In this document: positions 1 through 46,183 of the stretch, in pieces
Layout of the letters: each line of letters begins with the position of its first letter
How positions within the stretch are numbered: the first letter of the stretch is position 1
DNA from: a virus
DNA length: 46,183 bases
Strand: one strand, 5' to 3'
Virus record (IMG/VR): IMGVR_UViG_3300050133_000017
Span: 1 to 46,183 of that record
The notes under the pieces: generated by a model
Told to the model about the DNA's origin: nothing
The model's input: the letters and a program-made list of their open reading frames with translations, nothing else
Databases searched by the model: none
Position numbers and translations under genes: made by a program

Positions 1-127
1 TATAATCGTCACCCATACGTGAACGACTCCAACCAGTACGAAGATCGCTGGATAATCGACGTTGGACTGCAATACAATCCTCAGGTAAACGTTGCGCAGG
101 ATTTTGCTGATTCCGCGCTGATCACCA
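1..127. repeat. Terminal overlap, left copy (circular assembly closure or short direct terminal repeat)
   Basis: nt 1-127 read identically to nt 46057-46183. An exact 127-nt end overlap looks like contig circularisation. Confidence 0.95.
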
Positions 128-147
128 TAAACCCCGTAACGGAGTAA
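1..147 (+). CDS. C-terminal part of the junction-spanning structural protein (tail completion/terminator-like, upstream of sheath)
   Basis: Frame 1 is open from nt 1 to TAA 145-147. It continues in frame from the ORF starting at ATG 45706 across the overlap (about 165 aa combined). It is absent from the ORF track because the window end cuts it. Confidence 0.7.
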   Translation, partial: YNRHPYVNDSNQYEDRWIIDVGLQYNPQVNVAQDFADSALITINPVTE

Positions 148-153
148 CCGCGC

Positions 154-1626
154 ATGTCCATCCCGGCAAGCCGAATTGTTCAAATCAACCCGTCCGCACT
201 CGGAACTGGCGGCAATCCGCTGGCGATGAATACGATGCTGATTGTTGACGGACCCCAACGCACGATTGGCGTTCAGCAGAACGGTAGCGCCGCAGAGGTT
301 GGCGCCCGCTACGGTCTGACCTCGCCTGAATACACGTTTGCCGGTCGTTACTTCCTGGGCTATGACGGCGGCTTCAAGCTTCCCGATACCCTCTACACCG
401 TGCAAAGCCCTGACGCCGCACTTCCGGCTATCCTGCGGGGTGCCAGCGTGCGCACCATGACATTGGCCCAGCTCAAGCTGATCACCGGCGATCTGATCGT
501 GACCGTTGACGGCACGGCAAAGACGGTGCCTGTGAACTTCGCTACCGTCACCAGCTTTTCCGAGGCTGCCGCACTGCTTACCGACGTGACCACCTTCGTG
601 GGCGACTACAATGAGCAGCTACAAGCGTTTGAGATCACCACGATCTCTACCGGATCGACCCACACCATCAGCTTCGGCTCTGGCGCTGTAGGCCTGGCTC
701 TAAAGCTTGATCAGGCCTCTGGCGCGCAGGCCGAGGATGGCCGCAACGTGATGACTGCCGCCGAACTGATGACCTACGTGCTCAACAAGACGCAGAACTT
801 CGGCGTCCTGACTCACGTATCGGCACAACTCCGCGCAGTCCGTGAAGCCTTTGCGGCCTGGACCACGCTGCAAAACAGCCGGTTTGCCTACATTGCGCTG
901 GATACCGATGGTTCCGCCCTGGTCGCCAACAACGCCGCCAGCTTCGGCGCATGGCTTGATGAGACCGAGCAGAACGGCACCACGCCCTACTACGGAACCA
1001 TCGAGCAGTTGGCTGCTGTCTGCGGCGGCATCGCGGCAATCGACTTTTCGCGCACCAATGGTCGCCGCAACATCATGTTCATGAAGCAATCCGGTATCGC
1101 GGCCAGCATCACCGACGAGGCCGACTACACCGCCCTGCTGTCGAACGGCTACACCTTCTACGGCGCATTCGCTACCGCCAACGATGAATTCACATTCAAC
1201 GTGAACGGCAAGGTTTTCGGCCAGTTCAAATGGCTGGATAACTACATCAACCAGATCTATCTGAATGCTCAGTTCCAGCTGGCCCTGATGACCATGCTGA
1301 CAAGCTACGGCTTCATCCCGTACAACGCAACCGGCGTGGCGATCCATCAGTCGGCAATCGCGGATCCGATCAAAGAAATGATCAACTTCGGCGGAATTGT
1401 CCCTCTGGTTGATCCGGGCGCGCTTAGCGATCAGCAAAAGTCGATCATCAATACTCAGGCTGGCATTGATGTGATTCCTAATCTGCTGTCCAAAGGCTGG
1501 GCTACGGTTATTCGCATCCCATCTGCGCAGGTTCGTGGCAATCGCGGATCGTTCCCTTTCACCTTCTGGTACACGGATGGCGGCTCTGTTCAGAGCGTCA
1601 CCATGGCCTCCGTCAACGTTCAATAA
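154..1626 (+). CDS. Tail sheath protein (DUF3383-type by eye)
   Basis: 490-aa ORF heading the tail module. It is followed by a tube-sized ORF, a chaperone pair with a slippery site and a 752-aa tape measure, which is the canonical contractile-tail order. Confidence 0.75.
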   Translation: MSIPASRIVQINPSALGTGGNPLAMNTMLIVDGPQRTIGVQQNGSAAEVGARYGLTSPEYTFAGRYFLGYDGGFKLPDTLYTVQSPDAALPAILRGASVRTMTLAQLKLITGDLIVTVDGTAKTVPVNFATVTSFSEAAALLTDVTTFVGDYNEQLQAFEITTISTGSTHTISFGSGAVGLALKLDQASGAQAEDGRNVMTAAELMTYVLNKTQNFGVLTHVSAQLRAVREAFAAWTTLQNSRFAYIALDTDGSALVANNAASFGAWLDETEQNGTTPYYGTIEQLAAVCGGIAAIDFSRTNGRRNIMFMKQSGIAASITDEADYTALLSNGYTFYGAFATANDEFTFNVNGKVFGQFKWLDNYINQIYLNAQFQLALMTMLTSYGFIPYNATGVAIHQSAIADPIKEMINFGGIVPLVDPGALSDQQKSIINTQAGIDVIPNLLSKGWATVIRIPSAQVRGNRGSFPFTFWYTDGGSVQSVTMASVNVQ

Positions 1627-1638
1627 GGGGAATACATC

Positions 1639-2088
1639 ATGCCAATGGGTCAGAACCCTCGCACTATCACCGCAGCCAACAGCGTCGTAATGTTCAAGGC
1701 TGCCGGTTACTTCGACCAAGCCATTCAGCTGCAAGGCTTCCAGGTGGATAACGCCTTCGGTTTCGGTGACGCCACTGTCGGCGAAACCCGTATCGGCGTG
1801 GATGGCAAGCAGTCTGGCGGCTGGGTATCCCACGAAGTCCCAGTCACCGTGTTTCTGGAAGCGAACAGCGCAAGTCGCCAGCAGATGGAAGAGTTTCGCG
1901 GCTGGTGCAACGCGAATCAAGAGACTGCGCTTTGCACCCTGGACATCACCATTCCATCCATCGGCAAGCGTATCGAGGCCAGCGGATTCATGGTCAGCCA
2001 GGGCGGCGGACCGTCCGCTCAGAAGCTGATCAACGGCACGCAGTACGTGTTCAACATGGTCATCAACAACGAAGACAACATCGCATGA
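1639..2088 (+). CDS. Tail tube protein
   Basis: 149-aa ORF 12 nt after the sheath gene, with GGGGAA RBS-like purines upstream. Call rests on position between sheath and chaperone. Confidence 0.7.
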   Translation: MPMGQNPRTITAANSVVMFKAAGYFDQAIQLQGFQVDNAFGFGDATVGETRIGVDGKQSGGWVSHEVPVTVFLEANSASRQQMEEFRGWCNANQETALCTLDITIPSIGKRIEASGFMVSQGGGPSAQKLINGTQYVFNMVINNEDNIA

Positions 2089-2513
2089 GTACGACTAAGG
2101 ACGTAACCATCGAAGATGGCGCCGATACCGGAAAGACCTTCATCATCAAGAAGATGAGCTTACTGGTGGGTGACAGCTGGGCAAACCGAGTCGCACTGGC
2201 GCTGTGCAAATCCGGTGTCGACCTGTCAGGCCTGACCACCCATGATGAGCATGGCAAAACTGTGTTTCGCGGCATGCTGGACATGGTTGGCGTTGTGCCG
2301 GTTGCGCTGAAGGCGCTTGGCGGCGTCGAGGAAGACAAGGCGCTTGGACTGTTGGAGGAGCTGATCCGCGATGTAAAAATCCGGCTGCCAAACGGCACTG
2401 AGCGCCCCGTCATCCTGGAATCCGACATAACAAGTATCTCCACGCTGTGGAAGATTCGGATTGAATCGCTGAAGGTCAATCTTGATTTTTTAACGGCAGG
2501 CGTTACCCAGTAA
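2085..2513 (+). CDS. Tail assembly chaperone (G-like, zero-frame product)
   Basis: ATG 2085 overlaps the tube stop (ATGA). 142 aa, lying between tube and tape measure. It ends 19 nt after a T TTT TTA slippery heptamer. Confidence 0.65.
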   Translation: MSTTKDVTIEDGADTGKTFIIKKMSLLVGDSWANRVALALCKSGVDLSGLTTHDEHGKTVFRGMLDMVGVVPVALKALGGVEEDKALGLLEELIRDVKIRLPNGTERPVILESDITSISTLWKIRIESLKVNLDFLTAGVTQ

Positions 2514-2740
2514 TCGAAAAAGATGGGTTGCATATGCCTCTGAATACAGAGGCTTTTGCAAGGTGCGTAAACCTAAGTCCGCAGGCCTGTTATATCCTTG
2601 AGCATGGCCTTGCTCCATACGCGGACCTGGCCCAGCACCTGACGCTTGAGGATGCGCTCAATCTGATCGAGCATCATCAGGTTTCGCAGCACAACAAATC
2701 CCTGATGGAGGAATTGCGGAATGAGCTCGGTAACCGTTGA
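2085..2740 (+). CDS. Tail assembly chaperone frameshift fusion (GT-like; 2085..2492 joined to 2492..2740 in the -1 frame)
   Basis: The downstream ORF (track 2528..2740) lies exactly in the -1 frame of 2085..2513 and overlaps the tape-measure start. Its own ATG (2534) lacks a clear RBS. Confidence 0.5.
2486..2492 (+). other. -1 programmed ribosomal frameshift slippery heptamer T TTT TTA
   Basis: The zero frame reads gaT TTT TTA. The -1 frame is open from 2489 to TGA 2738-2740 with no stops (checked codon by codon up to 2530). Confidence 0.55.
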
Positions 2741-4979
2741 TGAGCTGGTCATGCGCATTGAAATTGAACTGGATAAGTTCAAGTCTGATGCAAGCCAGGC
2801 CGAAGGGATTGAGAAGCGCCTAAGAAGCGCTATCAAGGGCACAGAGGAAGGTTCTCGTGATGCGGGCAAGGCTATCAACGAGATGTCATCCGAGGTCTCC
2901 CAGTCAAATCGCGAGCTTGGTAAAAGCGAAAAAGCCTTCATTGCTGCCACCGGTCGGGTCATAGCATTCTTGGGCGCCCTGTTCGCCTCAAACGCGATCC
3001 AGAAATTTACCACTGCAATTTCAGATGCCAATGACCGGCTCGGCTTTATGTCCAAGCGTCTTGGCATTGCCGCTCGAGACGTGAAGGGTCTTGAGACTGC
3101 ATTCTCTGCACTCGGCGGATCCGGCACGTCTGCCAACAGCACAATCACAAACCTCAATCAGGGCATCCAAGAGATGATCCTGATGGGTAACGACTCGCTG
3201 ATCCCCTTCTTTGGCGCGCTCGGCGTTGGCGTGGTTGACGCCACCGGCAACATCCGCCAGATGGATGACGTGCTGCTCGACATGGCCGACTCACTGTCTA
3301 AGATGAACCCTCAGCAGGCATATGCGCTTGCCTCGGCAATGGGTCTCGATGACGGCGTGGCAAACGCCCTGATCCAAGGCCGAGACGCCATGAAGGAAAT
3401 GCTGGATATGCAGAAGCAGATCTACGTTTCCAGCGAGACGGAGATCCGCGCCAGCCGAGAACTAAGCCGTGCCCAAGCCTTCCTGAATGCTCAATGGGAC
3501 GGATTCAAGACAATGGTGGCAAATGCCATCATCCCCGCCCTGCTCAAGATGACCAAAGTGGTTTCGGGCTGGATGGATTACCTGTCGCGCAACGAGCGGA
3601 CGGTGCGCAATTTCTTCGAAGGCGTAGCCATTGCTGTCGGCATAGTGCTTATTCCGGTCCTGATAAAGGCTGGTATTGCAATGCTGGCGCTGATCTCCCC
3701 CGTTCTTGGCGTTGCCGCTGTAGTCACAGGCCTTGCCGCTGCATTCGGCCTGCTGTATGACGACTACAAGACCTGGGCCGAAGGCGGAAAATCCCTGTTC
3801 AACTGGGAGCTTTTCGACAACTACATCAGGAAAACAGACATATCCGTCGACAGCCTTGCCAAGGGCCTGGCGCAGCTGCTTACCGGCTACGATTCGCTCT
3901 CTGATGCCCAGGAGGCATTCATGAAGTGGATGCGCGACAATGGTGTGATTGATGAGAATGGCCTGTCAGTACAGGGCCTGGCAAACGCATTCAAGCAACT
4001 CGGCAAGGACATCTACGATTCAATACCGGCATTGCAGACGATAGTTCAACTGATCGGTGCCGTCATGGATGGTCGCTGGAGTGACGCCCTGTCGCTAGCT
4101 AAGAGCATTCCAGGGCAGATAGCTGGCACAGCCATTGACTTGGTTGGGGGCGCCGCTGGTCACGTCACAGGGGCCGTTGATACCGCCCTTGGCATGGATG
4201 CTGGTGCGAGCGGCACCATCTCGGGAACCGTAAAAAATGGCGTGGCATGGCTCAAGAATGAGCTGGCCGGATGGGTGGGCGCTCCAGAGTCCAAATCATC
4301 CGTATCTGGTTCTGGTCGCGGGTTTTCTGCTGACAAGGCGGCATCCATTGAGCGCGTTGCCGCCGAGATCGGCATGGAGCCAAACGACCTGGCGCAGATC
4401 ATCAGCTTTGAGACTGGCGGCACGTTTGACACCAATGCGCGCAACCCGAAGTCCTCGGCTACCGGCCTCATCCAGAAGATGAAAGATCCTGACGGCAAGT
4501 ATTACGGGCATACCCGCGATGAGCTGGGGGCCATGAGCTTCGATGACCAGATGGAAAAAGTTGTTAAGCGTTACTTCCAGGAGCGAGGCTTTTCCGATGG
4601 TCGCACACACAGCCTGGCAGACGGCTATGAGGCTGTGGCCGGATCTGGTTATAAAAAAGGCTCCCAGGCATACGATCTGAACAAGGTCTGGGATACAAAT
4701 GGTGACGGCGTGATCGACAAGAACGAGCAATCTCAGTCGCCCCAGTTCCAGGCGCACGCCAATGACTGGATTGGCGCATCAAGAGCAGCATCAATGACCG
4801 GCATTCCAGGCATTAGCACCAACACTTCGGCATCGTCTAGCGGCGCTCCAACTGTTAACATCGACAGCATCACGGTGCAGACCTCTGCGACCACGCTACC
4901 CGAAGCCACAAAAGAAGGCGTTGCGGCTGGCGTTGCCAGGGGCGGGAATATGCTTATTCAGCTTGGAGGTGGTCTTTAA
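2721..4979 (+). CDS. Tape measure protein with C-terminal lytic transglycosylase-like domain and EF-hand loop
   Basis: 752 aa. It has a coiled-coil N-terminal half, central hydrophobic segments, the motif SFETGGTF...ATGLIQ (SLT-like) and the loop DTNGDGVIDKNE. Position after the chaperones supports the call. Confidence 0.85.
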   Translation: MSSVTVDELVMRIEIELDKFKSDASQAEGIEKRLRSAIKGTEEGSRDAGKAINEMSSEVSQSNRELGKSEKAFIAATGRVIAFLGALFASNAIQKFTTAISDANDRLGFMSKRLGIAARDVKGLETAFSALGGSGTSANSTITNLNQGIQEMILMGNDSLIPFFGALGVGVVDATGNIRQMDDVLLDMADSLSKMNPQQAYALASAMGLDDGVANALIQGRDAMKEMLDMQKQIYVSSETEIRASRELSRAQAFLNAQWDGFKTMVANAIIPALLKMTKVVSGWMDYLSRNERTVRNFFEGVAIAVGIVLIPVLIKAGIAMLALISPVLGVAAVVTGLAAAFGLLYDDYKTWAEGGKSLFNWELFDNYIRKTDISVDSLAKGLAQLLTGYDSLSDAQEAFMKWMRDNGVIDENGLSVQGLANAFKQLGKDIYDSIPALQTIVQLIGAVMDGRWSDALSLAKSIPGQIAGTAIDLVGGAAGHVTGAVDTALGMDAGASGTISGTVKNGVAWLKNELAGWVGAPESKSSVSGSGRGFSADKAASIERVAAEIGMEPNDLAQIISFETGGTFDTNARNPKSSATGLIQKMKDPDGKYYGHTRDELGAMSFDDQMEKVVKRYFQERGFSDGRTHSLADGYEAVAGSGYKKGSQAYDLNKVWDTNGDGVIDKNEQSQSPQFQAHANDWIGASRAASMTGIPGISTNTSASSSGAPTVNIDSITVQTSATTLPEATKEGVAAGVARGGNMLIQLGGGL

Positions 4980-5689
4980 TGGCGATCCCTGGAATACCGG
5001 ACATCCCTGACTTCAAGGGCCTGGTGACATCTGGCACTGATGCGCTGATCAGCTTCGGTGGCGCCACCCTGATCCGCATGATCTTCGGCAATCAGTGGGG
5101 TATCTTCAATCAGTACGGCATCCCTATCATGCTGGCTGATACCGTGCACTCGCTGAAATACCAGAACAATTCGCAGATCGCTCAGGCTCCCGTTGAAAAG
5201 GGTTCGTTCGCCAGTTACAACAAAGTGCAGAACCCCTATCAGGCGACCGTGACAATGATTCGCGGCGGCGGTGACGTGACTAAGCGCGGGCTATTCATCG
5301 CTCAGCTTGAGCTACTATCCAAGTCCACCCTGCTCTTTCATGTCATCACGCCTGAATACGTGCACATCAACGCCTCAATCACCGGCTACGACTACGCACG
5401 CGACCCTAACGCTGGCGCCCGCATGATCGTCGCCAACATCCACCTGGAAGAGGTTCGCGAGGCAAAGGTTACCTACGAGACCAAGGAGACCAAGAACCCG
5501 GATGATTCCCCGCAGGTCGACGGCGGCGAGCAGCAGCCAAAAGAGGCGAGCCAGTCATTGCTAAGCAAGGCCGTAGACACCGTGACTGGCGAAGGCGGCC
5601 TTCTGGATCAAGTGGAAACCCTAGGGGAAAAAGCCATGAGCGCATTCGATAAATTTGTTGGTGGTGCGCCCAAGGTTGTGACGCCATGA
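4979..5689 (+). CDS. Tail/baseplate protein (position of Mu gp43-like DNA circulation protein)
   Basis: TAATG overlap with the tape-measure stop. 236 aa. Function is inferred from position only. Confidence 0.45.
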   Translation: MAIPGIPDIPDFKGLVTSGTDALISFGGATLIRMIFGNQWGIFNQYGIPIMLADTVHSLKYQNNSQIAQAPVEKGSFASYNKVQNPYQATVTMIRGGGDVTKRGLFIAQLELLSKSTLLFHVITPEYVHINASITGYDYARDPNAGARMIVANIHLEEVREAKVTYETKETKNPDDSPQVDGGEQQPKEASQSLLSKAVDTVTGEGGLLDQVETLGEKAMSAFDKFVGGAPKVVTP

Positions 5690-5970
5690 CCTTAATGACC
5701 ATCCGAACTGAGCCAATCCCGAATCAGTCGGTCTCCTATGCGCTCAATGGCTTGGCGTATACGATCGACATCAACACTCGCAGGGGGTCTCTATGTATCT
5801 CAGTTTGGCGCGCTGGAACCTACGTTCTGCGGAACAGGGCTCTTAGGGCTTACGCTCCAGTGGGGTTTGGATTGCAATTGGTAGACACCGAAGGTACAGA
5901 TGATCCGCCAATGGACAACCCCTACTCTCAGCTCGGCACCCGCTGGCTCCTAATGGGTCTTGAAGCATGA
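5686..5970 (+). CDS. Small baseplate-module protein
   Basis: ATGA overlaps on both sides. 94 aa. No motif recognised. Confidence 0.5.
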   Translation: MTLMTIRTEPIPNQSVSYALNGLAYTIDINTRRGSLCISVWRAGTYVLRNRALRAYAPVGFGLQLVDTEGTDDPPMDNPYSQLGTRWLLMGLEA

Positions 5971-6845
5971 ACAAAAAGGTCATCCGCGTAACTATTACGC
6001 TCAACGGCGAAACCTTCGCGAAAGACGCCTCAATTCTGACCTCCGAGCAATTGCGCACGCTGTGTACTATCAATTTCGGCGGCGGCTCGGTTGTGCCAAA
6101 TGCGGATATCGCCGTCTATGGGCTGCCGATGGCGTCCATGCTCAAGCTGACACGCGTTCGCTGGCGAGATATCAAGAGCATGATGAACACCATCAAGATC
6201 GAGGCTGGCGACCAAGGAAGCGATCTGACAACGGTGTTTGAGGGCAACATCACATTCGCCTATATCGACATGAGCAATGCGCCAGACGTGTCGCTGAAGG
6301 TCACCAGCTCCACCGCCGCCCTAAACATCTATCAGCCAGCCTCCCCTATTACGTACAGCGGCCAGCAGTCGGTTGTCGGCGCCATCCAAGAGCTATGCGG
6401 TAAGATCGGCTGCGAACTGGAAAACAACGGCGTACCTGAGTCGCTGACAATGACGGACACCACTCTGGTCGACACTGATCTCAACAAGATCCGCGCCCTG
6501 TGCAAGCGATATCAGATCGATCTGTACATTGAGCAGAAGCGCATCAGTATCGCTCCGCAGGGCGCACCTCGTCAGACCAAAATCGCCACGCTGCGCCCAG
6601 GATCTGGCTTGCTGGGCTACCCGGTGCCGACCATGCAGGGCATTGAGGTCCGCTGTCTGTTCAACCCCGGCATCACGTTCGGCGGCCTGATCAGGGTGGC
6701 CGACTCCATAATCGAAAGCTGCAATGGCGATTGGAGGGTGTTCGGGGTTACACTTAGCCTGGAATCGGAAATGCCTGGTGGCAACTGGTTCATGGATATC
6801 AAGGCAACCTATAACGAGCCGAACAATGCAGCCATCAGTCGTTAA
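5967..6845 (+). CDS. Baseplate hub protein (Mu gp44 / P2 gpD-like position)
   Basis: 292 aa, translationally coupled, immediately upstream of the spike-like gene. Confidence 0.5.
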   Translation: MNKKVIRVTITLNGETFAKDASILTSEQLRTLCTINFGGGSVVPNADIAVYGLPMASMLKLTRVRWRDIKSMMNTIKIEAGDQGSDLTTVFEGNITFAYIDMSNAPDVSLKVTSSTAALNIYQPASPITYSGQQSVVGAIQELCGKIGCELENNGVPESLTMTDTTLVDTDLNKIRALCKRYQIDLYIEQKRISIAPQGAPRQTKIATLRPGSGLLGYPVPTMQGIEVRCLFNPGITFGGLIRVADSIIESCNGDWRVFGVTLSLESEMPGGNWFMDIKATYNEPNNAAISR

Positions 6846-7470
6846 CCCGGCAACGCCAGAGCAGTCAGTCGGAGGCCCGCGAGAGTGGGAGTTTATCCTT
6901 GAGCGGCTGATTGGCAAGTCGTATACCGTCACGCTGGTCAAGGTCGACGAAGTCAGAGCTGGCGGGACTGGCCCGGTTGGATTCCTGTCGGCAACCGACC
7001 TCATCCAGCAGATGGACGGAAATAACGACGGAATTGCCAATGTTCCGATGGAAAACATGCCCTACTTTCGACTTCAGGGTGGTGGAAATGCGGTGATTAT
7101 CGACCCCAAGCCCGGAGATATTGGCCTGGCCGTGTTCGCTCGCCGTGATATCAGCGCTCTGAAGCAAAGCAAGACCGAAGGACCACCCCCAAGTCTGCGC
7201 AATCATGACGTGTCAGACGGGCTTTACATCGGCGGCCTGCTCAACGGCGCACCAACCCAATGGATCCAGTTCCTGGATGCTGGCATCAACATCAAGGCTA
7301 CTGCCGCCGTGACAATCGACGCCACACTGCTCCAGGTGAATTGCCCGATCAAATCGACCGGCGACATCACCGATCACACCAGTAGCATGCAAGTGATGCG
7401 CGACCAGTACAATGAACACGCAGGACACTTGCCATCAGGCGGCGCTACGCCGAGCGTGCCAATGGAATGA
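6826..7470 (+). CDS. Baseplate central spike (gpV / Mu gp45-like)
   Basis: The internal ATG 6826 (MQPSVVNP...) overlaps the previous gene by 20 nt. The upstream part of track ORF 6724.. lies inside the preceding gene. Size and position fit a spike. Confidence 0.55.
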   Translation: MQPSVVNPATPEQSVGGPREWEFILERLIGKSYTVTLVKVDEVRAGGTGPVGFLSATDLIQQMDGNNDGIANVPMENMPYFRLQGGGNAVIIDPKPGDIGLAVFARRDISALKQSKTEGPPPSLRNHDVSDGLYIGGLLNGAPTQWIQFLDAGINIKATAAVTIDATLLQVNCPIKSTGDITDHTSSMQVMRDQYNEHAGHLPSGGATPSVPME

Positions 7471-7820
7471 GAACCCTATTCCTTCTCCCGTCCACCTGGG
7501 ATCTTGAGCTTGACAGCTCAGGTAATATCGCCGTTGCTAGCGACATTTATCAGCAGTCTCAGGACGTTGCCAGCGCATGTCGTACTTTTCGGCGTGATGT
7601 TTATTACGACCAGCAGGCTGGCATCCCCTACTTCGAAAACGTGCTGGGACAATTTGGCTTCCCGCTCTCCCTTTACAAGATGTACCTGGAAGAGGCTGCA
7701 AAATCTGTCGACACACGCATAGTGTCTGCCAGCGCCCAGCTCAAGCTAACCGGTAGAGTTGCCGGCGGCTCCATCCTGTTCACCAATGATGAAAACCAAA
7801 CCGGGCAGATCAACCTATGA
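7467..7820 (+). CDS. Small baseplate wedge protein (gpW/gp25-like position)
   Basis: ATGA coupling. 117 aa, directly upstream of the J-like gene. Confidence 0.5.
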   Translation: MRTLFLLPSTWDLELDSSGNIAVASDIYQQSQDVASACRTFRRDVYYDQQAGIPYFENVLGQFGFPLSLYKMYLEEAAKSVDTRIVSASAQLKLTGRVAGGSILFTNDENQTGQINL

Positions 7821-9001
7821 TTCCATCCATCCAGTTCACCGAAGAAGGGTTGATCGTGCCTACTCGCGAAGAGATCACGGCAGGCCTGTGGGATATCATG
7901 CGAGACGCCTTTGGGCCGGATATCAATCCAGACGCCAGAACCCCACAGGGTCAGCTGGTAACTTCATTGACTGCTGTTATTCAGGATCGCGACAACGCCT
8001 CTGTCGAACTTGGAAATAATTTCGACCCTCGCTATGCAATCGGCCAGTTTCAGGAAGCTCTTGCGGCCATTTATTTTTTGACCCGAAAGACAGCTACCAA
8101 ATCAATCGCGCAACTTGAGTTCGTTGGGATTGCTGGGACCATCATTCCTCAAGGATTTGCAATGGTCGATGACGCTGGCATTGAGTGGCTGTGCATTAAT
8201 TCAACGCCCCTCAGCTCAGACCTCGTTGAGTTCGCCTGTGCCGTTCCTGGCCCAGTTCAAGCCGCGCCGCGCACCATCCGCACATTCAAGCAGACGATTG
8301 ACGGCATAGATCGCGCAGAAAACCCAGATGCAGCAGCAGCCGGGTCGAATGAAGAGTCACGGGCAAACTTCGAAACGCGCCGCTATAACTCTGTGGCAGC
8401 CAACAGCAAGAACATGAACAGCTCAGTGCGCGGATCGGTAGATAACCTGCCTGGCGTAATCGACGTGTATGTCGACGACAACTTCACTGATAACACAGTG
8501 ACCAAGGGCTCGACCAACTACCCAATGATCAGGAATAGCCTGCTGGTTTCCGTTGTTGGCGGCGACGATCAGGCGATTGCTGAGCAGATTGTAATCAAGG
8601 GCGGCACTGGCTGCTCTTTCGTTGGCAACACCACGGTCATATGGAAAGACACATCAGTTCCGGCATCACAGCCGCCTGAGTACGTGGTTAAGTTCTTGCG
8701 ACCCGCCCACGTCACCGTATTTATGCGACTGAGGGTTGTTGACCCTTCGGCAATCTCTTTTTCCAGCCTTGAGGCTGCCAAGTCTTCAATAATCTCTGAA
8801 TTTCAGACCGGATCAAATCGCGCAAGGATTGGTGGTTTGGCTGTTGGCGCTAACTTCATGGTCGGACTTGATGTCGCAACAATCAGACCGGTAAGCCTTG
8901 AGATGTCTACTGATGGTGTGTCCTGGAGTGAGTATCGCCAGTTTGGCGTAGACGAATCTCCTACCACATCATCGGCCAACATTAGCTTGGTGGGAATATG
9001 A
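7817..9001 (+). CDS. Baseplate J-like wedge protein
   Basis: 394 aa, ATGA coupling. Its position between the gp25-like gene and the fibre-adaptor gene matches the Mu/P2 order. Confidence 0.6.
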   Translation: MIPSIQFTEEGLIVPTREEITAGLWDIMRDAFGPDINPDARTPQGQLVTSLTAVIQDRDNASVELGNNFDPRYAIGQFQEALAAIYFLTRKTATKSIAQLEFVGIAGTIIPQGFAMVDDAGIEWLCINSTPLSSDLVEFACAVPGPVQAAPRTIRTFKQTIDGIDRAENPDAAAAGSNEESRANFETRRYNSVAANSKNMNSSVRGSVDNLPGVIDVYVDDNFTDNTVTKGSTNYPMIRNSLLVSVVGGDDQAIAEQIVIKGGTGCSFVGNTTVIWKDTSVPASQPPEYVVKFLRPAHVTVFMRLRVVDPSAISFSSLEAAKSSIISEFQTGSNRARIGGLAVGANFMVGLDVATIRPVSLEMSTDGVSWSEYRQFGVDESPTTSSANISLVGI

Positions 9002-9630
9002 TCAATCTAGAACAGACGGTTATGAGTCAGTACGCAAACAGTCCCAGGCTTATGGGGATTCTTCGCTCGGTCTGGGATGCGATTGATCCGGAACTGTTTA
9101 CCAATGATTATTATCGGCTGATAATGTCGATACCGACAGCGAATGGTATGGGGCTGGACATCTGGGGGAGGATCGTAGGGATAAGCAGAACAGTTTCCTT
9201 TGTGGATCCTAGCGGCGAATATCTTGGGTTTTCGACTGGGTTCTACCCTTTTAACGAGAGGCCATTTAGCGCGCCTGGAAGCGGTTCGGATACCTGGGAG
9301 CTGACAAACGACGCCTACCGTGTCCTTATTTTGATGAAGGCTCTGGCGAATATTGTCTACGCCACGGCTCCAAACATAAACACACTGATGCGCGCCATGT
9401 TCGACAGGCCAGCTTATTGCCTGATAACCGGGCACATGAAAATGCGCTATGTCTTTGAGTTCGATCTATCCCCGTATCAGCGACATCTGGTTTACAATAC
9501 CGACATCTTGCCCAGACCTTGCGGGGTCGAAATAAGCATTATCATAAACGCCGATCTTAGCGGTATATTCGGTTTCGATGGCTCAGGCCTACAGCCATTC
9601 GGCCAAGGAGTTTTCTACAATGCAGCCTGA
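8998..9630 (+). CDS. Baseplate wedge / tail-fibre adaptor (gpI-like, DUF2612-type by eye)
   Basis: 210 aa, ATGA coupling, immediately upstream of the tail fibre. Confidence 0.5.
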   Translation: MINLEQTVMSQYANSPRLMGILRSVWDAIDPELFTNDYYRLIMSIPTANGMGLDIWGRIVGISRTVSFVDPSGEYLGFSTGFYPFNERPFSAPGSGSDTWELTNDAYRVLILMKALANIVYATAPNINTLMRAMFDRPAYCLITGHMKMRYVFEFDLSPYQRHLVYNTDILPRPCGVEISIIINADLSGIFGFDGSGLQPFGQGVFYNAA

Positions 9631-11032
9631 TCTGATTTTGGTCCCGTTTGCTCAAGATGCGCCAGCGGTAAACGTTGACGCCATTCCTGTAAGCCTTGGT
9701 CCGTCCGACCCGCCACAAGCTGCAAGCTGGAGCCAGGGGTTTCCGACCGTAACCATGACGCCTCTTGCGGCGGGTGGCATTCCGCCGCGAGGCCAGAGCT
9801 TTAACGGCGTACTCCAGGACATAACTCAGCATCTGGTTTATATCGGCGGGGGCGGCCAGTACAAATGGAGCCAAGCTTATGTGACTGCTAAGGGCGGCTA
9901 CGCAATTGGCGACGTGATTCAGTCGGATGATGGTCTGCTCGCTTATGTGAGCATCGTTAATAACAACACTCAAAACTTCAATACCACGCCAGCATCTATC
10001 GGCCCTTCGTGGAGACTATGGGCTGGCGGGCAAGTCCCAGCTGCAACCACTGCCACGCCAGGTATCGCAAGAATTGCCACGCAGGTAGAGGTTGATAACT
10101 CCAACGGGACGAATACCATTGTAACCCCGGCCACACTGGGGCAGAAATTTACGACTTACTTTGTGCAGGCCACTGAAACCGTAATGGGGGTTTTGCGGAT
10201 AGCCACTGCCGCACAAGTTACTGCCGGGACCGACGACACAAGAGCGATCACCCCGCTAAAGCTTGCTCAGCGCCTGGCTTCCGCAATCGTGGCGGCCACC
10301 ACTACAGTGGCTGGCATCGCCAGGATCGCAACTCAGACAGAGGTTGACAACTCTACTGGAGCCAATCTGATCGTTACGCCCGCCACCCTCGGTCAGAAGT
10401 TTACTGATTATTTTAAGCAGGCAACTGAGTCTGTTATTGGCGTGCTGAGGATATCGACAACCGCACAAGTTACTGCTGGGACCGATGACGCAACTGCCAT
10501 AACCCCGCTTAAACTTGCCCAGAGGCTGGCAGCGGTAGTTGTTTCTGCCACTACCAGTGTGGCGGGCATCTCCAGAATCGCCACCCAGACAGAGGTCAAC
10601 AACTCGTCCGCAAACAATCTTGTCGTAACGCCTGCAACTCTCGGGGTTCTTCTGACCAACTACGTGGTTCAGGCTACTACGCTAGTCGCCGGTATTGCCA
10701 GGACTGCCACTCAAGCCCTGGTAAATGCCGGGACCGACACTCAAACCATTGTAACTCCTGCAACTCTGCGCTTTGGTGTTTCATACAGCCTAAGTATTAA
10801 TGGCTATATAGTACTTCCATCATGGCTTGGCGGCATTGCTTTTCAATGGGGGTCGGTTGCTACGGCTGGTACGGTAACATTCCCTACCGCGTTTACGGCC
10901 GCATACATCGCAATTGCATCCTCAAATATTAACGGTAACTTCACAAGCACAAGCGCGCTAACCACAACCTCCGTGCTTCTGTCTAATTCAGGAAACCAGC
11001 CTATGACATGGTTTGCTTTGGGGAGAGTGTAA
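9620..11032 (+). CDS. Tail fibre protein with internal phage-fibre repeats
   Basis: ATG 9620 is preceded by AAGGAG. 470 aa. It carries repeated GIARIATQxEVDNS..IVTPATLGQKF..GVLRI.T.AQVTAGTDD..AITPLKLAQRLA units. Confidence 0.85.
   Translation: MQPDLILVPFAQDAPAVNVDAIPVSLGPSDPPQAASWSQGFPTVTMTPLAAGGIPPRGQSFNGVLQDITQHLVYIGGGGQYKWSQAYVTAKGGYAIGDVIQSDDGLLAYVSIVNNNTQNFNTTPASIGPSWRLWAGGQVPAATTATPGIARIATQVEVDNSNGTNTIVTPATLGQKFTTYFVQATETVMGVLRIATAAQVTAGTDDTRAITPLKLAQRLASAIVAATTTVAGIARIATQTEVDNSTGANLIVTPATLGQKFTDYFKQATESVIGVLRISTTAQVTAGTDDATAITPLKLAQRLAAVVVSATTSVAGISRIATQTEVNNSSANNLVVTPATLGVLLTNYVVQATTLVAGIARTATQALVNAGTDTQTIVTPATLRFGVSYSLSINGYIVLPSWLGGIAFQWGSVATAGTVTFPTAFTAAYIAIASSNINGNFTSTSALTTTSVLLSNSGNQPMTWFALGRV
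10040..10785 (+). repeat. Coding tandem repeats inside the tail fibre (about three 80-aa units, each containing two sub-repeats)
   Basis: Visible in the translation and at DNA level (for example ggtatcgcaagaattgccacgcag versus ggcatcgccaggatcgcaactcag). Confidence 0.8.
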
Positions 11033-11421
11033 TGAGGTTCTTTAGCAGATCTACCGGCACAACCTATATCCAGGGCGTGCATGGCTTTATTCCGGAAGAC
11101 GCTGTAGAGATATCCGAAGAGATATTTAATGAGTGCTTCGCCAGCAGACCAATCGGAAAAGTCGTGCTTGTTGGGGATGACGGAATGCCATATTTGTCGG
11201 ATCCTCCACCACCAACATACAGGCAAGCCCTTGACGCGCTTAACCTGGCGTATCAAGCCGACGTAGAAAAATTTAACCGAGCATTCGCCATTGCCTACCT
11301 GTCTGACGGCCTCACTCAGGAGCCAAAGCAGGCGGCAATCAGGTCGCAATATGAAGCCAGAAAGAATCAGCACGCCGCCGACTCTTCCGCGCTAAAAGTC
11401 CAATACGGTATCGAGGGATAG
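11032..11421 (+). CDS. Tail fibre assembly chaperone
   Basis: TAATG coupling to the fibre stop. 129 aa (MRFFSRSTGTTYI...), with the typical position and size. Confidence 0.6.
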   Translation: MRFFSRSTGTTYIQGVHGFIPEDAVEISEEIFNECFASRPIGKVVLVGDDGMPYLSDPPPPTYRQALDALNLAYQADVEKFNRAFAIAYLSDGLTQEPKQAAIRSQYEARKNQHAADSSALKVQYGIEG

Positions 11422-11423
11422 AC

Positions 11424-11591
11424 ATGGAAATAAAATTTTGCCCGGGTTGCTCGGCCATTATGGAGCAGCTTCCTCGCACGCAAGGGGGTATTTCTGAGTT
11501 GTACTGGGTTTGCCCTGAGGGTGACTGGGAAGAGCCAGTAAACCGTGCCAAGCAGTCAGGCGTTGAAGCTGAAGCAACAGCAGATAAATAA
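11424..11591 (+). CDS. Small hypothetical protein (55 aa, CPGC...CPEG motif)
   Basis: ATG 11424 follows GAGGGA. It fills the gap before the lysis genes and is below the 60-aa track cut-off. Confidence 0.45.
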   Translation: MEIKFCPGCSAIMEQLPRTQGGISELYWVCPEGDWEEPVNRAKQSGVEAEATADK

Positions 11592-11600
11592 GGAATATCC

Positions 11601-11957
11601 ATGGACGACCCCGTAAGCCTGACCGGACTGCCAACCACAATCGCGACGGCTGTAGGGGTCTTTTTCGCCTGTATGGCCGCGCTGAATAAATGGATGCAGT
11701 CGCAAAAAAACGATGTCACTCAGGTCACGATTCTTACTGACGACCGCAACCGCTGGCAGACCAGAGCCGAAAAGGCCGAGGCAGCCATTGACGATTACCG
11801 GGCAAAGCTGAACCAAATCATCCTTGACCAGTCGGAAATGAAAGCGCAAAACGCCGTTATGATCGAGCAAATCAAATACTTGCGAGAGGAAAATGACGAT
11901 TTGCGCGCAGAAGTCCGCAGGCTTGCAGGAGGTTCAAATGTCCGATCAATCTCATAG
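11601..11957 (+). CDS. Membrane-anchored coiled-coil protein (lysis-associated, holin or i-spanin-like)
   Basis: N-terminal hydrophobic segment TAVGVFFACMAAL followed by a long heptad-like helix. AAGGAA RBS. Confidence 0.45.
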   Translation: MDDPVSLTGLPTTIATAVGVFFACMAALNKWMQSQKNDVTQVTILTDDRNRWQTRAEKAEAAIDDYRAKLNQIILDQSEMKAQNAVMIEQIKYLREENDDLRAEVRRLAGGSNVRSIS

Positions 11958-12195
11958 TTGTGATCCGAAAAAGGCCGCAAGGGATCGCAAGTTGTTTCTG
12001 TGTTTTGGGGCGCTAGCGATTGCGCTCGCTGTCGGGTTTGGTTATTCAATGGCAACAATCCAGTATCAAAACCAGATGTATGAGCATGCTGAGCTAGCGT
12101 CCAAGGAGCGCGCAAGTTTGCATAATCGTTATATGCGTCAGCTGAGCAAGAAAGATAAAGAGATCGCGGCACTTGTCAGAGTGTGCCCTATTTGA
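11938..12195 (+). CDS. Membrane-anchored protein (i-spanin-like)
   Basis: ATG 11938 follows AGGAGG. 85 aa, with TM segment LFLCFGALAIALAVGFG and a charged helical tail. Confidence 0.45.
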   Translation: MSDQSHSCDPKKAARDRKLFLCFGALAIALAVGFGYSMATIQYQNQMYEHAELASKERASLHNRYMRQLSKKDKEIAALVRVCPI

Positions 12196-12206
12196 GTGAT
12201 TAAAAA

Positions 12207-12677
12207 ATGAGCTACCCAAAGGCTGCAATTGATCAGGCCTTTCAACTTCTCCCAGCAGGAATGGACTCACCCATTGCCCGAGTAATACTGGCGGCAATTG
12301 GTTTTCAAGAGTCTGGTTATCTGGTGCGCATCCAGTATGGCAATGGCCCCGCCCGCTCTTATTGGCAGTTTGAGAATGGTCGGCTTGCCGGTATCAATGG
12401 CGTACTGACTCATCGCGCCACCGAAAAGCTGGCGGCTGCCGTATGCAAGGCTTGCGGTGTTGAGCCTGAGCGAATGGCTGTGTGGAAGGCCATGGAAACC
12501 GATGATGTGCTTGGGGCGGCCTTTGCTCGAATGCTGATGTATACCGACCCAAAGCCGCTGCCAAACGATCAAGCTGGCGCCTGGGAGATGTATGCCAAAA
12601 GACTTTGGCGCCCAGGCAAGCCGCATCCTGATAAGTGGCCCGCATCGTGGGCCTTCGGACTGGAGCGTGCAAAATGA
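12207..12677 (+). CDS. Endolysin, lytic transglycosylase-like
   Basis: 156 aa with AIGFQESGY...SYWQFE, resembling the SLT catalytic Glu-Ser motif. It sits in the lysis cassette. Confidence 0.55.
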   Translation: MSYPKAAIDQAFQLLPAGMDSPIARVILAAIGFQESGYLVRIQYGNGPARSYWQFENGRLAGINGVLTHRATEKLAAAVCKACGVEPERMAVWKAMETDDVLGAAFARMLMYTDPKPLPNDQAGAWEMYAKRLWRPGKPHPDKWPASWAFGLERAK

Positions 12678-13264
12678 ACTGGTCCGACATCGGCAGCATG
12701 GTTGGTCGCGCAGCCCCAATCGTCGGCACGCTTCTTGGCGGCCCAGCTGGCGCCGCTGTGGGCGCTCTGGTGGCGAGCGCGCTAAACGTACCCAATGACC
12801 CAGATTCGGTCAACGTGGCTCTTGCTGCGAATCCTGAGGCTCTTGCTCGCGTGCAAGAATTGCAGATCAATGCTCGCGTTCAGCTGGAGCAGTTGGCAGT
12901 CACCGCCGAGAGCAATCGGTTGCAGGCTGAGGCCGCGCAGTATTCAGCCGAAGCCGCTGACCGGGATAGCGCCCGCAAGCTGGCATCACAGCAGCCGCAT
13001 GACTTTGTGCGGCCAACCCTGACATTCATTATGCTGGGCGGCTCACTGTTCGTGGTGGTAGCCGTGCTGATTGGCTGGGCCAGTGACGTGATCCGCGATC
13101 CAACCGCAGCGCTTACGGTGGGCACCGTCCTAGGCCTGTGGCTTGGCATGACCAAGGAAGTCATGGGATTCTGGTTTGGCATGACCAAGGAGTCCCAGAA
13201 GCAATCCGCCATCGTCACGGATTTTGCCGTGGCGCCAGGCACCGTTACCAGGCCGGAAAAATAA
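12674..13264 (+). CDS. Holin-like protein with C-terminal TM helices (GTA-holin-3TM-like by eye)
   Basis: ATG 12674 overlaps the endolysin stop (ATGA). It has a Gly/Ala-rich N-terminus, a central coiled coil and TM segments LTFIMLGGSLFVVVAVLIGW and TVGTVLGLWLGM. Confidence 0.45.
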   Translation: MNWSDIGSMVGRAAPIVGTLLGGPAGAAVGALVASALNVPNDPDSVNVALAANPEALARVQELQINARVQLEQLAVTAESNRLQAEAAQYSAEAADRDSARKLASQQPHDFVRPTLTFIMLGGSLFVVVAVLIGWASDVIRDPTAALTVGTVLGLWLGMTKEVMGFWFGMTKESQKQSAIVTDFAVAPGTVTRPEK

Positions 13265-13284
13265 GTAGACCAAGGAGAAATGAA

Positions 13285-13578
13285 ATGCTTCCAGATTTTT
13301 TCATCCCGGTAAACGCTTGGGTTGATCTGTATGCGCTGACAGGGATTGCACAAGGCAAGTCGCTCAAGGTCACGCTGAAGTCGCACTTCAACACCTTCGC
13401 TTGGGAAGGCGATGCGCCGCCACCCTCTGAGCCTGACGACCACAACGGCGAGCCCGTGCAGTGCTGGGAGTCGATCCGCAACACCGACCTGTCAACCGGC
13501 TTCTGGATCCTGTCGGCATCCACGCTGCTGGGCGAATCTCAGCAAAGCAGGCTCAGCGTACAGGAGTGGGTAGAATGA
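13285..13578 (+). CDS. Hypothetical protein (97 aa)
   Basis: ATG 13285 follows AAGGAGAAA. The upstream part of track ORF 13138.. overlaps the holin gene out of frame. Confidence 0.55.
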   Translation: MLPDFFIPVNAWVDLYALTGIAQGKSLKVTLKSHFNTFAWEGDAPPPSEPDDHNGEPVQCWESIRNTDLSTGFWILSASTLLGESQQSRLSVQEWVE

Positions 13579-13949
13579 TCATCAAGGTCGGACCGCTTGA
13601 GGGGCCAAGTTCTGGCGGCGGGTCGACCGAGGCGTTGAGCGCCGAATACGTCTTGCATCTCGATCCTGGCGGCAATGTGATGGTGCCTGACTCTTCAGAT
13701 CTATTGATCAGCGTCATCTTGGATATGGATGCGGCCATGGGTGACTGCCAGATCATGCTGCCTACAGCAAAGAAGGGCCGTAGGGTTAGCTTCTTCTTCA
13801 CGCATACCGGCACGCAGTTTGTGTTTACTTCTGCTGAGCTTGGGGCGACCGTCTGCAATGGCGCGCTTTCGGTGGATAAGGACAATCTGATTGTCTTTTA
13901 CTGCGTGTCGGAATCGCAGAAAATCTGGGCACGTGAGGCGGCGTTGTGA
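13575..13949 (+). CDS. Hypothetical protein (124 aa), last gene of the rightward arm
   Basis: ATGA coupling at 13575. A bidirectional terminator follows. Confidence 0.55.
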   Translation: MIIKVGPLEGPSSGGGSTEALSAEYVLHLDPGGNVMVPDSSDLLISVILDMDAAMGDCQIMLPTAKKGRRVSFFFTHTGTQFVFTSAELGATVCNGALSVDKDNLIVFYCVSESQKIWAREAAL

Positions 13950-13963
13950 ATGCTCAACAATGA

Positions 13964-13990
13964 ATAAAGCGCCCCTTGAGGCGCTTTATT
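13964..13990. terminator. Bidirectional intrinsic terminator at the convergence of the late and early arms
   Basis: Stem AAAGCGCC (13966-13973) / GGCGCTTT (13980-13987), loop CCTTGA. Flanked by A-rich and T-rich tracts on both sides. Confidence 0.8.
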
Positions 13991-13991
13991 A

Positions 13992-14114
13992 TTATCTGCA
14001 TCGATAGAATTCAACGTATGCCCTCGCCTTTCGCAGGTAGAACCGGTGCAGGCTGATGTTATTTTCTCGCTTGGCGCGCTTGGCGTATTCAAGGCATTTG
14101 CTGATATGCTCCAT
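13992..14114 (-). CDS. Small basic protein (40 aa, MEHISKCLEYAKRAKREN...)
   Basis: ATG overlaps the upstream stop (TAATG). It ends right at the terminator. It replaces track ORF 13898..14092, which lies in another frame without coupling. Confidence 0.4.
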   Translation of the reverse strand: MEHISKCLEYAKRAKRENNISLHRFYLRKARAYVEFYRCR

Positions 14115-14413
14115 TATGGCATCGCCTTGCCAATTTCGGCGGCTATTTCAACCGCTGCCCGACGATAAGCTGCGCATCTGATTCTATTGGCTTCCTCCCT
14201 TGTGTTCTGGCCGATTTGCGATGCGTAATTAAACCTAACCTGAAGATTCAGGTCGAGCGCCATCCTTAAGCAGTCCCCGTCATCCGTGAGCGGATTCCAC
14301 TCGGGCGGCTGAAAATCACCATGTTTTACCCGGTACCAATACATGCCATTGAAATTTATTGGCCCGACTCCAGCAGCCTTTGCTGCAAAAATTAACAGGT
14401 CGTCATCACTCAC
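14114..14413 (-). CDS. Hypothetical phage protein (WNPLTDDGDCLRMALDL motif, DUF2591/NinX-like by eye)
   Basis: 99 aa, ATGA-coupled in the early operon. Confidence 0.6.
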   Translation of the reverse strand: MSDDDLLIFAAKAAGVGPINFNGMYWYRVKHGDFQPPEWNPLTDDGDCLRMALDLNLQVRFNYASQIGQNTREEANRIRCAAYRRAAVEIAAEIGKAMP

Positions 14414-14610
14414 TTCCGCATACTCCTAAGAATCGCCGCGGTTGCTTTGGTGGCGGCGTATTTGGCTCGGCTGTCATCGCTGAGTTCGCAGAGTTGCTGC
14501 TCGGGAAAACCAATCCACCCTTCGCCAATCACTGATCTCTTGAATCCAGTGACCATCACGCCGCCAACCCAGCAGGTCGGCTTCCAGGGTTGGTGGGTTT
14601 GGGTGGTCAT
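14410..14610 (-). CDS. Hypothetical protein (66 aa)
   Basis: ATGA coupling on both sides. Confidence 0.55.
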   Translation of the reverse strand: MTTQTHQPWKPTCWVGGVMVTGFKRSVIGEGWIGFPEQQLCELSDDSRAKYAATKATAAILRSMRK

Positions 14611-14840
14611 GGCCTAGCCTCCAGTGTTTTCGTCCAGTCTTCTGGCATTGTGAATCTCAGCCCGTCACGATCAATGTAGCCAGCGGTAAGAAAATCGAAC
14701 TCGTCTTGATTTTCGATAGCTTGCGTCCAAAGCGATGCAGTCTTGTCCGGCTTCAAGTTCCACCATCCCCACTCGCCATCCTTGTCCTGAGCAAGCCACA
14801 TAGCCCAGGTTGGCGCATCTTTCCAAAGTGGCTTTCTCAT
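14607..14840 (-). CDS. Hypothetical Trp-rich protein (77 aa, MRKPLWKDAPTWAMW...)
   Basis: The internal ATG 14840 overlaps the stop of the upstream 60-aa ORF (ATGA). Confidence 0.5.
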   Translation of the reverse strand: MRKPLWKDAPTWAMWLAQDKDGEWGWWNLKPDKTASLWTQAIENQDEFDFLTAGYIDRDGLRFTMPEDWTKTLEARP

Positions 14841-15019
14841 AACGGCATACTCATTATCGCCCAATCGAACACATAGGCCGCAGCAACCCCGGTCAGCCCG
14901 CATTTGATCAAAAACCAAGTGGTGAAGGTCTTTCCCATCATGGAATCCATGTGGACGATGCCTGACGGGCTGCGTTCGCGCATCTCTTGCTGGGTGAATT
15001 TGGTTGCTTGAACTCGCAT
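14837..15019 (-). CDS. Small membrane protein (60 aa, C-terminal TM)
   Basis: ATG lies 1 nt after the upstream stop and the gene is coupled downstream by ATGA. Hydrophobic segment FLIKCGLTGVAAAYVFDWAIM. Confidence 0.5.
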   Translation of the reverse strand: MRVQATKFTQQEMRERSPSGIVHMDSMMGKTFTTWFLIKCGLTGVAAAYVFDWAIMSMPL

Positions 15020-15020
15020 A

Positions 15021-15305
15021 TCAATTACCCCTGTAAGTCACAAATTTGACCTTGTAGCCTTTCGACTCAAGGAATTCAACGGAGCGCGTGATGACTGCTG
15101 AGTAGGCTTCTTGATCGAAGCACAGACCACTTGCCCAGCCGAGCTTGCCGCCTTCCAGCAAAACGCTATTGATGTCAGCTTCAGCTTTTCGTGAGCACAG
15201 ATCAATGCTTGTCGCTCGCGGATCTTCGTATCGGCCAGACACAACGCACTCTGTCGAGCCGTCTTTCATTTCCAGGCACATTGCCATTAGTACTGAGATT
15301 GCCAT
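15021..15305 (-). CDS. Hypothetical protein (94 aa)
   Basis: ATG 15305 is preceded by AAGGAA. The longer track start has no RBS. Confidence 0.55.
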   Translation of the reverse strand: MAISVLMAMCLEMKDGSTECVVSGRYEDPRATSIDLCSRKAEADINSVLLEGGKLGWASGLCFDQEAYSAVITRSVEFLESKGYKVKFVTYRGN

Positions 15306-15347
15306 TTTGGGATTCCTTGCAGGGTTTCGGTACTGACAAAGCCCCAA

Positions 15348-15563
15348 TTAAGGGGCTTGAGGTGTAAGCTTTGGCATAGCGTGAATCGGCGTAGCCCTAA
15401 CGACAAGTTGTCGTCCAAGTCGATAAGAATTCCCAAAAATTGTTAGTCCCATAAATCCTTTCTTGATGTCTTTTCTGCATACCGTCATAAGCCTGCCTTG
15501 GTGTTCAATGCAGTCTCCAACCTTGATGTCGGAGACGTGGACCTCTTCCCGGATAACCTGCAT
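15348..15563 (-). CDS. Hypothetical protein (71 aa)
   Basis: TAATG coupling to the upstream 49-aa ORF. Confidence 0.55.
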   Translation of the reverse strand: MQVIREEVHVSDIKVGDCIEHQGRLMTVCRKDIKKGFMGLTIFGNSYRLGRQLVVRATPIHAMPKLTPQAP

Positions 15564-15712
15564 TACAGCGCGCTAACTACGTCGGCCAAGAAGCGCGCCT
15601 TTGCTTCAGGGTAGGTATTTACGGCGTAATCGAAATGCGCTTCGATCATCGCGGCTACGGACTCCTGATTGAAACCGCCCTTGATCAGCAGGTTGATTAC
15701 TTTAGCTTTCAT
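15563..15712 (-). CDS. Small hypothetical protein (49 aa, MKAKVINLLIKGGFNQ...)
   Basis: ATG 15712 follows GGAGCAAGACGAG. It is the first ORF after promoter 15761-15789 and is below the track cut-off. Confidence 0.5.
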   Translation of the reverse strand: MKAKVINLLIKGGFNQESVAAMIEAHFDYAVNTYPEAKARFLADVVSAL

Positions 15713-15760
15713 CTCGTCTTGCTCCGTTGTTCGTTTCGTTTGTGTTCCCGTTGAATTGAA

Positions 15761-15789
15761 TAATAGTTATGCATAGCCACTATGTCAAC
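15761..15789 (-). promoter_or_regulatory. Family promoter P15: TTGACA-N17-TATTAT
   Basis: On the minus strand: gTTGACAtagtggctatgcataacTATTAT. -35 at 15784-15789, -10 at 15761-15766. Confidence 0.7.
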
Positions 15790-15810
15790 TATACAGACAA
15801 ATAATCTGCA

Positions 15811-15839
15811 AAAAAAAGACCTGCGGGTTAGGCAGGTCC
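15811..15839 (-). terminator. Intrinsic terminator after the Sak4-like gene
   Basis: Minus strand: GACCTGC-ctaaccc-GCAGGTC followed by TTTTTTTT. Confidence 0.8.
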
Positions 15840-15846
15840 AAATTCG

Positions 15847-16872
15847 TCAAGTCGCGAACGGATCATCGTCACCGTACTGCTGAGGTTCATCACGATGGGC
15901 GGGCACCTGATCCTGCTCCTGGCGCTCAATTGGATTGAATCCACCACCAGACAAGTCAATATCATCCGGCTCTTGTGGCTCGCGCTCAGCAGCCTGGCGG
16001 TCGAATTCGGCGGCACTACTGCGCGCCATGTCGATAAATTCCTGACCCAACGCTTTTTTGATCTTGGCTGGCTGCGCGTCCCAGATATTGTTGACCTCAT
16101 TCAGGCCTTCCGATGCCTGGCTCAAGATCGTATTTCGGGCGCGCTCAATCTCGGGATCAAGTTTAACCGCCCCATCGACCCACTGGCGCAGCATCAGTCC
16201 TTCACGTGGGCCAAGGTAGCCATCAGGCTTGCCAAATATGTGCTGGAGCGCTGAGGGGCACTTGATGACCTCTCGGCGCGAACCTTCGTCATGGATCAGC
16301 AGGCTTGCCGTCATCTCGAAAAGCACGTTCTTTTCACAGATAGGTTGAATGCCCAGGCTTTCCGGTTTCGATGGATTTTTGAAGCTGGTCTTTTCGCGGG
16401 CGCGCAGGCACAGGATGATGTGCATGTCGCACGTCAACAGCGTATTCATGAAGCGTTTATGTTCGCGCTTGGCCTTCTTCCAGTTAGCGACCTTTCCGCC
16501 GTCGTCAGCGATATCCTCACAGCCGCCTTCGCCTTCCCATTCGTGGCTCCCTGAGTCGATCACCAGCACCTCTACGCCATCCGCCTGGAATTCCTTGATG
16601 GCCGTCGAGTAACGTTGCGGAGAGAACGGCGCGTAGAGGTCGCCAATTTGAAACCGATTGACCTGCTTGTCTTTGCCAACAAGGATGTCGTCGTAAAGGC
16701 TGCCACGCTTGTTCTCGGTGTCCAGCAAGCCAACCTTTTTGCTATCGCCATTAGCCAGCCCCCAAGCAAGCTGGAGAGCCGTATAGGTCTTGCCGGAACC
16801 GGACACGCCAGCCAGGCCGATAACCAGCCTGGCTCCTTCACGCACCGCTGGCCGAATATTCAAAATGCTCAT
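15847..16872 (-). CDS. Sak4-like RecA-fold ATPase (single-strand annealing/recombination, AAA_24-like)
   Basis: Walker A GLAGVSGSGKTYTAL and Walker B-like VLVIDS. 341 aa, adjacent to the exonuclease gene. Confidence 0.6.
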   Translation of the reverse strand: MSILNIRPAVREGARLVIGLAGVSGSGKTYTALQLAWGLANGDSKKVGLLDTENKRGSLYDDILVGKDKQVNRFQIGDLYAPFSPQRYSTAIKEFQADGVEVLVIDSGSHEWEGEGGCEDIADDGGKVANWKKAKREHKRFMNTLLTCDMHIILCLRAREKTSFKNPSKPESLGIQPICEKNVLFEMTASLLIHDEGSRREVIKCPSALQHIFGKPDGYLGPREGLMLRQWVDGAVKLDPEIERARNTILSQASEGLNEVNNIWDAQPAKIKKALGQEFIDMARSSAAEFDRQAAEREPQEPDDIDLSGGGFNPIERQEQDQVPAHRDEPQQYGDDDPFAT

Positions 16873-16900
16873 TTGCTGCCCCTGTCAGGAATGGCGCCAA

Positions 16901-16930
16901 TTGACATAACTGGCGCCGAATAACGATTAT
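16901..16930 (+). promoter_or_regulatory. Family-type promoter in antisense orientation: TTGACATA-N18-GATTAT
   Basis: Plus strand: aTTGACAtaactggcgccgaataacGATTAT. The -35 lies in the loop of the inverted repeat GGCGCCA (16893-16899) / TGGCGCC (16911-16917). It points into the leftward exonuclease gene. Confidence 0.5.
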
Positions 16931-17865
16931 ACCAGACCTTCGCGCTTAAGCAGATACTCCGGCACGCAAAGATCCTCGCGACCGCCCAGGCCAGGCCAAA
17001 CGTCGGCGTCACGGCATTTGCGGTACATCTTGATTGCCTCAGCCAACTGCTTTCGCCCAAGCTGCCAGGCGTGCGGCTGATTGTCGTGGTCGCCGCGTGA
17101 CCGCTCGAAAATGGTGAACGGCTTGCACAGGTAAGGAGTTTCCTTTTCCTGCGCCAGGATGATGTAGCCAGCCGGATAGTGTCCGTAAGCTTGCTTGAAC
17201 AGCTCGACTTCCATGCAGGCGCGCATCGGGTAGCCCATGTCGGTAGCCTTGCGGCCAAACGTCTGCGGCTCGGCGTCCATGGTGGTCTTGTAGTTGCACA
17301 TCCACTCGGCTGGCGTGATCAGGTCGGGGCGGCACTTGAATTCATCGCTGACGATTGAGTATTCAGAGAATCCGCCTTCGAACATTGCGGCAGTTGCCGA
17401 ATCAGCCAGCAGTGAATGGCGCATTGCCTGGATCTTGTCGAAGTCGGCTACCGGGATGAATTCACGACCTGGCAGCGCCGCACGGAAAGCTTCACGCTCG
17501 ATGTCTTCGATGTGAACCTTTTCACCGGTTTCCACGATTCGCGCAATCAGATCGGCAGCGGTGCCAGACACCTTCAGGCCGCGCTCTTTGAGCCATTCCT
17601 GATAATGCTTATTCTGGCTCATGATTGACTCATAAACGCTGCCGTCGAAATCTCGGGCATACGCTTCAGCGAATCGCTTGGGCTCCAGCATCATGGCATG
17701 CGACCAGATGCCGAAGTCAAGAACCTTGGCCTTTGGCTGATCGCCGAATTTTGCCTTGGCTGGCGAGTGGGTCAGCATCTTGTGCAGGAAGCTGCCGGAT
17801 CGCTGGTCGAGCAGTTGATAGGCTTCGTTGGTGAGCTGGTCTGGGGTGAATACGGTTGTGGTCAT
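16927..17865 (-). CDS. PD-(D/E)XK family exonuclease (Cas4/RecB-like, putative)
   Basis: 312 aa, with a CRPDLI...MCNYKTT nuclease-like motif. It pairs with the Sak4-like ATPase as in phage recombination modules. Confidence 0.5.
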   Translation of the reverse strand: MTTTVFTPDQLTNEAYQLLDQRSGSFLHKMLTHSPAKAKFGDQPKAKVLDFGIWSHAMMLEPKRFAEAYARDFDGSVYESIMSQNKHYQEWLKERGLKVSGTAADLIARIVETGEKVHIEDIEREAFRAALPGREFIPVADFDKIQAMRHSLLADSATAAMFEGGFSEYSIVSDEFKCRPDLITPAEWMCNYKTTMDAEPQTFGRKATDMGYPMRACMEVELFKQAYGHYPAGYIILAQEKETPYLCKPFTIFERSRGDHDNQPHAWQLGRKQLAEAIKMYRKCRDADVWPGLGGREDLCVPEYLLKREGLV

Positions 17866-18101
17866 TGCGGCACTACCTCTAATGGCATCCAGTGGGTAAC
17901 AGCATCAAGGCACTGAGAGCGAGTCTCGCCGATGATGTTCCAGTATTGATTGATCTGATGCGCATCGAGATATCCGACGCCATACCAGTTCAAGCCTTGC
18001 TCGTCGTGAGCGGTCGAGTTCATCCAGCGGTCGTTATGCGCCAGCGCCACGATCTGATGAGGTTCTGGCAGTCGCTCGGTTGCTGCGATCCACTGGCTCA
18101 T
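17862..18101 (-). CDS. DUF551-like protein
   Basis: 79 aa, with WIAATERLPEP at the N-terminus and VTHWMPLEVVPQ at the C-terminus. Confidence 0.55.
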   Translation of the reverse strand: MSQWIAATERLPEPHQIVALAHNDRWMNSTAHDEQGLNWYGVGYLDAHQINQYWNIIGETRSQCLDAVTHWMPLEVVPQ

Positions 18102-18412
18102 ACCGGCACCCCGTCAGCGCCAGCGTCGTGAGTGATGCACTTCAGCTTGCTGATACGATCAAGAAGGATGTTGACGCGAGATTGGGACTCAGCGCGCTCG
18201 GCCTGAACGGCTTTTTCAAGCCCGTCGATCTGAGCGGCAACCAGATCAATATCAGGAATCTCAAGCTCCTGCTCTACAGTACTAAGCAAGATATAGTCCG
18301 ATGGCTTGCCGTTGTAACTTTTCGACATATCGAAGTCGTTGACTCCGACCTGGCCACCTCCGTAAGGCGCGATTGATTGCGTGATGTACAGCGTGAAAGT
18401 TTGCTTAGCCAT
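18098..18412 (-). CDS. Hypothetical protein with C-terminal coiled coil (104 aa)
   Basis: First gene after promoter P18. ATGA coupled downstream. Confidence 0.55.
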   Translation of the reverse strand: MAKQTFTLYITQSIAPYGGGQVGVNDFDMSKSYNGKPSDYILLSTVEQELEIPDIDLVAAQIDGLEKAVQAERAESQSRVNILLDRISKLKCITHDAGADGVPV

Positions 18413-18452
18413 GGTCTTGCCCCTGTCATTGGGTTGCGTGTTTGGTTGCCAT

Positions 18453-18482
18453 ATAATAGTTATCCGTTGCCCACTATGTCAA
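18453..18482 (-). promoter_or_regulatory. Family promoter P18: TTGACA-N18-TATTAT
   Basis: Minus strand: gTTGACAtagtgggcaacggataacTATTAT. -35 at 18477-18482, -10 at 18453-18458. Confidence 0.7.
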
Positions 18483-18895
18483 CTATTATTCGCGACGAAG
18501 ATTAGGTAGTCGGCGTAGGCAAGCTTGAATTGCTCATAGCCGTACACGATTGCGGCGAATCCGCCCGACTCATCCACGGATTTTAGAAAAGCTCGCTGAT
18601 CCTTGGTGACTGGCGACGAATCCTTTTTGCTGAGCCTCTTCAGCTCAAACGCCCCACGAATGGCGCCAAAGTCGATGATGTCAGACACGCCATTCTTCAC
18701 GCCCATTTTTTGCCGCTTAGCCAGGTGCTGAGCCCAGCCAGGTTTTTTCTTGTCTACCGTCAACTCGTTGGGGACATGCCAAATAAGCGGCCAGCGATCC
18801 GGGTGGTTGTATTGCAGCCACGAAGCGCAATCGATCTGCTCATATTCTTCGCGGCGGCATTCGCCTCGGTAGTTGCTGTCGTAGGTGCGGATCAC
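18479..18895 (-). CDS. VRR-NUC domain nuclease
   Basis: GTG 18895 follows GGAGG and overlaps the upstream stop (GTGA). Motif GVSDIIDF...FELKR...TKDQRAFL...GGFAAIVYG. Confidence 0.65.
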   Translation of the reverse strand: MIRTYDSNYRGECRREEYEQIDCASWLQYNHPDRWPLIWHVPNELTVDKKKPGWAQHLAKRQKMGVKNGVSDIIDFGAIRGAFELKRLSKKDSSPVTKDQRAFLKSVDESGGFAAIVYGYEQFKLAYADYLIFVANNS

Positions 18896-19455
18896 TTGGC
18901 CTCCAACTTTCGATAGGCATCCCACATGCGAAGGCTGGCTAGCCTGGCAATGTCGATGGCGTTGGCCGCAGATATTTTCTCGGCTTCTCGGCAAGGCTTA
19001 GCCATGCGCTTGACCACCGGGTAAATCTTTCCGTCCTGCTGGATCATGAGGATGACCCCGGAGTTCTGGGTTGGCATGGCGTCGAAAAGCTTGTCATCCC
19101 AGATGTCGGCGGGCATAGCGTAGTAATGCTTCCATACCTTGTTGGGCCACTCGCGTTTGCGTGGCGTGTGGTTACCAAAGTTTCCGTAGCCGCCATCAAG
19201 CTCAGCATCGAATCCGTGATGCCATTTATCCTTTTTGGCGTCGGCCTTCAGGTCTGATCGGCTGATCTTTATTTCCACGTCGATGATACGCAGGTTTTCG
19301 GTTACCACCAGCAGGTCGCATTCGTTGCCGGTCCAAGAGCAGTTAGGCACGACACACAGGTATTTACGTGAGAACCCCTGAGCTTGGGTTGCCAGGGCGC
19401 CAGCGATATTCTTTTCAGTCCACTTGACGGATTCTTGCTTGGCCGTAAATGTCAT
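18892..19455 (-). CDS. MmcB-like PD-(D/E)XK nuclease family protein
   Basis: Motif ECDLLVV...IIDVEIKISRSDLKAD. 187 aa. Confidence 0.55.
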   Translation of the reverse strand: MTFTAKQESVKWTEKNIAGALATQAQGFSRKYLCVVPNCSWTGNECDLLVVTENLRIIDVEIKISRSDLKADAKKDKWHHGFDAELDGGYGNFGNHTPRKREWPNKVWKHYYAMPADIWDDKLFDAMPTQNSGVILMIQQDGKIYPVVKRMAKPCREAEKISAANAIDIARLASLRMWDAYRKLEAK

Positions 19456-19760
19456 TTGTCAGCCTCCCATACCTGCCAATTGAATACGCCATCCCAACTA
19501 CCACCGAGACCAGACGCGGAAACACTTCCAGGCTTGGCCAAGGTAAAGGACCACCACTGGCGCATCAGCTCGCCAGGGAAGTAAGTCCAGGGTGATCGCT
19601 TGCTTTTGCGAAAGCCATTGACCTTGGCGCAAGAGAACATCCACAAAGTAAACGAGAGCCCAGCAGCGAAACCGTAGGCCAGTCGATAGATTACAAACCC
19701 TGCTGCCAACAAGATTAAAACCATCATCGGTGTAGCCATTACCCAAAGGATTGCATTCAT
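19452..19760 (-). CDS. Membrane protein (about 3 TM, 102 aa)
   Basis: Hydrophobic segments ILWVMATPMMVLILLAAGFVIY and GFAAGLSFTLWMF. ATGA coupled on both sides. Confidence 0.6.
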   Translation of the reverse strand: MNAILWVMATPMMVLILLAAGFVIYRLAYGFAAGLSFTLWMFSCAKVNGFRKSKRSPWTYFPGELMRQWWSFTLAKPGSVSASGLGGSWDGVFNWQVWEADK

Positions 19761-21751
19761 ACCGCCATCTCCACTACCTGATATTTACGACGACCAATCG
19801 TGTACTTGGCGCCCTTTTTCCTCGCCGAAATCTCAACCGGAACCGGAATCAAATCAATATTCTCAATCACGGTCGAAGCCTTCATCGCCCGCAACCGAAT
19901 CTTCGACCGCTGATCAATCGGCAGGGCATCAACGAACTTGGCCCAGATGATGTTGTTGACCTTCTTGTTGGCGCCTGCGTGCGGGTAGAAGATCTCCATC
20001 GGGGTTTCGCCAGTGGACAGCTCGTAGCGGAACCACAGCTTTCCGCCCGCGCCGTGACCGGCTTTCATTGAGCGGACTGGGATGGATTCGCCGTCGGAAT
20101 AGGCCTTGTTGTTTAGTGACGCATTGGGATCTATAAGGGTTCGCTTGCAACATCTGCACTCTCGCGCTACCTGGTCATTCTGCGTTTGACAGCTAGGGCA
20201 AAGACGGAAATGCCAGTAATGATCACATCGTTGAGCTGACCCATTCAGAGGATCCTTACCTGTCATCCCGATACAGCGGCGAGCATTCGGACTGTTCATA
20301 GTTTGTACGCCATGATCCTTCATGCACTTAGGGCACTCTATAAGATCTTTGCCTTCCTTCTTAGCCTTTTCCAGTTCGGCCATCTCAAGCACTGGGTTCT
20401 CGTAAAGAGCGCCCAAGGTATCCATTACCCCAGCGTAATCAAGAACAAGGGCGTCCGGCTTGCTACTGGATGCAATGAGTAGCTTTCTCAGCTCAGCAGT
20501 CAGTGCGTCACGCTCAAGCATGCTCATCTCGCCATCCTGGATCAGCAGCCGAAGAATCCGACCGATGGCCTGGATCAGAAGAACGATGGCGGCAATGGGG
20601 CGCATCAGAACCTCAGTGTCCCACCACTGTACATTGACCCCCGTTGTCAGGACGGCCACGTTGATTACGTATTTCAGCTTCCCCGCCTTGGCTGCCTCAA
20701 GGATTCGCGTCTGCTCCTTCTGCGTGGTCTTGTCGATGATCACGCCTATCTGACTGGGGTCCACTCCAAGTAGCTTCATGGCCGCTGCTATTTGGCGCGT
20801 GTGGCGCTGCGTGGCAGCGAATACAACTACGCCGCCACGACTCTTTGACTTGCGGATGAAGTCTGCGCAGATCGCAAGACACAGCTCCTTGTCACTAACT
20901 GCTGCATCCAGCTCATGTTCCGGATAATCCCAAGTCTCCGTCGACAAGTGGCTGAAGTCATAATGAGTATCTTGGTCGTCAGGAAATCCAAATTGAGGGG
21001 CCACAACCCATCCCTCCTGGATCATAAATTCTGTCGAGATAATTCCATTGCCTACACCTCCCTCTGGATAATCAGGGTCTCCAGGTTCAATGCTGGCGAC
21101 CTTCTTCCATAGGTGCTGCGGGGTATTTCCTACTATCGAGCTGATACCGCGAAATGGTGATCCAGTCATACCAGCTAGGCGCATATGGGGCTTGATATCG
21201 TAGAAGTGCAGCAGGGTCTTCATGTACTGGGAGTCTTCCGCTTCGAACGGAACTTGATGCACTTCGTCGACCAAAATTAGATCGGGGTGAAATTTACCAG
21301 CCGCCGACTTCCAGTTCGGATGTCTGGTTTTTTCTTCTTCAGTCCACGGGCTGAATCGGTACTGGGTTAGGGCTCTAGCAATGCTTCCTTCGGTTGCGTA
21401 CACAACCTTGAACGCAGTTGACTTCCTATTGAGTGAAGCGCTGAAGACCGAGTTCTTAACGTTGGATTTCCACGCCTCATCGCTGTTCTGAGAACAAAGG
21501 AGCGACTGCCTTTGAATGACCAGGATATAAACCGGGATATGCTCTTTGCCCGCCGCCGAATCACGCTCAATCTTGGCGTCTTGTACCGCCTTGGCGCACT
21601 CGGCGAGCATTACTGACTTGCCACTGGATACGGACGCCGAAACGATAATGGGCGGATGAATATCGCGGTCGAGGAATTTGGTGGTTTCACGCGACCTGAA
21701 GTGTCGGCAAAGGGCGGTGACGGCTGGCTTTTGGAATGATAGGAGTGGCAT
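19757..21751 (-). CDS. SF2 (DEAD/DEAH-like) helicase with C-terminal zinc ribbons
   Basis: Motif I SASVSSGKS, motif II LILVDEVHQ. C-terminal CPKC...C and CPSC...CRCC clusters. 664 aa. Confidence 0.75.
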   Translation of the reverse strand: MPLLSFQKPAVTALCRHFRSRETTKFLDRDIHPPIIVSASVSSGKSVMLAECAKAVQDAKIERDSAAGKEHIPVYILVIQRQSLLCSQNSDEAWKSNVKNSVFSASLNRKSTAFKVVYATEGSIARALTQYRFSPWTEEEKTRHPNWKSAAGKFHPDLILVDEVHQVPFEAEDSQYMKTLLHFYDIKPHMRLAGMTGSPFRGISSIVGNTPQHLWKKVASIEPGDPDYPEGGVGNGIISTEFMIQEGWVVAPQFGFPDDQDTHYDFSHLSTETWDYPEHELDAAVSDKELCLAICADFIRKSKSRGGVVVFAATQRHTRQIAAAMKLLGVDPSQIGVIIDKTTQKEQTRILEAAKAGKLKYVINVAVLTTGVNVQWWDTEVLMRPIAAIVLLIQAIGRILRLLIQDGEMSMLERDALTAELRKLLIASSSKPDALVLDYAGVMDTLGALYENPVLEMAELEKAKKEGKDLIECPKCMKDHGVQTMNSPNARRCIGMTGKDPLNGSAQRCDHYWHFRLCPSCQTQNDQVARECRCCKRTLIDPNASLNNKAYSDGESIPVRSMKAGHGAGGKLWFRYELSTGETPMEIFYPHAGANKKVNNIIWAKFVDALPIDQRSKIRLRAMKASTVIENIDLIPVPVEISARKKGAKYTIGRRKYQVVEMAV

Positions 21752-22368
21752 TAGATGATTTCCTTCCCTGCTAGATAACGAGTACGAAGCGCAATAGCTA
21801 TGCGTGGATCGGTTTGAAGGTCGGCATAACGACAGGCATGCTCATGCTTTTTAGCCCTCCAAGCCAAATGCGCATCTATCGAATCAGCAAATAGCCCAAG
21901 ATGATCATTTTTCCTTGTGAATGGATTTTTGCACTGAGCCATATATTTGTTATTTTTCTCCATCCATGTGCAGCCGATAGTTTCTCTTCCCTCTATAGGG
22001 TTGTACCCAATCAGGAAGTTATTTAAAGGTTGGCTGACGAATACGCATATCTCTGGCGAATAGATCTTGTTGCCTGGCAATAAAATATCCTTGTCCAGGG
22101 CCTTGCCTCGCCAATCCTGAGAAGACATCCACATCATGAAAGAAGAGAACGATAGCCACTCATCGCAAACCGTGCAGCCAATATAGGCTGGCTGTTTATT
22201 TTGGAATCGCTGCGAATAGCATCTTGTAAGCATGCTCGCCCATACACGATAGAATGGGCATACCCACAAAACCTTCTGCCTTCCATTTATCCTTTTTGAT
22301 TTGGTCGACACGGTGTATCCGGCATCATTAACGCCTACGCCCATCACCAGCTTTACCTTGGCACCCAT
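21751..22368 (-). CDS. AP2-domain DNA-binding protein
   Basis: ATG 22368 (MGAKVKL...). N-terminal FYRVWASMLTRCY...CDEWLSF motif and C-terminal GCTWMEKNNKYMAQC...HLGLFADSIDAHLAWRAKK (AP2-like). Confidence 0.55.
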   Translation of the reverse strand: MGAKVKLVMGVGVNDAGYTVSTKSKRINGRQKVLWVCPFYRVWASMLTRCYSQRFQNKQPAYIGCTVCDEWLSFSSFMMWMSSQDWRGKALDKDILLPGNKIYSPEICVFVSQPLNNFLIGYNPIEGRETIGCTWMEKNNKYMAQCKNPFTRKNDHLGLFADSIDAHLAWRAKKHEHACRYADLQTDPRIAIALRTRYLAGKEII

Positions 22369-22380
22369 AAACCCCACCCA

Positions 22381-22493
22381 CAAAAAAGCCCTTTGACTGT
22401 TAGCTGGTGAGACTCCTGGCAGGACCTGGATCGACGGCGGTCAATCCTGCAAGGAACAGCTAACATCAAAGGGCTCTGGTTAGCCGTCGATCC
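22381..22493 (-). promoter_or_regulatory. Structured intergenic RNA element: long-stem intrinsic terminator/attenuator with an alternative 11-bp pairing
   Basis: Arms 22387-22406 and 22457-22475 pair over about 19 bp (one bulge). On the minus strand TTTTTTG follows. 22428-22438 (ggatcgacggc) is perfectly complementary to 22483-22493. Confidence 0.6.
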
Positions 22494-22538
22494 TGTTTTG
22501 CTTCTGGGTCTCACGCCATCCGCAAAACAATTATGCCC

Positions 22539-22802
22539 TCACTCGATTGGTAATTCAACACCGCAACGATTGATCTGATCGACGCGCTTTTGGTTGGCCT
22601 TGTTTTCTGCGCGCTGGCGGATGAACTCCAGCGCCTCGGCCTCGCTGTCGAAATAGCGGTAGTAGGTCGATAACTTGGAATCACGTCTAGCAGTTTTCAT
22701 CCGACCAGAAGTGTAGATGTAAAAGCACTCGGTCTCCTTGTCGTATTCCTTGCGCTCAGGAGCTCTCGCATAGGGACTGACCAACCATTTCACAATAGTC
22801 AT
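22539..22802 (-). CDS. Hypothetical protein (87 aa)
   Basis: Start overlaps the ParB-like stop. Confidence 0.55.
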   Translation of the reverse strand: MTIVKWLVSPYARAPERKEYDKETECFYIYTSGRMKTARRDSKLSTYYRYFDSEAEALEFIRQRAENKANQKRVDQINRCGVELPIE

Positions 22803-23710
22803 TATTCGTAACCCCCAAACAACTCAACCTGCTTGTCAGCATCCAGCGCCTTGCCAGCCTGCTGCATTTCGCGAACGGCCATGATCAGGTCACCCAATGC
22901 TTCGGAGCTAACCAAAATCTTGTCAGAGACTTTTCCATTGCTGATTGCATCCTCCATCAACCTACCAATGCCATTGACTAGAACCACCGCATTAGAAACC
23001 ACCATATCCACACGCGGACGACTAGGCGGCTTAGGTGCCACAACCTTCGCAGTCACCTTGGCCTTACCCTGCTCAGCAGCCACTTCAATACGGCGCTCCA
23101 GTTCCTTGGGGGCTTCATCGCCGAACTCGCGCACCAGTTTTACAGCATCTGTAGGTGAAATCTTGCCAGCCGCTACGGCTTGATGAACCTCTTCCGTGCC
23201 TTTGCTTGCCAGCAAGATCATCTGGTCAACGTGCGCCAGCGACATGCCTGCCTCTGCGGCAATCTCCTGGCGGGTTGCGCCAAGAACATCGCGAGCATGC
23301 AGGTAGATGCGGCCAAGCTCGATTGGCTTGAGCTTGAGTTGCTTGTTGCTGGAGGCGATGCGCATTTTGCGCTGGAATGGGGTGCCGTTGAATTTCACGG
23401 CGTCGATGTAGTTATCGAATTCCGGGTCGATGCGCGAGTATTCCAAAGCGGCCGCATAGCGCTGATGACCGTCGACCAGCTCAATGTCGCCGTTTTCAGG
23501 GTTTACCCAGACTTCAATGGCGGGAATTGGCATGCCCGCCACGATGGCCGCGACAATGCTGGCGATGTGTTCGCGCAGTTCGTCGTCCTCGGTACGCTCG
23601 TTGAAGCCGTCGACAACCTTGATGTGCTTGATGTTTACGCGGATTGAGTCGCCGCGCTTGGCGGCTTCGTTGGTTTTATCGGATGCGATGTTGTTGAGGG
23701 TGTAGGCCAT
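22802..23710 (-). CDS. ParB/Srx-like N-terminal domain protein with HTH
   Basis: Motif ELVDGHQRYAAA. Central HTH-like GATRQEIAAEAGMSLAHVDQ. 302 aa. Confidence 0.65.
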   Translation of the reverse strand: MAYTLNNIASDKTNEAAKRGDSIRVNIKHIKVVDGFNERTEDDELREHIASIVAAIVAGMPIPAIEVWVNPENGDIELVDGHQRYAAALEYSRIDPEFDNYIDAVKFNGTPFQRKMRIASSNKQLKLKPIELGRIYLHARDVLGATRQEIAAEAGMSLAHVDQMILLASKGTEEVHQAVAAGKISPTDAVKLVREFGDEAPKELERRIEVAAEQGKAKVTAKVVAPKPPSRPRVDMVVSNAVVLVNGIGRLMEDAISNGKVSDKILVSSEALGDLIMAVREMQQAGKALDADKQVELFGGYE

Positions 23711-24255
23711 TATTCTTGCTCCTTGACGATCTCGATTGCTTTAGCTGGAGAGGTTTCGATAATGGTTTTCAGGATTGGCTTCCAAATTTTCCACCAGCTT
23801 GATGCCATAGGATCCATACTCGATATTTCTGAATCGCCAAAATTCCACCATTCTTCCAGGGTGTGGAATTGGCAGCCAATCTGCATGCGTTCGGCGGTGT
23901 AAGTGACCGGCCAATAGTCGCATTGGATCGATTTAACTTCTGACATATTGCCGATAGCGCCCCATATAGATTTGGCGTAGCGCAGGTTGGCGTAGCTCAG
24001 GGTGGCGTAGCTCAGGTTGGTGGAGCTCAGGTTGGCGTAGCGCAGGTCGGCGTAGCTCAGGTTGGCGTAGCGCAGGTCGGCGTAGCTCAGGTCGGCGTAG
24101 CTCAGGTCGGCGTAGCGCAGGTTGGCGTAGCGCAGGTCGGTGGAGCTCAGGTCGGCGTAGCGCAGGTCGGCGCGTTCTCCAGCCTCATCGCCAGCAAGCC
24201 ATTTGTGATGCTTTTCAATAACCTCTGCAAGCTCTACAGCAGTAAAAGTCTTCAT
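23710..24255 (-). CDS. Pentapeptide-repeat protein
   Basis: ATG 24255 follows AGGAG. It has 13 consecutive A(D/N)L(R/S)Y-type pentapeptides (ADLRYADLSSTDLRYANLRY...). 181 aa. Confidence 0.85.
   Translation of the reverse strand: MKTFTAVELAEVIEKHHKWLAGDEAGERADLRYADLSSTDLRYANLRYADLSYADLSYADLRYANLSYADLRYANLSSTNLSYATLSYANLRYAKSIWGAIGNMSEVKSIQCDYWPVTYTAERMQIGCQFHTLEEWWNFGDSEISSMDPMASSWWKIWKPILKTIIETSPAKAIEIVKEQE
23975..24170 (-). repeat. 15-bp periodic coding repeat (gtagcKcaggtYggc) encoding the pentapeptide repeats
   Basis: Read directly from the sequence. It lies in frame within CDS 23710..24255. Confidence 0.9.
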
Positions 24256-24306
24256 GGGTATTGCTCCTGTCAGTTGAGATAATAAATATACCACAAACAA
24301 TATCGA

Positions 24307-24576
24307 TTATTGCAAGGGTATTTTGTATTCGCCGGAAAGCAGTATTTTACAGTCGCCGAAGCCGGTGCGGTGGGTGTGGTGGTAGCCGTCGCAATGGCAG
24401 GATTTATATCGGCCAGTCTTGGCGCGCATCTGCGGCAACTCAACGCGGTGGCGGTATTCATCCTTTCGCCAGGATCTGGCGCCACACACGCAGCGGGGCT
24501 GGAGATCGTAGGCGTCCGGGTGCATCTTGAGTTTTCGGCGGCCGCCACAGGATCGGCAGCGGCAATGAGTTTTCAC
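24307..24576 (-). CDS. Cys/His-rich putative zinc-binding protein (89 aa)
   Basis: GTG start overlaps the upstream stop (GTGA). Motifs CRCRSC, CVC, CHCDGYHHTHRTGFGDC. Confidence 0.5.
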   Translation of the reverse strand: MKTHCRCRSCGGRRKLKMHPDAYDLQPRCVCGARSWRKDEYRHRVELPQMRAKTGRYKSCHCDGYHHTHRTGFGDCKILLSGEYKIPLQ

Positions 24577-24710
24577 AGATCAACCTCGCAAGCAGGCCAA
24601 ATCGCCCGCGCCTCGATTACCGCAGCCGCATGATCAATGGCACCATCCAGAACAACCATCTGAAATGGTGGATAACCGGTTACGCAGATTGTCCAGGTGG
24701 ATTTGGTCAT
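24573..24710 (-). CDS. Small hypothetical protein (45 aa)
   Basis: ATGA coupling to the upstream gene and GTGA coupling downstream. Below the track cut-off. Confidence 0.45.
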   Translation of the reverse strand: MTKSTWTICVTGYPPFQMVVLDGAIDHAAAVIEARAIWPACEVDL

Positions 24711-25141
24711 TGGCCACCCTCCTTCATGCTAAATCCGATCTGGCCGGATCGAGTCTCTGGCAGGTCGGCTTGCGCCATCACGCGCATGCTCGGGCAAGGT
24801 AGGACGCCCATGCCGTAGTGATAGCCACCACAAGCCAGGCATTTGGGATCTTGCCCGGTGAAAGGCGCACCCTTGAACGGAGACATGTCGTCGATACGCT
24901 TTTTCAGCAATTCGTTTTCAGCCTTGATCTGCTCATTGGCCCGCACCAATGCATCGCGGCTATCGCAAACGGAACCGATTGTGTCGCCGAGTGCGCGGCC
25001 AACATTATTTGACACTTCAAGCTCAGCGAGAATTGAAAGAAAAGCATCCGGATCGATCTGGAACGTGCCAGGAATCCCGAAATGCTCAAGCTCGTTCTTA
25101 CGTTGAATGGTGGCCCGCTTAAGATCTCCGTGCTTGCTCAT
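24707..25141 (-). CDS. Hypothetical protein with central coiled coil (144 aa)
   Basis: ATGA coupling to the HTH gene. Confidence 0.55.
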   Translation of the reverse strand: MSKHGDLKRATIQRKNELEHFGIPGTFQIDPDAFLSILAELEVSNNVGRALGDTIGSVCDSRDALVRANEQIKAENELLKKRIDDMSPFKGAPFTGQDPKCLACGGYHYGMGVLPCPSMRVMAQADLPETRSGQIGFSMKEGGQ

Positions 25142-25344
25142 TTCGAAAACCCCGGATTACCCTGCCGCTTAATCTCGATCCCAAGCATACGCAGTCGACG
25201 CAGCACCGTCTGCTGACTGATGCCAAACACCTCGGCAATCCGGCGCGACGGCGTACTGTTTTCGTACATCAGGATCATTCGCTGATGCTGATCATCAGTA
25301 AACGGTATCGTGTTGTCATGATCCGTGCTGATCGTATTTTTCAT
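25138..25344 (-). CDS. Small HTH DNA-binding protein (68 aa)
   Basis: HTH-like RRIAEVFGISQQTVLRRLRMLG. It is the first gene after promoter P25. Confidence 0.6.
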   Translation of the reverse strand: MKNTISTDHDNTIPFTDDQHQRMILMYENSTPSRRIAEVFGISQQTVLRRLRMLGIEIKRQGNPGFSK

Positions 25345-25357
25345 TGTTCCAAGCCTC

Positions 25358-25387
25358 TTGAGTTGAACGCTTCGTGGGGACTATAAT
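25358..25387 (+). promoter_or_regulatory. Candidate rightward promoter TTGAGT-N18-TATAAT sharing its -10 with P25
   Basis: Perfect TATAAT at 25382-25387, on the opposite strand of the P25 GATTAT (25383-25388). The -35-like TTGAGT is at 25358-25363. Confidence 0.45.
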
Positions 25388-25411
25388 CGCGACAAATAAT
25401 CGTTATGTCAA
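25383..25411 (-). promoter_or_regulatory. Family promoter P25: TTGACA-N17-GATTAT
   Basis: Minus strand: gTTGACAtaacgattatttgtcgcGATTAT. -35 at 25406-25411, -10 at 25383-25388. Confidence 0.65.
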
Positions 25412-25423
25412 CCGGATATACCC

Positions 25424-25879
25424 ATGAAGAAAACCATTTTGCAAAAGACAGCTGATCGGCTGTCAGCGTCACCAGAGGGCACGGTGCTGCTCGACCTCAT
25501 CAATCGGGCCGGAAACCCTAATGAGCTCGCCAGGAAGATCGGCGTGCATGCTCAGCTGGTGCGCCAGTGGATCTATGAGGGCAAAGTCTCCAGACAGGGG
25601 GCGCCAAAGGTAGCGCTGGCATTCAATACCACCCAAGAGGCGATTCGGCCAGATGTCGATCCGGCGGAATGGATTAAGAAGCCTGTTGAGCAGAAGGCCG
25701 CCCGCGTACCAGTCGCCCGCAGTGACGATGCCAAATTTCTTGTTCGGCTGGCCAAAAAGCATGGCAGCGTGAAAGCTGTGTGTGAAAAAGCATCCTGCAC
25801 GGTCGCCGATTATCACACCTGGAAGACTCGCGGTCGCATTCCGGCGATCAAGCTTCCTGCGTTTTTGGCGCTGATTTGA
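25424..25879 (+). CDS. HTH DNA-binding protein (Cro/YdaS-like, 151 aa)
   Basis: HTH-like NELARKIGVHAQLVRQWIYEGKVS. It is transcribed opposite to the surrounding genes. Confidence 0.55.
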   Translation: MKKTILQKTADRLSASPEGTVLLDLINRAGNPNELARKIGVHAQLVRQWIYEGKVSRQGAPKVALAFNTTQEAIRPDVDPAEWIKKPVEQKAARVPVARSDDAKFLVRLAKKHGSVKAVCEKASCTVADYHTWKTRGRIPAIKLPAFLALI

Positions 25880-26745
25880 TGAGCGCCCAACTGGTTCCGC
25901 AGCACATCGTCGACCGTGCCAACGAGGACATTGTTGGCGTGATTCGTGGCTACCTGCCAGATCTGAAGAAAGCCGGTAAAAGCTGGGTGGCGCTTTGCCC
26001 ATTCCACAAAGAGAAGACGCCAAGCTTCGGCGTAGTCGAATCCAAGGATTTCTATTACTGCCAGGGCTGTGGCGCTGGTGGTGATGCCATTGGTTTCGTC
26101 CAGGCCATGAACCCAGGCATAAGCTTTCGTGACGCCATCAAATCCATCTTGGGCGAAATTACGCTTGAGGATGTCGGTCTAGCGCCGCGCAAACAGGTCA
26201 TTCGTGCCACCCGATGCGATCTACCCGCCAGCGCCGAAGACCGCGAAAAATCCGCCGACGTGATGTCGCGCACCCATCTTGTAGAGCAACACACCTATCT
26301 CATGCGAAACAACACAGCTTCCAACACCCCAGTCGCCACCAATGCAAAAGGCGTCCTGGTCGTGCCAATGATCAACAATATCGGCGAGACAGTTAACGTG
26401 GCCGCAATCCTGGTTAGCGGCTCGATCAACTACGCAGCCGGAAAGCCATCATTCGGCGCCACAGCAGTCCTTGAGCCAGAAGGCGAGCATGACGGCAAGA
26501 CGATCATCTGCACTGACTACACGCACGCCTGGCGCATCTGGTGGGCTCAGCGTGGAAAGTCTCGCGTACTGGCGTGCATGGATATCGACAACTTCCGCTG
26601 GATGCTGATCAGTTGTAAGGATCGATACACGCACGTCGGCTGCGATCCTTCTGAAGCCGATGAGCATATTGAATATGGTCGCGGTGTTGTTGCGCTGCCA
26701 GTCGACCAATACGCCAAACTTGACAGGCTGGTGGCAACCGCATAG
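25876..26745 (+). CDS. DNA primase (DnaG-type CHC2 zinc finger)
   Basis: Motif CPFHKEKTPSFGV...YYCQGCGAGGDAIGF. 289 aa. ATGA coupled to the HTH gene. Confidence 0.75.
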   Translation: MMSAQLVPQHIVDRANEDIVGVIRGYLPDLKKAGKSWVALCPFHKEKTPSFGVVESKDFYYCQGCGAGGDAIGFVQAMNPGISFRDAIKSILGEITLEDVGLAPRKQVIRATRCDLPASAEDREKSADVMSRTHLVEQHTYLMRNNTASNTPVATNAKGVLVVPMINNIGETVNVAAILVSGSINYAAGKPSFGATAVLEPEGEHDGKTIICTDYTHAWRIWWAQRGKSRVLACMDIDNFRWMLISCKDRYTHVGCDPSEADEHIEYGRGVVALPVDQYAKLDRLVATA

Positions 26746-26789
26746 CCTCGCAAATACCGGAACGCTCCTGTCAAGCTGCAAAACCGGCA

Positions 26790-26813
26790 CCCTGTCTTCG
26801 GATGGGGTTTTTT
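26790..26813 (+). terminator. Intrinsic terminator of the rightward island
   Basis: CCCTGTC-ttcg-GATGGGG (two G-T pairs) followed by TTTTTTG. Confidence 0.7.
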
Positions 26814-26836
26814 GTGAGTGCAAGAAAGTGCAGGCG

Positions 26837-26862
26837 TAAAAAAGCCAGCGGTTAGGCTGGCT
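26837..26862 (-). terminator. Intrinsic terminator (leftward)
   Basis: Minus strand: AGCCAGC-ctaacc-GCTGGCT followed by TTTTTT, right after the stop of 26867..27169. Confidence 0.8.
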
Positions 26863-26866
26863 ATGA

Positions 26867-27169
26867 TTATCGATCTTTAAACGGTTCGCGGGGTTTGTGC
26901 TTGTATCGATGCCAGCCGTCTGTCAATTCTATTTCTTCGTAGATTGAGCGCCGATCAGAAAACCCAAGCTCTACTGCCAGGGCGTGTAGCTCATGGTCAA
27001 TCTTTATATTGTCCATGCCGATCCAGTCTGCATCGGCGTTGCGCTTGTTTGCCTGCTTTGGCGTCAAGTCCATAAGGCTGGCGCTGCTGAGCTTTTCCAT
27101 GCGCTTGTTGTTAATCTTGCGCTTTCGCAAGAGGGCTATCATTGAATCAATTTGTTTTTCGGTAGACAT
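26867..27169 (-). CDS. Hypothetical protein (100 aa)
   Basis: ORF with a lysine-rich N-terminus, bounded by terminators. Confidence 0.55.
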   Translation of the reverse strand: MSTEKQIDSMIALLRKRKINNKRMEKLSSASLMDLTPKQANKRNADADWIGMDNIKIDHELHALAVELGFSDRRSIYEEIELTDGWHRYKHKPREPFKDR

Positions 27170-27180
27170 CTATAGAGCTC

Positions 27181-27204
27181 CAAGGAAAGGCTCCTTTCGG
27201 AGCC
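27181..27204 (-). terminator. Intrinsic terminator (leftward, probably leaky)
   Basis: Minus strand: GGCTCC-gaaa-GGAGCC followed by TTTCCTT. Confidence 0.6.
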
Positions 27205-27212
27205 CTTCGGCT

Positions 27213-27413
27213 TTACTTCATGCTTTTCAGGATCGAGGCGCAAACTGCGCAGTTTTTACCTTTGAGGCTAGCTTGCCATTTTGCGATCTTTTCGTTTGCT
27301 TCCTTGATCGCATCCTCTTTCACCGAAGCTTCTACCATGATCGTTTTGGTGCGGTTCAGTGTGCAGCCGCAAGTGTCGCAAGAGATTTTGGCTTTAGCTT
27401 TCAGTGCGTTCAT
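27213..27413 (-). CDS. Small Zn-ribbon-like protein (66 aa)
   Basis: CDTCGC near the N-terminus and CAVC near the C-terminus. It is the first gene after promoter P27. Confidence 0.55.
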   Translation of the reverse strand: MNALKAKAKISCDTCGCTLNRTKTIMVEASVKEDAIKEANEKIAKWQASLKGKNCAVCASILKSMK

Positions 27414-27450
27414 TTCGTTTACTCCGTGTGTGTTGCGTTTCGATGGGACA

Positions 27451-27479
27451 ATAATCGCACAGCATAATAACTATGTCAA
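27451..27479 (-). promoter_or_regulatory. Family promoter P27: TTGACA-N17-GATTAT
   Basis: Minus strand: gTTGACAtagttattatgctgtgcGATTAT. -35 at 27474-27479, -10 at 27451-27456. Confidence 0.7.
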
Positions 27480-27490
27480 CCATCAAGATA

Positions 27491-27512
27491 GAAAAAGGCC
27501 GAATTAACGGCC
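27491..27512 (-). terminator. Intrinsic terminator (leftward)
   Basis: Minus strand: GGCCG-ttaatt-CGGCC followed by TTTTTC. Confidence 0.7.
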
Positions 27513-27522
27513 TCTGTCTTCA

Positions 27523-27672
27523 CTATGGATCTTCGTTTGGCTCGCCTGGGTCTGGGTCGTAAAATCTTTCGTTGCCGCACGCCATGCATGTTGATCCATC
27601 ATCTCCGCACGACTCACAATCAGGCTCATCATCCGGATCAAGCTGCCTATCACCGATGTAGATGTGGTTCAT
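27523..27672 (-). CDS. Very acidic small Cys protein (49 aa, CESC...CMAC)
   Basis: ATGA coupling to the upstream gene. Sequence MNHIYIGDRQLDPDDEPDCESCGDDGSTCMACGNERFYDPDPGEPNEDP. Below the track cut-off. Confidence 0.5.
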   Translation of the reverse strand: MNHIYIGDRQLDPDDEPDCESCGDDGSTCMACGNERFYDPDPGEPNEDP

Positions 27673-27875
27673 GATTTTAGGTTCTCATCTGGGTCAAATC
27701 CAAATTCACGGCATAGCGCATTTGCTACACCAGACCCAACCGCAAATGCATCGCGGACAAGAACCCACCGAGCTGTTCCATGCTTATTACGGTATTTGCT
27801 TGGCCCCCTAAGATTGCGGATAACGCCCCAGATCAGGTCACGCTCTTCAATTTCACACCCAGATAAAAGCATCAT
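27669..27875 (-). CDS. Hypothetical protein (68 aa)
   Basis: ATGA coupling on both sides. Confidence 0.55.
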   Translation of the reverse strand: MMLLSGCEIEERDLIWGVIRNLRGPSKYRNKHGTARWVLVRDAFAVGSGVANALCREFGFDPDENLKS

Positions 27876-28063
27876 GCTTTTCCACCCCCTTCAAAATGCC
27901 GATCGCACTCAGCCTTTGCCACATCCAGGTCGGTAAATGGCCGACTTATAAAATCACCCTTCAGGCTTGGCCGGTAAAAGGTTTCTTCGCCAGCGCGATA
28001 CTTGCCTATTTTGTAGCCTTCGTCGCTGACCAGCAGATGAGGGGTTTCGCGGCGCCAGATCAT
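27872..28063 (-). CDS. Hypothetical protein (63 aa)
   Basis: ATG 28063 follows GGAGCATCAGC and overlaps the stop of the 28-aa micro-ORF (ATGA). Confidence 0.5.
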   Translation of the reverse strand: MIWRRETPHLLVSDEGYKIGKYRAGEETFYRPSLKGDFISRPFTDLDVAKAECDRHFEGGGKA

Positions 28064-28146
28064 GCTGATGCTCCAATGCTGTAACCAAGAAGTCCACACA
28101 AAAAGCAGCAAACGAGAATCCAGAACAGCAATTCAAGGCTTCTCAT
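28060..28146 (-). CDS. Hydrophobic micro-protein (28 aa, MRSLELLFWILVCCFLCGLLGYSIGASA)
   Basis: ATGA coupling to the CsrA-like gene upstream and to the next gene downstream. One predicted TM helix. Confidence 0.5.
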   Translation of the reverse strand: MRSLELLFWILVCCFLCGLLGYSIGASA

Positions 28147-28415
28147 TTCAGCAGCTCCGTCCGCACGATCTTGACCGACTTGTCGGCCTCGAATGCCAGG
28201 CGTACTTGGGAGCCGCTGATACCGGTCACCTCAAGGTTCAGGCCGACATCGGAAAGCAGATAGCTCGCGTACAGCGGAATCCAGCAACCGTTTTGAATAT
28301 TGCTAGCCTCGAAAACCACGTAGATTTTCTTCGGATGAACCTCGCGAACAGTCATCACAACGTTGTCGCCGATCTTTACTGATTCGCCAGGACGGCGGGT
28401 TAGGATTAGTGCCAT
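28143..28415 (-). CDS. CsrA/RsmA-family RNA-binding protein, atypical (about 30-aa internal insertion or partial duplication)
   Basis: MALILTRRPGESVKIGDNVVMTV compares with CsrA [22 protein letters not shown]. The C-terminal VTGISGSQVRLAFEADKSVKIVRTEL compares with [32 protein letters not shown] RBS. Confidence 0.65.
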   Translation of the reverse strand: MALILTRRPGESVKIGDNVVMTVREVHPKKIYVVFEASNIQNGCWIPLYASYLLSDVGLNLEVTGISGSQVRLAFEADKSVKIVRTELLK

Positions 28416-28539
28416 GGTGGATCTCCTTGAAAATAATGGTTATAGCTTTGGGTTGAGGCGTTTCAGATCGTCGAGGCAGGCGTTCCAGCCGCAATCGTAT
28501 GGTGATTGGTAGCCGTCCATCTGCTCGGTATCGAGATGT

Positions 28540-29130
28540 TCAGGCAGCACAACCGCTACCGGCGGCGGTCTGCTCGGCGAGCAGTTCCACAGTTACGCGA
28601 AACTCACGGCCTTCAAGATCGTTTCTGTGCCGCAAGTCCTGAGTTAAATCGTTGAAGTCTGGCAGGCCCTCGAAGTATCGGCAAAAAACATGATCGCCCT
28701 CACAGCACGCGCACCTGTTAGCGTCTTCACTTGTGCTGCGCATGAACGTCAGGACGCCGACACCTTGCGCCAGCGCCACCGGCTCGCCTTGGGGCTGGGC
28801 GGCTGCATTTTCAGCGTTCACGCGTTCGATGTATGCAGGAAGAAGGGTCGGTGGAAATGTATCCTCCCACGGCTTCACGTTGCGCTTTGCCGATTCTTGG
28901 AGAAGATCGACATGGCCTACAAGCTCGCGAACAAGGTCATACCAATCCGAAACATCGTAGAACTTACAAAGCGCCGGATCTGGTTCAGCTTGCGATTTTG
29001 CGCAAGGTGCCGAATCAAGGAGGGCGCGCAGTTCGGCGTGAGGAATTCCGAAGCCGGCCTCGAAGCATGCCAGCATTGCCTTATCAATCAGCTCACGCGG
29101 CACGCCGTCAATCGTTTGGTTGGTGGTCAT
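28540..29130 (-). CDS. Hypothetical protein (196 aa)
   Basis: ATGA-coupled ORF. No motif recognised. Confidence 0.55.
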   Translation of the reverse strand: MTTNQTIDGVPRELIDKAMLACFEAGFGIPHAELRALLDSAPCAKSQAEPDPALCKFYDVSDWYDLVRELVGHVDLLQESAKRNVKPWEDTFPPTLLPAYIERVNAENAAAQPQGEPVALAQGVGVLTFMRSTSEDANRCACCEGDHVFCRYFEGLPDFNDLTQDLRHRNDLEGREFRVTVELLAEQTAAGSGCAA

Positions 29131-29489
29131 GGCTTCACATGCTCCGCAGTAAGGTCCTTATCAATCCACACAGCTTTACCAGTGCCTTGGCAGTACCGGC
29201 ATTTGCTTCGCTCAACATGGGTAGGGTCGTCGCAACGGTCGCCGTTACAGCAGTGGTTGCAGCGATCACCGCCCCATACTTTCCAGCCGGTGGGAGGCAT
29301 GCTTTTTTGCACCTCTTGTAGCGTCAGCTCGTCACCCTGGTCAGTCATGGTGAATATAGGGTCAAGTGTCAGATGATCGCCTTGCGCAGCCCAAAGCCAG
29401 CCGTCTGGCGGTGGAAACACAGGCTTTTTGAAGTCGCACCGATTGTCCTTACACCACTGAATCGCTTGCACCCTTGTCGCATCACTCAT
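29127..29489 (-). CDS. Cys-rich protein with a DnaJ-type CxxCxGxG zinc-finger motif (120 aa)
   Basis: C-terminal CNHCCNGDRCDD...CRYCQGTGKA. Confidence 0.55.
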   Translation of the reverse strand: MSDATRVQAIQWCKDNRCDFKKPVFPPPDGWLWAAQGDHLTLDPIFTMTDQGDELTLQEVQKSMPPTGWKVWGGDRCNHCCNGDRCDDPTHVERSKCRYCQGTGKAVWIDKDLTAEHVKP

Positions 29490-29553
29490 AAATCACCTCA
29501 GCAAATCAGTTGTGCCAGTGCCAGCAGGCACCAGAAGTAGGCGGGGAGTTGGG

Positions 29554-29703
29554 TTAGGGCTTCGACTCGCATTCATCGCAACGCCACTCCACATGTGGAA
29601 CGAGCGGGCCAAACAGCCAGAAGCGTTTAGCCATCCGGGCCACCTTCCACAGCTGGCCCCATTCCTTGCAGCGAGGACAGGTGCCGAATGCTTTATTACT
29701 CAT
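29554..29703 (-). CDS. Small Zn-ribbon protein (49 aa)
   Basis: The internal ATG 29703 overlaps the end of the upstream gene. Motif CPRC...CDEC. Confidence 0.5.
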   Translation of the reverse strand: MSNKAFGTCPRCKEWGQLWKVARMAKRFWLFGPLVPHVEWRCDECESKP

Positions 29704-30112
29704 CGCCGTGACCATCTTCTGGCTTGAGTGCGGCGAGAATTTCCATTGCCCTGCGCTTGTCCGCAAAGCTCGACTTGTTGCGTGGCGTAACCTTGATCAG
29801 CAAGGCTAAGGCGGATTCCAGCACATCCACCCGCTCATCCGCTGCGGTCAGGCGCTGTTGCAGGGATACCAGCTCAAGAGTCGAGTTCGGCACAGCCTTG
29901 CGAACCATACTCAACTCTTCCAGCGCCGCGTCACGCTGCCCCTCGATCAGACAAAGCAGGCTCCCGCGATATGCCAAGCTTTCCTTGATTTCAGAAAGCT
30001 CCAATAGCGCCGCGTCACGCTCGGCGGTTACGCGGTCAAGCTTCGATTGCACTTCAAGACGATTACGTTCAGCAGCCTCTGCCATCCGCTTCATTTCCAT
30101 ATACGCGGTCAT
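29696..30112 (-). CDS. Coiled-coil protein (138 aa)
   Basis: ATG 30112 overlaps the upstream stop (ATGA). Repeated ...RDAALLELS.../...RDAALEELS... helical segments. Confidence 0.55.
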   Translation of the reverse strand: MTAYMEMKRMAEAAERNRLEVQSKLDRVTAERDAALLELSEIKESLAYRGSLLCLIEGQRDAALEELSMVRKAVPNSTLELVSLQQRLTAADERVDVLESALALLIKVTPRNKSSFADKRRAMEILAALKPEDGHGDE

Positions 30113-30456
30113 AACTCGATCTCCCCAGCTTTGGCGCGGGACTGGGCGCAGGCGAGCCAGCCGAACCATTCATTTTGTGTGGCTTTGGAAACGTATCCAA
30201 CACCATCTTTCCTTTCCTTGGATATACCTCGACCCATCAAATTAAACTCAAACAACTCCCGCTCCTTCGCCTCGTCGCAGATGGGTTGCGGCGGGTTTGG
30301 GGCTGCGGCGAGCATTGACCCATAAAGCCCGAGCCGCCACTGAATAACACGAGGCGTGTTAGGATTGCCAAGGCACAACAGCGGAACGGTGTCCACCTCT
30401 AGCATTTCCTTGGTCGGCTCAACCGGCACCATCTTGTAACCCTTCGGAATATTCAC
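30109..30456 (-). CDS. Hypothetical protein (115 aa, GYKMVPVEPTKEM N-terminus)
   Basis: ATGA coupling. Confidence 0.55.
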   Translation of the reverse strand: MNIPKGYKMVPVEPTKEMLEVDTVPLLCLGNPNTPRVIQWRLGLYGSMLAAAPNPPQPICDEAKERELFEFNLMGRGISKERKDGVGYVSKATQNEWFGWLACAQSRAKAGEIEL

Positions 30457-30668
30457 AATTTATCCCCCGACCGCCCATCTTCAAAAATCCTTCCAGCCGC
30501 AATCGGCGTGAAGGTCATCTGAAAATCCAGGCAGCTGTTGTCTTCGAAGTGGAACCGCAGGACATCCTTGCTTGGATGACCCATATAGCCGGTATGTGCG
30601 CGAGCCTTGGCTAACGGGTCGTCAGCTTCAAGGCAGAGCTGGGCGATTGACTGCGGCATTTCTGGCAC
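30453..30668 (-). CDS. Hypothetical protein (71 aa)
   Basis: First gene after promoter P30. Confidence 0.55.
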   Translation of the reverse strand: MPEMPQSIAQLCLEADDPLAKARAHTGYMGHPSKDVLRFHFEDNSCLDFQMTFTPIAAGRIFEDGRSGDKL

Positions 30669-30691
30669 TCCTTGTGTGTTGGTGTTTGACG

Positions 30692-30720
30692 ATAGTAGAC
30701 ATAGATAATTAGTATGTCAA
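30692..30720 (-). promoter_or_regulatory. Family promoter P30: TTGACA-N17-TACTAT
   Basis: Minus strand: gTTGACAtactaattatctatgtcTACTAT. -35 at 30715-30720, -10 at 30692-30697. It overlaps the stop of the upstream gene. Confidence 0.65.
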
Positions 30721-30959
30721 CTATCTTTGACTCTCATGTCGCTAAGAACCTTGTCGTGCGTCTTCCAGTGGCTGCGAGAATCCCAGGCGCAACCCATAGG
30801 CTCCAGATAAGCAGCGGGTTTTCCGCCGAATGATTGGCCGGAATGCCGAGCTATACGGTACTGGTTGCCGTCTTTTTTGCGGATCAGGATTTTGCCCTTG
30901 AGATGCGCAATCGATTCAGGCCATTCGCCGTCGATGAATTTACGGAATGCGTCGTTCAT
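30717..30959 (-). CDS. Hypothetical protein (80 aa)
   Basis: ATGA coupling upstream. Confidence 0.55.
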   Translation of the reverse strand: MNDAFRKFIDGEWPESIAHLKGKILIRKKDGNQYRIARHSGQSFGGKPAAYLEPMGCAWDSRSHWKTHDKVLSDMRVKDS

Positions 30960-31246
30960 GGCTTCACCTTCAGGCCGAGTGATTCGATGGCTTGGCGAAC
31001 ATCATGCGCACTCATTGATATGTCTGGATCTTCTCCATCCTCCGCATGAAAAACGCCGCTGAACGAATCATAGGGTTCTGGCAGCAACACCTCAATGGCT
31101 GCGCGGGAGGCTTGCCAGGCGTTCCAAGCAAGATCAGTGCGCTCATAGGCATAAGTGGTCACAACTCCATCTTTCTTGAGTTGCATACATTGGCTGCGTG
31201 CCCACTCTTCAAATTGCTGCTGCATAGTGATTTTCTCAGTGCTCAT
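30956..31246 (-). CDS. Hypothetical protein (96 aa, MSTEKITMQQQFEEWARSQ...)
   Basis: ATG 31246 follows AGGAGCAGCAAA. The longer track ORF start lies inside the upstream gene. Confidence 0.55.
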   Translation of the reverse strand: MSTEKITMQQQFEEWARSQCMQLKKDGVVTTYAYERTDLAWNAWQASRAAIEVLLPEPYDSFSGVFHAEDGEDPDISMSAHDVRQAIESLGLKVKP

Positions 31247-31445
31247 TTTGCTGCTCCTGTCGTTGAAATTCAGCCATTGCTTTCTGCCCAGCCAACCAAG
31301 ACTGCCAAGCCTTCTCGGTACCGACAAAGCTATACGGCACGTGCTTGCTGTCGCCATCACGATGGAAGCGCATCGACCACATCGGAATGTCAGCCTGATA
31401 CCACGCCTCAAACGACTTCCGGTTTTCTTCTTTGGTCACAACCAC
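31236..31445 (-). CDS. Hypothetical protein (69 aa, GTG start; FEAWYQ motif similar to its neighbour)
   Basis: Overlaps both neighbours by 10-11 nt. The start codon is uncertain. Confidence 0.45.
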   Translation of the reverse strand: MVVTKEENRKSFEAWYQADIPMWSMRFHRDGDSKHVPYSFVGTEKAWQSWLAGQKAMAEFQRQEQQNEH

Positions 31446-31780
31446 ATCTCCAATCGCTGCACGGCCAGCGCCAATCGCTCGCCATCTTCTCTACTCAGTC
31501 GCTCGCCACGTTCAAGCATCGACCTGGCGGCCTCCCAGATCAGCCATTCGTGACGAATATCTTTGTTCTCTTTGTGCTCCTGTTGATGCCGTACTATGCG
31601 GTTTTCGGTCCAAACGAACGTTTCGCCGTCGATAAACGACCCAAAAACACCAGTTTTCTGCATTTTCATCAAAAAACCATTACGCAACTCATCGATCCGA
31701 AACTTCCGAAACCGGAGGTCTTCAGCGGTAATCGGAACCTTGATCCCGTACTGGGCGCGAATGGCTTCTTCGAATGTCAT
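31436..31780 (-). CDS. Hypothetical protein (114 aa)
   Basis: ATGA coupling to the 521-aa gene. Confidence 0.55.
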   Translation of the reverse strand: MTFEEAIRAQYGIKVPITAEDLRFRKFRIDELRNGFLMKMQKTGVFGSFIDGETFVWTENRIVRHQQEHKENKDIRHEWLIWEAARSMLERGERLSREDGERLALAVQRLEMWL

Positions 31781-33342
31781 GCAATGGCTACCTTTCCGGC
31801 TGCGTTGAGGATCAGTTGTCCAGAAAGCAGCATTGAGTCGATGCGGGCGCTCGCCATCTTGAACGATGCTGGCATTGCCTTGAATGGCTTGCGGTTCTTC
31901 GCCTGGAGCGCTGCGGCACGCTTTTCCATTGGCGCCCTGGTCAGCACCTCGATAATGGTTTCTTCCTCGGCCTGGGTGCCTGACTCGCCTGCACTGTTGA
32001 GAATCCCCTTGATGTGATCGGCCAGGCCCAACACGAGATCAATCGATTCCTCAATGATCCAGGTCGGGATGATCTCGGAGACCTTGCAGTCGTTCGACAG
32101 GCACTCAATCACGTAGATGTTTCCGGCAATCTTCATGACGTGCGTTTCGATCTTTGCCAGCCAGCCCATCATCACCATTTCGCCAGCCATCTTCAGGTCA
32201 TACAGGTATGACTCCGTTGAGTTCTTGGCCTCGCGCAGGATCCGATAGCCTTCGTCGGATGCCCGGATGCGGATCAGGTTTTCGGGGTCCATGATCACCC
32301 TGGCGTCATCGTCGGCGGCGTACTGCCTAAGCACGCTATCCGAGTACATGTCGACGCAAGCCGAACAGGCACGCTCAAAAGATTCCTTTTCGCTGCGCGT
32401 CGGGAAATGCCCCTCGTTGCGACGAAAGCCAATCGGATCAGGCTCAGCCAGGTAGATGAAACGTTCGGCCATCCCTGAGCCCCCAGAAGCCGCCAGGACG
32501 CGCTTGCTGCTGCCAGGCTGAGCGATGATCACAACGCAGCCCTGAACCATGCCAGTGAACGCTTTGCGGCCCGCCCGCATACCAGACACGTATTCGCTGG
32601 CGTAGCCCTTCAGTATCAGCTCGTTGGTGCTGGAGAACGAACCGGACTCAGGGAACAGCGATTGCAAGCCAGACTGCTCGGCGCTGGACACGACAAACCG
32701 ACCTTCTGAGCATCCAGAAAGAAAGCCGTCAATCGACGCCGACGTGCCGTCAGATGTCTCGCTGAACGTTCGCTTGATGTGCTGATCAACCGGTATATCC
32801 TTTTCCTTTAGTTCGCGGTTAATGCCACCTACCTTCTTGTTGTGCTGCGCCACACCCAGGCGATAAGGCTTCATTCCGACATCGAGTAAGTAGCTCTTCA
32901 TCATGGCAGGCGGCTGCTCAATGATGGTGTACATGCCAAGCGACACGCACGAGTCAGTAGAATACTGAGTAGCAAATGCCGTCGACACCGAACAACTTGC
33001 GGATGCCAGCAACGCAAAGAACGAACTCACTTCTGGGAATTCAATCTTGTTGTGCACGACACGCGCCAACTTGCCGACAGTAGTATTTGCGATGCGGTCA
33101 CTTAGCTCAAGTAGCGTCGGGATATATTCGGCGTCATCCACAACTTCCTTTTTCACGCGCGGCTTATATTCGCGCCTTGGCTTTACATCTGCCGGAACAG
33201 GAATGTCTTTTGTCGGCGCAACTTCGATGACGCCAATATCAAACGATGATATTGAAAAGTCGTCGTCGTCCGGCATCACTGTCGAATATAACTCGACAGG
33301 AGGAATATCTATTGCGGGCGGATTGCTGATATCGATATTCAT
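31777..33342 (-). CDS. Large early protein, possible replication initiator (DUF3987-like by eye, low certainty)
   Basis: ATG 33342 overlaps the upstream stop (TAATG). 521 aa. It is the second gene of the leftward operon, next to the ori-like element. No clear Walker A seen. Confidence 0.4.
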   Translation of the reverse strand: MNIDISNPPAIDIPPVELYSTVMPDDDDFSISSFDIGVIEVAPTKDIPVPADVKPRREYKPRVKKEVVDDAEYIPTLLELSDRIANTTVGKLARVVHNKIEFPEVSSFFALLASASCSVSTAFATQYSTDSCVSLGMYTIIEQPPAMMKSYLLDVGMKPYRLGVAQHNKKVGGINRELKEKDIPVDQHIKRTFSETSDGTSASIDGFLSGCSEGRFVVSSAEQSGLQSLFPESGSFSSTNELILKGYASEYVSGMRAGRKAFTGMVQGCVVIIAQPGSSKRVLAASGGSGMAERFIYLAEPDPIGFRRNEGHFPTRSEKESFERACSACVDMYSDSVLRQYAADDDARVIMDPENLIRIRASDEGYRILREAKNSTESYLYDLKMAGEMVMMGWLAKIETHVMKIAGNIYVIECLSNDCKVSEIIPTWIIEESIDLVLGLADHIKGILNSAGESGTQAEEETIIEVLTRAPMEKRAAALQAKNRKPFKAMPASFKMASARIDSMLLSGQLILNAAGKVAIA

Positions 33343-33551
33343 TATTCGATCCGCCAAATGCGATAGCCGTCACCCTCTTTACGGCGAGTCATACGGAAGC
33401 CGTTCTGATGCCATTTGGCATACGAGTAGGCCGCGCTTGCACAGCATTCGACCTCGGCAAGCGACGGAAAAAACCGGCTGCCACCAATCGGCCAGTCCTC
33501 AAATCGGTATCGGTTCACCTTCGGAATTGGAACGCCTTCCTGTAAATCCAT
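33342..33551 (-). CDS. Small early protein (69 aa, ...GDGYRIWRIE C-terminus)
   Basis: ATG 33551 follows GGAGAG. The longer track start (33587) would lie 6 nt from the promoter -10. Confidence 0.55.
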   Translation of the reverse strand: MDLQEGVPIPKVNRYRFEDWPIGGSRFFPSLAEVECCASAAYSYAKWHQNGFRMTRRKEGDGYRIWRIE

Positions 33552-33592
33552 AGCAATTCTCTCCACAGTCTTATGTTTCTTACGCAAACCGG

Positions 33593-33621
33593 ATTATGAG
33601 CACACAAGATGCGCAAGTCAA
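33593..33621 (-). promoter_or_regulatory. Leftward early promoter PL: TTGACT-N17-CATAAT
   Basis: Minus strand: tTTGACTtgcgcatcttgtgtgctCATAAT. -35 at 33616-33621, -10 at 33593-33598. Confidence 0.6.
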
Positions 33622-33631
33622 ACTCTTTGTT

Positions 33632-33649
33632 CCCTTAGAGCCCTTAGAG
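33632..33649. repeat. Perfect tandem 9-bp repeat CCCTTAGAG x2 just upstream of the PL -35
   Basis: 33632-33640 equals 33641-33649. It is flanked by the 10-bp direct repeat AAACTCTTTG at 33620-33629 and 33656-33665. Confidence 0.85.
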
Positions 33650-33683
33650 CTCTCTAAACTCTTTGCTCTCTTCGTTCCCCCCT

Positions 33684-33949
33684 TGTGCCCGTAAAAAGAG
33701 CACAGGTCTAGCCCACGGAATACGTGGCCTGTAGCGATTCTGTGCTCTTGTGCTCCTTTTTTTTAAAAAACACCCTTTTTCTATATGAATGATTTCCATT
33801 AACAATAACCACCCATTTTTTTGGATTTGGAAATGTGCGAATGACGGGCACAGGAGCACAATTCGACCAAAATCGCCTGGAGGCCACGTAATACATGGCC
33901 TGGAGCTGTGCTCTTAGGTCGGGCACAGCAAGAGCACAGGCGAGCACAG
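33684..33949. repeat. Iteron array (at least 10 copies of RGCACAR / YTGTGCY) arranged as a large imperfect inverted repeat plus three direct copies; ori-like or operator region
   Basis: Copies at 33684, 33698, 33740, 33749, 33846, 33854, 33906, 33921, 33932 and 33942. The arms 33696-33756 and 33846-33917 align in inverted orientation, including TACGTGGCCT / AGGCCACGTA. Confidence 0.75.
33757..33835. other. AT-rich core between the inverted iteron arms (candidate DNA unwinding element)
   Basis: ttttttttaaaaaacaccctttttctatatgaatgatttccattaacaataaccacccatttttttggatttgg. Confidence 0.5.
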
Positions 33950-34010
33950 CATTTCCTTACCCGGAAGTCAGGTTTTGGATTAGAGGCTGAAATCTATTTT
34001 TGAATGGGTG

Positions 34011-34039
34011 TTGACATGAATCCGCTTGTGGGCGATTAT
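34011..34039 (+). promoter_or_regulatory. Rightward family promoter: TTGACA-N17-GATTAT
   Basis: gTTGACAtgaatccgcttgtgggcGATTAT. -35 at 34011-34016, -10 at 34034-34039. Predicted start near 34046. Confidence 0.65.
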
Positions 34040-34045
34040 GGATTC

Positions 34046-35025
34046 GTGGTGAATAGCTCAACCCGCATTGCGCAGGGTTAGCGCCAACCTGGTATTGGCG
34101 AGCTATCTTGATCTGGCACAAGCACAATAGGCCTGAGATCCAGCAAATGTAATAATTGGGCTTTAAACGGTCTGGATTAAGATGGGTCGCTAGAATTGCT
34201 TGATGTTGATAGAGTAATCAGCGAATTGAATACGGACGTGGAACTCGTCGCCGGAGACGTAAACGGCACAAATTTTAAACGCTTTTTAAATCTGAAGTTG
34301 TTATTCGCATGCCAAGTAAAGGGATTGAGTTGCCGGCAGTTTGCGTGAATATCTGGGTTGCTATGGTGATGTCAATCAGGCGCTGATCTGATCAATCATG
34401 TGTAAAGTCTCTTGGCAATGACCAGTTAGACTCTGGTTACTTGGCAGCCGAATAACAATTACACCGAATATGACTCTAATGTAACGGCAGCATGCGGGAT
34501 TCCAAATCCTTGCAGTGTGGGTTAGAATCCTACGAGTCATGCCAAACACCGATTGCAAGTCGGTTCAACCTGTAAAGTTTGCCCGGAGTCCTCCTAACTC
34601 CTGCGGTCAGGGCGCAATACAGGAAACTTGCTAGCCAAGGGCATCTTCACCTGTTGTGCTGGTAGTCGCGCCAGTGGCGAAAGAGCGATAGACTTGAGAT
34701 GCGTGATTTAGGACGCCAGCCCGCAGATGCGGAAATCGTCTTTATCGGAAAGAATCCAGTCATCGTGTTGGTATGTGATGTGCCAAGGGGATAGATACAA
34801 AGTGGATTCTTTACCGATGCAGATGAATGCGCAGGCTGATGCGATAATCATGAGATGGAGAGATCACCCGGTGTAGCGATACGGTGCGGGTGTAGGGGCT
34901 GAGATGGGTATGGTTAGGTCCCCGGTGATTTATAAAACGAGGCGACACCACCAGCGCGCCTATCCACTCAATGCCTGAGATCAGCACGGGCCATCTGCGT
35001 CAAACCTTTTTGATTTATCCAATTG
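34046..35025 (+). ncRNA. Candidate long noncoding/structured RNA (or long processed leader) containing an embedded tRNA
   Basis: About 1 kb downstream of a consensus promoter with no credible ORF on either strand. Several strong hand-folded helices. The first plus-strand terminator is at 35361-35390. Confidence 0.4.
34470..34544 (+). tRNA. tRNA-Trp: tRNA-Trp (anticodon CCA), slightly non-canonical
   Basis: Hand-folded cloverleaf: acceptor ATGACTC/GAGTCAT, U8, D stem ATGT/GCAT with GG in the loop, anticodon loop TTCCAAA, T stem GTGGG/CCTAC, T loop TTAGAAT (A at position 56), discriminator G and an encoded CCA. Confidence 0.7.
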
Positions 35026-35040
35026 CAATGGAGCTTAAAG

Positions 35041-35334
35041 ATGATGATTGAACGTTGGGCGAGTTATCTCGGAATGGCGCTTGCCATGTGCCTAGGTTCT
35101 TTCACGGCTCACGCAGCCGAGCGAATCGAGTACATCGTGGCGGCCAGTTACAGCGACGGCTGGCACGGCGTCGAAAGCGTCAAGCATGAGCTGACCATGA
35201 CGCAGTGGCGACAGGGTAGTGATACCGGCGCCAGCCATGTCAAGTCCAACCTGATCTCACTCAGCAACCACTTCGGCCTGGTTGGCGCCGCACCGATGGC
35301 TCCACCTGATTGGCCTTCCGCCGTAAACGTGTAA
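35041..35334 (+). CDS. Small secreted protein (97 aa, signal peptide ...CLGSFTAHA/AE)
   Basis: ATG 35041 follows GGAGCTTAAAG. N-terminal hydrophobic signal-like segment. A terminator follows. Confidence 0.6.
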   Translation: MMIERWASYLGMALAMCLGSFTAHAAERIEYIVAASYSDGWHGVESVKHELTMTQWRQGSDTGASHVKSNLISLSNHFGLVGAAPMAPPDWPSAVNV

Positions 35335-35360
35335 GCCATACGCCTGGAAGAAACATAAAA

Positions 35361-35390
35361 AGCCCGCCAATTGAAGCGGGCTTTTTCTTG
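35361..35390 (+). terminator. Intrinsic terminator
   Basis: AGCCCGC-caattgaa-GCGGGCT followed by TTTTTCTT, preceded by AAAAA. Confidence 0.85.
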
Positions 35391-35411
35391 CCTGCAATTC
35401 GATAATTCAGC

Positions 35412-35440
35412 TTGACATAATGGTTATGTGTTGCGATTAT
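35412..35440 (+). promoter_or_regulatory. Rightward family promoter heading the structural arm: TTGACA-N17-GATTAT
   Basis: cTTGACAtaatggttatgtgttgcGATTAT. -35 at 35412-35417, -10 at 35435-35440. Confidence 0.65.
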
Positions 35441-35479
35441 TTGTTGGCGCAATGGAGCGCAATGACAGGAGATAGCACC

Positions 35480-35746
35480 ATGGATCTGCAAGTAAAGCAT
35501 GGAGGGCCAGCATTCCCTGCTGAGGTGGATAACAACACCATCGAAACTGTTGAGGGTTTCTTTGATGAGCCGGTTGCTGCTGGCGAGCGGCATCAATACA
35601 GAGGCATGTCCCTGCGCGACTACTTCGCGGCCGAAGCCCTTCAGGGTATTTGCGCAAGCGGTCCTGGGAGCGACATCAGCAACTCGTTTATTGCAAGTGA
35701 GTCGTACGCCCTTGCCGATGCCATGCTTGCGGAGCGTGCGAAATGA
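35480..35746 (+). CDS. Hypothetical phage protein (88 aa, GMSLRDYFAAEAL motif)
   Basis: ATG 35480 follows AGGAG with an 8-nt spacing. Confidence 0.55.
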   Translation: MDLQVKHGGPAFPAEVDNNTIETVEGFFDEPVAAGERHQYRGMSLRDYFAAEALQGICASGPGSDISNSFIASESYALADAMLAERAK

Positions 35747-35898
35747 AACCGTTTATGTGGCGTAGCGTCCGAAGCGGTTACTGGTGTTGCAGTGCTGAGC
35801 GTCGACACTCAACTTATGGGCTTTCCGAATTTACAGCTGTCGATAAGAGCCCGATTGTTGCCTATAAGAAATGGGCTGAAAAAGGAGAACCCCAATGA
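35743..35898 (+). CDS. Small hypothetical protein (51 aa)
   Basis: ATGA coupling at both ends. Below the track cut-off. Confidence 0.45.
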   Translation: MKPFMWRSVRSGYWCCSAERRHSTYGLSEFTAVDKSPIVAYKKWAEKGEPQ

Positions 35899-36425
35899 AG
35901 CTGGTTGATATTTTGGCGCGGGACTTAAGTGCATGGCCTGAAGGGTTTGATGTGATCCAAGGGTACAGGTGGGCTTATTTTTCATTCAAAAAATATGAGC
36001 AAACCCCATGGTTCAATGAAGCTGTCACCCGAGCAGAATGGCAAGCCGCAGTCGATGCGCTGAAGGCTGGGTCGGCGCCTGCATGGGTAGGCCTCGGTCT
36101 ACCACCTATCGGCATTGATGTCGAAGTGTTAGCCGACTATTCGCACCCACGCTTTGATCGGTTTATTGGTCAGCAAGTTCATATCGTCGCACACGACGTG
36201 ATTAATGGTGATCCAGTCTCGGTATTCCGCATGCCAGTTGATGGCGACGATACCGAGCAGGACTATCACGCAATGGTGGCCGGTTCGTTTCGACCCATCC
36301 GCACGCCCGAGCAGATCGCGGCGGAAGAGCTAGGAAGAATTGAAGCCTGGCTTGACTCAAACATCGAAGAGCTGGGATCTGTGGCGGCGAAGCTTCATGC
36401 TTCTGGCTTCAGGGTCACTGACTAA
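35895..36425 (+). CDS. Hypothetical protein (176 aa)
   Basis: AAAGGAG RBS. ATGA coupled. Confidence 0.6.
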   Translation: MKLVDILARDLSAWPEGFDVIQGYRWAYFSFKKYEQTPWFNEAVTRAEWQAAVDALKAGSAPAWVGLGLPPIGIDVEVLADYSHPRFDRFIGQQVHIVAHDVINGDPVSVFRMPVDGDDTEQDYHAMVAGSFRPIRTPEQIAAEELGRIEAWLDSNIEELGSVAAKLHASGFRVTD

Positions 36426-36437
36426 TTGGAGGCAAGC

Positions 36438-36833
36438 ATGAAAAAGGCCTTAGCCCTGGCTACATCCATCCTGATGGCCTGCCTGACCGCGCCAGCCATC
36501 GCGCAATCAAAGATTCCGTCAAACCTTAACCAAGACCCAGAAAAGTTCTGCTTCGTCGCTGGCGTGATCTCAGCGGGCATCATGGAGCGACTGAATGTCG
36601 GCTATCGCCAGGAATACGTGTACGATGAAGTTAACCGGCTGGACCAGCCACAGCTTCGGGCATATCTCAATGAGACCGTCGCCCTGGCCGCCCAGTTTGC
36701 CCAGCACTCAAGCGGACCCGTTGAACCGAAGTTGTTCGCCGAGTGGAACTATCAGCGCTGCCTGATCGCGATGAAGCCTCGCCGCCATGAGGTGATCCAC
36801 GCCGATGGCAGCAAGACTTATTTGGATAATTGA
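36438..36833 (+). CDS. Secreted protein (131 aa, signal peptide MKKALALATSILMACLTAPAIA/QS)
   Basis: ATG 36438 follows GGAGG. Confidence 0.6.
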   Translation: MKKALALATSILMACLTAPAIAQSKIPSNLNQDPEKFCFVAGVISAGIMERLNVGYRQEYVYDEVNRLDQPQLRAYLNETVALAAQFAQHSSGPVEPKLFAEWNYQRCLIAMKPRRHEVIHADGSKTYLDN

Positions 36834-36834
36834 T

Positions 36835-37449
36835 ATGACGCCCGAGCAGCAAGAGCTGTTTGATCAGCTCACTCAGTTGCAGCAACGAACGGCCACAGGC
36901 GTCCTGGCTGGAATGACTCAGCGCGCCGCGTATTACGCTGCTGGCGGCAAGGCCGACACCGATGAATCCGCCGATTCCAGTTGTTCTCAGATCTTGAGTA
37001 ACATAAAGGTAAAAGCATTCATGGACTCAATGAAACGTCAAGCTATTTCTGACGCGATTATGAACCGTGACGAAGCTATGTCGATTCTCACTCAGTTGGC
37101 ACGCGGAAACCTGGTTGACATCGTTAAATTCCGGACTACCCACGTCGGCCAGAACGCCGAGAATGGCGACGACGTACACCAGACCACCTGGACCATCGAC
37201 GAGTCACTGCAAGAAACCGACCCAGAGAAATTAATCATTATCTCCGAGCTGGAAGTCGGCAAGAATGGCCCGAAGATCAAGCAACACTCCAAGGCTGCGG
37301 CCATTGCACTGTTAGCCAAAATGCAGGGCTGGGAGTCCGCGCAGAAGGTTGACCACCTGTCCAGCGATGGCAGCATGAGCGGCCCGACGCGGATTGAGAT
37401 TGTGGCGCCGTCCATGACGCCTGTCGTAGCCGATAAGGACGATGCTTGA
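36835..37449 (+). CDS. terS: Terminase small subunit
   Basis: 204 aa (MTPEQQELFDQLT...RAAYYAAG...), immediately upstream of and coupled to the large terminase. Confidence 0.7.
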   Translation: MTPEQQELFDQLTQLQQRTATGVLAGMTQRAAYYAAGGKADTDESADSSCSQILSNIKVKAFMDSMKRQAISDAIMNRDEAMSILTQLARGNLVDIVKFRTTHVGQNAENGDDVHQTTWTIDESLQETDPEKLIIISELEVGKNGPKIKQHSKAAAIALLAKMQGWESAQKVDHLSSDGSMSGPTRIEIVAPSMTPVVADKDDA

Positions 37450-38858
37450 GCACTCTACGCATCGAGATGCCCCCCAAGATGATCCCGAGCTTTGCGCCGG
37501 CTCGCGGATCCCTGCGTTACCGGTGCTGGCGTGGCGGTCGTGGCTCCGGCAAGTCATTCAACGTCGCCAAGATGGCTGCCGTCTGGGGAGCCGTTGAGCC
37601 GCTGCGCATCGTCTGCGCCCGAGAGCTGCAAAACTCGATCAAGGAGTCATTCCACGCCGAGCTGAAGAATGCCATCGAGTCATGCAAGTGGCTGAAGACT
37701 CAGTACGACGTTGGCGCCGACTACTTGCGCCATAAAACCAATGGCACTGAATTCATCTTCAAGGGTCTGCGTCACAACATTGAGGCCGTCAAGTCGATGG
37801 CTCAAGTTGATCTGCTGATCGTTGAAGAGGCTGAGACTGTCCCGCATTCAAGCTGGGTCGACCTGCTTCCAACCATTCGCGCAGCCGGATCAGAGGTGTG
37901 GCTCATCTGGAACCCCAAGCGCCCCAACAGCTGGGTTGCCGAGAACTTCGACAACGGCACGCCACCCCGCTCCCTGGTGACCAGCGTCAACCACTCTGAC
38001 AATCCATGGTTCAGCAAAGAGCTTGAAGAACAGCGCCTGCACGACAAAGAGGTCATGCCGGTCAACCTGTACAACCACATCTGGGAAGGCGCCTATCTGC
38101 TGGACGACGACACCAGCGTCATCAAATCCGCCTGGGTCGAGTCAGCCATTGATGCCCACCTTCTTATCCCTGAGCTTGAGGATGGCCGCGCCGCTTTGGG
38201 CTTTGACGTTGCCGACGACGGCGCAGACCTTTGCGCTACCGTATTGCGCAAGGGCTCTGTGGCTCGATCTGCTGATGAATGGCATGGTCGCGAAGATGAG
38301 CTGTTCAAATCATGCATACGCGCCTACCACGACGCTCAGGGCGCTGGAGCGCACATCGTCTATGACAGCATCGGCGTTGGTGCTGGTTGCGGCTCAAACT
38401 TCAACGTGCTCAACAGGGATCACCCGAACAACCGAGTCACGCACGACGGCTTCAATGCTGGCGGCAAGGTGCTGCGCCCTGAGGCCCTGTATGGTCACAC
38501 GAAGATCAAGAACAAGGACTTCTTTGCCAACATCAAGGCGCAAATGTGGTGGGATGTCGCGGATCGCTTCCTGTTGACCCACATGGTCATCGAGTCCATC
38601 AAGAACGGCACGGTTCCTCCGAAGTTCAAGATTGAAGAGCTAATCAGCATCGACAGCACCATCAAGCACCTGGCCAAGCTGAAAATGGAGCTGTGCACGC
38701 CGCTGCGTGACTTCGACAATAACGGTCGCGTCAAGGTAGAATCCAAAAAGGACATGAAGAAACGTGAAGTGGCATCGCCAAACCTGGGAGACGGCTTTAT
38801 CATGGCCTACGCTCCGATCCGTCGCGGATTGAACATCAACGCAGAGAACCTTCGATAA
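37446..38858 (+). CDS. terL: Terminase large subunit
   Basis: Walker A GGRGSGKS and Walker B-like DLLIVEEAE. 470 aa. The TTG start at 37446 is uncertain (alternative ATG at 37467). Confidence 0.85.
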   Translation: MSTLRIEMPPKMIPSFAPARGSLRYRCWRGGRGSGKSFNVAKMAAVWGAVEPLRIVCARELQNSIKESFHAELKNAIESCKWLKTQYDVGADYLRHKTNGTEFIFKGLRHNIEAVKSMAQVDLLIVEEAETVPHSSWVDLLPTIRAAGSEVWLIWNPKRPNSWVAENFDNGTPPRSLVTSVNHSDNPWFSKELEEQRLHDKEVMPVNLYNHIWEGAYLLDDDTSVIKSAWVESAIDAHLLIPELEDGRAALGFDVADDGADLCATVLRKGSVARSADEWHGREDELFKSCIRAYHDAQGAGAHIVYDSIGVGAGCGSNFNVLNRDHPNNRVTHDGFNAGGKVLRPEALYGHTKIKNKDFFANIKAQMWWDVADRFLLTHMVIESIKNGTVPPKFKIEELISIDSTIKHLAKLKMELCTPLRDFDNNGRVKVESKKDMKKREVASPNLGDGFIMAYAPIRRGLNINAENLR

Positions 38859-40456
38859 TGACTGATCTATTTGGCCGCAAGCGTCGTCGCAAAGAAGCAG
38901 AGCTGCGCGAGCGCGAGCTTGTCCTGGCCGAAAAGCAGGCAGACATCGCTGATCGCAAGCTGAAGCAGCAGCAAAAGATCATCCGCATGATGCAGGAGGA
39001 AAACTCCAAGGATATGGGCAAGTTCGTGATGGTTCCGCTGGCTGCTCCGGTGCTGATGCCTTCCGTTGTTCCTCAAGGGGAAACCCCAGCTATTGCCATG
39101 GATAGCTGTAGCTCGATCTATTCCTACGCATCTGAGGGCGTGCCGAACTTCTACGGAACGTTCATGGGCTACCCTGCCCTGGCCGCTCTGAGCCAGTCCA
39201 GCGACTACCGCGCCGTCGCAGAGACCACCGCTACCGAGATGACCCGTGAATGGGGTCGCTTCAAGATTGATGAGCCCGATATCGAGCAGAGCGATGACAT
39301 GACCGCCGCCGAGCTGGAGGCTTACAAAGAGAGCAAGTCCGCCGAAAGCGCAGCCAGGCAGATGAAGATCAACAAGATCAATGACGCCTTCGATGAATAC
39401 GGAATCCGGTCGCTGGTGCGCAAAGCTATTGAAGTCGAGATGGGCATGGGGCGCGCCCAGATTTACATCAAGCTCGGCGATGCACAGAAGGACGAAAACC
39501 CCTTCCTGCTGAATAATGTTGGCGTCAAGAAAGGATCGCTCAAGGGATTCCGCCTCATCGAACCTATGTGGTCGACGCCAAGTGTGTACAACGCCAACGA
39601 TCCTACTGCCGAGGACTTCTACAAGCCAACGCAGTGGTTCGTCCTGGGCAAGTCAGTGCACTCTGACCGCCTGATGACGCTGATCATGCGTCCTGTCCCG
39701 GATATGCTGAAGCCCGCCTACAACTTCGGCGGCATCTCCATGTTCCAGCTGATGAAGCCCTACGTGGAGCGCTACCAACGCACTGCCGACAGCATCAGCT
39801 GGGTTGTCCAGGCGTTCAGCTTGACCATCCTGAAAACTGACATGAGCGGCATCCTGGCTGACGGCGAAAGTGATGCCAACCTGTGGATGCGCGCAGGCAT
39901 GTTCAACCGGTACAAAGAAAACTCCGGCATGATGCTGTTGGACAAAGAAAGCGAAGAGATCGATCAGATCAATACGCCGCTGTCTGGCCTGCATGAGCTG
40001 CTGAGCAAGAGCCAGGAGCAGATGGCCGGACCGAGTCACACGCCGCTGGTCAAACTACTGGGCGTGACTCAGTCGGGCCTTGGTAGTGGCGCCGAGGGCG
40101 AGATCACCGTCTACCGCGACTACATCATGGCGCAGAACGAAGCTCATGTTCGCCCGATCATCAAGAAGATTGCCGACCTGGTGCAGCTGGACCTGTTCGG
40201 CGAAGTCGATCCGGCCATCGTCTGGGAGTTCAACCCGCTTGAGCAGCTGAATGGAAAAGAGCTGGCCGAGACCCAGGAGATAAAAATGCGCACCGCCAAG
40301 GATGGTGTTGATGGCAACATCATCTCCCCTCAGGAGGCGCGCAAGGCTCTTTCCAAGGATGAGCAAAGCCCCTTCAGTGGCATCGACATTGACGATGTGC
40401 CGAGCGCCGAGCTGGACGACGCAGATAGTGATTATTCGGATGGCGAGAAGCCTTGA
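38858..40456 (+). CDS. Portal protein
   Basis: 532 aa, lying between the large terminase and the MuF-like gene. TAATG coupling. Confidence 0.75.
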   Translation: MTDLFGRKRRRKEAELRERELVLAEKQADIADRKLKQQQKIIRMMQEENSKDMGKFVMVPLAAPVLMPSVVPQGETPAIAMDSCSSIYSYASEGVPNFYGTFMGYPALAALSQSSDYRAVAETTATEMTREWGRFKIDEPDIEQSDDMTAAELEAYKESKSAESAARQMKINKINDAFDEYGIRSLVRKAIEVEMGMGRAQIYIKLGDAQKDENPFLLNNVGVKKGSLKGFRLIEPMWSTPSVYNANDPTAEDFYKPTQWFVLGKSVHSDRLMTLIMRPVPDMLKPAYNFGGISMFQLMKPYVERYQRTADSISWVVQAFSLTILKTDMSGILADGESDANLWMRAGMFNRYKENSGMMLLDKESEEIDQINTPLSGLHELLSKSQEQMAGPSHTPLVKLLGVTQSGLGSGAEGEITVYRDYIMAQNEAHVRPIIKKIADLVQLDLFGEVDPAIVWEFNPLEQLNGKELAETQEIKMRTAKDGVDGNIISPQEARKALSKDEQSPFSGIDIDDVPSAELDDADSDYSDGEKP

Positions 40457-41229
40457 TGATTAAGCGCCGCCGCGCAGTTCTGCCCGACTTCAAGCCAAAC
40501 GCTGGAGTCCGGGCAGAATACCGTGCAGAACTGAACCGGCTATTGCGCGAAGCCCGCAATGAGGTCGTCGCGGCTGTCGCCGACTATTGGCAAGCGCCGC
40601 AGCCTGTCGCCATGGATGCCGCCCATGACTTCCTTGGCCGAATGATTGATAAGGTCATCGGCAAATGGATGACCAGCCTGGATACCCTCCCCCAGCAGAT
40701 TGCCAAGAAATTCGTCGGCCAGACCAAGGCCGGATTGGATCGCAACCTTAGTGCGGCCCTGAAGAAGTCTGGCTTCACTGTTGACCTTCAGCTCACCGAC
40801 TTCACCCGTCAAGCCATGCGCGAATCGGTCGGCATGAACGTTGGCCTGATCAAATCCATCCCTGGCGAGTACCTGGGCGACGTGCAGAAATACGTCTGGG
40901 AATCGGTAGAAGCTGGCTTCGATCTCAAAACATTGACCGACAACCTCGACCACGCCTATCATATCGGCAGAAACCGCTGCAAGCTGATTGCGCGAGATCA
41001 GGCAAACAAGGTGCATGCCGTCATGGAGCAGGCTCGACGCAAAGAGCTTGGCATCAAAGAGGCCATCTGGCGCCACTCGGCAGCAGCGAAAGAGCCGCGT
41101 AAATCACACGTAGCTGCTGACGGCAAAAAGTTTGACATTGAAAAAGGGATGTACTTGGATGGTAAGTGGGTATTGCCAGGCCAGGAGATCAATTGCGGTT
41201 GCACCTCTAAGGCAGTTCTTGAATGGTAA
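40453..41229 (+). CDS. Head morphogenesis protein (Mu F / SPP1 gp7-like)
   Basis: C-terminal motif WRHSAAAKEPRKSHVAADGKKF...GQEINCGC. ATGA coupled to the portal gene. Confidence 0.7.
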   Translation: MMIKRRRAVLPDFKPNAGVRAEYRAELNRLLREARNEVVAAVADYWQAPQPVAMDAAHDFLGRMIDKVIGKWMTSLDTLPQQIAKKFVGQTKAGLDRNLSAALKKSGFTVDLQLTDFTRQAMRESVGMNVGLIKSIPGEYLGDVQKYVWESVEAGFDLKTLTDNLDHAYHIGRNRCKLIARDQANKVHAVMEQARRKELGIKEAIWRHSAAAKEPRKSHVAADGKKFDIEKGMYLDGKWVLPGQEINCGCTSKAVLEW

Positions 41230-42386
41230 ACAGACACATAGCCTTCGATGAATCGGTACGCTCAATTGATGAGAGCGGGCATCTGCGCATCGCAAAAACA
41301 GTTATCAGCAAAGCCCAGGTTGATCCGTACTTCGGTCGCGAGATCCCAGGCTTTGATGCGATGGGCCTTGAGCCCGACCGCATTTATCAGATGTTGCGAG
41401 ACCCTTCCGAGCTGGAGAAGTCCGCAGATACCGCAAAGGGCAAGCAGATCCTCTTCAAGCACGTCTATGTCGACTCCAAGACTCCAGAAAAAGAGCTCAC
41501 CGTTGGCGCTATCGGCTCCGACGTGACGTATGAGGATGGCAAGCTTTATGCTGACCTGACCTTCTGGGATGATGAGGCAATCTCGCTCATCGACTCGGAA
41601 AAAATGGAGCAGCTGTCATACTCCTACTACTTCGACCCTGTTATGACGCCAGGGGATTTTGAAGGCGTTGCATTTGATGGCGTCATGCGCAACATCCACG
41701 GCAACCACCTCGCACTGGTTGAGCGTGGTAGAATCGGTCGGGACGCAGTAATTAGCGACTCACTACCCCTTGAAATGAGGTTGAATATGAAACTCAAGAA
41801 AGGCGCTTTGGCGCTGATTACTGCCCGGTTGCGTGCGACTGCGCAAGACGGTGTTACACCGGAACTTGAAAAGGCTCTGCGCGCCATTGTTGGCGATGCC
41901 GAGATGGACAAGGTTGCTGGCGAGCTGGGTGCCGATGAGGCCCCGGAAGATCTGGCCGCCAAGGATGAAGATCCGAAGCCGCCGGAAACCGCTGACGACG
42001 AAGATGAAGGCAAGAAAGCCGACGCCGAGCGCAAGCGCCTGGAAGAAGAAGATAAGGACGACAAGGACGCGAAGAGGGACGACAAACGCGCTACTGCTGC
42101 TGATGCCGACTCTATCGCTGCCGCTGTCGGCGCCCGTCTGGAAGGCAAATATGCCGCCCGTGATGCCGTAGAACCGCTGATTGGACGCATCGCAATGGAT
42201 GGTTTTACTGACGCCAAGTCGATCTACGCTTATGCCCTGAAGCAAAAAGGCATCGCCTGCGACGGTATCAACGAAGCCGGTCTGAAGGCCTTGGTCACCA
42301 TGCAGCGTGACACCAAGCCTGCTCAGCGTGACGTAGTTCACGACTCGGCGCCAACCGACTATACCCGCCGCTTCAAGCAGGCATAA
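41223..42386 (+). CDS. Scaffold / prohead-maturation protein (DUF2213-like by eye) with an acidic low-complexity linker
   Basis: 387 aa, with a D/E/K-rich stretch EDPKPPETADDEDEGKKADAERKRLEEEDKDDKDAKRDDK. Position before the capsid gene. Confidence 0.55.
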   Translation: MVNRHIAFDESVRSIDESGHLRIAKTVISKAQVDPYFGREIPGFDAMGLEPDRIYQMLRDPSELEKSADTAKGKQILFKHVYVDSKTPEKELTVGAIGSDVTYEDGKLYADLTFWDDEAISLIDSEKMEQLSYSYYFDPVMTPGDFEGVAFDGVMRNIHGNHLALVERGRIGRDAVISDSLPLEMRLNMKLKKGALALITARLRATAQDGVTPELEKALRAIVGDAEMDKVAGELGADEAPEDLAAKDEDPKPPETADDEDEGKKADAERKRLEEEDKDDKDAKRDDKRATAADADSIAAAVGARLEGKYAARDAVEPLIGRIAMDGFTDAKSIYAYALKQKGIACDGINEAGLKALVTMQRDTKPAQRDVVHDSAPTDYTRRFKQA

Positions 42387-42397
42387 GGAGTATCTCA

Positions 42398-42865
42398 ATG
42401 AGCTTTCAAACCGGTTTGAACCGTGATCTTCCACGCGGCGTGGCGGGCGACTTCGCTTCGACCAACCCGCGCAATTCCATCCTGGCTGGCGAAGCTGCTC
42501 TGGTAGCTGGCGAACCGCTCACTGTCGGCCAGTTCGCTTTCGCTGACCTGGCAACCGGAAAGGTCTGGAAAGTGTTCGCCGCTGGCCGTGTTATCGGCTT
42601 TGTGCATCGCAACAATCAAGCGGTTGTTCCGCTGGGCCAGGCTGCCAGCATGACCATCCCGACTGGCAAGGAAGTGGCCCTGTTCTCTAACGGCGACTTC
42701 TACGCTGTTGCGCCTGCCGTGGTGGCTCCCGGTGACGCCGTTTACGCGGTAAGTGCAACTGGCGCTGTAGGTGCGGTCGCTACCGATTCGCAGGCAACCA
42801 ACTTCAAATTTGCCGAGGCCGCCGCATCTGGTGCCCTGGTGAAAATCACTCGTTTCTCGATCTAA
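42398..42865 (+). CDS. Head accessory (decoration/cement-like) protein
   Basis: 155 aa, GGAG RBS. It lies between the scaffold and the major capsid genes. Confidence 0.4.
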   Translation: MSFQTGLNRDLPRGVAGDFASTNPRNSILAGEAALVAGEPLTVGQFAFADLATGKVWKVFAAGRVIGFVHRNNQAVVPLGQAASMTIPTGKEVALFSNGDFYAVAPAVVAPGDAVYAVSATGAVGAVATDSQATNFKFAEAAASGALVKITRFSI

Positions 42866-42875
42866 GGGGGCAAAC

Positions 42876-43892
42876 ATGAACCTGCACGATTTGCAGCAAA
42901 ACGCGGGCATTGTGTTCGCCACCGGCTACGCGCCGAACGTACTGAGCGTTCAAGAGCGCTCGCGCATGGAGGGTGAGCTGCGTCGTGTTGCGTTCGACGC
43001 CGCGCCACTGCTTACTGCGCCCAACGCCGGTATCCTGTCGCTGTTCACTACCTACGTGGACCCTCGCGTAATCGATGTTCTGGTTGAGCCGATGAAGGCC
43101 GCCCAGATCTTCGGCGAGACCAAGAAAGGCAGCTGGACCGACGACTTCCTGCAATTCCCACTCGCCGAATCGACCGGTGAGACTTCGTCCTACGACGACT
43201 TCTCCGAAAACGGCATGGCGAACACCAACGTCAACTGGGAAACCCGTGACACGTACTACTACCAGACCATCATCGAGCTGGGCGAGCGTGAAGTTGAGCG
43301 TGCCGGTGCTGCGAAGCTGGACTGGGTGGCACGCAAGCAGATCTCCGCAGCTCTGACGCTGAACAAGTTCCAGAACAAAACCTACTTCTACGGCGTTGCC
43401 GGCCTGCGCAACTGGGGCATCCTGAATGACCCGTCGCTGCTGCCATCGGTAACGCTTCCGACGTGGGTTGGCGCTGACGGCCAGATCGTTTACAACGGCA
43501 TTGCCCAGATCTACGGTCAACTGGTTTCGCAGACTGCTGGCCTGATCGACCGCAGCACTCCGATGATTCTGCTGATGTCGCCACAGGCTGAAGCGGCGTT
43601 CACCCGTACCAACCAGTACAACGTGAACGTGAACGATCAGATCACCAAGAACTTCCCGAACCTGGAAATTCAAACGGCTCCGGAGATGTCGACCGATGCC
43701 GGTGAAGTGATAAAGCTGATCGTGAAAAACTACGAGGGTGTTGACACCGTAGAGCCGACTTTTACCGAGAAGATGCGCGTGCATCCGATGGTTCTCGGCC
43801 TGTCGAGCTGGCGTCAAAAGCGTTCTCAGGGTACTGTGGGCACCATCATCTACCGCCCGATCTTCGTCGCCAGCGCCCTGGTGCAGATCTAA
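42876..43892 (+). CDS. Major capsid protein
   Basis: 338 aa, AAGGGGG RBS. Position fits, and a GC-rich hairpin follows. Confidence 0.75.
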   Translation: MNLHDLQQNAGIVFATGYAPNVLSVQERSRMEGELRRVAFDAAPLLTAPNAGILSLFTTYVDPRVIDVLVEPMKAAQIFGETKKGSWTDDFLQFPLAESTGETSSYDDFSENGMANTNVNWETRDTYYYQTIIELGEREVERAGAAKLDWVARKQISAALTLNKFQNKTYFYGVAGLRNWGILNDPSLLPSVTLPTWVGADGQIVYNGIAQIYGQLVSQTAGLIDRSTPMILLMSPQAEAAFTRTNQYNVNVNDQITKNFPNLEIQTAPEMSTDAGEVIKLIVKNYEGVDTVEPTFTEKMRVHPMVLGLSSWRQKRSQGTVGTIIYRPIFVASALVQI

Positions 43893-43899
43893 ACCGTTC

Positions 43900-43919
43900 G
43901 GCGGGGCTTCGGCCCCGCC
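43900..43919 (+). terminator. GC-rich UUCG-tetraloop hairpin after the capsid gene (partial terminator or mRNA stabiliser)
   Basis: GGCGGGGC-ttcg-GCCCCGCC. There is no U-tract after it. Confidence 0.45.
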
Positions 43920-43937
43920 CACTCAAGGAGTTAGACA

Positions 43938-44288
43938 ATGTCCACTGTGACTATCGGCTGCAAACTGCCTAACGGCATTTTCATGCAACAAGGCGAGACT
44001 CGCGTACGAATCAATGGCTGGAACAACAACACCATCCAGGGATTGGCTCACGGCATCACCTACGACGTCCCTGCCGACCTGTGGGAATCCTGGAGCAAAG
44101 AACACGCAGAATCCAAGCTCGTCACCAACGGCCTGATCTTCGCTGAAGAAACTTCCCGCAAGGCTAAGGACAAGGCCAAGGATCTGAAGGATCAGAAGTC
44201 CGGCCATGAGCAGCTGCCGCAGATCAAAGTGACCGACAAAGCTGGCGCTCTGGGCGGTTCCGAAGATCACCAAGATCGCAGCAAATAA
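43938..44288 (+). CDS. Hypothetical head-associated protein (116 aa)
   Basis: AAGGAG RBS. Confidence 0.55.
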   Translation: MSTVTIGCKLPNGIFMQQGETRVRINGWNNNTIQGLAHGITYDVPADLWESWSKEHAESKLVTNGLIFAEETSRKAKDKAKDLKDQKSGHEQLPQIKVTDKAGALGGSEDHQDRSK

Positions 44289-44289
44289 C

Positions 44290-44748
44290 ATGGATGAAGT
44301 CGTAGTCTTCGACCCAGTTGATTTTCTGGCTCTGTACCCGAAAATCACGGCAACCGATGCTCAGCTTGAAGACTACTTCGCCATGGCTGAGACATTCCTG
44401 GACAACACCAAATGCAGCATCGTGAAGGATTTGAAATCCCGCAAGCGCATGCTGTATTTGCTGGTGGCGCACATCGCCACCCTCACGGGGCAAGCCGAGG
44501 CAGGGAACAACGTCGTTGGCCGGATCTCCACGGCTACTGAAGGCAGCGTGTCTGTTGGCCTGGACTACGGCACCATGGGCAACAATGAGCGCTGGTATCT
44601 CCAGACTCCATGGGGAGCGATGTACTGGCAGCTGACCAAGAAGTATCGGTCGGCTGTTTACCGAATGGGTATCGCACCTATGCCGGTCCAACGCACCTAT
44701 GTGAACCAGCAGTATGATTCTGCTGGCCGTCTTGTTGGCGAGGGCTGA
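44290..44748 (+). CDS. Head-tail adaptor-like protein (DUF4054-like by eye)
   Basis: 152 aa (MDEVVVFDPVDFLALYPKIT...). Position after the capsid genes. Confidence 0.45.
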   Translation: MDEVVVFDPVDFLALYPKITATDAQLEDYFAMAETFLDNTKCSIVKDLKSRKRMLYLLVAHIATLTGQAEAGNNVVGRISTATEGSVSVGLDYGTMGNNERWYLQTPWGAMYWQLTKKYRSAVYRMGIAPMPVQRTYVNQQYDSAGRLVGEG

Positions 44749-44750
44749 TC

Positions 44751-45299
44751 ATGACCAAGCTCACCGAAATGCTGGAAAAGTACAAGGATGGCGGCCCTTC
44801 CAGGATGAAAGTGGGCATCATGGGTGATAAGACTTATCCGGATGGCGAAAAACTGTCGTTTGTTGGATACGTGAACGAATACGGCTACAAGGGCGTTATC
44901 CCGGGCCGCAAGCAGTCTATTTTTCACGCCGTGGACAAAGAAGGAAATATGAAGTTTGACGGTCGCTTCGTGAAAAAGGCCAAGTCAAACCTTGAGCGAA
45001 TTGTTGACGTTCCTGAATACACGCTGAATATTCCTTCGCGCCCGTTCTTCAGGTCCGCCATTGCAAAAAACAGCGAAGAGTTGAAAGAGATCATCGCCAA
45101 GGCTGTAAAGAAAGGCGGCGTAGAGTATGCGCTGAGAATCGCAGGCGAGTTTATGACTGACGCGTTGAAAGATTCGGTCATGACATGGACTGACCCGCCT
45201 AACGCCAAGAGCACGATCCGCGACAAGGGCTACAACGCCCCGCTGCGAGGAAAGGACAAGCTATTGCGCAACTCGTTCAGCTATGAGATCGAAGAATGA
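44751..45299 (+). CDS. Head-tail joining/neck protein (putative)
   Basis: 182 aa. Call is from position only. Confidence 0.4.
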   Translation: MTKLTEMLEKYKDGGPSRMKVGIMGDKTYPDGEKLSFVGYVNEYGYKGVIPGRKQSIFHAVDKEGNMKFDGRFVKKAKSNLERIVDVPEYTLNIPSRPFFRSAIAKNSEELKEIIAKAVKKGGVEYALRIAGEFMTDALKDSVMTWTDPPNAKSTIRDKGYNAPLRGKDKLLRNSFSYEIEE

Positions 45300-45703
45300 T
45301 CAATGTTCGCTCCCTGGCAAACATGGCCACGCAAAACGTCAATCCGAACATGGTGGTCACTCTTGAGGTGAATACCGGCTTCACGGTAGACGACTATGGG
45401 CGGCAGATTCCTTCGTTTGAATCCCAGCTGATCACCGTTCAGACTCAATCCCTTCGCTCAAGCGAGAAATACAACCTCGACCTGAATAGCCGTCAGGGAG
45501 AATTCATCTCGATCTATGCCTACGGATCGATTGATGGCATTCGCCGCTGGCTGCAAAAAGGGTCATCCAAGTTCATCTTTCCAGCGTATGGCGAGCTTGA
45601 TCCGGCTGTCTGGATGGTTGATCAGGTGGTTGAATCGTTTGCCACCTGGACGCGGGTTATTGCCTGGCGTGCCGACCCTATTCCAGCGCCGACCGGGGAT
45701 TGA
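45296..45703 (+). CDS. Neck/tail-completion module protein (putative)
   Basis: ATGA coupling. 135 aa. Confidence 0.4.
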   Translation: MINVRSLANMATQNVNPNMVVTLEVNTGFTVDDYGRQIPSFESQLITVQTQSLRSSEKYNLDLNSRQGEFISIYAYGSIDGIRRWLQKGSSKFIFPAYGELDPAVWMVDQVVESFATWTRVIAWRADPIPAPTGD

Positions 45704-45705
45704 TC

Positions 45706-46183
45706 ATGGCAACCCTTAAAGTCACGCACCAAGACATCTACAAGGACATCCGTGGCTTCTTGCTGGGCCTGTTCCCTGGTGCAGAAAAACAGATTATTCA
45801 GGCAATCCAGAATAACGAACCGCTACCCCACAACGCGGTCGTGATGAACGTCCTGTTCTCCGACAACTTCGATACCGCCGTCGTGACAAATCTCCCGCCT
45901 ACCGAGGCCGCGATTCAGAACTCTGTAGAGGTCCGGTTGCAACTGGACTTCTACGGCCAAAACGCCGAAGCTCGCAGTCGTGTCGTGAGCAACCTGTGGC
46001 GTACTAATTATGCTTGCGAGCGTCTTTTAGTCTGTCAACCGCTATACGTTCAGTCGTATAATCGTCACCCATACGTGAACGACTCCAACCAGTACGAAGA
46101 TCGCTGGATAATCGACGTTGGACTGCAATACAATCCTCAGGTAAACGTTGCGCAGGATTTTGCTGATTCCGCGCTGATCACCA
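45706..46183 (+). CDS. N-terminal part of the junction-spanning structural protein (continues at 1..147)
   Basis: ATG 45706 lies 2 nt after the upstream stop. The frame is open to the window end and continues in frame through the 127-nt overlap. Confidence 0.7.
   Translation, partial: MATLKVTHQDIYKDIRGFLLGLFPGAEKQIIQAIQNNEPLPHNAVVMNVLFSDNFDTAVVTNLPPTEAAIQNSVEVRLQLDFYGQNAEARSRVVSNLWRTNYACERLLVCQPLYVQSYNRHPYVNDSNQYEDRWIIDVGLQYNPQVNVAQDFADSALIT
46057..46183. repeat. Terminal overlap, right copy
   Basis: Identical to nt 1-127. Confidence 0.95.

Follow-up and report, generated by a model that had tools for sequence, protein, structure and literature searches.

A phage-encoded CsrA family protein of about one and a half CsrA copies that probably folds as a single-chain pseudo-dimer

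CsrA/RsmA proteins are understood as two-site dimers, and both the bridging of GGA motifs and the cooperative capture by sponge RNAs depend on this bivalency. Canonical CsrA is obligately a homodimer formed by domain swapping; its two RNA sites are identical and able to bridge two motifs, and residues L2, L4, R6, A36, R44, and E46 are known RNA-binding determinants. Truncation of RsmA into the C-terminal helix abolishes function, whereas RsmN works without the helix. In RsmN/RsmF, β1 and β5 of the same chain form the RNA site, the Arg-Glu pair is intrachain, and there is one RNA contacted per chain. RsmN carries as its insert an α-helix of 16 residues with a Gly-Ile motif at its end, and two monomers dock to give a ten-stranded dimer.

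A single-chain form has been engineered: Re-CsrA, with the layout CsrA(1-44)-linker-CsrA (Ye et al. 2018, PMC5864733; PDB 5Z38). In the crystal, M1-P37 of the first copy and M1-K55 of the second form a compact β-barrel core resembling the native dimer. Re-CsrA has one ligand site, retains RNA binding, and is a monovalent species of ~12.5 kDa, bound as two per CesT dimer with no polymerisation (PMC5864733). CsrAs of mobile elements have been described earlier as RsmM-type proteins in P. aeruginosa phages (Sobrero & Valverde 2020), phage RsmA (Campa et al. 2021), and plasmid RsmQ (PMC9928087), and those of Pseudomonas and its relatives have been proposed to seize host post-transcriptional control or to damp CRISPR-Cas. 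The reports on RsmM-type proteins, phage RsmA, and RsmQ do not mention a duplicated or single-chain CsrA form, and no description was found of a natural layout of one and a half copies, as reported below.

The window (the whole stretch of DNA that was analyzed, 46,183 nt) represents a ~46-kb Pseudomonas-type phage. The csrA-like gene lies in a leftward operon of small genes, which is probably early. The gene and its ribosome-binding signal were located from the ORF list and the sequence:

28143..28415, minus strand (28415→28143): csrA-like coding sequence, 90 aa, stop codon included; ATG at 28415-28413, TGA at 28145-28143
28423..28428, minus strand: Shine-Dalgarno AAGGAG, 7 nt 5' of the csrA-like ATG, read from the sequence

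The product is MALILTRRPGES...VRTELLK. The gene is under purifying selection (dN/dS 0.22-0.40 against five relatives), and a chance reading frame at this position was ruled out by the profile matches, the conservation, and the dN/dS values. Translation of 28143-28415 on the plus strand gave many stops. A plus-strand ORF of 106 aa (28062-28382) overlaps the gene and was rejected on the evidence for the minus-strand product, to which the profile matches and the conserved relatives correspond. The preliminary description had proposed a phage gene for a CsrA/RsmA homologue here, and the minus-strand ORF with its Shine-Dalgarno sequence is accepted as genuine.

Profile searches placed the protein in the proposed family. 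Pfam PF02599 (CsrA), for which the gathering cut-off is 27 bits, matched two stretches of it with a score of 61.1 bits, and PHROG 9500 ('CsrA-like regulator') matched with E 7e-12. The scores for NCBIfam TIGR00202 and NF002469 (49.3 and 48.7 bits) stayed below the cut-offs of 70.1 and 73. Judged by these profiles, the protein is a member of the CsrA family, yet no equivalog of canonical CsrA.

A custom canonical HMM, built from 33 canonical CsrAs, matched the protein twice: its positions 1-38 aligned with aa 1-38 at 48.2 bits (E 6e-15), and its positions 21-50 with aa 61-90 at 42.8 bits (E 3e-13). Because the two matches are independently significant and overlap at β3-β4, this segment occurs twice. 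The chain was divided as follows:

28302..28415, minus strand: copy 1 (aa 1-38), β1-β4 without β5 or helix, HMM 1-38
28236..28301, minus strand: linker (aa 39-41), then aa 42-60 of copy 2 as a putative degenerate β1'-β2', from DSSP and register
28146..28235, minus strand: recognizable copy 2 (aa 61-90), β3'-β4'-β5', HMM 21-50; one helical turn, then the chain ends

When aa 61-90 were extended backward in register, copy 2 began at aa 42, three residues past the end of copy 1; the end of the chain is the equivalent of CsrA residue 49. The linker extrapolated in this way is 3 aa here and 1-3 aa in most of the family; over 80 diverse relatives its median is 3 aa. If aa 42-90 are an in-register CsrA core, the modelled strands 40-47 and 51-54 coincide with the expected β1' and β2', and aa 39-60 have a length and register that would fit a degenerate β1'-β2'. 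By these alignments, the chain is about 1.5 CsrA copies, and the apparent insertion is a partial internal duplication. Such a duplication, with a β3-β4-like first half, had been suggested from the sequence and is borne out by the two matches of the canonical HMM. The extra material had been put at about 30 residues; it is actually ~41 relative to the 49-residue CsrA core, and the duplication of β3-β4 makes its borders ambiguous.

When the halves of the 90-aa protein were aligned directly with each other, the match was not significant (score 20, reached by 688 of 2000 shuffles), so the duplication is visible only through profiles and less diverged relatives. A continuum is seen among the relatives: full tandem fusions, whose copies reach 95% identity, grade into forms in which β1'-β2' is recognizable, and these into the present family. 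The middle segment is still recognizable as β1-β2 in P0126, P0156, and P0186, and copy 2 of P0126 covers HMM 4-57.

The 90-aa protein has 54 relatives with 53-89% identity. The 1.5-copy layout accounted for 86 of the 150 best profile matches and is found on phages and Xanthomonas plasmids; its pattern of two significant canonical profile matches, the first stopping before β5 and the second running through it, was present in 81 of the top 150 representatives. Dozens of clusters from phages and Xanthomonas/Stenotrophomonas plasmids are annotated 'carbon storage regulator' or 'hypothetical protein'. The architecture of the clusters so annotated differs from that of canonical CsrA, and their behaviour probably does as well. 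Among 185,579 representative bacterial genomes no prophage copy with the 1.5-copy layout was found; the ten loci were all canonical single-domain CsrAs. The INPHARED collection of GenBank phage records was searched by tblastn for close relatives in cultured phages. The 90-aa query returned a gene with extra residues, in phage Psp6, but as the sole match and at 32% identity (over 97% of the query). A second query with the 1.5-copy layout (P0099) had no matches there, and a third (P0126) matched canonical-length phage csrA genes only.

The AlphaFold monomer model of the 90-aa protein is confident (pLDDT 94.1, pTM 0.83). It has nine strands, of which the first, β1, and the last are paired into sheets. 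DSSP assigned the copy 1 strands to 3-7, 12-15, 19-27, and 30-37, followed by the two middle strands given above; the pairing of strands in the model was inferred from DSSP, strand count, and register. The only helical element is one turn at 86-88, and the C-terminal α-helix is absent. This absence counts against a 1.5-copy model, because truncation of RsmA there abolishes function, although RsmN is active without the helix. In a control, a canonical 58-aa relative modelled in the same way had a pTM of 0.57 and strands β2-β4 only, with β1 and β5 unpaired; since pTM falls with chain length and a chimeric alignment was used for the control, 0.83 versus 0.57 is a soft contrast only. The predicted sandwich would have one open edge, at the position of the missing copy 1 β5, through which it could pair with a further molecule.

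Among predicted viral-protein structures (BFVD), fifteen matches at E ≤ 0.001 had TM scores of 0.70-0.95 over the whole model, one of them a family member with 68% identity. The best PDB fold matches were RsmN/RsmF chains (TM 0.65-0.69, normalized to the RsmN chain). The likeness to RsmN/RsmF noted in the preliminary description holds for these matches, for the insertion site, and for the absent C-terminal helix. It does not extend to the insert, as an RsmN-type helical insert was ruled out by the model, in which the ~41 residues form four β-strands in place of a 16-residue α-helix. The expected CsrA β-sandwich would probably still be built, as an intramolecular pseudo-dimer, but the domain-swapped homodimer, whose lack had been named beforehand as a refuting outcome, is absent from the monomer model.

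We consider a self-folding CsrA of one and a half copies, an intramolecular pseudo-dimer with a single GGA-binding surface, to be the probable explanation of these data. Copy 1 would be truncated after β4 (aa 1-38) and joined by a linker of about 3 residues to a full-length copy 2 core (aa 42-90), in which β1'-β2' would have decayed past sequence recognition and the C-terminal helix would have been lost. The single chain would fold into the β-sandwich that is otherwise built by two canonical CsrA subunits, with β1 of copy 1 pairing into the copy 2 sheet and β5' of copy 2 into the copy 1 sheet. From this arrangement we infer one complete GGA surface, composed of β1, β4', and β5', with the Arg7-Glu87 pair in the same chain. 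A second surface would not be expected, because β1' is degenerate, copy 1 β4 is altered, and copy 1 β5 is absent.

The fold matches also bear on a bivalent arrangement, in which two compact chains would dock in the manner of RsmN or pair edge to edge, giving two RNA sites with a new spacing; the protein would then be an enlarged but ordinary global regulator of the CsrA/RsmN type. RsmN/RsmF, the best PDB matches, are dimers of docked compact monomers, the vacant copy 1 β5 position leaves a free sheet edge, and monomer predictions are blind to oligomers. We nevertheless regard such a dimer as unlikely: the RsmN interface would be occupied here, as the strands of the partner subunit come from the same chain, and Re-CsrA, which has the same design, is monovalent at ~12.5 kDa without polymerisation (PMC5864733). 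The idea that the protein acts as a dominant-negative partner, forming heterodimers with host CsrA/RsmA and poisoning the host protein, was judged highly improbable. It would agree with the closeness of β1 and β5 to canonical Rsm sequences (e.g., 62% identity to RsmE in the first 21 aligned residues) and with the dimerization of canonical subunits through strand exchange. The phage chain, however, holds its own partner strands, which makes pairing with a host subunit unlikely; β1 and β5 are paired in its monomer model, unlike in the canonical control, and one edge position is the only unsatisfied strand.

Conservation along the chain was asymmetric. The copy 1 β1 strand bears the RNA-binding residues L3, L5, R7, and R8, of which L5 and R7 are invariant in the family. 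R85 is likewise invariant, and Q70, V71, R72, L73, V81, I83, E87, and L88 are at least 90% conserved. Equivalents of the CsrA site residues in β1 (L2, L4, R6) and β5 (V40, V42, R44, E46, I47) are therefore present, all invariant or at least 90% conserved, and the β1 and β5 RNA-binding signatures, with the critical Arg, are kept as first described. In the wider 1.5-copy class (73 diverse proteins), invariance is confined to R7 and R85, with conservation of 90% or more at L3, L5, A77, and E87; L3, L5, R7, A77, R85, and E87 correspond to the six CsrA determinants listed at the outset. Residues 39-60 are the most variable part of the family, with W45 invariant, L48 at 98%, and Y49 at 80%, and per-column conservation revealed no conserved basic residue in aa 38-60. 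Copy 1 reads KKIY where copy 2 retains QVRL (70-73). By these alignments, only one RNA-site set (L3, L5, R7, QVRL, R85, E87) is conserved, and the second is degenerate or missing.

A basic hairpin in copy 1 (T22, R24, E25, V26, H27, P28, K29, K30) is also strongly conserved in the family. It is unexplained by the one-site model and could be a second functional surface. The genes downstream and the signals of the operon were recorded as follows:

28060..28146, minus strand: 28-codon hydrophobic putative ORF (MRSLELLFWILVCCFLCGLLGYSIGASA), from sequence and translation
27872..28063, minus strand: 63-aa gene, PHROG 17150 (function unknown), downstream neighbour, from the PHROG match
33593..33621, minus strand: σ70-like promoter match heading the leftward operon, consensus scan, 10/12 positions, pattern only
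30692-30720: second σ70-like promoter match, consensus scan, pattern only
27494..27515, minus strand: terminator-like hairpin with T-run, candidate operon end, consensus scan, pattern only

The 28-codon ORF shares an ATGA overlap with each neighbour, its ATG with the csrA stop and its stop with the start codon of the following gene; in relatives L015-L019 this following gene lies immediately against csrA. In five related phage loci the 63-aa gene comes directly 3' of the csrA homologue, at 78-97% identity, whereas the genes upstream are variable. Pfam gave no matches for nine neighbouring small proteins, the 63-aa one included, and the PHROG matches of the neighbours were families of unknown function only, so the neighbours give no functional clue. 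A precomputed 'Phage_N_antitermin' assignment (PF26859) for a 100-aa gene at 26867-27169 was not reproduced with the Pfam version used here, and this gene is absent from related phages; the assignment was set aside.

The hairpin and the gene order could also point to a repurposed scaffold, in which R24, H27, K29, and K30 would form the working surface for a protein or another nucleic acid, and the downstream 63-aa protein could be the partner. The segment TVREVHPKK is 85-100% conserved within the family, a conservation that the corresponding loop lacks in the wider class, and the csrA-like gene constantly adjoins the 63-aa gene in the related loci. This explanation is improbable in our view, as the canonical RNA-site residues are the sole invariant positions in the wider class, which favours GGA binding as the selected function, and the 63-aa gene does not accompany distant members.

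Under the preferred single-chain, one-site model, the product would bind single GGA motifs, speculatively at the Shine-Dalgarno sequences of host or phage mRNAs or in RsmX/Y/Z. Being monovalent, it would be unable to bridge a pair of sites, and it would exchange no subunits with host RsmA/E/I. Sponge RNAs, which clamp dimers cooperatively, would probably be poor at capturing it. Early expression and a reprogramming of host regulons are plausible. The phage genome was also searched for RNA partners. The Rfam scan returned tRNA only, and the high-affinity CsrA/RsmE motif WCANGGANGW was seen 5 times against 5.2 expected, i.e., with no enrichment. By the Rfam scan and the motif count, there was no sign of a phage sponge RNA or of enriched phage targets.

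The lack of motif enrichment in the phage would also suit a competitor with the same fold, which would occupy GGA on RsmX/Y/Z, or one of two sites in a leader, and thereby free or antagonize RsmA/E. With a single site, two motifs cannot be bridged; complete glgC repression requires both surfaces of CsrA, and the binding of RsmE dimers by sponge RNAs is cooperative. Such a role is indistinguishable from direct repression, and we hold it to be quite unlikely.

On a broader scale, it is conceivable, though doubtful at present, that a single-chain monovalent CsrA has arisen repeatedly on phages and plasmids, one that exchanges no subunits with the host, largely escapes its sponges, and cannot be titrated by it. 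The protein encoded in the window would then be one member of this single-chain class. The element would gain an untitratable Gac/Rsm regulator (motility, biofilm, secondary metabolism, and possibly defence systems), that is, a mobile-element regulator acting inside the host Rsm/Csr network and separate from host subunits and perhaps from sponge RNAs. A natural one-site, single-chain form would also be a ready-made test of the contribution of bivalency, which has so far been approached only with engineered heterodimers and fusions.

Compared with the described systems, the phage protein shares the β1 segment LILTRR.GES and the β4-β5 segment QVRL...V.I.R.EL with canonical CsrA/RsmA/RsmE (PF02599; PDB 1Y00, 2BTI, 2JPP), and GGA is probably recognized as by canonical CsrA. 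Canonical proteins have 55-75 aa with β1-β5 and a C-terminal helix, whereas the phage protein has 90 aa and nine modelled strands without the helix. In Psp6, a P. putida phage, the gene annotated as csrA ('carbon storage regulator'; MG251388, 81 aa) carries additional residues that separate LILTRK from the β3-β5 block and ends in ...VRTELL. It belongs to a different phage type, adjoins DNA polymerase, and is much more diverged. Its middle part is unassignable to a duplicated copy, because the C-terminal block alone matches the canonical HMM significantly.

RsmN/RsmF of P. aeruginosa (PDB 4KJI, 4K59) and the phage protein both have extra material between β2 and the functional β3, and both lack the C-terminal helix. 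Going by its architecture and its best PDB fold matches, the phage protein would share with RsmN an RNA site made of β1 and β5 of the same chain. The inserts, however, show no homology: in the phage protein the four strands come from a second CsrA copy and would fill the position of the partner subunit of RsmN. In Re-CsrA, a first copy ordered only to P37 (β1-β4) is followed by a linker and then a full copy, a design that the phage protein shares. Re-CsrA is man-made and has a 10-residue Gly-Ser linker, an intact β1', and one C-terminal helix, whereas the phage protein is natural and has a linker of ~3 residues, a putatively degenerate β1'-β2', and no helix.

The csrA-like open reading frame at 28143–28415 is real, but it lies on the minus strand (ATG at 28415, TGA at 28145–28143). 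It was preceded by a Shine-Dalgarno sequence (AAGGAG, 7 nt 5′ of the ATG), no longer in-frame start was found, and dN/dS against relatives was in the purifying range (0.22–0.40). The product has 90 aa (MALILTRRPGESVKIGDNVVMTVREVHPKKIYVVFEASNIQNGCWIPLYASYLLSDVGLNLEVTGISGSQVRLAFEADKSVKIVRTELLK). Its placement in the CsrA family, proposed in the preliminary description, was borne out by profiles: Pfam CsrA (PF02599) matched two stretches of the protein (61.1 bits, gathering cut-off 27), and PHROG 9500 "CsrA-like regulator" matched with an E-value of 7e-12. Among solved structures, RsmE, CsrA, and RsmA were each matched in two pieces, and the RsmF/RsmN match covered residues 54–88. The score against the NCBIfam csrA equivalog models was 49, below the cut-off of 70. 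Judged by these profile scores, the protein is thus a member of the CsrA family, but no ordinary CsrA.

A canonical HMM, built from the 33 canonical-length CsrAs recovered in this analysis, matched the protein twice: at aa 1–38 (HMM 1–38, 48.2 bits, E 6e-15) and at aa 61–90 (HMM 21–50, 42.8 bits, E 3e-13), each match being independently significant. As the two HMM ranges overlap, the β3-β4 segment is present twice, as had been suspected earlier. Direct pairwise similarity between the two halves of the protein was not significant, and identity between the two β3-β4 copies was only 6–25% across the family. Projecting the second match back in register would place the start of a full CsrA core at residue 42, 3 residues past copy 1. 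The extrapolated linker was 1–3 aa in most of the family (median 3, IQR 1–5 in 80 diverse relatives), and extra strands modelled at 40–47 and 51–54 coincided with the positions expected for β1′ and β2′ (primes denote copy-2 strands). Given the short linker and these strands, the chain reads as β1-β2-β3-β4, linker, (β1′)-(β2′)-β3′-β4′-β5′, i.e., a predicted ~1.5 copies without the C-terminal helix.

The single chain was modelled with AlphaFold2 using the 54-member family alignment (pLDDT 94.1, pTM 0.83, nine strands), and both β1 (3–7) and the last strand (83–85) lay within sheets. P0055 (58 aa), the nearest relative of canonical type, served as the control and was modelled from an alignment of this family too (pLDDT 81.6, pTM 0.57); its strands were β2-β4 only, with β1 and β5 unpaired, as would be expected of a subunit requiring a partner. 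Chain length influences pTM, so the difference in strand pairing carries more weight. In the Foldseek search against PDB, RsmN/RsmF chains ranked first (TM 0.65–0.69, normalised to their length), and no CsrA, RsmA, or RsmE entries were among the 50 matches listed. Against predicted viral structures (BFVD), one family member was matched at TM 0.95 and about 14 other phage proteins (81–201 aa, 13–26% identity) at whole-model TM 0.70–0.87; a canonical 61-aa phage CsrA reached only 0.48. The sheet order is β5A-β2B-β3B-β4B-β1A in RsmA and β5A-β2A-β3B-β4B-β1B in RsmN, which contacts one RNA per chain (PMC3791407). By threading on this scheme, the sheets of the 90-aa protein were inferred to be β5′-β2-β3-β4-β1′ and β2′-β3′-β4′-β1.

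The RNA site of CsrA is formed by β1 of one subunit and β4 and β5 of the other (PMC5864733). In the family, the β1 (L3, L5, R7, R8), β4′ (Q70, V71, R72, L73), and β5′ (V81, I83, R85, E87, L88) sets were invariant or nearly so. In the mirror set, β1′ had no conserved basic residue, copy-1 β4 was KKIY where β4′ is QVRL, and copy-1 β5 was absent. On this residue pattern, the second (mirror) site is predicted to be lost, leaving one site per chain, not two. A dimer with two RNA sites is unlikely. Among 73 diverse 1.5-copy proteins, R7 and R85 were the only invariant residues, and L3, L5, A77, and E87 were at least 90% conserved; L3, L5, R7, A77, R85, and E87 correspond to the known determinants L2, L4, R6, A36, R44, and E46 of CsrA. 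That the fold is a repurposed scaffold is very unlikely. Outside the one-site explanation falls a family-specific basic hairpin (T22-R24-E25-V26-H27-P28-K29-K30, 85–100% conserved), which may be a second functional surface:

28325–28352, minus strand: motif T-V-R-E-V-H-P-K-K (aa 22–30), copy-1 β3-β4 hairpin; equivalent loop not conserved in the wider class of 1.5-copy proteins

The 90-aa protein is probably a self-sufficient monovalent GGA binder. Such a protein could cover individual GGA motifs, either at ribosome-binding sites or within RsmX/Y/Z, but would not bridge two sites, which is needed for full repression of some CsrA targets. Subunit exchange with the Rsm proteins of the host is not expected, and a poison of host CsrA acting through heterodimers is extremely unlikely. 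Sponge RNAs bind CsrA-type dimers cooperatively, so their capture of the 90-aa protein should be weaker. That the protein serves mainly as a binder of these RNAs is quite unlikely. By analogy with roles proposed for phage CsrAs (PMC8450108; PMC7366521), a monovalent binder could possibly act in host reprogramming or CRISPR-Cas damping.

Searched with a profile, a set of 1.84 billion representative proteins yielded 1578 matches, and the best 150 of these were classed by the canonical HMM.

Layouts among the best 150 matches
1.5-copy layout as in the 90-aa protein (mostly 83–130 aa): 81
Canonical CsrA: 33
Full tandem fusions: 23
Complete first copy and second copy without β1: 5
Three or more copies: 2
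Remaining proteins (one domain of odd length, or two domains without a class): 6

β1-β2 could still be plainly recognised in the middle of some 1.5-copy proteins: "...SVIYTRIIDEIINISSDISIKIVGIKGNQVRLG..." in P0126 gives a copy 2 of HMM 4–57, and P0156 and P0186 resembled it. Identity between copies ranged among relatives from 95% down to about 0%, which implies duplications of very different ages, or duplication repeated several times. Metagenomic proteins with multiple CsrA copies per chain were also observed (P0091, P0118, P0103, P0100, P0095), including chains with two complete copies (95% identical over the compared segment in P0103) and with three or four (P0091 has 310 aa); such single-chain multivalent CsrAs appear to be undescribed so far. 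In the longer proteins P0088, P0090, P0093, and P0097 (116–281 aa), 1.5-copy modules were C-terminal; the Cys-rich N-terminal part of P0090 and P0093 (CxxC...CxC...CGCAGC) suggests fusion to another domain.

An exact 127-bp repeat (1–127 = 46057–46183) indicates that the window (46,183 bp, 54% GC) is a complete, circularly closed phage genome of ~46.06 kb, although the repeat could be a terminal one. It encodes a large terminase, major head and tape-measure proteins, two helicases, a primase, a RecE-like exonuclease, and a ParB-like protein. Short patches of 95–99% nucleotide identity and one 82% identical stretch point to Pseudomonas fluorescens-group phages. The ORFs scanned included no integrase, and a scan of 185,579 representative bacterial genomes found no family members; a virulent lifestyle is possible, the alternative being a plasmid-like prophage. 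The csrA-like gene lies within a leftward operon, which also holds a helicase gene and many small unknown genes. The promoters and hairpins below are consensus-pattern matches.

34470–34544, plus strand: tRNA-Trp (CCA), within the ~1.5 kb that separates the leftward operon from the rightward late genes
33621–33593, minus strand: σ70-like promoter match, operon head
30720–30692, minus strand: second σ70-like promoter match
28060–28146, minus strand: 28-codon strongly hydrophobic ORF (MRSLELLFWILVCCFLCGLLGYSIGASA) between the csrA-like and 63-aa genes, ATGA overlaps at both ends
27515–27494, minus strand: terminator-like hairpin, putative operon end
27479–27451, minus strand: σ70-like promoter match of the 66-aa/100-aa pair
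27213–27413, minus strand: 66-aa gene, not in related phages
26867–27169, minus strand: 100-aa gene, not in related phages
26862–26843, minus strand: terminator-like hairpin of the pair
23710–24255, minus strand: 181-aa protein matching several PHROGs of unknown function, directly upstream of the ParB-like gene
22802–23710, minus strand: ParB-like protein, directly downstream of the 181-aa gene

In each of five related phage loci, the csrA-like gene had this 63-aa gene as its immediate downstream neighbour, while upstream genes varied. Because these two genes abut there, the 28-codon ORF looks like a small inserted gene for a putative membrane peptide. The 66-aa/100-aa pair (26843–27479) is a candidate moron-like insertion, since related phages lack it. 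The 100-aa product was labelled PF26859 "Phage_N_antitermin" in a precomputed table, but the label was not reproduced in a Pfam search, which gave no match. A ~70-nt intergenic stretch (29486–29561, minus strand, just 5′ of the gene starting at 29489) was 93–99% identical across the otherwise unrelated Pseudomonas phages HU1, PfAn1, phiAH14a, UFJF_PfDIW6, and TPWB-08 and contained no GGA motif; a second patch (~35–45 nt, near 29090–29134) was common to still more phages (PPSC2, phCDa, KT1). Both could represent mosaic-junction or regulatory elements.

The family (53–89% identity, 82–99 aa) recurred on contigs of 44–47 kb. Most of the wider class was matched by PHROGs 5527 and 31572 (whose profiles are 123 and 105 positions long), and Pseudomonas putida phage Psp6 has an expanded 81-aa "csrA". 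On Xanthomonas/Stenotrophomonas plasmids, 1.5-copy proteins of about 110–128 aa were annotated only as "carbon storage regulator":

NC_007507.1, 137813–138145: 1.5-copy CsrA of plasmid pXCV183

Thirteen other Xanthomonas/Stenotrophomonas plasmids carried one as well; with pXCV183 included, the plasmids are large, and half of them were predicted to be conjugative.

CsrA homologues on phages and plasmids are already known (PMC8450108; PMC7366521); what appears to be new here is the natural single-chain duplicated layout. A full-text literature search turned up no natural CsrA described as duplicated or single-chain, and such a form goes unmentioned in a survey from 2026 of how CsrA varies in nature. 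An experimental precedent is Re-CsrA (PDB 5Z38), an engineered fusion that shares the design of the 90-aa protein, CsrA(1-44)-(G4S)2-CsrA, in whose crystal M1-P37 of the first part and M1-K55 of the second form a compact β-barrel core resembling the native dimer, and which has one ligand site and retains RNA binding (PMC5864733).

Follow-up and report, generated by a model that had tools for sequence, protein, structure and literature searches.

GOLLD and ROOL are large non-coding RNAs that are associated with phages or prophages and often adjoin tRNA genes. In phage T4 the tRNA cluster also encodes the stable RNAs C and D, and in Stx phages tRNA genes are located downstream of PR'. On a smaller scale, HK022 put folds about 70 nt near its promoter into a compact multi-hairpin structure, a cis-acting two-stem element that makes RNA polymerase terminator-resistant, and the packaging-related pRNA of phi29 combines a three-way junction with complementary loops. 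In the leaders of rRNA operons a boxA antitermination site precedes the RNase III processing stem that surrounds 16S rRNA, and lambda nut sites combine boxA with a hairpin. For boxA, the consensus UGCUCUUUA has been given (PMC6614797). YrlA mimics tRNA; it carries a Ro60-binding bulged stem made from its 5' and 3' ends, is encoded beside rsr (Ro60), and arranges its modules in the order T-arm, acceptor-like hairpin, D-arm (PMC4201824). The RNA of the abiF motif binds the AbiF toxin directly and thereby neutralises it (PMC12373285).

The locus analyzed here lies in a window of 46,183 nucleotides of DNA from a Pseudomonas phage. Its ORF-free kilobase is a chain of separate folded non-coding RNA modules and not a single giant RNA. 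An earlier note had likened the region to GOLLD and ROOL, an analogy that we abandon, as no match to either family was obtained in the window or in its relatives even at permissive E-values. The idea of one large ornate RNA likewise fell, since the modules are independently exchangeable and close relatives share no fold of more than 500 nt. The proposed comparison with Rfam yielded no family other than tRNA, the only hit of Rfam 15 in the whole window at gathering scores; for positions 33500-35500 at E-values up to 10 only the tRNA and terminator-like noise appeared. Note that a sub-threshold Trp_leader match at 35277-35389 is driven by the terminator. A search of 15 relative loci at E-values up to 0.1-1 added to tRNA nothing but an abiF motif in L034. 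With four modules that have no match in Rfam 15 and are absent from the literature searched, the modules appear undescribed; in particular, that literature yielded no relevant account of a tRNA-like RNA or an antiterminator RNA from Pseudomonas phages.

A gene-free gap between divergent operons

The absence of genes from this region, as originally noted, stands: start-to-stop ORFs of more than 60 aa are missing within 34046-35025 on both strands. The 796 nt from 34218 to 35013 are the longest part of the 46-kb window that no stop-free frame of 80 codons or more covers, the runner-up having 483 nt. Between 34040 and 35040 the longest stop-free frame has 66 codons, compared with 97 +/- 22 in shuffles, about 98% of which contain a frame of at least 66 codons, and tblastn similarity to relatives extends over all six frames, stop codons included. 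The A+T-richness claimed for the region is real but modest (GC 0.484 vs 0.541 for the whole window), and the global folding energy of the 1-kb plus strand is unexceptional (z = -1.5), the scores for both strands being unremarkable.

The gap between genes of annotated size, 33588-35040, is wider than the ORF-free core and separates divergent operons. On the minus strand, the left operon holds an 81-aa gene and a DUF3987 helicase; on the plus strand, the right one begins with a 97-aa gene, followed by TerS and TerL. This first protein gene of the rightward unit (35041-35334) encodes a product with a signal-peptide-like N-terminal segment for which no family match was obtained, and the region lies about 1.8 kb upstream of terS. 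The left border of the RNA region is a repeat or iteron region at 33620-33960, situated between the divergent promoters and containing the repeats GAGCACAG/CTGTGCTC. Here a 47-nt inverted repeat (33684-33730/33881-33927) flanks an A+T-rich core, which makes the region a candidate origin or operator array. The repeat words differ at the same place in relatives, being GATTGAATC in L034 and different again in L032 and L033.

The promoter of the sigma-70 type recognized by the earlier note, TTGACA-17-GATTAT, is present on the plus strand at 34011-34039. It is near-consensus, with a predicted start at about 34046-34047, and it is conserved in relatives: the -35 block GGGTGTTGAC is kept in L032, L033 and L034, and GGTGTTGAC recurs in L052-L056 and L059. 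That it belongs to a promoter family was likewise borne out, with four perfect and five near copies in the window (nine sites against 3.0 expected). The terminator also exists as described, a bidirectional GC hairpin with a U-run at 35357-35389 on the plus strand. Downstream of it follows a second strong promoter of the same family (35412-35440, plus strand), so that the packaging genes may not need read-through from 34011. Promoter activity and transcript ends, like the processing discussed below, are predicted from the sequence.

The modules of the array

About 14 related Pseudomonas phages preserve the order of modules. In motif-carrying relatives identified through the helicase it reads promoter, boxA, E, cargo slot, B190, GCAGAUGCGG, hairpin, D190 and first gene, and L032, L033 and L034 are consistent with this order. 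Close relatives, whose helicases are 80-98% identical, have differing subsets of modules and differing cargo, individual modules being independently kept, lost or replaced. The claim that the region is rich in plus-strand structure is supported by covariation: compensatory base changes back four modules, with formal counts of 23/31, 16/41 and 5/26 pairs in three of them, each set comprising only 7-13 related sequences. The support is thus covariation and not thermodynamics, the 3WJ module alone and the E element alone being unexceptional by energy. All four elements that had been folded by hand, the three-way junction, the tRNA, the hairpin at 34569-34623 and the 15-bp helix, proved to be real. 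Invariant G-U pairs, such as columns 34/70 and 119/126 of A6 in 7/7 sequences, would be A-C mismatches on the opposite strand, so the fold belongs to the plus-strand RNA, and in every relative the modules share the orientation of the promoter, boxA and the tRNAs. In an annotated phage collection only the 76-nt 3WJ (in Medea1) and the tRNA matched the region, among plasmids only a tRNA-like 52-mer, and among metagenome contigs the single match was L034. A match in L031 was discarded as a chance 19-mer inside a gene.

At the 5' end, the 3WJ module (34047-34125, plus strand) consists of an outer helix P0 around a three-way junction of P1 (34053-34059/34100-34106), P2 and P3, and also holds a small hairpin CUUG-AUCUGGCA-CAAG. 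The junction first drawn at 34053-34106 is therefore part of a conserved 78-nt module with compensatory changes. This module is 92-97% identical in Medea1 (96%) and in 29 IMG/VR contigs, defined as those sharing the 26-mer core of the 3WJ, and recurs almost unchanged among over 30 Pseudomonas phages that are otherwise unrelated. Of its 26 pairs, 96% are paired, with 5 compensatory pairs, in spite of 96% sequence identity, against 0-1 in slid controls, and one-sided changes all yield G-U. Matches to it are absent from the close relatives L033, L052-L054, L056 and L059, which marks it as an optional module. It stands at the 5' end of the array here but at the 3' end in other phages, which makes a single fixed architecture or function uncertain. 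An interpretation as attP was dropped, as the module is embedded in the fetched prophage or viral stretches, in most cases away from their ends, its surroundings showed no integrase, and the covariation is that of an RNA. PHROG annotation of the genes flanking the D190-3WJ composite in other phages revealed no Q-like antiterminator; one gene upstream of the composite is sigma-factor-like (phrog_3282), while the others have no assigned function.

A leader segment (34126-34279, plus strand), partially conserved with L034 and L060, separates the 3WJ from a boxA-like motif, CGCTTTTTAA, at 34280-34289 on the plus strand, 8 nt 5' of the clamp stem. Compared with GCUCUUUA(A), expected on the transcribed strand after a promoter, the window copy has one mismatch to GCUCUUUA, a C-to-U change, and for the window alone it is within chance. 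In at least eight relatives, however, the exact CGCTCTTTAA is found 8 nt upstream of the clamp stem at the homologous position, and 20 Medea1-type loci each have a single same-strand copy of a boxA-like motif 5' of the 3WJ, with a chance rate estimated at about 0.1 per locus.

The E 'clamp' element (34297-34458, plus strand) has an invariant lower stem GUUGUUAUUCG/CGAAUAACAA, above it a CA/GC internal loop and a covarying upper stem, and encloses 124 nt of cargo, the last part of which is a T-arm-like hairpin (34421-34437) directly adjoining the 3' strand, a topology resembling tRNA or the tmRNA TLD. Of its 31 pairs, 91% are paired, with 23 compensatory pairs against 3-9 in slid controls, a level reached by 0/500 shuffles. 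Within this one invariant clamp stem we found 14 cargo variants, several of them, including that of the window, tRNA-derived: the cargo of L056 is an obvious pseudo-tRNA, and that of L062/L057 is called tRNA-Thr by ARAGORN. Several identities for the element were considered and rejected. A tmRNA was dismissed, as ARAGORN called none, a tag ORF is absent, and in place of the G3-U70 of tmRNA the acceptor-like stem GCCAAGU/ACUUGGC shows C3-G70. A YrlA or Y RNA was discarded on the order of the clamp (5' stem, linker, variable domain, T-arm, 3' stem) and the lack of an Rfam match, and no Ro60-like protein occurred among roughly 30 proteins scanned. A hammerhead-like reading of CUGAUCA in E was dropped as well, without an Rfam match. 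In genome contigs the clamp pattern found nothing; a pattern of internal motifs gave 14 matches in unrelated taxa, mostly coding-looking, which were judged by eye to be chance.

Next in the array is a tRNA-Trp with anticodon CCA (34470-34544, plus strand). The cloverleaf seen in the earlier analysis is called by ARAGORN, and Rfam agrees (RF00005, 46.3 bits vs a gathering score of 29); the tRNA has A1-U72, G73 and an encoded CCA. Among phages its slot contains Trp, Met+Trp, Asp+Ser or a small protein gene, the latter, with an RBS, in L059, L063 and L064.

The 190-nt B190 domain (34545-34740, plus strand) comprises eight helices and ends in an invariant CCGC-AGAU-GCGG. Of its 41 pairs, 95.8% are paired, with 16 compensatory changes against 1-2 in slid controls, and the hairpin at 34569-34623 corresponds to helices 2 and 3 of A6 within this domain and shares its covariation support. 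In L034 the B190 slot contains the abiF motif (RF03085) at 2374-2410, with 40.7 bits vs a gathering score of 37. The motif, which the Rfam search did not find in the window, is an orphan in L034, with no adjoining abiF gene, and is a hint of a trans-acting RNA. After B190, a long hairpin (34735-34825, plus strand; -38.5 kcal/mol, MFE z = -6.6) is conserved in position and variable in sequence. It includes the 15-bp helix, 34744-34758 with 34803-34818, and hairpins of different sequence lie between the same flanks, AAUCGUCUUUAUC and GAUGCAGAUGAAU, in L034 and L060. The array closes with the 190-nt D190 domain (34816-35001, plus strand) just 5' of the first gene. Its closing helix pairs GAUGCAGAUG (34816-34825) with CAUCUGCGUC (34992-35001) and encloses hairpins hp1 (GCGCA-GGCUGA-UGCG, 34829-34843) and hpU (GCCUG-AGAUCAGCA-CGGGC, 34973-34991), whose loops are mutually complementary, with a predicted kissing interaction GGCUGA/UCAGC. 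The hp1 stem covaries (GCGCA/UGCGC, GCCCA/UGGGC, GCCCG/CGGGC), and in 10 other phages D190 is found immediately 5' of the 3WJ.

Readings of the locus

We consider it probable, at roughly 60%, that the locus is a multi-domain non-coding RNA of ordered, exchangeable cassettes that is boxA-protected, processed, and doubles as the leader of the packaging operon. On the basis of sequence we infer its transcription, Nus-dependent antitermination, processing and the function of cassettes and cargo. Polymerase would start at about 34046 and make the conserved 3WJ first. The boxA-like site would then load NusB/NusE, as in rRNA operons and lambda nut, to give a Rho-resistant polymerase able to cross about 1 kb of untranslated RNA. 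The clamp stem would form 8 nt after boxA around the tRNA-derived cargo, in the geometry of boxA and the 16S processing stem, and processing of the RNase III/RNase P type would yield stable small RNAs, namely the cargo and tRNA-Trp. The 3' domains, comprising B190, the variable hairpin and D190, would stay behind as a structured leader 5' of the 97-aa gene; where transcription reads through the terminator at 35357-35389, they may lead the packaging genes as well. The cargo RNAs are candidates for tRNA supply and for tRNA-like or antitoxin-like decoys against host defences. The evidence fits in part with an alternative raised at the outset, in which the region is a long processed leader of the 97-aa gene.

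A purely cis-acting leader, in which the 3WJ and/or D190 work like HK022 put or the binding sites of a late regulator, with tRNA and cargo incidental, is unlikely. For the late genes downstream, it would modify the polymerase or change how the mRNA is translated or how stable it is. In its favor, the first late-region genes of more than 30 Pseudomonas phages, among them homologues of the phrog_2201 gene of the window, are immediately preceded by the 3WJ, itself usually placed behind D190 or a related hairpin; its near-invariant sequence, loops included, suggests contact with a protein or polymerase; in L034 a terminator-like hairpin occurs within 20 nt after it; and its distance of about 1 nt from the predicted start resembles promoter-near put sites. 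However, the relatives named above that have no matching 3WJ indicate that late expression in this lineage can do without it, the window holds no terminator between the 3WJ and 35357, and a hypervariable cargo in an invariant clamp better fits trans-acting products. Such products are the entire content of a further reading that overlaps with our preferred one and that, taken by itself, we regard as improbable: an anti-defence RNA island, expressed early from a strong promoter, whose cassettes act in trans as tRNA-like decoys that sequester anticodon nucleases or further toxins directed at tRNA, as replacement tRNAs and as mimics of antitoxin RNAs. The turnover of cargo among phages with 80-98% identical helicase speaks for it, as do the tRNA-like cargoes in several clamps, with a T-arm adjoining an acceptor-like stem, and the orphan abiF motif in the array of L034; tRNA-Trp moreover decodes a single codon, which would make codon-usage adjustment an unlikely motive. 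Nevertheless, no defence system or target was identified, B190, D190 and the 3WJ are conserved and not diversifying, and the abiF match is a single case in a relative.

That the conserved elements are signals in DNA and not in RNA, be it a replication origin, pac/cos or recombination sites, is very unlikely, in spite of the adjoining iteron-like repeats and helicase gene, the proximity of terS downstream, and the sharp edges of a near-identical 3WJ in unrelated phages, which resemble those of a module that moves or recombines. Only RNA pairing on the plus strand is compatible with the conserved G-U pairs and the one-sided C-to-U changes, a T-loop motif and tRNA-like folds are found among the elements, and every relative keeps the common orientation with promoter, boxA and tRNAs. 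We reject the decayed gene remnants that had been suggested in the earlier note. The small protein gene at the tRNA slot of three relatives is in their favor, but the stop-free frames are shorter than in most shuffles, the six-frame tblastn similarity crosses stop codons, substitutions keep base pairs and not reading frames, and the slot of the window contains a well-formed tRNA.

Returning to the cassette-bearing non-coding RNA, a bolder version of it is conceivable, albeit doubtful: this would be the first described phage RNA-cassette array, with boxA and clamp as a 'socket' for hypervariable, often tRNA-derived RNAs that would counter RNA- or tRNA-targeting host defences in trans, be it as decoys or as replacements, with additional slots for tRNA and B190, the latter filled by an abiF-antitoxin mimic in one relative, and with the 3WJ as a new protein- or polymerase-binding RNA. 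Near-invariance as seen for the 3WJ across more than 30 unrelated Pseudomonas phages usually marks a specific macromolecular partner. The layout of boxA and processing stem suggests that phages copied the logic of rRNA operons for a long non-coding RNA, and the turnover of cassettes (tRNAs, tRNA-like RNAs and, in one relative, an antitoxin motif) makes the array a testable candidate for RNA counter-defence. For annotators, this is a reason against dismissing such gene-free gaps as junk.

Comparison with known systems

Like GOLLD and ROOL, the region is phage-borne, large, non-coding and tRNA-adjacent, but it is a chain of swapped modules instead of one conserved large fold. With the tRNA regions of T4 and Stx phages it shares the company of tRNAs with other small structured RNAs, or their placement in an untranslated late leader, and tRNA-like ends would permit processing by RNase P; no relation in sequence or covariance model is known, and the 3WJ, clamp, B190 and D190 have no known counterpart there. 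The array recalls HK022 put in having a compact multi-hairpin RNA close to a promoter, and phi29 pRNA in having a three-way junction and complementary loops near packaging functions; as differences, the 3WJ is missing from close relatives, and the packaging genes here are a standard TerS/TerL terminase pair. As to the abiF antitoxin RNA and the pseudo-ToxI phage decoy, the parallel lies in the abiF motif that L034 has in the same array; the window is without this motif, and a decoy role is conjecture.

In common with the tmRNA TLD and Y RNAs, the clamp cargo stacks a T-loop hairpin (UUCGACU in relatives) beside an acceptor-like stem and has a GG-containing linker that replaces the D-arm. Unlike YrlA, its strand order is of the tRNA/tmRNA type, with the T-arm last before the 3' strand. 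In comparison with the leaders of rRNA operons and lambda nut sites, boxB/N protein and boxC were not identified here, the boxA of the window has one mismatch, Nus dependence and RNase III cleavage are predicted only, and the cargo is a hypervariable RNA of 60-190 nt and not an rRNA. What the locus has in common with rRNA leaders and nut sites is a strong promoter, after it a candidate site of the boxA type (CGCUCUUUAA in relatives), and a long-range stem whose 5' strand lies 8 nt after boxA and which encloses structured non-coding RNA, in a long untranslated transcript that would need protection from Rho.

Setting of the non-coding kilobase

Because all its nucleotide relatives are Pseudomonas phages or viral contigs, the window looks like the genome of a Pseudomonas phage. 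The early and replication genes run leftward on the minus strand from 33587; among their products are an exonuclease, an HNH protein, a ParB-like protein, a helicase and, from 31777-33357, a DUF3987 helicase. The primase is encoded on the plus strand at 25876-26745. A rightward plus-strand block begins at 35041 with a 97-aa gene, followed by a phrog_2201 gene, TerS (36805) and TerL (37446). As the two operons diverge from 33587 and 35041, the RNA modules described here sit in a divergent control region of 1.45 kb (33588-35040), of which they form the right kilobase. The plus-strand terminator predicted in the earlier note is found at 35357-35389. At 35277-35389 Rfam gives a sub-threshold match to Trp_leader (34.7 bits, gathering score 41), which arises from the terminator hairpin at the end of the 97-aa gene and does not mark a true attenuator. 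Elsewhere in the window, at about 29091-29866, segments of 35-56 nt and longer are 95-100% identical to the otherwise unrelated Pseudomonas phages phiAH14a, HU1, PfAn1, UFJF_PfDIW6, phCDa and KT1 and to a faecal-metagenome phage, and may represent another small conserved or mobile element.

The left third of the control region, between the divergent promoters and adjoining the DUF3987 helicase operon, is a dense array of GAGCACAG/CTGTGCTC words (33620-33960), in which a 47-nt inverted repeat (33684-33730 and 33881-33927) flanks an A+T-rich core. Every relative has its own word at this place (GATTGAATC in locus L034, GAGTCTAA/TAGACTCA in L032, ACACTG/GTGTGG in L033), which suggests phage-specific iterons or operators co-evolving with a binding protein.

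The kilobase itself (about 34046-35040) holds no real ORF, as the earlier note had maintained. Among the stretches of the window that no stop-free frame of 80 or more codons covers, 34218-35013 is the longest at 796 nt, the runner-up measuring 483 nt. Stop-free frames in the kilobase extend to 66 codons at most, less than the maximum in about 98% of shuffles. Its GC content is 0.484, versus 0.541 for the whole window. The same note had considered remnants of a decayed gene; however, when all stop-free stretches were compared with the relatives by six-frame tblastn, matches occurred in each frame and on either strand, internal stops included. Conservation is thus at the nucleotide and not the protein level, and we reject a pseudogene.

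The promoter TTGACA-N17-GATTAT is present at 34011-34039 (+), and its proposed kinship with the promoters of the phage operons is correct, since the window contains four perfect and five near copies versus 3.0 expected, a count reached in none of 100 shuffles. The perfect copies (25383-25411 and 27451-27479 on the minus strand, 34011-34039 and 35412-35440 on the plus strand) share an extended similarity, TTGACAT...GCGATTAT, and the sites have the look of near-consensus promoters belonging to one phage-specific family. The 483-nt ORF-free gap, at 15348-15830, also holds a near-perfect site of this family on the minus strand (15760-15788). A promoter-like TTGACA-16-GATATT on the minus strand at 34348-34375, within the cargo of the clamp element described below, is probably due to chance, site counts in the region being at shuffle expectation.

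The kilobase is an ordered array of structured RNA modules

Related phage and viral loci (handles L001 to L071) were gathered by three routes: a match to the three-way-junction (3WJ) module, patterns flanking the tRNA, and the neighbouring helicase protein. Positions 34048-34123 (76 nt) match an intergenic site of Pseudomonas phage Medea1 with 96% identity, and the 26-mer core of this segment occurs in 29 IMG/VR contigs. The tRNA-adjacent patterns led to L011/L034, L032 and L033, then to L035-L037 and L061-L071, and the helicase to nine loci (L052-L060) with 80-98% amino-acid identity. Collinearity in these helicase relatives extends over the left gene, repeat block and promoter (70-92% nucleotide identity), after which the kilobase becomes a mosaic whose single blocks are retained, lost or swapped. 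Module order is constant: promoter, boxA, clamp element, cargo slot, the B190 domain, GCAGAUGCGG, a hairpin, the D190 domain, first gene. The kilobase is a conserved, ordered, strand-specific array of structured non-coding RNA modules downstream of a conserved promoter, with cassette-like turnover. All folds belong to plus-strand RNA, as evidenced by conserved G-U pairs. The folding energy of the whole region is not unusual; that of the hairpin at 34735-34825 is (z = -6.6).

The 3WJ module (34047-34125), an outer helix, three-way junction and small hairpin, has 26 pairs that are 96% paired across 13 representative sequences, with compensatory changes at five pairs versus 0-1 in slid controls. 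All one-sided changes yield G-U, a further pair is A-U in one form and G-C in L060, and sequence conservation is extreme even in the loops. As close relatives (L033, L052-L054, L056 and L059) gave no match, the module is optional and horizontally spread. It lies at the 5' end of the array in the window and L060, and in most other phages at the 3' end, right after D190 or a related hairpin. A strong RBS and a minimal ORF (ATG-TAA, or ATG, one codon and stop) close the composite RNA of Medea1-type phages, some 100-130 nt beyond the 3WJ on its 3' side; this start-stop element recurs in L003, L009, L013, L024, L027 and others.

The eight-helix B190 (34545-34740) has 41 pairs, 95.8% paired, 16 of them compensatory versus 1-2 in slid controls; the extended hairpin folded by hand in the earlier note is real and corresponds to its helices 2 and 3. 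The hairpin at 34735-34825 differs in stem sequence in L034 and L060 between conserved flanks. D190 (34816-35001) retains pairing of its closing helix GAUGCAGAUG/CAUCUGCGUC through wobble changes. Its hairpin hp1 has a covarying stem and an invariant GGCUGA loop, and its hairpin hpU an invariant (A)GAUCAGC(A/U) loop; the loops are complementary over 5-6 nt, so that a kissing contact is possible.

Clamp, cargo and boxA

The E clamp (34297-34458), a stem enclosing variable cargo, has an invariant lower stem GUUGUUAUUCG/CGAAUAACAA and CA/GC internal loop and a covarying upper stem. Its cargo, 60-190 nt, is different in each of 14 variants. In its form with the window-type cargo the element has 31 pairs, 91% paired, with 23 compensatory pairs versus 3-9 in slid controls, a number reached in none of 500 shuffles. 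This cargo ends in a T-loop hairpin abutting the 3' strand (UUCGACU in relatives, UUAGACU in the window), an arrangement like that of tRNA and of the tRNA-like domain of tmRNA. The cargo of L056 is a recognisable pseudo-tRNA with D-arm, 5-nt "anticodon" loop and T-arm, that of L062/L057 is called tRNA-Thr by ARAGORN, and other cargoes have no T-arm.

The tRNA noticed in the first reading is a tRNA-Trp(CCA) at 34470-34544 by two agreeing methods, and occupies the cargo slot. Other occupants are tRNA-Met and tRNA-Trp (L034), tRNA-Asp, ahead of boxA, and tRNA-Ser (L056), and a small protein gene with RBS (L059, L063, L064). In L032 the slot of tRNA-Trp is taken by a tRNA-like sequence (2775-2865) that has a long variable arm and the anticodon-loop sequence UCUAGAU, and that neither ARAGORN nor Rfam calls. 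L034 also carries, in the B190 slot, about 290 nt of other sequence with an abiF RNA motif (RF03085; 2374-2410, 40.7 bits, gathering score 37) and no plus-strand ORF of at least 70 aa within about 450 nt. With this motif the phage may carry a mimic of the antitoxin that counters abortive infection of the AbiF type.

Relatives have an exact CGCTCTTTAA 8 nt ahead of the clamp stem; the boxA-like copy of the window, CGCTTTTTAA, is alone not significant. The E. coli rrn boxA consensus is UGCUCUUUA (PMC6614797). In 20 Medea1-type loci (among L001-L029) the 3WJ is preceded, at a distance of 0.5-2.3 kb, by a single same-strand GCTCTT[TA]A, in the form CGCTCTTTA(A/G); the copy in L004, TGCTCTTTAACAA, agrees perfectly with the rrn form. 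Because one such motif precedes the module in all 20, boxA-type (nut-like) antitermination seems to be in general use in these lambdoid Pseudomonas phages.

Proposed function and known systems

We propose that the whole region would be transcribed as a single unit, that Nus factors recruited by boxA would let polymerase survive about 1 kb without ribosomes, and that the clamp stem would form 8 nt after boxA and serve as a processing site, comparable to the 16S processing stem of rrn operons. The tRNA and cargo RNAs would be released, and the 3' domains would become the leader of the downstream genes. As for what the cargo does, counter-defence is suggested by its turnover, by a tRNA-Trp that serves a single codon, by the resemblance of several cargoes to tRNA and by the orphan abiF motif of L034 (an RNA with an antitoxin role; PMC12373285), and the invariance of 3WJ, B190 and D190 points towards a role in cis or in partner binding. 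We favour a model that combines the two, with a probability of about 0.6. The locus would gain in significance if the cassettes proved to act as decoys or the 3WJ to bind polymerase.

The earlier note had observed a real feature, and its interpretation was right in part; membership in the GOLLD/ROOL classes does not hold. The clamp element differs from YrlA in topology, no Ro60 was seen among the roughly 30 proteins scanned, and the defining features of tmRNA are lacking. The RNA modules appear to be undescribed so far. T4 RNAs C/D, late-leader tRNAs of Stx phages, HK022 put and phi29 pRNA are possible analogues. The nearest functional analogues, compared by the boxA sequence motif only, which is imperfect in the window, are the rrn leader and lambda nut, and the kilobase is a variant of the wider known class of phage tRNA and late-leader non-coding regions.
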